From Longivirga aurantiaca (GTDB lineage Bacteria; Actinomycetota; Actinomycetes; S36-B12; CAIYMF01), in assembly GCF_042660085.1 (NCBI RefSeq), contig NZ_JBHSTI010000008.1, positions 240,001 to 272,000 of the forward strand: DNA of 32,000 nt. The letters run 5' to 3'. A program made the translations under genes and the position numbers. This document shows, one piece after another, positions 1-32,000 of this stretch. The notes below the pieces were generated by a model. It worked only from the letters and a program-made list of their open reading frames with translations, had not been told where the DNA came from and did not search any database. Numbering within the stretch: position 1 is the stretch's first letter; the number at the start of each line of letters is the position of its first letter.

Positions 1-957
1 GAGCGAGCGCAGGCGCGAGGCCACGCTGCTCGCCTGGTGCACCACCATGAGCTCGTCGGCGTCGGCGTGCTCGCGGAACTGCTCGAGGTAGTCGCGCACG
101 ACCTCGCGCGTGCCGATCGCGGCGTAGGTGAGCATCTCGTCGATGTGCGCCATCTGCGGCGACGCGAGGACCAGGTCGATCTCGTCCTCGGTGAGCGGCG
201 CGCGCCCGCGCCCGAAGAACGTCTGCACGCGCATCCGGCGTACCGCCTGCAGCTCGGCGTCGGCCTGCGCCTGGGTGTCGGCCGCGATCACGGTGACGCC
301 GGCGACGACGTACGGCGAGTCGAGCTGCTCCGACGGCTGGAACGTCGATCGGTAGATCGCGACCGCCTGCTGCAGCGAGTGCGGCGCGAAGTGCGACGCG
401 AAGCCGAAGGGAAGCCCGAGGTGCGCCGCGAGCTGGGCGCCGAACAGCGACGAGCCGAGGATGTAGAGCGGCACGTCGGTGCCGCGGCCGGGGGTGGCGT
501 TGACACCGGGGATGCGGGTGCGGTCGGTGAGATAGCCCTGCAGCTCGACGACGTCCTGCGGGAACGTCTCGGCCGCGGCGGGGGAGCGGCGCAGCGCACG
601 CAGGGTCTCCTGGTCGGTGCCGGGCGCGCGGCCGAGGCCGAGGTCGATGCGGCCGGGGTGCAGCGTGGCGAGGGTGCCGAACTGCTCGGCGATCACGAGC
701 GGCGAGTGGTTGGGCAGCATGACGCCGCCCGCGCCGAGCCGGATCGAGTCGGTGTGCGCGGCGACATGCGCGATGAGCACGCTCGTGGCCGAGGACGCGA
801 TCGACGCCATGTTGTGGTGCTCGGCGTACCAGATCCGGTGGTAGCCGAGCCGCTCCGCACGGCGCGCGAGGGCGACGCAGCCGTCGAGGCCGTCACGGAC
901 GGACTCGCCCGGTGCGACCACCGCGAGGTCGAGCACGGAGAGCGGTACGGCGGACAA
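1..957 (-). CDS. LLM-class (luciferase-like) flavin-dependent oxidoreductase; 3' end runs off the window
   Basis: Absent from the ORF track because it has no stop in the window. My reverse-strand translation from TTG at 957 reads [84 protein letters not shown]..., a typical luciferase-like monooxygenase N-terminus. The frame stays open for 319 codons to base 1. GAGAGG lies about 6 nt upstream of the TTG. Confidence 0.8.
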
Positions 958-1070
958 CGGCGGCCTCTCGTCGGGGCGGGTGCCTCACGAGCATCGCACT
1001 TCATGCCGCTGTCGTGGCGGCCGGGCCGGCGCGCCTCGCAGCCGCGGGAATGGATGGTGGGGAGGCGTCG

Positions 1071-1109
1071 TTGCAGCGAATATACCCCATGGGGGTATAT
1101 TCGCTGCAA
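1071..1109. promoter_or_regulatory. 18-3-18 perfect inverted repeat, CsoR/RicR-type operator candidate
   Basis: TTGCAGCGAATATACCCC-ATG-GGGGTATATTCGCTGCAA; the arms 1071-1088 and 1092-1109 are exact reverse complements. The core ATACCCC..GGGGTAT resembles copper-sensing CsoR-family operators as I recall them. It contains a TATATT -10-like hexamer (1096-1101) and sits 17 nt upstream of the 1126 ATG, in a divergent intergenic region. Confidence 0.55.
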
Positions 1110-1125
1110 CGTACCGGAGGTCCTC

Positions 1126-1653
1126 ATGGCACTCGACGCACTGACCCGCACGGCCGTCACGGCGACCCTGCACTGCCTCACCGGCTGCGCGATCGGCGAG
1201 GTGCTCGGTCTGGTCCTCGCCACCTGGTGGGGCTGGGCGACGGCGCCGAGCATCGCCCTGGCCGTGGGCCTCGCGTTCGTGTTCGGCTACGCCTTCACCC
1301 TTGTCCCCGTGCTCCGCTCGGGGATGTCGGTGCGGCGCGCGGTCGGTGTCGCGCTCGCCGCGGACACGGTCTCCATCGTCACGATGGAGGTCATCGACAA
1401 CGGCGTGATGCTCGCGGTGCCGGGGGCGATGGACTCCGGTCTGGGTGACCCACTCTTCTGGGGCGCCCTCGTCTTCGCGCTGGTGGTCGCCTTCGTCCTC
1501 ACCGTGCCGGTGAACCGGTGGCTCATCGCGCGGGGCAAGGGCCACGCCGTCGTCCACGGCATGCACCAGGGGCACCGGGAGAACTCCGCGCACGACGACC
1601 ACTCCGCGCACGACGACCACTCCGCGCACGACGACCACTCCGCGCACGTCTGA
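1126..1653 (+). CDS. DUF4396-like integral membrane protein with a His/Asp-rich C-terminal tail
   Basis: This is the 3' part of track ORF 37..1653. An in-frame ATG at 1126 is preceded by GGAGG (1116-1120). Translation MALDALTRTAVTATLHCLTGCAIGEVLG... shows about 4 hydrophobic segments, a CxxGC motif and the tail (SAHDDH)x3-SAH. The upstream part of the track ORF is the antisense shadow of the LLM gene. Confidence 0.8.
   Translation: MALDALTRTAVTATLHCLTGCAIGEVLGLVLATWWGWATAPSIALAVGLAFVFGYAFTLVPVLRSGMSVRRAVGVALAADTVSIVTMEVIDNGVMLAVPGAMDSGLGDPLFWGALVFALVVAFVLTVPVNRWLIARGKGHAVVHGMHQGHRENSAHDDHSAHDDHSAHDDHSAHV
1585..1647 (+). repeat. 18-bp tandem repeat, 3.5 copies (TCCGCGCACGACGACCAC), encoding SAHDDH repeats
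   Basis: Exact copies at 1585-1602, 1603-1620 and 1621-1638, plus a 9-nt partial copy at 1639-1647, read directly from the sequence. Confidence 0.9.
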
Positions 1654-1694
1654 CCGGTCTCACCGGGGTTCGCCGCGTACGGCGGACCGCGCGG

Positions 1695-2840
1695 CTAGAG
1701 GCCCAGGTCGCGGCCGATGAGCTCCTTCATGATCTCGTTCGATCCGGCCCAGATCTTGGTGACGCGGGCGTCGCGCCAGGCGCGGGCGACGCGGTACTCG
1801 TTCATGAAGCCGTAGCCGCCGTAGAGCTGCACGCACGCGTCGAGCACGTCGTTCTGCACCTGGGCCGACCACCACTTGGCCTTCGCGGCGTCCACAGCGC
1901 TGAGCTCGCCGTCGCAGAACGCGAGCACGCACTGGTCGACGAACGCCTGCGACACCTCGATCTGCGTCGTCAGCTCGGCGAGCAGGAACTTGTTGTGCTG
2001 GAACGAGCCGATCGACTGGCCGAACGCCTTGCGCTGCTTCACGTACTCGAGGGTCTCCTCGAGGATCGCGGCGGCGTGCGCGATGTTCGACACCGCGGCG
2101 CCGAGCCGCTCCTGCGGCAGGCGCTCCATCATCGAGATGAAGCCGCGGTCGACCTCTCCGATGCGGTTGGCGTCGGGCACGCGGACGTCGGTGAAGAAGA
2201 GCTCGGCGGTGTCGGACTCGGTCTGGCCGACCTTGTCGAGCTTGCGGCCGCGGGTGAAGCCCTCCATGCCGGTCTCGATGCCGAACAGGGTGATGCCCTT
2301 CGCGCCCTGGCCCGGCGACGTGCGCGCGGCGACCACGACGAGGTCGGCGCTGTATCCGTTGGTGATGAAGGTCTTCGAGCCGTTCACGATCCAGTCGTCG
2401 CCGTCGCGGACCGCCGTGGTCTTGAGCGCCGCGAGGTCGGAGCCGCCGCTCGGCTCGGTCATGCCGATCGCGGTCACGATCTCGCCGGTGCAGAAGCCGG
2501 GCAGCCAGCGCTGCTTCTGCTCCTCGGTGCAGAGGTCGCGGAGGTACGGCGCGACCACGTCGCCGTGGATGCCGAGGCACGACGACACCGCGGCCGAGAC
2601 GCGCGACATCTCCTCGCCGAGGACGGCGTTGAACCGGTAGTCGCCGGCCTCGCTGCCGCCGTACTCCTCGGGGATCTCGAGGCCGAGGAAGCCCTGCTTG
2701 CCGGCCTCGATCCAGACGTCCCGGGGGATGGCCTTGGCCTCGATGAACTCCTCGAGGCGCGGGGTCACCTCGCGCTCGAGGAAGGCGCGAGCCGAGGCCC
2801 GGAAGGCCTCGTGGTCCTCGTCGAAGATCCTGCGCTTCAC
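1695..2840 (-). CDS. acyl-CoA dehydrogenase
   Basis: 381-aa ORF with ACAD hallmarks: ...IGMTEPSGGSDLAALKTTAVRDGDDWIVNGSKTFITNG... and the C-terminal ...YGGYGFMNEYRVARAWRDARVTKIWAGSNEIMKELIGRDLGL. Confidence 0.92.
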   Translation of the reverse strand: MKRRIFDEDHEAFRASARAFLEREVTPRLEEFIEAKAIPRDVWIEAGKQGFLGLEIPEEYGGSEAGDYRFNAVLGEEMSRVSAAVSSCLGIHGDVVAPYLRDLCTEEQKQRWLPGFCTGEIVTAIGMTEPSGGSDLAALKTTAVRDGDDWIVNGSKTFITNGYSADLVVVAARTSPGQGAKGITLFGIETGMEGFTRGRKLDKVGQTESDTAELFFTDVRVPDANRIGEVDRGFISMMERLPQERLGAAVSNIAHAAAILEETLEYVKQRKAFGQSIGSFQHNKFLLAELTTQIEVSQAFVDQCVLAFCDGELSAVDAAKAKWWSAQVQNDVLDACVQLYGGYGFMNEYRVARAWRDARVTKIWAGSNEIMKELIGRDLGL

Positions 2841-2876
2841 GTCGTCCTCCGGGCTGTGGGCTGCGTCGATCCGATG

Positions 2877-4199
2877 CTACTGGCCGGTAGCATCCCCCGC
2901 TCGACCGAGGCCCGCCGGCACTCGGGTGCGTGCCACGTACGCCCAGGGGTCGTCGCCGACGCGGGCGAGGAGCACCACGGCCGTGCCGTCGGCGGGCGGC
3001 AGGCGCAGCCGTCGGCGTACGTCGTCGACGTCGAGCGAGGTGGCGCGCTTCTTGACCACGACCGTGCCGACGCCGTCCGCGACGAGGAGCGTCCGGAGGC
3101 GGTCGAGGTCGTAGGGGAGCGCGTGGCGCACGGCGAAGCGTGCGGACAGCGCGCCGAGGTCGGTGTCGTGGTCGGTGCTCACGTAGGCGACGTGCGGGTC
3201 GAGCAGCCGTCCGGCGAGCCGGTCGACGACCTCCCCGACGAGCCCGGCACGGATGACGGCGTCGTCCGGCTCGTGCAGCCACGCGCCGACCGGGCCGACG
3301 GGCGGCGGCGTCTCGGCGTCGAGGTCCTGCGCCGACTCGAGGATGACGACGTCGTCGCCGCGCACGACGCGGGCGCGGCGACGAGCCCGCCCGTCAGCGA
3401 GTGCGGGCCAGGCGATCTCGGCCTCGACCAGCTGGCCGTCGACCGACGTCCAGGTGGTGCACCCGCCGTCCGGCGTCATCGCGTGCGGCACACCGGGTGC
3501 GACCTTCGCGGCCGTGCGCGGCACGCGGGCCGCGACGGCCTCCACCCACGACCATGGCGGCGACCACTGCTGCGGCTCGGTCACCCGGGCGCTGCGTCCG
3601 CCGCGGCTGCGGGAGGTGTCGCGCCGCGCGGGATCGACGTACGCCGCGTCCGCGTGCCTCAGCGCTGCGGTGAGGACGACGTCGTCCGTGACGTCGCCGT
3701 CGAGCACCTCGATGTGCGCGGCGAGGCCGAGGGCCGCGACGTTGGCGCGGGCGAGGGCGGCGACGCCCGGGTCGCGCTCGACGGCGGTGACGGCCAGGCC
3801 CGCGCGGGCGAGGGCGAGGGAGTCCAGACCGAGCCCGCAGCCGAGGTCGGCCACGTGGGTGGCGCCGGCCGCGGCGAACGACGCCGCGCGCAGGTCGGCC
3901 ACGACGGTGCGGGTGGCCTGCTCGGCGCCGTCCTCGGTGAGGAGCAGGTGCCCGACGACGTCGCCGAGCCGCGGCCGGGCGCGGCGGCGCAGGCGCACCT
4001 GGGTGAGGACGGCGGCGATCTGCGCGGGGCCGGCGTCGGGGGTCGTCCGGCGCAGGGCGGCCGAGGCGCGCAGCGGGTCGACCGCGCCGGCCTCCCCGGC
4101 CGCCGCACGCTCGTGGGCGTCGTCGTCGTACGCCGTGGCCGCGGCGAGCGCGGCGCGTCCGGCGTCCGACGTCAGCCAGGCGACGGTCTCAAGGTCCAC
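2877..4199 (-). CDS. class I SAM-dependent methyltransferase (THUMP-like type); start uncertain
   Basis: Track ORF 2877..4310. SAM motif I is VADLGCGLGLDSLALARAG, followed by AVERD. I prefer GTG at 4199 (VDLETVAWLTSDAG...) because GAGAGG lies about 8 nt upstream. The longest ORF begins at 4310. Confidence 0.72.
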   Translation of the reverse strand: MDLETVAWLTSDAGRAALAAATAYDDDAHERAAAGEAGAVDPLRASAALRRTTPDAGPAQIAAVLTQVRLRRRARPRLGDVVGHLLLTEDGAEQATRTVVADLRAASFAAAGATHVADLGCGLGLDSLALARAGLAVTAVERDPGVAALARANVAALGLAAHIEVLDGDVTDDVVLTAALRHADAAYVDPARRDTSRSRGGRSARVTEPQQWSPPWSWVEAVAARVPRTAAKVAPGVPHAMTPDGGCTTWTSVDGQLVEAEIAWPALADGRARRRARVVRGDDVVILESAQDLDAETPPPVGPVGAWLHEPDDAVIRAGLVGEVVDRLAGRLLDPHVAYVSTDHDTDLGALSARFAVRHALPYDLDRLRTLLVADGVGTVVVKKRATSLDVDDVRRRLRLPPADGTAVVLLARVGDDPWAYVARTRVPAGLGRAGDATGQ

Positions 4200-4303
4200 G
4201 CCGGACACCCTCTCAGGTGTCGCGCGGTGCCCGGTGAGGGCCGACTTCGTTGCGTTCTGAGCCGCGAAGGGCCCCGTCATCGCGAACGGGAGGGGGCTGG
4301 GGG

Positions 4304-4330
4304 TTGGCACTCGGGTTGACCGAGTGCCAG
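4304..4330. promoter_or_regulatory. CIRCE element 1 (HrcA operator)
   Basis: TTGGCACTC-N9-GAGTGCCAG matches the CIRCE consensus TTAGCACTC-N9-GAGTGCTAA and overlaps the -35 of the groES promoter. Confidence 0.88.
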
Positions 4331-4344
4331 CACCTTCCTAGAGT
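4316..4344 (+). promoter_or_regulatory. groES-groEL promoter candidate (TTGACC-N17-TAGAGT)
   Basis: The -35 TTGACC (4316-4321) and -10 TAGAGT (4339-4344) have a 17-nt spacer and lie between and over the two CIRCE elements. Confidence 0.6.
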
Positions 4345-4351
4345 GGTCCCG

Positions 4352-4378
4352 TTGGCACTCTCCCCCCGAGAGTGCCAC
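4352..4378. promoter_or_regulatory. CIRCE element 2 (HrcA operator)
   Basis: TTGGCACTC-N9-GAGTGCCAC, immediately downstream of the predicted -10. Confidence 0.88.
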
Positions 4379-4481
4379 GCGACCGGCACCGGAGCGGCAC
4401 CCGCGACGACGCCTCGGACACCCCGGTCATCGCACTGACAGCGCACCACGACTCACATTCACTGCACGTGGAGGACAGACC

Positions 4482-4775
4482 GTGTCGGTCAGCATCAAGC
4501 CGCTCGAGGACCGCATCCTCGTCAAGAGCATCGAAGCCGAGCAGACGACGGCTTCCGGCCTCGTCATCCCGGACACCGCCAAGGAGAAGCCCCAGGAGGG
4601 CGAGGTCCTGGCCGTCGGCCCCGGTCGCTTCGAGGACGGGCAGCGCCTGCCCCTCGACGTGAAGGTCGGCGACAAGGTCATCTACTCGAAGTACGGCGGC
4701 ACCGAGGTCAAGTACGACGGCCAGGAGTACCTCCTGCTGTCGGCTCGCGACGTGCTCGCGATCGTCGAGAAGTGA
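4482..4775 (+). CDS. groES: co-chaperonin GroES
   Basis: 97 aa: [49 protein letters not shown].... GTG start with GGAGGA upstream. Confidence 0.97.
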
Positions 4776-4809
4776 TCGTCGCTCCTACAGCGACCAGCAC
4801 CTGACGTGA

Positions 4810-4842
4810 TCCGCCCCGGCGGCCTCCGGGCCCCGGGGCGGA
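4810..4842 (+). other. GC-rich stem-loop in the groES-groEL spacer
   Basis: TCCGCCCCGG (4810-4819) pairs perfectly with CCGGGGCGGA (4833-4842). The 13-nt loop contains a further GGCC/GGCC pairing. Confidence 0.5.
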
Positions 4843-4871
4843 CCCGTCCCGAAACGCCACAGCACGACTAG

Positions 4872-6530
<1,659 letters not shown>

Positions 6531-6556
6531 TCGTCCGGCTGCCAGCACCACGACAC

Positions 6557-6590
6557 GAGAAAGGCCCCGCCGCGAGGCGGGGCCTTTCTC
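6557..6590 (+). terminator. intrinsic terminator hairpin after groEL
   Basis: GAGAAAGGCCCCGCC-GCGA-GGCGGGGCCTTTCTC is a perfect 15-bp stem with a 4-nt loop, starting 27 nt after the groEL stop. Confidence 0.75.
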
Positions 6591-6596
6591 GTCGTT

Positions 6597-6620
6597 GCGG
6601 CGGACCCGGAGGTCCGCCGC
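6597..6620. terminator. second hairpin in the convergent groEL/whiB spacer
   Basis: GCGGCGGAC-CCGGAG-GTCCGCCGC is a perfect 9-bp stem. It could serve the minus-strand whiB gene. Confidence 0.4.
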
Positions 6621-6702
6621 CGGGCCGGGTGCGCGCACGCACGGCCCTGGTCGGGTGAGGCGCCCGCGAGGGGGGTCAGAGGCGCCGCGCCCGACAGGTC
6701 GG

Positions 6703-7014
6703 TCAGGCAGGGCGGGCGTAGGAGCCCGAGAGCCGCTGCTTGAGGTAGATCGCCTCGCGCTCGTCCTCGGACAGGCCGCCCCAGACGCCGTACGGCTCAC
6801 GCACCGAGAGGGCGTGCGCCGCGCACATGGCAGCCACAGGGCACCGGGCGCACACGCTCTTGGCCGCGAGCTCGCGGGAGAGCCGTGACGGGCCGCGCTC
6901 GCCCTCGGGGTGGAAGAACAGGTCGCTGTCCTCGCCGCGGCAGGCGGCGTCGAGCTGCCAGTCCCAGAGGTCCGCGTTCGGGCCGGGGAGCCGGGAAACA
7001 TCCGCCATGGTCAT
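6703..7014 (-). CDS. whiB3: WhiB-family [4Fe-4S] transcription factor, WhiB3/WhiD-like
   Basis: 103 aa: ...LPGPNADLWDWQLDAACRGEDSDLFFHPEGERG...CARCPVAAMCAAHALSVREPYGVWGGLSEDERE. It has four Cys and the GVWGG turn. The N-terminal LPGPNAD.W.WQ and its position next to groEL1 match my memory of M. tuberculosis WhiB3. Confidence 0.93.
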   Translation of the reverse strand: MTMADVSRLPGPNADLWDWQLDAACRGEDSDLFFHPEGERGPSRLSRELAAKSVCARCPVAAMCAAHALSVREPYGVWGGLSEDEREAIYLKQRLSGSYARPA

Positions 7015-7037
7015 GCTCCTTCTGTGCGTCTGCTCAG

Positions 7038-7066
7038 AACCTACAACCGCTTCAGAAGTTGGTCAA
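7038..7066 (-). promoter_or_regulatory. whiB promoter candidate (TTGACC-N17-TAGGTT on the minus strand)
   Basis: On the minus strand: TTGACC (7066-7061), a 17-nt spacer, then TAGGTT (7043-7038). GAAGGAG and the ATG at 7014 follow about 20 nt downstream. Confidence 0.5.
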
Positions 7067-7305
7067 CACTCTATGTTGAACAACTTACGAAGCGATGCAG
7101 TGACCTCCGCCACGTTTCGCGGGCCGACCCCTGCACCGGTACTTCGCCGCCGGGCGCGGTCCTGGATGCCTGCCTCGCGGAGGAGTGCGTCACGACCGTC
7201 CCGATGCTGGCTCAACGCTGTGACCTGGGGTGTTCGTTCCCCACCGCGGGCATCCGGCCGGACAGCGGACGGGCGTCGGAGGCGCCGGGGCGGCCGGCCG
7301 CCCCG

Positions 7306-7334
7306 ACGGACCGGGACCGTCGGTCCCGGTCCGT
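7306..7334. repeat. 29-bp perfect palindrome
   Basis: ACGGACCGGGACCG-T-CGGTCCCGGTCCGT; each arm also contains the tandem GGACCG GGACCG. It ends 63 nt upstream of the MerR-family gene start. Confidence 0.85.
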
Positions 7335-7396
7335 GGCGCGGTGCTGGCGCGTTTCGGCTGGCCCCTGGCCTGGTTGCCCCCCACAATCAGCAGGTC

Positions 7397-8407
7397 ATGG
7401 TCCTGTCCGAGCGCGCTCCCGGCGCACCGGACGCCTCGGCACCCGGCCTCACGGTCGCGGCTGTCGCGCGGCGTCTCGGTGTCGCACCGGCGACCCTGCG
7501 CACCTGGGACCGCCGCTACGGCCTCGGCCCCACCGAGCGCACGGCGGGCAGCCACCGGCGGTACTCCACCATCGACGTCGCCCGCCTCGACCTCATGCGC
7601 CGGCTCGTCAACACCGGCGTCCCCCCGGCCGACGCCGCCCGTGCCGCGCTCGTCGCGGACGTCGAGCCCGCGCGTGCGGCCTCGCTCGACGGCACCGCGA
7701 CACACGTCGAGCTGCTCACCCCCGACCTCGCCGACCTCGACCCGCTCTTCGACGAGCGGGCGCCCGCCGGCGGCGGCAATGTCATCCCGCTGCCCGACGG
7801 CTCCCCGCAGGTCCGCGGCCTCGCCCGTGCGGCGATGAGCCTCGACTCGATCGCCTGCGTCGAGATCGTGCGCGACACCATCGAGCGGCGCGGAGTCGTC
7901 TGGACCTGGGACCAGCTCGTGGTGCCGGTGCTGGTCGGCGTCGGCCGGCGGTGGGAGGCGACGGGCACGGGCATCGAGGTCGAGCACCTCCTGTCGGAGT
8001 CGGTCACGGCCGCGCTCACCGGCGTCGTCTCGCGCCTTCGGGCCCCGGTGAACCCCCGCCCGGTGCTGCTGGCCTGCGCGCCCAGCGAGATGCACTCGCT
8101 GCCGCTGTTCGCCGTGTCGGCGGCGCTGTCCGAGCGCCACATCGGTGCCCGCGTGCTCGGTGCGCGCGTTCCGCGCGAGGCGCTCGTCGCGGCGGTCCGC
8201 CGCACCGGCCCGAGCGCGGTGCTGGTCTGGGCCTACACCGATGCGACCGGTGCCCGGGAGGCGCTCGAGGAGCTGCCCTCGATGCGGCCGTCGCCGTCGG
8301 TCATCGCCGCCGGGCCGGGCTGGACCGAGCCCCTGCCCGCCGGGGTGGCGCACGTGTCCGACCTCGTCGGCGCGGTGGCGCGCATCGCGCACGCCGTCGG
8401 CCTCTGA
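7397..8407 (+). CDS. MerR-family transcriptional regulator with a C-terminal B12-binding-like domain
   Basis: In-frame ATG at 7397 within track ORF 6827..8407. The N-terminal HTH is LTVAAVARRLGVAPATLRTWDRRYGL...HRRYS. Further on are W-x9-E-H (GRRWEATGTGIEVEHLL) and E-x-H-x-x-P (SEMHSLP) motifs, as in CarH/LitR-type regulators. Confidence 0.85.
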   Translation: MVLSERAPGAPDASAPGLTVAAVARRLGVAPATLRTWDRRYGLGPTERTAGSHRRYSTIDVARLDLMRRLVNTGVPPADAARAALVADVEPARAASLDGTATHVELLTPDLADLDPLFDERAPAGGGNVIPLPDGSPQVRGLARAAMSLDSIACVEIVRDTIERRGVVWTWDQLVVPVLVGVGRRWEATGTGIEVEHLLSESVTAALTGVVSRLRAPVNPRPVLLACAPSEMHSLPLFAVSAALSERHIGARVLGARVPREALVAAVRRTGPSAVLVWAYTDATGAREALEELPSMRPSPSVIAAGPGWTEPLPAGVAHVSDLVGAVARIAHAVGL

Positions 8408-8520
8408 CCCCGCCGTCCCGCTGCCCCCGTACGGGATGGCCGACCGACGCCGAGGCAGGACGGGCCGCTAACCTCCGTGCCACGGCCGGAACCGGCCAGG
8501 TCACCCCAGGGAGTGCACGC

Positions 8521-9426
8521 GTGGACGACGAGCTCGCCGAGCTGCTCGCCACGGGTGAGCGCGCGGCCTTCCACGGCCGTCCGTCCTCAGGGGTCGCTCC
8601 GCTGCAGCGCGCGGTCGAGCTCGCCCACGGCGGCGGCCGCGACGCCGAGGCCACCGCGGCCGTGTGGCTGCTCGGCGTGTGCCTCGCCTCTGCCGGCAGG
8701 TACGGCGCCGCCTCGTCGGTGCTCGAGCCGCTGGCGATCTCGCTGCCCGAGGAGCCCGAGCGGCTGATCTTCTCCTCGCTCGCGGCGTCGAGCATGGCCA
8801 GCATCTCCCGCCAGCTCGGCCGGCACGCCGAGGGCCGGGTGCGCGACGAGGTGGCGCTCGACCTCGCCGGCGACGCCCCCGAGGCCCGCTTCGACGCGCT
8901 GCTCGGGCTCGCGGCCGACGCCGTCGGCCTGGGCGAGGACGACGAGGCGGCGTTCCGTCTCGCCGAGGCGAGCGACCTCGTCGTCGGCAGGGCCGACTGG
9001 TGGCGTCAGCGTGTCCGGGTCCACTGGGTGGCTGCGGAGGTGGCGCTGCTGCGCGACGAGCCCGCCGACGCCGTCGTCTCGGCCGCGAGCGCCATCACGC
9101 TGGCCGAGGCCTCCGGGGCGCCCCGGCACGTGGCCAAGGGCCTGCTGTTCCAGGGTGTGGCCGAGGTGCAGTGCGGCGATCTCGAGCTGTCGGCGGGCAC
9201 GCTCCGACGCGCGGCCGGCCTGGCCGAGAGCCTGGGCACCCTGCCGCTCGTCTGGCCCGCCCGGGCGGTCCTCGGGGCGCTCCTCACCGAGGCGGCGCCC
9301 GCCGAGGCCGCCGCGTCCCTGGCCGCCGCCCGCGCCGCGGTGCGTCAGATCGCCGACGACCTGCCTCCCGCACTGGCCACCGACTGGCTCGTACGGCCCG
9401 ACATCGCGGCCCTCCTCGAGGGCTGA
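8521..9426 (+). CDS. hypothetical Ala/Leu-rich helical-repeat protein
   Basis: This is the 3' part of track ORF 6910..9426, with GTG at 8521 (VDDELAELLATGERAAFHGR...). The composition looks coding and helical, unlike the upstream Arg/Pro-rich part of the ORF. I recognise no family. Confidence 0.55.
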   Translation: MDDELAELLATGERAAFHGRPSSGVAPLQRAVELAHGGGRDAEATAAVWLLGVCLASAGRYGAASSVLEPLAISLPEEPERLIFSSLAASSMASISRQLGRHAEGRVRDEVALDLAGDAPEARFDALLGLAADAVGLGEDDEAAFRLAEASDLVVGRADWWRQRVRVHWVAAEVALLRDEPADAVVSAASAITLAEASGAPRHVAKGLLFQGVAEVQCGDLELSAGTLRRAAGLAESLGTLPLVWPARAVLGALLTEAAPAEAAASLAAARAAVRQIADDLPPALATDWLVRPDIAALLEG

Positions 9427-9633
9427 GCGCGGCTCTGCGCCGTGCTCGGGCCGTGCGTCGGGCCGCCGTCCCGGGGAGGTCGTGACCACGCTCCGTCAGC
9501 GTTCCCGGCCCCGGAGGCGCCCCCACTACGGCGAAAGCCGTACACCGTGGGCTCAGGTTCACCCGTTCGTGTGCCGATCACCTCTGTGAAGCGCCCCCGA
9601 ACGGGGGTGCCCGACGAGGGAGTGCGCGACAAC

Positions 9634-11875
<2,242 letters not shown>

Positions 11876-11947
11876 CCGCGGCGCCCGCCGCGCCCGCCCC
11901 CCAGGTACAGACGCGCCCGCCCACCTGCCAGTGAACGGAAGTCACCC

Positions 11948-13072
11948 GTGACCGAGATCGAGATCGGCCGCTCCAAGCGCGCGCGTCCGGCGTACAACCT
12001 CGACGACATCGCGATCGTGCCGAGCCGGCGCACCCGCGACCCCGAGGCGGTGTCGGTGGCCTGGCGCATCGACGCGTACACGTTCGACACCCCGGTGCTG
12101 GCCGCGCCCATGGACTCCGTCGTCTCGCCCGCGACGGCGATCGAGATCGGCCGCCTCGGCGGTCTCGGCGTGCTCGACCTCGACGGCCTCTGGACCCGGT
12201 ACGACGACCCCGCGCCGCTGCTGGCCGAGATCGCCGAGCTCCCCGAGGCGGGCGTCACCAAGCGCCTGCAGGAGATGTACTCCGCGCCGATCCGCGAGGA
12301 GCTGATCGCGACGCGCATCGCCGAGATCCGCGCCGGCGGCGTCACCGTCGCGGCCGCGCTCTCGCCCGTGCGCACGGCGCAGTTCGCCAAGGCCGTCGTC
12401 GACGCCGGCGTCGACATCTTCGTCATCCGCGGCACCACCGTGAGCGCCGAGCACGTGCCCGCGCCCGAGTCGACGCGCGAGCCGCTCAACCTCAAGCAGT
12501 TCATCTACGAGCTCGACGTGCCCGTGATCGTCGGCGGCTGCTCGACGTACCAGGCTGCGCTGCACCTGATGCGCACGGGCGCAGCCGGCGTGCTGGTCGG
12601 CTTCGGCGGCGGCGCGGCCCACACGACCCGCGACGTGCTCGGGGTCCGCGTGCCCATGGCGTCGGCGATCGCCGACGTCGCGGCTGCGCGCCGCGACTAC
12701 ATGGACGAGTCCGGCGGCCGGTACGTGCACGTCATCGCCGACGGCGGCATGGGGCGCTCGGGCGACCTGCCCAAGGCGATCGCCTGCGGGGCGGATGCGG
12801 TCATGGTCGGCTCGCCTCTCGCGCGCGCCACCGAGGCCCCCGGGCACGGGGCGCACTGGGGGATCGAGGCCACCCACGCCGAGCTCCCGCGCGGTGAGCG
12901 CGTGCAGCTCGGCACGGTCGGCCCGCTCGCGCAGATCCTGCACGGGCCGTCGTCCCAGCCCGACGGCACGATGAACCTGGTCGGCGCGCTGCGCCGCGCG
13001 ATGGCCACCACGGGCTACTCCGACCTCAAGGAGTTCCAGCGCGTCGAGGTCGTCGTCAACGCAGCCCGCTGA
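11948..13072 (+). CDS. guaB3: GuaB3-family IMP dehydrogenase-related protein
   Basis: 374 aa: MTEIEIGRSKRARPAYNLDDIAIVPSRRTRDPE.... An IMPDH-like barrel lacking the CBS insert, located directly after guaB as in mycobacteria. Confidence 0.9.
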   Translation: MTEIEIGRSKRARPAYNLDDIAIVPSRRTRDPEAVSVAWRIDAYTFDTPVLAAPMDSVVSPATAIEIGRLGGLGVLDLDGLWTRYDDPAPLLAEIAELPEAGVTKRLQEMYSAPIREELIATRIAEIRAGGVTVAAALSPVRTAQFAKAVVDAGVDIFVIRGTTVSAEHVPAPESTREPLNLKQFIYELDVPVIVGGCSTYQAALHLMRTGAAGVLVGFGGGAAHTTRDVLGVRVPMASAIADVAAARRDYMDESGGRYVHVIADGGMGRSGDLPKAIACGADAVMVGSPLARATEAPGHGAHWGIEATHAELPRGERVQLGTVGPLAQILHGPSSQPDGTMNLVGALRRAMATTGYSDLKEFQRVEVVVNAAR

Positions 13073-13159
13073 CGCCAGCGCCGGGTGCCGTCAGGTGCGC
13101 GGTGGAGCACGATCGCTCCCTGGCTACCGACCGGTAACCGCAGCGGCTACCCTCGCGGC

Positions 13160-14779
13160 ATGAGCGCCGAGGCTGACGTCCGAACCCTGCCCGACACCGT
13201 CCCTCCGCAGGTCCCGATCAGGGTGCAGAACCCGGCTGCGCTCGACGACGCGCTCGTGCGCCGGCTGCTGCGGCACGCGGTGGTGGGCGCTCGACCGGTG
13301 CTTCACGACACCGTCGCGCCGTTCACCGGTGAGCGTGCGACGACGCTGCCGATCTCGACCGAGGCCGACGTCGAGCACGCCTTCGCGATGTCGCGCCGGG
13401 CGCAGCGGGCCTGGGCCCAGCGCACCCCGCGCGAGCGCGCCCGCGTGCTCCTGCGCTTCCACGACCTCGTGCTCGCGCAGCAGGCCGAGGTGATGGACGT
13501 CGCGCAGATCGAGACGGGCAAGGCACGGCGCGACGCCTACGAGGAGCTCGCCGACTGCGCCCTCACCTCGCGCCACTACGCGCGCGTCGGGCCGCGCATG
13601 CTGTCGTCGGAGCGCCACCTCGGCGTGTTCCCGGTGCTGACCCGGGCCACGCTGCACCACCACGCCAAGGGCGTCGTCGGCATCATCTCGCCCTGGAACT
13701 ACCCGATCAGCCTCGCCGTCACCGACGCGCTGCCGGCGCTGCTCGCGGGTAACGGCGTCGTCCTGCGGCCCGACCTGCAGACCACCGTCACGGCGCTGCG
13801 GATGGTCGACCTCCTCGTCGAGGCCGGCCTGCCCGAGGGGCTCATGAACGTCGTCATCGGCGACGGACCGCACATCGGCCCGCACGTGGTCGAGCGAGCC
13901 GACTACGTGATGTTCACCGGGTCCACCCGCGTGGGCCGCGACATCGCGCGGCGGTGCGGCGAGCGCCTCATCGCCTGCTCGCTCGAGCTCGGCGGCAAGA
14001 ACGCCGTGGTCGTGCGCGCGGATGCCGACCTCGAGCGCTCCGCCGAGATCGCCGAGCGCGCCTCGTTCGCCAACGCCGGCCAGCTCTGCATCGGCACCGA
14101 GCGGGTGCTCGTGCACGAGTCGATCGTCGACGACTTCCTGCGGCTGTTCCTCGCCCGCGTCGAGGCGCTGCGCCTGGTGCCGTACGTCGGCTGGGGCGCG
14201 GGCATGGGGTCGCTCGTCTCTGCGCGGCAGCTCGAGAAGGTGAGCCACCACGTCGACGACGCGGTCGCGAAGGGGGCGCGGGTGCTCACCGGCGGCCAGC
14301 CCCTCCCGGACGTCGGGCCGTTCTACTACGCGCCGACGGTGCTGGCCGACGTCACCGCCGAGATGGCAGTCTGCCGCGAGGAGACGTTCGGGCCGGTGGC
14401 GAGCGTCTACACGTTCCGCACCGACGACGACGCCGTCGCGATGGCCAACGACACCGAGTACGGACTCAACGGCGCAGTGCTCACGCGCGACACCCGGGCC
14501 GGCCTTGCGCTGGCTCGCCGTATCCATGCGGGCACGGTCAACGTCAACGAGGCCTACGGCGCCACCTGGGGCTCGATCAGCGCGCCTATGGGTGGGATGA
14601 AGGACTCGGGCCTCGGTCGGCGGCACGGCGTCGAGGGCCTGATGAAGTACACCGAGCCGCAGACCGTCGCGGTCCAGAGCCTCATCGGCTTCGGGTCCCC
14701 GTTCGGCCGCACCGACGAGCAGTGGGCCGGCCTCATGACCACCGCCTTCAAGGCCCTGAAGACGCTGAGGGTGAAGTGA
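13160..14779 (+). CDS. NAD(P)-dependent aldehyde dehydrogenase (succinate-semialdehyde dehydrogenase-like)
   Basis: ATG at 13160 within track ORF 13085..14779. ALDH motifs: ISPWNYP, FTGSTRVG, LELGGKNA (catalytic Glu), FANAGQLCIGTERVLV (catalytic Cys), EETFGPV. Confidence 0.9.
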   Translation: MSAEADVRTLPDTVPPQVPIRVQNPAALDDALVRRLLRHAVVGARPVLHDTVAPFTGERATTLPISTEADVEHAFAMSRRAQRAWAQRTPRERARVLLRFHDLVLAQQAEVMDVAQIETGKARRDAYEELADCALTSRHYARVGPRMLSSERHLGVFPVLTRATLHHHAKGVVGIISPWNYPISLAVTDALPALLAGNGVVLRPDLQTTVTALRMVDLLVEAGLPEGLMNVVIGDGPHIGPHVVERADYVMFTGSTRVGRDIARRCGERLIACSLELGGKNAVVVRADADLERSAEIAERASFANAGQLCIGTERVLVHESIVDDFLRLFLARVEALRLVPYVGWGAGMGSLVSARQLEKVSHHVDDAVAKGARVLTGGQPLPDVGPFYYAPTVLADVTAEMAVCREETFGPVASVYTFRTDDDAVAMANDTEYGLNGAVLTRDTRAGLALARRIHAGTVNVNEAYGATWGSISAPMGGMKDSGLGRRHGVEGLMKYTEPQTVAVQSLIGFGSPFGRTDEQWAGLMTTAFKALKTLRVK

Positions 14780-16491
14780 GCACGCACTACGACGTCCTGG
14801 TCGTCGGCTCCGGCTTCGGTGGCTCGGTCACCGCCCTGCGCCTGACCGAGAAGGGCTACAACGTCGGGGTCCTCGAGGCCGGGCGCCGCTTCGCCGACGA
14901 GGACTTCGCCAAGACCTCCTGGCGGGTGCGCAAGTTCCTGTGGGCGCCGAAGCTGGGTCTCTACGGCATCCAGCGCATCCACCTGCTGCCCGACGTGCTC
15001 GTGCTCTGCGGCGCCGGCGTCGGCGGCGGCTCGCTCGTCTACGCCAACACGCTCTACGTGCCACCGAAGGAGTTCTTCCAGGACCCGCAGTGGGCGGGGA
15101 TCACCGACTGGCAGTCCGAGCTCCTGCCGTACTACGACCAGGCGTCGCGCATGCTCGGCGTCACCGACGTCCCCTATCCGACGCCGCTCGACCACGTCTT
15201 CAAGTCGGTGGCCGAGGACATGGGCGTGGGGCACACCTTCAAGCTCACGCCGGTCGGCGTGTACTTCGGCGAGGGCCCCGGCGTCACCAAGCCCGATCCG
15301 TTCTTCGGAGGCGTCGGCCCGGAGCGCTCGGGCTGCCAGCAGTGCGGCTCGTGCATGACGGGCTGCCGGCACAACGCGAAGAACACGATGCCCAAGAACT
15401 ACCTGGGGCTCGCCGAGGCCGCGGGCGCCACCGTGCACCCGCTGACCACGGTGCTCTCGATCCGTCCGCGGCCGCAGGGCGGCTACTGGGTCGAGACCAC
15501 GCGCACCGGCCCGATCGGCAAGCGGCGTACCTTCACCGCCGACCAGGTCGTGGTCGCGGCGGGCACGTACAACACGCAGAAGCTGCTGCACCGCATGAAG
15601 GACTCGGGCTTCCTGCCGCGGCTGTCGAACCGTCTCGGTGTCATGTCGCGCACCAACAGCGAGTCGATCGTGGGCGCGGTGGCGCGCAGCAACGACACCG
15701 ACTTCACGCCCGGCGTCGCGATCACGTCGTCGTTCTTCCCGGACGAGCGCACCCACGTGGAGCCCGTGCGCTACGGCAAGGGCAGCAACCTCATGGGGAT
15801 GCTCGGCACGATCCTGACCGACGGCAAGGTCGGCACCCCGCGCTGGAAGGTGTGGGTGCACGACATGGCCGCGAGCCCGCGCGACGCCGTGCGCTCGCTG
15901 TCGGTGCGCCGCTGGTCGGAGAAGGGTGCGATCGCTCTCGTGATGCAGTCGGTCGACAACTCGATCACGGTCAGCACGATCAAGACCCGGCTCGGACGCC
16001 GCAAGCTCACCTCGCGCCAGGGCGACGGCGAGCCGAACCCCACCTGGATCCCGGCGGCGAACGACGCCGCGCGGCGGATCGCCGAGAAGATCGACGGCTT
16101 CCCGATGGGGCAGCTCGGCGACCTGCTCGACGCGCCGATGACCGCGCACTTCGTGGGCGGCGCGTGCATCGGTGCCGATGCCGACCACGGCGTGATCGAC
16201 GGCTACCACCGTGTCTTCGGCCACGAGGGTCTGCACGTGGTCGACGGCGCGGCCATCTCGGCCAACCTCGGCGTCAACCCGTCGCTCACCATCACCGCGC
16301 AGGCCGAGCGCGCGATGGCGCTGTGGCCCAACAAGGGCGACGCGGACCAGCGACCGCCGCTCGGCTCGGAGTACGTGCCGGTGCCCGCGGTCTCACCGCG
16401 CGGACCCGTCGTACCCGCGCACGCACCGGCCGCCCTGCGCCTGCCGATCGTCGACATCCGCCACGCCGACCGCGCCGTCCCCACCGACTGA
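14776..16491 (+). CDS. GMC-family FAD oxidoreductase, ChoD (cholesterol oxidase)-like
   Basis: GTG at 14776 overlaps the ALDH stop (GTGA). VSTHYDVLVVGSGFGGSVTALRLTEKGYNVGVLEAGRRF is an FAD GxGxxG fold. The C-terminal GMC region includes ...HFVGGACIG...LHVVDGAAISANLGVNPSLTITAQAERA. Confidence 0.88.
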   Translation: MSTHYDVLVVGSGFGGSVTALRLTEKGYNVGVLEAGRRFADEDFAKTSWRVRKFLWAPKLGLYGIQRIHLLPDVLVLCGAGVGGGSLVYANTLYVPPKEFFQDPQWAGITDWQSELLPYYDQASRMLGVTDVPYPTPLDHVFKSVAEDMGVGHTFKLTPVGVYFGEGPGVTKPDPFFGGVGPERSGCQQCGSCMTGCRHNAKNTMPKNYLGLAEAAGATVHPLTTVLSIRPRPQGGYWVETTRTGPIGKRRTFTADQVVVAAGTYNTQKLLHRMKDSGFLPRLSNRLGVMSRTNSESIVGAVARSNDTDFTPGVAITSSFFPDERTHVEPVRYGKGSNLMGMLGTILTDGKVGTPRWKVWVHDMAASPRDAVRSLSVRRWSEKGAIALVMQSVDNSITVSTIKTRLGRRKLTSRQGDGEPNPTWIPAANDAARRIAEKIDGFPMGQLGDLLDAPMTAHFVGGACIGADADHGVIDGYHRVFGHEGLHVVDGAAISANLGVNPSLTITAQAERAMALWPNKGDADQRPPLGSEYVPVPAVSPRGPVVPAHAPAALRLPIVDIRHADRAVPTD

Positions 16492-16502
16492 GGTCCTCGA
16501 GT

Positions 16503-16554
16503 TACTGCCCGAATGGTCGCTGAGCGACGCCGCTCAACGACCATTCGGGCAGTA
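16503..16554. terminator. 52-nt near-perfect hairpin between convergent genes (bidirectional terminator candidate)
   Basis: I paired it base by base: a 24-bp stem with a single C/A mismatch and a 4-nt ACGC loop (TACTGCCCGAATGGTCGCTGAGCG-ACGC-CGCTCAACGACCATTCGGGCAGTA). Confidence 0.7.
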
Positions 16555-16561
16555 GCTCGGG

Positions 16562-17116
16562 TCAGTGCTGGACGGCGTAGCGCAGGAGCACGAAGCCTTC
16601 GTCGTAGGTGCGCTGCTCGAGCAGGGTGAGCCGGTGGCGTACGCCGTCCGGCAGGGCCGCGAGACCGCCGCCGACGATTGCCGGCACGAGGAAGAGCCGC
16701 ACCTCGTCGACCAGACCGGCGCGCCAGGCCTCGGCGGCGAGGGTGGGGCCGCCGATCTCGACGTCGTGCGGGGCCGCCTCGACGAGCGCGCGCACCGCTT
16801 CGACGTCGAAGGCCCGCACCAGGCGGGTGCGTGGCGCGCTGACCTCGGCGAGCGTGGTCGAGAAGACGACCTTCTCGACGCCGGACCAGATCCGCGCGAA
16901 GTCGGCCTCGGGGTCGTCGCCCTCGGTCGGCGCGGTCTCCCAGTACGTCATGACCTCGTAGGTGCGGCGGCCGAGCAGCTGCGTGCCGACGCCGCGCTCG
17001 AGGTCGTTCACCGCCTGGTGCACCTCGGCGGTCGGGAAGGCGAACTCGAACGAGCCCTCGGTGTCGGCGACGTAGCCGTCGACGGAGCAGATCGCGGTGA
17101 CCAGGAGGCGTCCCAT
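16562..17116 (-). CDS. dihydrofolate reductase family protein (RibD C-terminal-domain type)
   Basis: 184 aa: MGRLLVTAICSVDGYVADTEGSFEF...LGRRTYEVM...EIGGPTLAAEAWRAGLVDEVRLFLVPAIVGGG. Confidence 0.87.
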   Translation of the reverse strand: MGRLLVTAICSVDGYVADTEGSFEFAFPTAEVHQAVNDLERGVGTQLLGRRTYEVMTYWETAPTEGDDPEADFARIWSGVEKVVFSTTLAEVSAPRTRLVRAFDVEAVRALVEAAPHDVEIGGPTLAAEAWRAGLVDEVRLFLVPAIVGGGLAALPDGVRHRLTLLEQRTYDEGFVLLRYAVQH

Positions 17117-17189
17117 CCGACGAGCGTGCCAGGTGGTGCGTCCGCCTCCAAGCGCTCCGGGCGGCTGCCGGACCCGTGCCGCTGACGCG

Positions 17190-17825
17190 TCACACGACCT
17201 GGGACGCGGCGGCTCGCGGCTCGACTGCCGTCCGCACGGACGACCCGGTCAGAGCGAGGAGGGCGGCCAGTGCGAACAGGACGCCGATGAGCACCTCGTA
17301 CACCGGGCCGTCGAAGGGGAGCGGCACGAGCGTGATGGCGCCCGCGGCGGCCAGTGTGAGCCAGCTGCTCCGTCGCACGGTGCGGGTACGGGCCACCGCA
17401 GCCGCAAGGACGAGCAGGGTCGCGTTCGCGATCCAGGCCAGGAGGGCCCCTGTGTCCAGGCGCGTGCCCTGGGACGTGGCGCTGTCGAGCACCGCCGGGG
17501 CCAGCTTGGCGACGGTGTCGCTGATGAAGAGGTCGCACCAGATCCAGCCGATGTTGAGGGCGAGGCCACCGATGGCGAGCGCGTACGCCGTCATCAGGAA
17601 CCGGCCACCGCGCTCGGAGCAGAGCGCGACGAGGCCGGTGATGCCGAGCACCATGCCGACCGCACCGAGCAGGCGCAGGGCGCTGGCCAGCACGAACGCT
17701 GTCGTCGTCGTCTGCACGGACAGCGGTTGTCCGCCGGCCGTGACCAACGCGAGCCCTGAGCCCAGCGCGAGCAGCGCGCCCCCGGCGACGCCGACGACGA
17801 GCCCGAAGCGGATGAAGCGGTCCAT
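17190..17825 (-). CDS. hypothetical polytopic membrane protein
   Basis: 211 aa with about six hydrophobic segments and coding-like composition. It is divergent from the kinase gene. I recognise no family. Confidence 0.62.
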   Translation of the reverse strand: MDRFIRFGLVVGVAGGALLALGSGLALVTAGGQPLSVQTTTTAFVLASALRLLGAVGMVLGITGLVALCSERGGRFLMTAYALAIGGLALNIGWIWCDLFISDTVAKLAPAVLDSATSQGTRLDTGALLAWIANATLLVLAAAVARTRTVRRSSWLTLAAAGAITLVPLPFDGPVYEVLIGVLFALAALLALTGSSVRTAVEPRAAASQVV

Positions 17826-18012
17826 GGTCCCTCCACTCGACGTCGCGGTGGGGAGGGTCTCGCCCGGCGATCCGCGGCGCCATCTCGACGCTAGGGATCA
17901 GGCGGGGGCTGCCGCGCCTGCCGCGAGGCCCGTCTTCGGTGCCGAGCGGCGCACACGCGCCTCTCCCGATCGGCAGAGGACGCGAGACCCATCGCGGGGC
18001 TAGCCTTCCGGC

Positions 18013-19161
18013 GTGCTGGCGGATCCCCGTGAGACCTGGCGGCGTCGCGGCGCCTGGGCGCTCGACGTCGTGATCGCCCTGGGGCTGGGTGCGCTCGGGG
18101 CGTCGGACGGGCTCCACTCGGGCGACTTCCCCTACAACGGTGCAGCGACTGCGGCACTCATGGGTCTCGCGGGCGCGGTGCTGGTCCTGCGCCGCGTTCT
18201 GCCCCTCACCAGCTTCACCATCTCGCTCGGCGCGATGACCCTCATCGCACTCCTCTACGGCACCTACCAGTCCGGTGCGTCGGTCCTCATCGCCGTCGTG
18301 GCGGTGTTCTCGGCGGCGTCGTACGGGGCCAACCTGCCGTACGTCATCGCGGTGTGCTTCGGCTTCGACGCCGCCCTCAGCGTGAGCGCGCCGACCGCGG
18401 GGGTGCTTCCGACCGTGGTCTTCACGACCCTGCTGCTCGCGGTCGTCGCGGCCGCCGGTGTGGGTGCCCGACGGCTGCGCGATCTGCTCACGGAGGCCCG
18501 CAGCCAGGCGGCGGCGAGCGGGCTGCGCGCCGAGCAGGAGCGGGCGGAGGCAGCGACCGCGGAGCGGTCGCGCATCGCTCGCGAGCTGCACGACATCCTC
18601 GCTCACGGGCTCGGCGTCGTCGTGCTGCAGACGGGTGCGGCCGATCACGCGCTCGACTTCGACCCGGCTCTCGCCCGTGCCTCGGTGCGTGCTGCACGCA
18701 GCACCGCCGAGCAGGCGATCGCGCAGCTGGAGACGCTCGTCGCCGTCGTTCGCGAGGAGCGGCCGTCCGCCACCTCGCCGCAGCCGACGATCTCCGACGT
18801 GCCGTCGCTCGCCGTGGATGCATCGATGCCCGGGTTCGAGGTCCGGTGCGACGTCCGCGGCGACTCGAGTCGGGCGCCGGCGCAGATCCAGGCATCGGCC
18901 TACCGCATCGCGCAGGAGGGGATCACCAACGCCCTCAAGCACTCAGGCGGCACGACCTGCTCGGTGTCGGTCGACTGCACCCCGGTCGCTGTCAGGGTCG
19001 AGGTGGTGGACGACGGGCCCGGGCGCGAGGGGGGTGCCGGCCTGAGGATGGGGCTGGCGGGCATCCAGGAACGGGTCGCCGTGTTCGGCGGACGGATGAC
19101 TGCCGGGCCCGCTCCGGCCGGCGGGTGGGCCCTGCTCGCCGAGATCCCCGTGCCCGCATGA
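18013..19161 (+). CDS. sensor histidine kinase (HisKA_3 / NarL-partner type, membrane-embedded sensor)
   Basis: The N-terminal region has about 4-5 TM segments with little extracytoplasmic loop. The H-box is ERSRIARELHDILAHGLGVV and the ATPase region is ...AQEGITNALKHSGG...GLAGIQERVAVFGG. Confidence 0.88.
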   Translation: MLADPRETWRRRGAWALDVVIALGLGALGASDGLHSGDFPYNGAATAALMGLAGAVLVLRRVLPLTSFTISLGAMTLIALLYGTYQSGASVLIAVVAVFSAASYGANLPYVIAVCFGFDAALSVSAPTAGVLPTVVFTTLLLAVVAAAGVGARRLRDLLTEARSQAAASGLRAEQERAEAATAERSRIARELHDILAHGLGVVVLQTGAADHALDFDPALARASVRAARSTAEQAIAQLETLVAVVREERPSATSPQPTISDVPSLAVDASMPGFEVRCDVRGDSSRAPAQIQASAYRIAQEGITNALKHSGGTTCSVSVDCTPVAVRVEVVDDGPGREGGAGLRMGLAGIQERVAVFGGRMTAGPAPAGGWALLAEIPVPA

Positions 19162-19799
19162 CCGTGTCGGTGGTGCTCGCCGACGACCAGTCCGTGGTCC
19201 GCGCAGGCCTCACGACCATCCTCGCTCCGCACGACGACCTCGCCGTGGTCGCAGAGGCGGCGGACGGCTACGAGGCGATCGAGGCTGTGCTGAGGCTCGA
19301 CCCGGACGTCGTGCTGATGGACGTGCGCATGCCGCGGCTCGACGGCGTGGCGGCGACCCGCGAGCTCGTCGACCGGGGGGTGCGGACCCGGATCTGCGTG
19401 CTCACGACGTACGGGCTGGAGGACGTCGTCCACGACGCCCTGGCCGCCGGTGCCAGCGGCTTCCTCCTCAAGACGGACCCGCCCGAGCGCATCGTGTCCG
19501 CGCTCCGGCGCCTGGCCGAGGGCGAGCCGGTGCTCTCGCCGGCGACGGTCGAGCAGATCGTGGCCAAGTACGTCTCCGCCCCGCGGCCCGCCCCGGTCGA
19601 CCTCGTCGAGGTACTCACCCAGCGCGAGCGCTCGGTCTACCTGCTGGTCGCCCGTGGCCTCACCAACCGCGAGATCGCCGGTGAGCTCTCGCTGGGCGAG
19701 GGCACGGTGAAGTCGCATGTCGCGCACCTGCTCACCAAGCTGGGCCTTCGCGACCGCATCCAGGTCGTCATCCACGCACATCGTCACGGTCTCGTCTGA
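19158..19799 (+). CDS. NarL/LuxR-family response regulator
   Basis: ATG at 19158 overlaps the kinase stop (ATGA). MTVSVVLADDQSVVRAGL...DVVLMDVRMPRLDG...FLLKT. The LuxR HTH is LTQRERSVYLLVARGLTNREIAGELSLGEGTVKSHVAHLLTKL. Confidence 0.92.
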   Translation: MTVSVVLADDQSVVRAGLTTILAPHDDLAVVAEAADGYEAIEAVLRLDPDVVLMDVRMPRLDGVAATRELVDRGVRTRICVLTTYGLEDVVHDALAAGASGFLLKTDPPERIVSALRRLAEGEPVLSPATVEQIVAKYVSAPRPAPVDLVEVLTQRERSVYLLVARGLTNREIAGELSLGEGTVKSHVAHLLTKLGLRDRIQVVIHAHRHGLV

Positions 19800-19887
19800 G
19801 CGGTGCTCCGCCCCGGAACCGGGCCCAGTGGGTAGCACCCCGGGCCTCTTGCGCCCAGGGGCACCCTCATGAGAACACTGACGAGGG

Positions 19888-21633
19888 TCAGTCGGCGTCC
19901 TGCCAGCTGCGCCACAGCGCCGCGTAGGCGCCGTCGGCCGCGACGAGCTCGTCGTGGCTGCCCAGCTCGGTGATGCGACCGCCGTCGACCACCGCGATGC
20001 GGTCGGCGTCGTACGCCGTGTGCAGCCGGTGCGCGATCGCGATGACCGTACGGCCCTCGAGCACGGCGTCGAGCGAGCGCTCGAGGTGGCGAGCGGCGCG
20101 CGGGTCGAGCAGCGACGTCGCCTCGTCGAGGACGAGCGTGTGCGGGTCGGCCAGGATCAGCCGCGCGAGCGCGAGCTGCTGCGACTGCCCGGGTGCGAGA
20201 CCGTGCCCGCCGGTGCCGACACGGGTGCCGAGGCCGTCGGGGAGCTCGGCCACCCACGGCGTCGCGTCGACGGCGTCGAGCGCGGCGAGCAGCGCCTCGT
20301 CGTCGGCGTCGGGACGTGCCAGCAGGAGGTTGTCGCGCACGGTGCCCACGAACACGTGGTGCTCCTGGTTCACGAGCGCCACCTGGGTGCGCACCGCCTC
20401 GGCGGTCATCATCGACAGCGCGGCGCCGCCCATCTCCACCGTTCCGGTCCGCGGGGCGTAGATGCCTGCGAGCAGACGGCCGAGCGTGGACTTGCCTGCG
20501 CCCGAAGGCCCAACGAGCGCAAGGCGTTCGCCGGGTGCGACGTCGAGGTCGATGCCGTGCAGCACGTCGCGGCCGGCGCGGTAGCCGAAGCGCACGTCGT
20601 CGACGACGAGCCGGTCGTCGACGGGCGAGAGCGACGGGTCGGTCTCGGGGTCGGGCACCTCCTGCACGCCGACCAGGCGCGCGAGCGACGCCTGGCCCAC
20701 CTGCAGCTCGTCGTACCACATGAGAATCAGGTCGATCGGCTCGACGAGCATCTGCGTGAGCAGCAGGGCGGTGGTGAGCTGGCCGATCGAGATCGTGCCC
20801 TGCGACACGAGCCACCCGCCGTACGCCAGCACCCCGACGAGCGGGATGACGTACCCCGCCTCGATCACCGGGAACCAGCACGTGCGCAGCCAGAGCGTGT
20901 AGCGCTCCCAGGAGATCCAGCGCGCGATCCGCGCGTCGGTGATCGCGGTGCGCTGCGGCCCGAGGCGGTAGAGCTCGGTGGTCTGGCCGGCATCGACCGT
21001 CTCGGCGATCGACGCGCTGACGGAGGCGTACGTCGCCGACTCGGCGCGGTACGACTGAGGCGCCCGCTTGAAGTACCACCGCGACGACACCACGAGCAGC
21101 GGCACCGAGACCAGCCAGACCACCGCGAGCTGCGGGGCGGTGATGACGAGCGCGCCTCCCACGAACAGGCCGGTGATGCAGGCGATCACGATCTCGGGCA
21201 CGGCGTCGCGCACCGCGTGGTTGAGACGGTCGACGTCGGTCGTGGTGCGCGACACGAGATCGCCCGTGCCGGCCCGCTCGACCACGCCGGTGGGCAGATT
21301 CACGGCGCGCGCGAGGAAGTCCTCGCGCAGGTCGGCGAGCACCTCCTCGCCGAGGATCCCCGCGCGCAGCCGCGTGATGCGGGTGAACACGGTCTGGATC
21401 ACGAGCGCCACGAGGAAGACTCCCGCGGCGAGGTCGACGCGGGCGGTCGAGAGGTCGGTGGACAGGCCCTCGACGAGGCCGCCGAGCACGATCGGCCCGA
21501 CGAGCGCCGCACCCGCTGCCACCGTGTGCGCGGCGATCACGATCCCGAACGCGCGGCGGTGACGGCGGAACAGCGAGCGCACGTAGCGACGCAGGGTGGC
21601 CTCGCCCGCGATGGGCAGCGACGTGCCCGTCAT
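19888..21633 (-). CDS. ABC exporter, fused permease/ATPase subunit (canonical Walker A, degenerate signature)
   Basis: The real start is ATG at 21633 (MTGTSLPIAGEATLRRYV...); the longer track ORF to 23334 is an in-frame shadow over the upstream gene. Motifs: GPSGAGKST, LVNQ, LAPGQSQQ (degenerate LSGGQ), LVLDEATS, AIAHRL. Confidence 0.9.
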   Translation of the reverse strand: MTGTSLPIAGEATLRRYVRSLFRRHRRAFGIVIAAHTVAAGAALVGPIVLGGLVEGLSTDLSTARVDLAAGVFLVALVIQTVFTRITRLRAGILGEEVLADLREDFLARAVNLPTGVVERAGTGDLVSRTTTDVDRLNHAVRDAVPEIVIACITGLFVGGALVITAPQLAVVWLVSVPLLVVSSRWYFKRAPQSYRAESATYASVSASIAETVDAGQTTELYRLGPQRTAITDARIARWISWERYTLWLRTCWFPVIEAGYVIPLVGVLAYGGWLVSQGTISIGQLTTALLLTQMLVEPIDLILMWYDELQVGQASLARLVGVQEVPDPETDPSLSPVDDRLVVDDVRFGYRAGRDVLHGIDLDVAPGERLALVGPSGAGKSTLGRLLAGIYAPRTGTVEMGGAALSMMTAEAVRTQVALVNQEHHVFVGTVRDNLLLARPDADDEALLAALDAVDATPWVAELPDGLGTRVGTGGHGLAPGQSQQLALARLILADPHTLVLDEATSLLDPRAARHLERSLDAVLEGRTVIAIAHRLHTAYDADRIAVVDGGRITELGSHDELVAADGAYAALWRSWQDAD

Positions 21634-21665
21634 GGTGCTCGCGGCGACGGCGTCCTCGGGCGGCC

Positions 21666-23405
21666 TCACGGCGCGGTCACCTCCTCGCGCGTGACGACTG
21701 CGCGGTAGCGCGGATCGCTGTGCAGCAGCTCGCGGTGCCTGCCCTCGGCGACGACCTCGCCGTCGAGCACGAGCACCACGTGCTCGGCGATGTCGAGGAC
21801 GAGCGGCGACGACGTGAGCACGACGGTCGTGCGCCCCGCGCGCACCTCGCGCAGCGCCACGGCGATCCGCGCCTCGGTGTGCGCATCGACCGCGCTCGTC
21901 GGCTCGTCGAGGACCAGCACCGGGGGGTCGACGACGAGCGAGCGGGCGAGCGCGAGCCGCTGCCGCTGGCCGCCGGACAGCGACCGCCCGCGCTCGGTCA
22001 CCCGCGCCTGCATCGGGTCGGACACCTCGGGGCTCGAGTCGACGAGCGCGTCGAGCACGTCGTAGGCCGACGCCGCCTCCACCGCCTGCTGCACGCCGAC
22101 GCGGCCCGAGCGGGGCAGATCGAGGAGCTGCGCGAGCGTGCCCGACATCAGCACCGGGTCCTTGTCCTGGGTCACGACGGCGGCGCGGATGTCGGCACGC
22201 GCGAGCTCGCCGAGCGGCACGCCGTCGAGGGTCACGGCGTCGGCGCCCTCGCCGAGGCCCGCGAGCCGCAGCGCGATCGAGTCGGCCACCGACTGCTCGG
22301 CGCAGACCACCGCCGTGAGCAGGCCCGGCTGCACGGTCAGCCCGGATGCCGGGTCGTGCAGCACCGCGGCGGCTGCGCGCGCAGCCGGCATCGGGAGGCC
22401 CGTCTCGTCCGGCACGGGGATGCGCAGCAGGTGCACGACGCGCCCCGCGCCGACGTACGCCGAGGTCCAGCGGTGGGCGGCCTCGACGAAGGTCCGAAGC
22501 GGGATGAGCAGGAACGCCGACCATCCGTAGAACGCGACGAGCTCGCCGATCTCGAGCGTGCCCGACACCACGAGGCGGGCGGAGAGCCACGTGACAGCGA
22601 CGACGAAGAAGCCGGGCAGCGCGACCTGCAGAGCGTCCATGGTCGAGCGCACGCGGGCCACCTGCACGGCCGAGGTGCGCACCTCCTGGGACGCCTCGTG
22701 GAACCGGCGTACGAACAGCTCCTCGCCACCGATGCCGCGCAGCACGCGCAGCCCTGCCACGGTGTCGGACGCGAGCTCGGTGGCCAGGCCGAACTTCTCG
22801 CGGCGGTCGGACTCCCGCCTCTCGAGCGGCTTCAGGAGCGGCGCCACCGACAGGCCGAGGATCGGCACACCGATCACCACGACGAGGCCGAGCGCGGGGG
22901 ACGACCGGAACAGCACGATGGCCACGCCGACGAACGCGACGACGGCGCCGGCGAATCGTGCGAACACGTCGAAGCCGCTGCCGATCTTCTCGACGTCGGA
23001 CGACGTGACCGCCACGACCTCGCCGGTCGCGACGTCGCGCGTGATGCGCGAGCCGAGCCGCGCGGTGTGCCGCACGACCAGCTGCTGCACGCGGCTGGCG
23101 GCTGCGATCCAGTTGGTCACGGCCATCCGATGGCGCAGGATCCCCGCCGCAGCCTGAACCGCCCCGAGCAGCGCGAGCGCGGCGGCGGCCCGCAGCACGT
23201 CGGACTGCCGCCCCTCGGACGCCGCCTGCACGCCGGCGCCGAGGGCCGCGGGCACGACGGCCTGCGCGGCGAACCAGGTGACGGCCCACACGACGCCGAG
23301 CGCGAGCGTGCGCCACTGCCCCCGCGCGGTCCACAGGAGGTACCTGGTGGCCGAGCGCAGGTCCGGGATCCCGGGGTCGGGGTGGGGCAGGCGTCGCATC
23401 GACAT
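21666..23405 (-). CDS. ABC exporter, fused permease/ATPase subunit (degenerate Walker A and H-loop, canonical signature)
   Basis: 579 aa with six TM-like segments. NBD motifs: [12 protein letters not shown] in place of GxxGx[27 protein letters not shown], and VLTSSP in place of the H-loop. Confidence 0.9.
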
Positions 23406-23555
23406 GGCCCAGCGAGACTAGGCCCGTCCGGGTGCCGAGGTCGCCGAGGTTTGCCCCACGCGGACGTGATCTTGGCTAGCGTCTGTCCCGCCGGTGATGC
23501 TCCGGCTCCCGGCCGCAGGCCGGCCGACGACTTCCCAGGGACACGGAGACTTGCG

Positions 23556-24074
23556 ATGAGCGACCCCAACCAGCCGGCCGAGGGCGACCCGTTCGCCCCG
23601 CCGCCCGAAGGCGCCGCTGCCCAGGTGCCCGGCATCCCGAACGACCCGCCGGCGTACGGCACTCCGGCCACGCCGCCGCCTCCGCCGCCCCCGCCGCTTC
23701 CGGTCTATGGGTCGACTCCGCCATTGACGGGATACAACTCGCCCGCATCGCAGCCGTACCCCCCGGCGGCCGGCTACGGGGTCCCCAAGTCCTCGGGCAA
23801 GGCCGTCGCCGTCATGGTGCTCGGCATCGTGGGTCTGGTACTGCTTTGTGGGTACGGAATCGGCATCGTGCCGGCGATCGTTTCGCTCGCCCTGGCACCC
23901 GGTGCCAAGCGTGAGATCGCAGCCTCCGGAGGTGCTCTCACGGGTGAGGGAATGGTGAAGGCCGGGGTTGTCTGCTCCTGGATCGCAGTTGGCCTCAGCA
24001 TCGCCATCATCGGATTCATCATCATCGCCTTTGCGATCGGCGCCGCTGGTTCTGCAGCATCGGTCGGCGGCTGA
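23556..24074 (+). CDS. Pro-rich N-terminus plus DUF4190-like two-TM membrane protein
   Basis: ATG at 23556 after [24 protein letters not shown]...[11 protein letters not shown]..., then [40 protein letters not shown]...[23 protein letters not shown]. Confidence 0.75.
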
Positions 24075-24166
24075 CGCCGGCAGCACAGGCGCGGTTCGGG
24101 CGGGCGGCCGCCCCCGACTACGATCGGGGGCACCGCCCGCTCCGTCGTCCGAAGGGCCCCATCCCG

Positions 24167-25741
<1,575 letters not shown>

Positions 25742-25806
25742 GCCACCAGCGACGACCTGGCACGGCAGTCTGAGATCCCGCCCGCCCAGTAAGGAGATCG
25801 CCGACC

Positions 25807-26223
25807 ATGACGGCAGAGCCCAACCAGCCCAGCTATCCCGGTGCTTCGGTCAAGGGACCCGCGGAGAGGTTCGCGGGCGACGCCTGGTTCGACGTGATCG
25901 TCAGGGCTGAGGGACCCTCCAGGCTGCGTTTGATGTCGGTGCACTTCGCTCCTGGCGCCCGTACGGCCTGGCACTCCCACGCCGTGGGCCAGACCCTGTA
26001 CGTCACCGAGGGCGTGGCTCTGACGCAGGAGCGGGGCGGCGAGGTCGTCACCGTCCACCCCGGGCAGGCCGTCACCTGTGGTCCGGGCGTCGAGCACTGG
26101 CACGGCGCGCATCCTGATCACCTCATGACGCACCTGTCGATCTGGGAGGCGCCGGAACCTGGCTCGGACGTCGCGGAGAGCACGTGGCTCGAGCACGTCG
26201 CTGACGACGGAGCCGGTCGCTGA
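25807..26223 (+). CDS. small cupin-domain protein (GtHNL / 'mandelonitrile lyase'-like Mn-cupin family)
   Basis: 138 aa: ...VHFAPGARTAWHSHAVGQTLYVTEG...HPGQAV...GVEHWHGAHPDHLMTHLSI. AAGGAG lies 10 nt upstream. Confidence 0.84.
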   Translation: MTAEPNQPSYPGASVKGPAERFAGDAWFDVIVRAEGPSRLRLMSVHFAPGARTAWHSHAVGQTLYVTEGVALTQERGGEVVTVHPGQAVTCGPGVEHWHGAHPDHLMTHLSIWEAPEPGSDVAESTWLEHVADDGAGR

Positions 26224-26326
26224 CGGTCGCGGCCCCAGCCGGCCCGAGGCATCAGGGCGCGTGACGGCAGCGCCGACGGGGCGCGTCGCACGAGCCTCTC
26301 GATCATCACGCTGCGTCGACCATCCT

Positions 26327-26613
26327 CTACGTCGGCTCGACGCTGCGTGGCTGCGCGCCCGCGCATCGCTGCGCGAGCTCGGTGACGTACGCCGGGTTGG
26401 CACCCCTCACGGCCTCAGTCGCCATCGCCCCGTCCTCGGCCCGACGTCGGGCAGGTCGGTCAGGGTCCCGTGCTCGATGCGCGACGCCGACCGGGCGGGC
26501 CCGACGGCGTCGAGCGCCGCAGAAGCCTTGCGGTAGCCCTGTACGCGCCAGGTGTCGGCCCGCTCGCGTTCGAGCAGGAGTGCGACGCGTCCTCGCGCCT
26601 CGACGAGGTCCAC
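26327..26613 (-). pseudogene. frameshifted N-terminal stump of a PHP-domain (PolX-like) protein
   Basis: Track ORF 26407..26613 (VDLVEARGRVALLLERERADTWRVQGYRKASAALDAV...RIEHGTLTDLPDVGPRT) resembles the HhH N-terminus of actinobacterial PHP/PolX-like proteins. The match continues after a frameshift in ORF 26327..26659 (...ATEAVRGANPAYVTELAQR) and then stops. No PHP domain follows. Confidence 0.5.
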
Positions 26614-26747
26614 CCCGCGACGGCACGACGACTGCAGGGGTGGTTGACGGCCCGAGCACCGCGACCCGTCTGATTTACGTTGGCGAGCAGCCTAATGTGT
26701 CGTGACGCCACCTGTTATTCTGCTTGAAGTCAACATAAGGAGTGTCG

Positions 26748-28232
26748 ATGACCTCTGGGAGAGCCCCCCGCGCCGGCTCCGGGGAACCCCTACCGCGGGA
26801 CTACAGCCTTACCGGTGAGCGGGCGCAGCAGGCCGTCAGCCTGGGACTGGCCGACGCAGAGTGGTACCGGCCGCCGATCGACCCGGCTCGGCTCCGGGAA
26901 CTCATGACGCGTCGCAACGGACCTGCGATTCGAGACACGACGCTGTGGCTTCTGCTGCTGGTCGGGGCTGGGTTCCTGGCGTTTGGCGCGCTCGGCAGCT
27001 GGTGGGCGATTCCGGCCTTCGCGGCCTACGGCGCCCTCTACGGGGGAGCGGCCGACCCCAGGTGGCACGAGAACGGCCATGGCACCGCGTTCAAGACGCG
27101 CTGGCCGAACGACGTCGTCTACCTCGTGGCCTCGTTCATGCTGTTGCGCGAGCCCACGCTGTGGCGGTGGTCCCACGTGCGTCACCACTCCGACACCATC
27201 ATCGTCGGGCGCGACCCCGAGATCAGCTTCCCCCGGCCGTTCCGGTTTCGCAGCGTCCTGCCGAACTACCTGAACCTGATCAGCGGCCCGCACATGCTCC
27301 TGCGCATGGCGCAGCACGCTGCTGGGAAGATCGATGAGGACACCCGCGAGTTCGTGCCCGAGGCAGAGTTCCCGAGGGTGATCCGAGAGGCCCGCGCCTT
27401 CGTCCTCATCCTCGGGGCGGTCGTCGTGTGGTGCGTGGTCGCCGGGTCCATCGTGCCGCTCCTCTTCATCGGCCTGCCCTCGTTCTACGGCGTGTGGATG
27501 GTGTGGTTCTTCGCGATCACCCAGCACGCGGGCTTGAACGAGGACGTCCTCGACCACAGGTACAGCACCCGCACCGTCTACATGAACCCGGTGTTCCGCT
27601 TCCTGTACCTGAACATGAACTACCACCTGGAGCACCACCTCTTCCCCTCGGTGCCCTACCACGCTCTGCCGAAGCTGCATGAAGAGGTGAAGCAGTACCT
27701 GCCTGCGCCAAAGGCGTCGGTCCTCGACGCCTACAAGGAGATCGTCCACGCGCTACGCATGCAACGACGGAACCCCGACTGGGAGATCCCCGGGCGTGAG
27801 GTGCCCGACAGCGCCGCCTTCCGCCTCACGGCTACGAAGATCCCAGCCAGCAGCTTGGCGACCAGCATGGCCGTCGCGGCGGGTCTCGAGGAGCGCACCG
27901 ATCTCGGTCCCCTGGACCTCGTCCAGCCCGGCCAGGTCAAGCGGATCGACGTAGGCGGTCACACGTACGCCCTGTTCCGCACGCGTCGGGACATCTACGC
28001 ACTCAGCGACGGCCTCTGCACGCACGGTCAGACGCACCTTGCCGAGGGCCATCTCGACGACTGCGTGATCGAGTGTCCCAAGCACAACGGACGTTTCAAC
28101 GTGCTGACCGGGGAGCCGGTGCGACGACCGGCGCGGGTCCCGCTGGTCACGTACGCCGTAGAGATCGTCGACGGCCGGCTGCTGGTCGCGCTGGGCGACA
28201 ACCCGGACGTCACGAGCGACGCCGGCACGTGA
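26748..28232 (+). CDS. membrane fatty-acid-desaturase-family di-iron oxygenase fused to a C-terminal Rieske [2Fe-2S] ferredoxin domain (MocD-MocE-like fusion)
   Basis: His boxes are HENGH (27066-27080), HVRHH (27174-27188) and HLEHH (27624-27638), with TM segments between them. The C-terminal Rieske motif is CTH-x16-CPKH (Cys codons at 28017 and 28074). AAGGAG (26737-26742) favours ATG at 26748; the track ORF starts at GTG 26742. Confidence 0.88.
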   Translation: MTSGRAPRAGSGEPLPRDYSLTGERAQQAVSLGLADAEWYRPPIDPARLRELMTRRNGPAIRDTTLWLLLLVGAGFLAFGALGSWWAIPAFAAYGALYGGAADPRWHENGHGTAFKTRWPNDVVYLVASFMLLREPTLWRWSHVRHHSDTIIVGRDPEISFPRPFRFRSVLPNYLNLISGPHMLLRMAQHAAGKIDEDTREFVPEAEFPRVIREARAFVLILGAVVVWCVVAGSIVPLLFIGLPSFYGVWMVWFFAITQHAGLNEDVLDHRYSTRTVYMNPVFRFLYLNMNYHLEHHLFPSVPYHALPKLHEEVKQYLPAPKASVLDAYKEIVHALRMQRRNPDWEIPGREVPDSAAFRLTATKIPASSLATSMAVAAGLEERTDLGPLDLVQPGQVKRIDVGGHTYALFRTRRDIYALSDGLCTHGQTHLAEGHLDDCVIECPKHNGRFNVLTGEPVRRPARVPLVTYAVEIVDGRLLVALGDNPDVTSDAGT

Positions 28233-28241
28233 GGCGCTGAC

Positions 28242-29249
28242 ATGGCCCTGCATCCCCAAGCCGCAGCGCTGCTGGAGTCGATGGCTCAGGCCGGGCGTCC
28301 ACCTCTACGGCAGCAGACAGTCGCGGAGGCGCGTCGCGGGGCGTACGCCTTCGTCGAGCTGTTCGGTCCGCCGGAGGACGTGGCGCGTGTGGAGCACTGG
28401 TTCATCCCGGGACCTAGCGCGGACCTCCCGCTGCGCGTCTACTGGCCAGACTCTGCGGTCGGCGAAGCTGCGCCCGTCCTCGTCTACTTCCACGGCAGCG
28501 GCTTCGTCATCAGCAACATCGGCATCTTCGATGCGCCCAGCCGAGCCTTGGCCAATCGGACCGGCTGCGTCGTCGTGGCGGTCAACTACCAGAAGGCGCC
28601 AGAGCACAAGTTCCCCGAGCCGTTCGATGACGCCTACGCAGCCACCTGCTGGGTGTCTGAGCACGCCGCCGAGCTCGGTGTCGACCCGGCGCGGCTGGCT
28701 GTCGTCGGTGACAGCGCCGGCGGGACGTTGGCCGCGGCAGTCTGCCTCAAGGCCCGCGACGAGGCGGGGCCAGGGATAACCAGCCAGGTTCTGGTCCACG
28801 CCCCGATGCAGTTCGGCGTGGAGACGGAGTCGATGATCGCCAACGCGAGAGGGCTGCTGCTCGAGGCCGAGGACATGACCTGGTTCGCAGACCACTACCT
28901 CGCTACGGAGTCCGACGCCACTCATCCCTACGCCGCGCCCATGTCGGCCGAGAGCCTGGCGGGGCTGCCTCCCGCGCTGGTGGCGACCGCCGAGTACGAC
29001 CCCTTGCGCGACGATGGTGACGCGTATGCGCATCGGCTTCGCCGCGACGGGGTACCGGTCACCTACGTCTGCTACACCGGCATGATCCATGCCTTCTACG
29101 GGATGAGCCGTCGGCTTGACGCCGCGGAGGACCTCTTCGAGCGGATGTCCGCGCACGTGTGGAGCCACTTCCCCACCGCGGAGTCCAACCGCACCGGACA
29201 GGCGGCTACAGACGTGAAAGGGCATCTATCCGATGAAGTTGAGCGCTGA
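28242..29249 (+). CDS. alpha/beta hydrolase, hormone-sensitive-lipase (family IV) type esterase/lipase
   Basis: 335 aa with the HGSG oxyanion motif, the GDSAGG nucleophile elbow, DPLRDDG and a catalytic His in GMIHAF. It starts 9 nt after the upstream stop. Confidence 0.88.
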   Translation: MALHPQAAALLESMAQAGRPPLRQQTVAEARRGAYAFVELFGPPEDVARVEHWFIPGPSADLPLRVYWPDSAVGEAAPVLVYFHGSGFVISNIGIFDAPSRALANRTGCVVVAVNYQKAPEHKFPEPFDDAYAATCWVSEHAAELGVDPARLAVVGDSAGGTLAAAVCLKARDEAGPGITSQVLVHAPMQFGVETESMIANARGLLLEAEDMTWFADHYLATESDATHPYAAPMSAESLAGLPPALVATAEYDPLRDDGDAYAHRLRRDGVPVTYVCYTGMIHAFYGMSRRLDAAEDLFERMSAHVWSHFPTAESNRTGQAATDVKGHLSDEVER

Positions 29250-29427
29250 CTACGACGAGTGCGAGGCCTACGGCATGTGTGTGATTGCCGCCGCAGACCT
29301 CTTCAGGCTCAACGAGGAGAACTTCGTCGAGATCCTCGACGAGACACCCAGCGAGGACCGCCGCGCCGCGGCTGAGGAGGCAGTGCGGAACTGCCCCATG
29401 CAGGTGCTCTCGCTCACCGTGGACTAG
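29233..29427 (+). CDS. small single-cluster ferredoxin ([3Fe-4S]/[4Fe-4S] type)
   Basis: 64 aa: MKLSADYDECEAYGMCVIAAADLF...AVRNCPMQVL, i.e. C-x2-Y-x2-C ... CP cluster ligands. It overlaps the esterase 3' end by 17 nt. Confidence 0.8.
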   Translation: MKLSADYDECEAYGMCVIAAADLFRLNEENFVEILDETPSEDRRAAAEEAVRNCPMQVLSLTVD

Positions 29428-29738
29428 GAGCCTCACGCCGGACCTCTGACGGCGTGGCCGGTCCAGTCAGCAGTACGAGGACCGAATCGATGGCGCGGAC
29501 GGGGCGTCGGTGAGTGAGGCGCGTCGCTCCGGATCCCCCGGTCGGCAACGGGCCGTTCCACGTTCGCCTGCGGTCGGTCCAAGATCCGTCGACACGGCGT
29601 TGGCCGCGCCGGATGTGCTGGCAGGTGTAGGGCTGGTGCCGGAGGTGCCGCCGGCCCGGGAGAAGGGCCATAGAACCGGACAAGCGTCGTTCTCGGGTCG
29701 GCAGCCCTCCCTTCCTTTCGCTCCCCGACGGAGGACGC

Positions 29739-30194
29739 CTACTCGGTGGCCGACCAGGGGTCGTTGGGAGTCGTGGTAGCTACGTAGCCGAAGTCGCCGT
29801 CGGGCGGGCCCGAGTGGCGCAGGCGCAGGCGCTGGGAGGTCAGCGGCAGGTAGCGGTGCTCGGCGCCTCGGTTGACCATGACGTCTCCGGCTTCGGCCAC
29901 GACCGCGATCACGCCGTCCGGCGTCGCGAACTCGAACCGGCCTGTGCCGGACAGGAAGGTGTGCACCTCGTCGACAGCGTTGGTGTGCCATGCGCAGTGC
30001 GCCTGGTGCTCCTCGCCAACCGCCGGCGGCTCCGCGTCGAACGTGCCGCGCAGCTGCCGCTCGCCTTCGGCAAGGAAGGTGTCGATCAGAGCGCGTTCGG
30101 CGTCCGATCCCTCGTCACCGACGGTGTGCCACTCGACCCTGGCGCCTGCCAAGCGCTGTACGGCGGTGGCCGTGTCCAGTCCGATGTACCTCAC
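29739..30194 (-). CDS. cupin protein with an acireductone-dioxygenase (ARD)-like motif
   Basis: This is the 3' end of track ORF 29739..31232. GTG at 30194 is preceded by GGAGGG at about 7 nt. ...AWHTNAVDEVHTFLSGTGRFEF...GDVMVNRGAEHRY aligns by eye with ARD EHTHGEDEVRFFVEGAGLF...H. The rest of the track ORF is the antisense shadow of the esterase gene. Confidence 0.65.
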   Translation of the reverse strand: MRYIGLDTATAVQRLAGARVEWHTVGDEGSDAERALIDTFLAEGERQLRGTFDAEPPAVGEEHQAHCAWHTNAVDEVHTFLSGTGRFEFATPDGVIAVVAEAGDVMVNRGAEHRYLPLTSQRLRLRHSGPPDGDFGYVATTTPNDPWSATE

Positions 30195-30273
30195 GGCTGC
30201 TTCCCTCCGATGAACGCGACGGTTGCAGGTTGATGGCCTGCTGCACTCCCGTACTATGCACATCACGCAGTTA

Positions 30274-30301
30274 CTCTGCAACCTATGCACAGTGTGCAGA
30301 G
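30274..30301. promoter_or_regulatory. nested inverted repeats in the divergent intergenic region (operator candidate)
   Basis: CTCTGCA (30274-30280) and TGCAGAG (30295-30301) are inverted repeats. They enclose the 13-nt palindrome TGCACA-G-TGTGCA (30286-30298). An extra ATGCACAT lies at 30256-30263. Confidence 0.45.
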
Positions 30302-30380
30302 CTAGCCCCCGGAGGGTAGGACGTCGCCCGGCTCCGCCGGCCCGCCGATCCTGCTCGTGCGATCGACGAGGTGAGGGCCG

Positions 30381-31343
30381 ATGTACGACGTGGATCCCGA
30401 GGTCGCTGCCGGGCTCATCGCCATGTTCGGGCCGGAGCCCGCGGCTCCGGTGCCGGTTGATGATTGGGCCACGCGCCGGCACAACACCCACGCGATGTTC
30501 TCGGAGCTGCGCACGAAGTACGCGCCAGCCGTCGACGTCGAGACGCAGGACGTCACGATGACGGTGGCCGAGGGCGCCTCGGTCGGCCTGCGAATCTACC
30601 GTCCCCACACTCGCGACTCGGACGGCGTGCTGCTGTACCTGCACGGCGGAGGCATGATCATGTGCAACCTCGAGACCCACGACGCGATCTGCCGCGAGTA
30701 CGCCGTACGCACAGGGATGTGCGTCGTCGCCGTCGACTACCGACTCGCTCCGGAGCACCCGTTCCCCGTTCCCGTCGACGACTGCATGGCGGCGCTTCGC
30801 TGGGTCGCCGGCCAGCGCGATCAGGGATGGGCCCCTCATCGGATCGTCGTGGGCGGGGAGAGCGCCGGCGGTGGCCTGGCGGCAGCGGTGGCACTGCGCG
30901 CGCGAGACGAGGGCGGTCCGGAGATCGCCGGCCTCCTTCTCGTGTACCCCATGCTCGACGACCGCACGTGCGAACGCGACGCCGGCCTGGATGCCGTCGC
31001 GACCTGGACGTACGACGACCACCTCACCGCGTGGCGTGCGTACGTCGGCACCGACGGTGCCGCGTCGGGCTACGCGGCGCCGCTGCGAGCGGAGACCGTC
31101 GTCGGCCTGCCGCCGACGTACCTCGAGGTCGGCGAGCTGGACATCTTCCGGGCGGAGATCACCGCGTTCGCCGGCCGCCTGCTCGAGTCCGGGGTCCGAC
31201 TGGAGTTCCACCTCCACCCGGCAGTGCCGCATGCGTTCGAGCTGTTCGCCCCCGCGGCCGCCGTCTCAGAGCGGGCGATGGCGGACCGCGTGCGCGCCAT
31301 TAAGTCGTTACAAAACAAAAAGCGTGCAGGACTAGACAAATAG
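30381..31343 (+). CDS. alpha/beta hydrolase, hormone-sensitive-lipase (family IV) type esterase/lipase, second copy
   Basis: 320 aa with HGGG, GESAGG, and a catalytic Asp/His region ...GELDIF...VPHAF. The last 12-13 codons (IKSLQNKKRAGLDK) are encoded by an AT-rich stretch. Confidence 0.88.
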   Translation: MYDVDPEVAAGLIAMFGPEPAAPVPVDDWATRRHNTHAMFSELRTKYAPAVDVETQDVTMTVAEGASVGLRIYRPHTRDSDGVLLYLHGGGMIMCNLETHDAICREYAVRTGMCVVAVDYRLAPEHPFPVPVDDCMAALRWVAGQRDQGWAPHRIVVGGESAGGGLAAAVALRARDEGGPEIAGLLLVYPMLDDRTCERDAGLDAVATWTYDDHLTAWRAYVGTDGAASGYAAPLRAETVVGLPPTYLEVGELDIFRAEITAFAGRLLESGVRLEFHLHPAVPHAFELFAPAAAVSERAMADRVRAIKSLQNKKRAGLDK

Positions 31344-31493
31344 AGGGCTCAAGACGGCATACTTCGTGTGGTCGAGGACTGAGAGGCCCCGCGGATCCCC
31401 GCGGACCATCGATGTCACGGCAGGCGCCCTGATCAACATGTTATGACATCGTGATGTCTACCTCGAGCAATCGCCCGTAGGATGCAGCGATGC

Positions 31494-31519
31494 ACATAGT
31501 GCAGAGGCTCTGCACATGT
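31494..31519. promoter_or_regulatory. near-perfect 26-nt palindrome upstream of the substrate-binding-protein gene (operator candidate)
   Basis: ACAT(A)GTGCAGAG-G-CTCTGCACATGT. The perfect core is GTGCAGAG (31499-31506) and CTCTGCAC (31508-31515). It shares the words CCCGTA, ATGCACAT, GTGCAGAG and CTCTGCA with 30248-30301. Confidence 0.45.
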
Positions 31520-31613
31520 AAGAACGTCGCCTGTGCCACGGCACCGGCAGGCGACTCCCCCCAGGTATCGAGCTGTTCTCGTCTCGGCGGGACAGGCAAC
31601 CAGAAGGAGACCA

Positions 31614-32000
31614 GTGACCACGACGACCAGGAGCCCGCGACGCCGGGCCATGTATCTCGTTCCCGCGGCCGCCGCGATGCTGCTGACGGCCGCCTGCGGG
31701 AGCTCGACCGGCGGGGACGCGACTGCGACGTCCGCATCCGGGTCCGCATCCGGTTCGGCCGGCACGACGACCGAGCCGTACTGCGCGGAGGACGCGGCGA
31801 CCGCCCTGCCCGCCCTTCAGCCTGAGGGCATCGTCGGGCAGGGCCCGAACGGTGAGCCTGCGGCGTCGCCCGACGACGTGCAGATCAGCGACGAGGACGC
31901 GGCGACGATCAAGGCGGGCAAGAACGGCACCCCGTTCAAGGTCGCCCTCGTGTTCCAGTTCAGCGGTGACTGGCCCAACGGCCAGACCAAGGGGCTGACC
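31614..32000 (+). CDS. lipoprotein, sugar-type (RbsB-like) ABC transporter substrate-binding protein; 3' end off the window
   Basis: Absent from the ORF track because it has no stop in the window. My translation from GTG 31614 (after GAAGGAGA) reads VTTTTRSPRRRAMYLVPAAAAMLLTAACGSSTGG...GTPFKVALVFQFSGDWPNGQTKGL. It has a positively charged n-region, a lipobox-like LTAAC, a Ser/Thr/Gly linker, and then a type-I periplasmic-binding-protein beginning. The frame is open for 129 codons to base 32000. Confidence 0.7.
   Translation, partial: MTTTTRSPRRRAMYLVPAAAAMLLTAACGSSTGGDATATSASGSASGSAGTTTEPYCAEDAATALPALQPEGIVGQGPNGEPAASPDDVQISDEDAATIKAGKNGTPFKVALVFQFSGDWPNGQTKGLT

Follow-up and report, generated by a model that had tools for sequence, protein, structure and literature searches.

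A predicted MocD-MocE fusion gene followed by esterase and ferredoxin genes in an actinobacterial locus

O-demethylation by MocD, MocE and MocF is a model built on genetics and sequence, and to our knowledge no enzyme of the MocD/MocE family, split or fused, has been reconstituted so far. AlkB-AlkG fusions join a membrane di-iron alkane hydroxylase to a rubredoxin, and cytochrome b5-fused front-end desaturases are similar in design; the substrates of both are hydrocarbons or lipids. The moc gene set is mocCABRDEF (PMC6668481), and PMC13434037 cites work from 1998 on mocD-mocE-mocF. In the locus described here, which belongs to a soil actinobacterium and lies in a window of 32,000 nt (the whole stretch of DNA that was analysed), a gene with the domains of both MocD and MocE is followed by an esterase gene and a small ferredoxin gene. 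The original prediction for this DNA knew of no characterised example of this three-gene combination, and none was found in the literature searched.

Gene content of the locus

The following features were assigned (coordinates are those of the window):

26738..26743, + strand: ribosome-binding site AAGGAG, read from the sequence, 4 nt upstream of ATG 26748
26748..28232, + strand: predicted MocD-MocE fusion gene (Pfam/NCBIfam matches, homology, conservation, model; P0001 and L091 gene calls)
26997..27716, + strand: FA_desaturase domain of the fusion, aa 86-325 (Pfam, conservation, model helices, hydropathy)
27897..28193, + strand: Rieske ferredoxin domain of the fusion, aa ~386-484 (Pfam, TIGR02377, PDB sequence matches, Foldseek)
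28242..29249, + strand: predicted family IV (HSL-type) carboxylesterase, 335 aa, cytoplasmic (profiles, motifs, conserved place after the fusion)
29233..29427, + strand: single-cluster ferredoxin, 64 aa (Pfam; closest solved chain 8amp_A)
29739..30194, - strand: convergent ORF, 151 aa, family not assigned (gene call in L091 and L083)
30381..31343, + strand: second family IV esterase, with GESAG and HGGG (Pfam/NCBIfam profiles, motifs)
31614..32000, + strand: N-terminus of a lipoprotein sugar-binding protein (Peripla_BP_4 in the 99.2%-identical contig L091)

The first gene encodes a protein in which a flexible linker connects an N-terminal membrane oxygenase domain of the FADS di-iron type with a C-terminal Rieske [2Fe-2S] ferredoxin domain. 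Its ORF runs from 26742 to 28232, and the original prediction placed the start at 26742, a GTG from which the product would be 496 aa. The ORF is present, but this GTG falls within the ribosome-binding site, so ATG 26748 is most likely the true start; the resulting 494-aa product is identical to the gene call in P0001 and L091. The ribosome-binding site itself is at the end of an AT-richer leader. The N-terminal domain matches PF00487 FA_desaturase over aa 86-325 (Pfam; E 3e-38, 132.5 bits against a cutoff of 29.7). Its His boxes, HENGH at 109, HVRHH at 145 and HLEHH at 295, conform to the FADS pattern of HX3-4H, HX2-3HH and HX2-3HH. Helices are modelled at 59-82, 89-113, 207-234 and 238-262, Kyte-Doolittle hydrophobic stretches lie at about 65-90 and 213-259, and there are two hydrophobic hairpins, at about aa 59-113 and 207-262. 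The profile, the His boxes and the two hairpins (four membrane helices) mark this protein as a predicted FADS/AlkB-type di-iron oxygenase. A search with the family sequence profile found no solved homolog for the oxygenase domain.

The C-terminal domain matches PF00355 Rieske over aa 393-471 (Pfam; E 4e-14, 52.7 bits against a cutoff of 20.3). The motifs CTH (426) and CPKH (445) contain its ligands C426, H428, C445 and H448, and 16 residues separate H428 from C445. The metal ligands of the fusion are intact: among 100 homologs, all box histidines, H262, H272, H313 and the four ligands of the Rieske cluster are either invariant or conserved in 90% or more. The best NCBIfam match of the domain is TIGR02377 (MocE_fam_FeS), at a score below the cutoff of that family (87.3 bits against 136.15). 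By phmmer it matches CarAc at E 2e-18, and PDB sequence matches extend to NDO ferredoxin. The AlphaFold model of the fusion has a pLDDT of 85 and a pTM of 0.85, and the modelled Rieske domain aligns with the CarAc ferredoxin at a target-normalised TM of 0.90 and an rmsd of 1.2 A (Foldseek). Loss of a functional Rieske fold had been named as a possible weakness of the original prediction; the Pfam score and the model both suggest that the fold is retained. The linker, put at about 50 residues, is present, but its flexible part measures only ~40 residues; model confidence is low at 362-382.

The second gene starts 9 nt after the fusion stop. Its product scores 242 bits against PF07859 (Pfam) and 369.3 bits against the NCBIfam LipP1/HSL family (NF058653, cutoff 350), and phmmer matches it to Est8 (4ypv) at E 5e-77. 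It has the oxyanion motif HGSG at 84-87, the nucleophile motif GDSAG at 156-160, an Asp in YDPLRD at 252-257 and a His in MIHAF at 281-285, and with this combination of profile and motifs we predict that it is a family IV (HSL) esterase. The third gene overlaps the second by 17 nt. Its 64-aa product matches PF13459 Fer4_15 (Pfam; 32.9 bits against a cutoff of 22.4) and also Fer4_13. The motif is C10-x2-Y-x2-C16 ... C54-P55, in which Y13 occupies the variable position. As C10, C16 and C54 are the sole cysteines, the cluster is expected to be [3Fe-4S]. Among solved chains 8amp_A, a 'possible ferredoxin', is closest (E 7e-10), and the next is the ferredoxin domain of a CYP51 fusion (6mcw). There is no P450 gene in the window or in L001, L002, L004 and L091. 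Sequence and Pfam thus agree with the original prediction on the three ORFs, on the three His boxes and CTH-x16-CPKH, on an HSL-type esterase 9 nt after the fusion and on a second, different single-cluster ferredoxin overlapping it by 17 nt.

No promoter-like or terminator-like site was seen inside the three-gene module, and the best explanation for its organization is that the fusion, esterase and ferredoxin genes would be expressed as a single transcription unit. The convergent ORF, which has no Pfam match, marks the downstream end of the module. Beyond it, the second esterase is a paralog (37-42% identity) outside the conserved block described below, and the sugar-binding lipoprotein shows that the module probably lies at the edge of a carbohydrate-catabolism island. 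In contig L091 the region continues beyond the window with genes for a sugar SBP, KDPG aldolase, an SDR, YhfT and a GMC oxidoreductase. The KDPG aldolase and GMC oxidoreductase nearby would suit a sugar or a sugar acid as substrate just as well as a cyclitol. The window and its 5.5-kb continuation (37.5 kb) contain no iolD, iolB, iolC, Gfo/Idh/MocA or TIM-barrel genes. The window had also been said to lack a ferredoxin reductase; none was found in it by Pfam scans of the main ORFs or by six-frame tblastn with two MocF proteins and one reductase with a C-terminal 2Fe-2S domain.

The fusion family and the oxygenase-esterase pair

There are ~8000 homologs of the fusion in databases, with relatives in at least 488 species genomes, mostly Acidimicrobiia. 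The fused architecture is common and auto-annotated, and is uncharacterised rather than unseen. The pairing with the esterase is what is specific to this module and was seen only in the closest relatives, and the third gene varies.

Neighbourhoods were counted in 80 genome loci. Gfo/Idh/MocA dehydrogenases are neighbours of the fusion in 47 of the 80, IolD in 38, IolB in 36 and IolC in 29, and representatives score above the NCBIfam cutoffs (IolD, 841 against 715; IolB, 210 against 205; IolC, 352 against 300). The conserved neighbours include sugar ABC transporters, Gfo/Idh/MocA, TIM-barrel and iol genes, and no conserved lipid-metabolism neighbour was present in 90 loci. Every informative neighbourhood of the family is one of carbohydrate or inositol catabolism. 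For the window copy the cyclitol link rests on these relatives, because the iol, Gfo/Idh/MocA and TIM-barrel genes are missing from the window and its continuation. A tblastn search with two MocF proteins found no MocF-like reductase near the fusion in the 79 actinobacterial loci; the only positives were the proteobacterial loci L080-L082.

In L001-L006, L008, L083, L086, L088 and L089 the gene immediately after the fusion encodes an orthologous esterase; the junctions are either gaps of 9-56 nt or a 4-nt overlap. Across these loci identity falls from 84% to 62% for the fusion and from 81% to 61% for the esterase, and the oxygenase-esterase order is kept from 100% to 62% identity across different operon contexts. 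The DNA block in common with Nocardioides genomes is exactly 26796-29425, and the flanks are otherwise unrelated. The esterase coupling put forward originally is thus conserved in the closest relatives, and since the pairing is evolutionarily conserved a functional link between oxygenase and esterase is reasonable.

The third position is variable, with a P450-type ferredoxin in Nocardioides, a reductase that carries a 2Fe-2S domain of its own in one metagenome relative (L086; 319 aa, with NAD_binding_1 and Fer2 domains) and nothing in most others. It holds a small ferredoxin in four Nocardioides loci; the small ferredoxin is conserved in Nocardioides loci L001, L002 and L004 only. The gene order in L089 is SBP, GFO/MocA, ABC, permease, GFO, TIM barrel, ABM, fusion, esterase, and L005, L006 and L088 have similar sugar-type operons. 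Most members of the family do without a neighbouring esterase or ferredoxin.

Proposed function and competing explanations

The best reading of the gene content is that the module would carry out an O-demethylase/hydroxylase step for a methylated cyclitol or sugar. We see about an even chance that the three genes encode oxygen-dependent tailoring of an imported cyclitol/sugar derivative, most probably O-demethylation of a methylated inositol. Electrons from NAD(P)H would pass to a reductase encoded elsewhere in the genome, from there to the 64-aa [3Fe-4S] ferredoxin, then to the tethered Rieske [2Fe-2S] domain and finally to the di-iron centre held by the His boxes. This centre would activate O2 and hydroxylate a C-H bond, most probably of the O-methyl group on a methylated inositol, and the hemiacetal would break down to formaldehyde and a free cyclitol that could enter the inositol (iol) pathway. 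The cytoplasmic esterase would take substrates of the same family; in the simplest case it would cleave off a short acyl group or open a lactone. No precedent was found for transfer from a ferredoxin to a Rieske domain.

It is possible, though rather unlikely, that the substrate of the same machinery is instead a sugar or sugar acid that carries a methyl group and may also be acylated or lactonised, for example an O-methyl hexose or a 4-O-methyl uronic acid, with its product passing into a KDPG-aldolase route. The genes nearest downstream, for the sugar-binding lipoprotein, KDPG/KHG aldolase, SDR, YhfT and GMC oxidoreductase, are shared by the strain of the window and an 85% relative, and downstream of the ferredoxin L001 and L004 have genes for a KDPG aldolase and two ROK regulators. 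Additionally, no iolD, iolB or iolC was seen beside the esterase-linked copies, and an alpha/beta-hydrolase could serve as a lactonase after a dehydrogenase step. However, iol genes accompany the fusion in the clades that are sister to the esterase-linked group, with an IolE-like gene, an ABC transporter and IolC in L010, L015 and L019, and the esterase-linked operons contain MocA-like and MocC-like genes, as in the rhizopine locus. The lack of iol genes also has a parallel, as work by Bahar in 1998 is said to have described rhizobial moc loci that have none and use iol genes elsewhere.

We consider it improbable that the genes are neighbours without a shared pathway, the fused oxygenase working alone with housekeeping redox partners, like its relatives in most Acidimicrobiia, and the esterase and ferredoxin having other roles. 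The esterase is absent beside the fusion in 73 of the 80 genome loci and the small ferredoxin in 76, family IV esterases are abundant and promiscuous, with a second one 1 kb away, and the ferredoxin is of a type normally paired with P450s. Against this, the oxygenase-esterase order persists over the range of identities and operon contexts given above, the three genes move as one DNA block between different flanks, the third position has twice, independently, been taken by an electron-transfer gene and no P450 is nearby.

There is also a more speculative reading, which we regard as a long shot. Double oxidation of the O-methyl group by the di-iron enzyme would give a formate ester that the esterase would hydrolyse to formate and the free alcohol, making demethylation formaldehyde-free; in a variant, the esterase may cleave an S-formyl-thiol built from the C1 unit that is set free. 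Repeated oxidation of a single methyl group is seen in the related sterol C4-methyl oxidases. If true, this route would explain why the esterase always directly follows the oxygenase, and it would represent a new two-enzyme logic for ether cleavage, powered by an electron chain without precedent, in which a [3Fe-4S] ferredoxin feeds the Rieske domain and the Rieske domain feeds the di-iron centre.

Finally, the least probable explanation is lipid remodelling, in which a membrane desaturase/hydroxylase would act on a fatty acyl or sterol chain freed from an ester by an HSL-type lipase: the FA_desaturase assignment in Pfam, the hormone-sensitive-lipase family of the esterase and weak NCBIfam matches to DesA, DesB, CrtR and CrtW are consistent with it, but those matches, at 15-29 bits, fall far short of cutoffs of 350-500, among function-defined NCBIfam families the FADS domain scores best with the small-molecule hydroxylase GntB (47 bits), the true homologs are MocD-like and a conserved lipid-metabolism neighbour occurs in 0 of 90 loci. 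The fatty or sterol ester substrates suggested originally are unsupported, given the carbohydrate and inositol neighbourhoods.

Comparison with known systems

The oxygenase part of the fusion is 51% identical over 340 aa to a MocD-like protein of S. meliloti pSymB, which is not the canonical L5-30 MocD, and the Rieske part is 47-49% identical to adjacent MocE-family ferredoxins. On 492 proteobacterial plasmids the homologs are a "fatty acid desaturase family protein" adjoining a "MocE family 2Fe-2S ferredoxin", then an FAD reductase; in 267 plasmid records the matches across the gene pair span 80% or more of the fusion query. Split homologs occur in Sinorhizobium, Rhizobium, Burkholderia and Mesorhizobium. 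The fusion is collinear with mocDE and, with TIGR02377 as the best family of its Rieske domain, the data support the original prediction that it is an actinobacterial, fused form of the MocD and MocE pair.

Rhizobial mocDEF and the mocDEF-like clusters of Burkholderia and Pseudomonas syringae have the same type of oxygenase, including the conserved N-terminal RDYSL.G...W segment, and the same type of Rieske ferredoxin, in the order D then E that is found here within one polypeptide. As with mocDEF, genes of the inositol pathway and genes for Gfo/Idh/MocA dehydrogenases, TIM-barrel proteins and sugar-binding proteins are linked to members of the family. In contrast, D and E are separate genes in the mocDEF systems and fused here, and the MocF-type FAD reductase of those systems is absent from the window. 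The translationally coupled downstream esterase is a further difference, as is the predicted [3Fe-4S] ferredoxin added in Nocardioides.

AlkB-AlkG and the cytochrome b5 fusions follow the same principle, a His-box di-iron oxygenase tethered to a one-electron donor with the reductase separate, but the donor here is a Rieske [2Fe-2S] domain instead of rubredoxin or cytochrome b5. CarAc, NDO ferredoxin, BphA3/BphF and TodB match the Rieske domain in fold and ligands (Foldseek target-normalised TM 0.85-0.95, 26-40% identity). The CarAc-type ferredoxins are free-standing and carry electrons from an FAD reductase to a soluble Rieske oxygenase, whereas the domain here is tethered to a membrane di-iron enzyme. 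The actinobacterial [3Fe-4S] ferredoxins that serve P450s have the same CxxXxxC...CP motif, three cysteines and Fer4_15/Fer4_13 matches as the 64-aa ferredoxin, which differs in having Tyr at the variable motif position and is instead coupled to an esterase and a MocDE fusion. Finally, the family IV/HSL esterases Est8 (4ypv), EstE1, AFEST and HjEstP1 (LipP1) have GDSAG and HG(S)G in common with the esterase of this module. They are generic short-chain esterases without a known oxygenase link, whereas the esterase here is coupled to one.

The fusion protein and its split-gene relatives

The three open reading frames of the original prediction are present at exactly the coordinates it had assigned: the oxygenase-ferredoxin fusion at 26742-28232, the esterase at 28242-29249 and the small ferredoxin at 29233-29427. 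The leader upstream of the fusion is AAGGAGTGTCGATG and, because GTG 26742 falls within the ribosome-binding site, the true start is almost certainly ATG 26748, which would give a 494-aa product. The same product is called in L091, a public contig that is 99.2% identical to the window and extends past its end. Pfam finds FA_desaturase at aa 86-325 (E 3e-38) and Rieske at aa 393-471 (E 4e-14) of ORF 26742-28232. The following motifs were read in the fusion:

Residue 109: His box HENGH
Residue 145: His box HVRHH
Residue 295: His box HLEHH
Residues 426 and 445: Rieske ligands, CTH-x16-CPKH

An alignment of 100 homologs shows little or no variation at these residues or at H262, H272 and H313. The AlphaFold2 model of the fusion (mean pLDDT 85, pTM 0.85) confines disorder to the linker at 362-382 and the termini. 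Its C-terminal domain matches CarAc, the carbazole dioxygenase ferredoxin, with a target-normalised TM of 0.90 and an rmsd of 1.2 Å, which suggests that the Rieske domain is complete, as had been claimed, and argues against a non-functional fold. The top NCBIfam match of the fusion is TIGR02377 (MocE family 2Fe-2S ferredoxins) at 87.3 bits, which falls short of its curated cutoff (136).

Searched by tblastn with the fusion, 72,556 plasmids gave 492 matching records, chiefly from Rhizobium, Sinorhizobium and Burkholderia. Where these are annotated, the query covers two neighbouring genes, a "fatty acid desaturase family protein" and a "MocE family 2Fe-2S type ferredoxin". The MocD-like protein of S. 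meliloti is 51% identical to the fusion over 340 residues, MocE-like proteins are 47-49% identical to its C-terminal domain and an N-terminal segment, RDYSL.G...W, is common to the fusion and the MocD-like proteins. Taken together, the collinearity with split genes, these identities and the CarAc-like Rieske model bear out the reading of the protein as a MocD-MocE fusion; the finding is real and its central interpretation was right.

A gene for an FAD-dependent oxidoreductase (MocF) comes next after the MocDE-like pair in all four of the plasmid or proteobacterial loci inspected, and a Burkholderia mocDE-like locus is adjoined by iolG, a TIM-barrel gene and xylose isomerase. There is an apparent proteobacterial fusion in L080 (Mesorhizobium), the one proteobacterial locus among the best 80 genome loci with a fusion relative, which proved to consist of separate MocD, MocE and MocF ORFs. 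On two rhizobial plasmids, S. meliloti pSymB (L081 11021-11821) and R. leguminosarum pRL2 (L092 14723-15538), the gene immediately after mocF encodes a PanB-like 3-methyl-2-oxobutanoate hydroxymethyltransferase, a hint that genes for C1 handling accompany mocDEF-like oxygenases; the enzyme may handle the C1 unit beside a putative formaldehyde-releasing demethylase.

Gene neighbourhoods and the probable substrate

The fused architecture is common in the databases. In the protein search 7989 of 8000 scored hits were significant, so there are at least 7989 homologs, and all of the top 120 have both domains. The source names are "fatty acid desaturase" or "MocE subfamily Rieske protein". Many homologs (e.g. 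P0003, P0016 and P0033) are named "Na+-transporting NADH:ubiquinone oxidoreductase subunit F" by JGI, which looks like a propagated misannotation. When each species is represented by a single genome, relatives of the fusion are encoded in at least 488 stretches, and the best 80 of these are nearly all from Acidimicrobiia and other Actinomycetota.

ORFs were called and clustered in these best 80 of at least 488 loci. The neighbours of the fusion include Gfo/Idh/MocA dehydrogenases (47/80), IolD (38/80), IolB (36/80), an aldolase (32/80) and IolC (29/80), and representative IolD, IolB and IolC proteins exceed the NCBIfam equivalog cutoffs. A recurrent order is ABC-ATPase, IolC, 2-hydroxyacid dehydrogenase, Gfo/Idh, IolD, fusion, Gfo/Idh, RmlD-like reductase, IolB and aldolase. 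Dozens of Acidimicrobiia genomes, among them MAGs named Candidatus Poriferisocius and Aldehydirespirator, have a fusion midway along an inositol operon. The rhizopine locus is mocCABRDEF (PMC6668481), and in a published model, as set out in PMC13434037, a MocDEF complex demethylates 3-O-methyl-scyllo-inosamine. Because a homolog of this proposed O-demethylase sits within inositol-catabolism operons, the family oxygenase would most simply turn a modified inositol into one usable by the inositol pathway, and a methylated inositol is the most likely family substrate.

The window copy has different surroundings, in which the following features were noted:

8587-9495 (-), 302-aa ORF beside a LuxR-type response regulator; first-position GC 0.94, no Pfam match
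25807-26223 (+), 138-aa cupin between guaA and the module; NCBIfam (R)-mandelonitrile lyase, 148.6 against a cutoff of 140
26407-26613 (-), 68-aa ORF in the 500-bp gap 5' of the fusion; sub-threshold HHH_8 helix-hairpin-helix match (E 7e-6, 26.8 bits, cutoff 30)
29739-30194 (-), 151-aa ORF convergent on the ferredoxin gene; conserved in L091 and in L083, an 85% relative from a metagenome
30381-31343 (+), second family IV esterase, 1 kb downstream (GESAG, HGGG)
31614-32000 (+), sugar-binding lipoprotein (lipobox LTAAC), inside which the window ends

The window has a GC content of 67-78%, and its remainder is actinobacterial housekeeping: groES-groEL, whiB, guaB, a guaB-like gene, guaA, two ABC exporters and a two-component system. 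The 302-aa ORF may not be a real gene, and the 68-aa ORF is possibly what is left of a PolX-type gene. The 151-aa ORF looks cupin-like by eye; a Pfam search with it gave no match. In tblastn the second esterase is 37-42% identical to orthologous coupled-esterase genes of related loci, and it is missing from the module of the Nocardioides relatives. After the lipoprotein, L091 (5950-11829) continues with a KDPG aldolase (-), an SDR, a YhfT-family membrane protein and a GMC oxidoreductase. The genes from 31614 onward and this continuation form a carbohydrate-catabolism island. A separate contig, L003 (CALQEM020000224.1; 5.7 kb, 61.5% GC), is filed under a Bifidobacterium breve MAG and is probably mis-binned; its fusion and esterase are 84% and 81% identical to those of the window, and it has a 670-aa minus-strand ORF at the position equivalent to the 68-aa ORF.

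A KDPG aldolase, a GMC oxidoreductase and an SDR also adjoin the Nocardioides copies, which would fit a sugar or sugar acid as the substrate instead of a cyclitol. Given the inositol operons around the wider family we regard this as unlikely, though conceivable, and continue to favour a methylated inositol.

The esterase and the integrity of the module

The esterase begins 9 nt past the oxygenase stop and the ferredoxin gene overlaps it by 17 nt. Scans of 25700-30500 found no promoters or terminators, the RNA downstream of the ferredoxin stop folds no more stably than shuffled sequence (z = 0.42) and inverted repeats upstream of the module are unremarkable, so that the operon structure is read solely from spacing and conservation. 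The nearest genomes are those of Nocardioides sp. PD653-B2 and N. aquiterrae (82-83% protein identity). The DNA match between the window and the Nocardioides genomes is limited to 26796-29425, exactly the three genes, with unrelated flanks, which suggests that the trio behaves as a portable block.

Among the best 80 loci an esterase lies directly 3' of the fusion only in the closest relatives (genomes L001-L006 and L008); it does so also in metagenome contigs L083, L086, L088 and L089. Across the paired loci the esterase drops from 81% to 61% identity and the fusion, in parallel, from 84% to 62%, which suggests that the pair has been inherited together. In a neighbour-joining tree the esterase-linked loci form two nearby groups nested among iol-, TIM-barrel- and ABC-linked clades. 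The order in L089 is sugar-binding protein, Gfo/Idh/MocA, ABC ATPase, permease, Gfo/Idh/MocA, TIM barrel, ABM protein, fusion and esterase, a predicted moc-like operon ending in the esterase; L005, L006 and L088 have similar operon contexts. The gene immediately 5' of the fusion in L006 (5722-6036) and L089 (7245-7547) encodes a 100-aa ABM-domain (antibiotic biosynthesis monooxygenase-like) protein. That the three genes are merely adjacent is improbable: their order is conserved, the spacing is tight and the block is mobile.

The esterase has HGSG, GDSAG, Asp and His motifs, and its NCBIfam score of 369 is above the cutoff of 350 for LipP1, a family of hormone-sensitive-lipase type. Structures are solved for many of its relatives, among which Est8 is the best match (E 5e-77). 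LipP1 itself proved to be a generic haloarchaeal family IV esterase. Since there is no signal peptide, the enzyme would act on imported material. The overall explanation is at its weakest on the role of this enzyme. On the simplest reading it would deacylate, or open a lactone in, the same substrate family as the oxygenase; that it cleaves a formate ester from double oxidation of an O-methyl group, or another C1 adduct, is a speculation to which we give little credence. A lipid desaturase working with a lipase, a pairing the domain names might invite, is most improbable, being contradicted by the NCBIfam scores and by every informative neighbourhood, and AlkB/XylM and carotenoid hydroxylase readings were likewise ruled out on scores and gene context.

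Electron supply and comparison with known systems

The 64-aa ferredoxin matches Fer4_15 and Fer4_13 in Pfam and has only three cysteines (CxxYxxC...CP). Its nearest matches are 8amp_A, a chain labelled "possible ferredoxin", and the ferredoxin part of a CYP51 fusion, both of which we take to be of the [3Fe-4S] type serving P450s in actinobacteria. By a phmmer six-frame search of the best 80 loci, the small ferredoxin is restricted to four Nocardioides-type loci. The predicted lack of a reductase in the window held in Pfam scans and in searches with MocF-type and Fer2-containing reductases; against 90 loci the same queries matched only in proteobacterial loci and in L086, a 70%-identical metagenome relative. 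There, a 319-aa protein (3266-4225) with NAD_binding_1 and a C-terminal plant-type Fer2 domain, a putative reductase with its own 2Fe-2S domain, follows the esterase and replaces the small ferredoxin. That this one position is taken by either of two unlike electron-transfer genes argues for its serving the oxygenase, with the Rieske domain as the likely point at which electrons enter. Electrons would then pass from NAD(P)H through an unlinked reductase, the [3Fe-4S] ferredoxin and the Rieske domain to the di-iron centre. We know of no precedent for the ferredoxin-to-Rieske step.

Literature searches found neither a characterised FADS-Rieske fusion nor a study of this gene trio, in agreement with the original prediction, nor any reconstitution of a MocDEF-type oxygenase, a system known genetically since 1998. 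The genes tested in one study in search of pinitol demethylases were fungal, for pisatin demethylase, and bacterial (vanB). The Actinomycetota fusion is a concrete single-chain candidate for the missing bacterial methyl-cyclitol demethylase, and having oxygenase and ferredoxin on one chain should make expression easier. In the three-gene form of Nocardioides two unexplained components are added, a coupled esterase and a P450-type ferredoxin, which could reveal how a membrane di-iron enzyme is wired to cellular redox pools without a dedicated reductase. This unusual redox arrangement is present in two cultured Nocardioides strains and is hence directly testable.

In summary, the trio is no new kind of system, but an uncharacterised form of a known type that is itself poorly characterised. 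The loci compared suggest that this type is fused and has no adjacent reductase in Actinomycetota, whereas in Proteobacteria it is split and accompanied by MocF.
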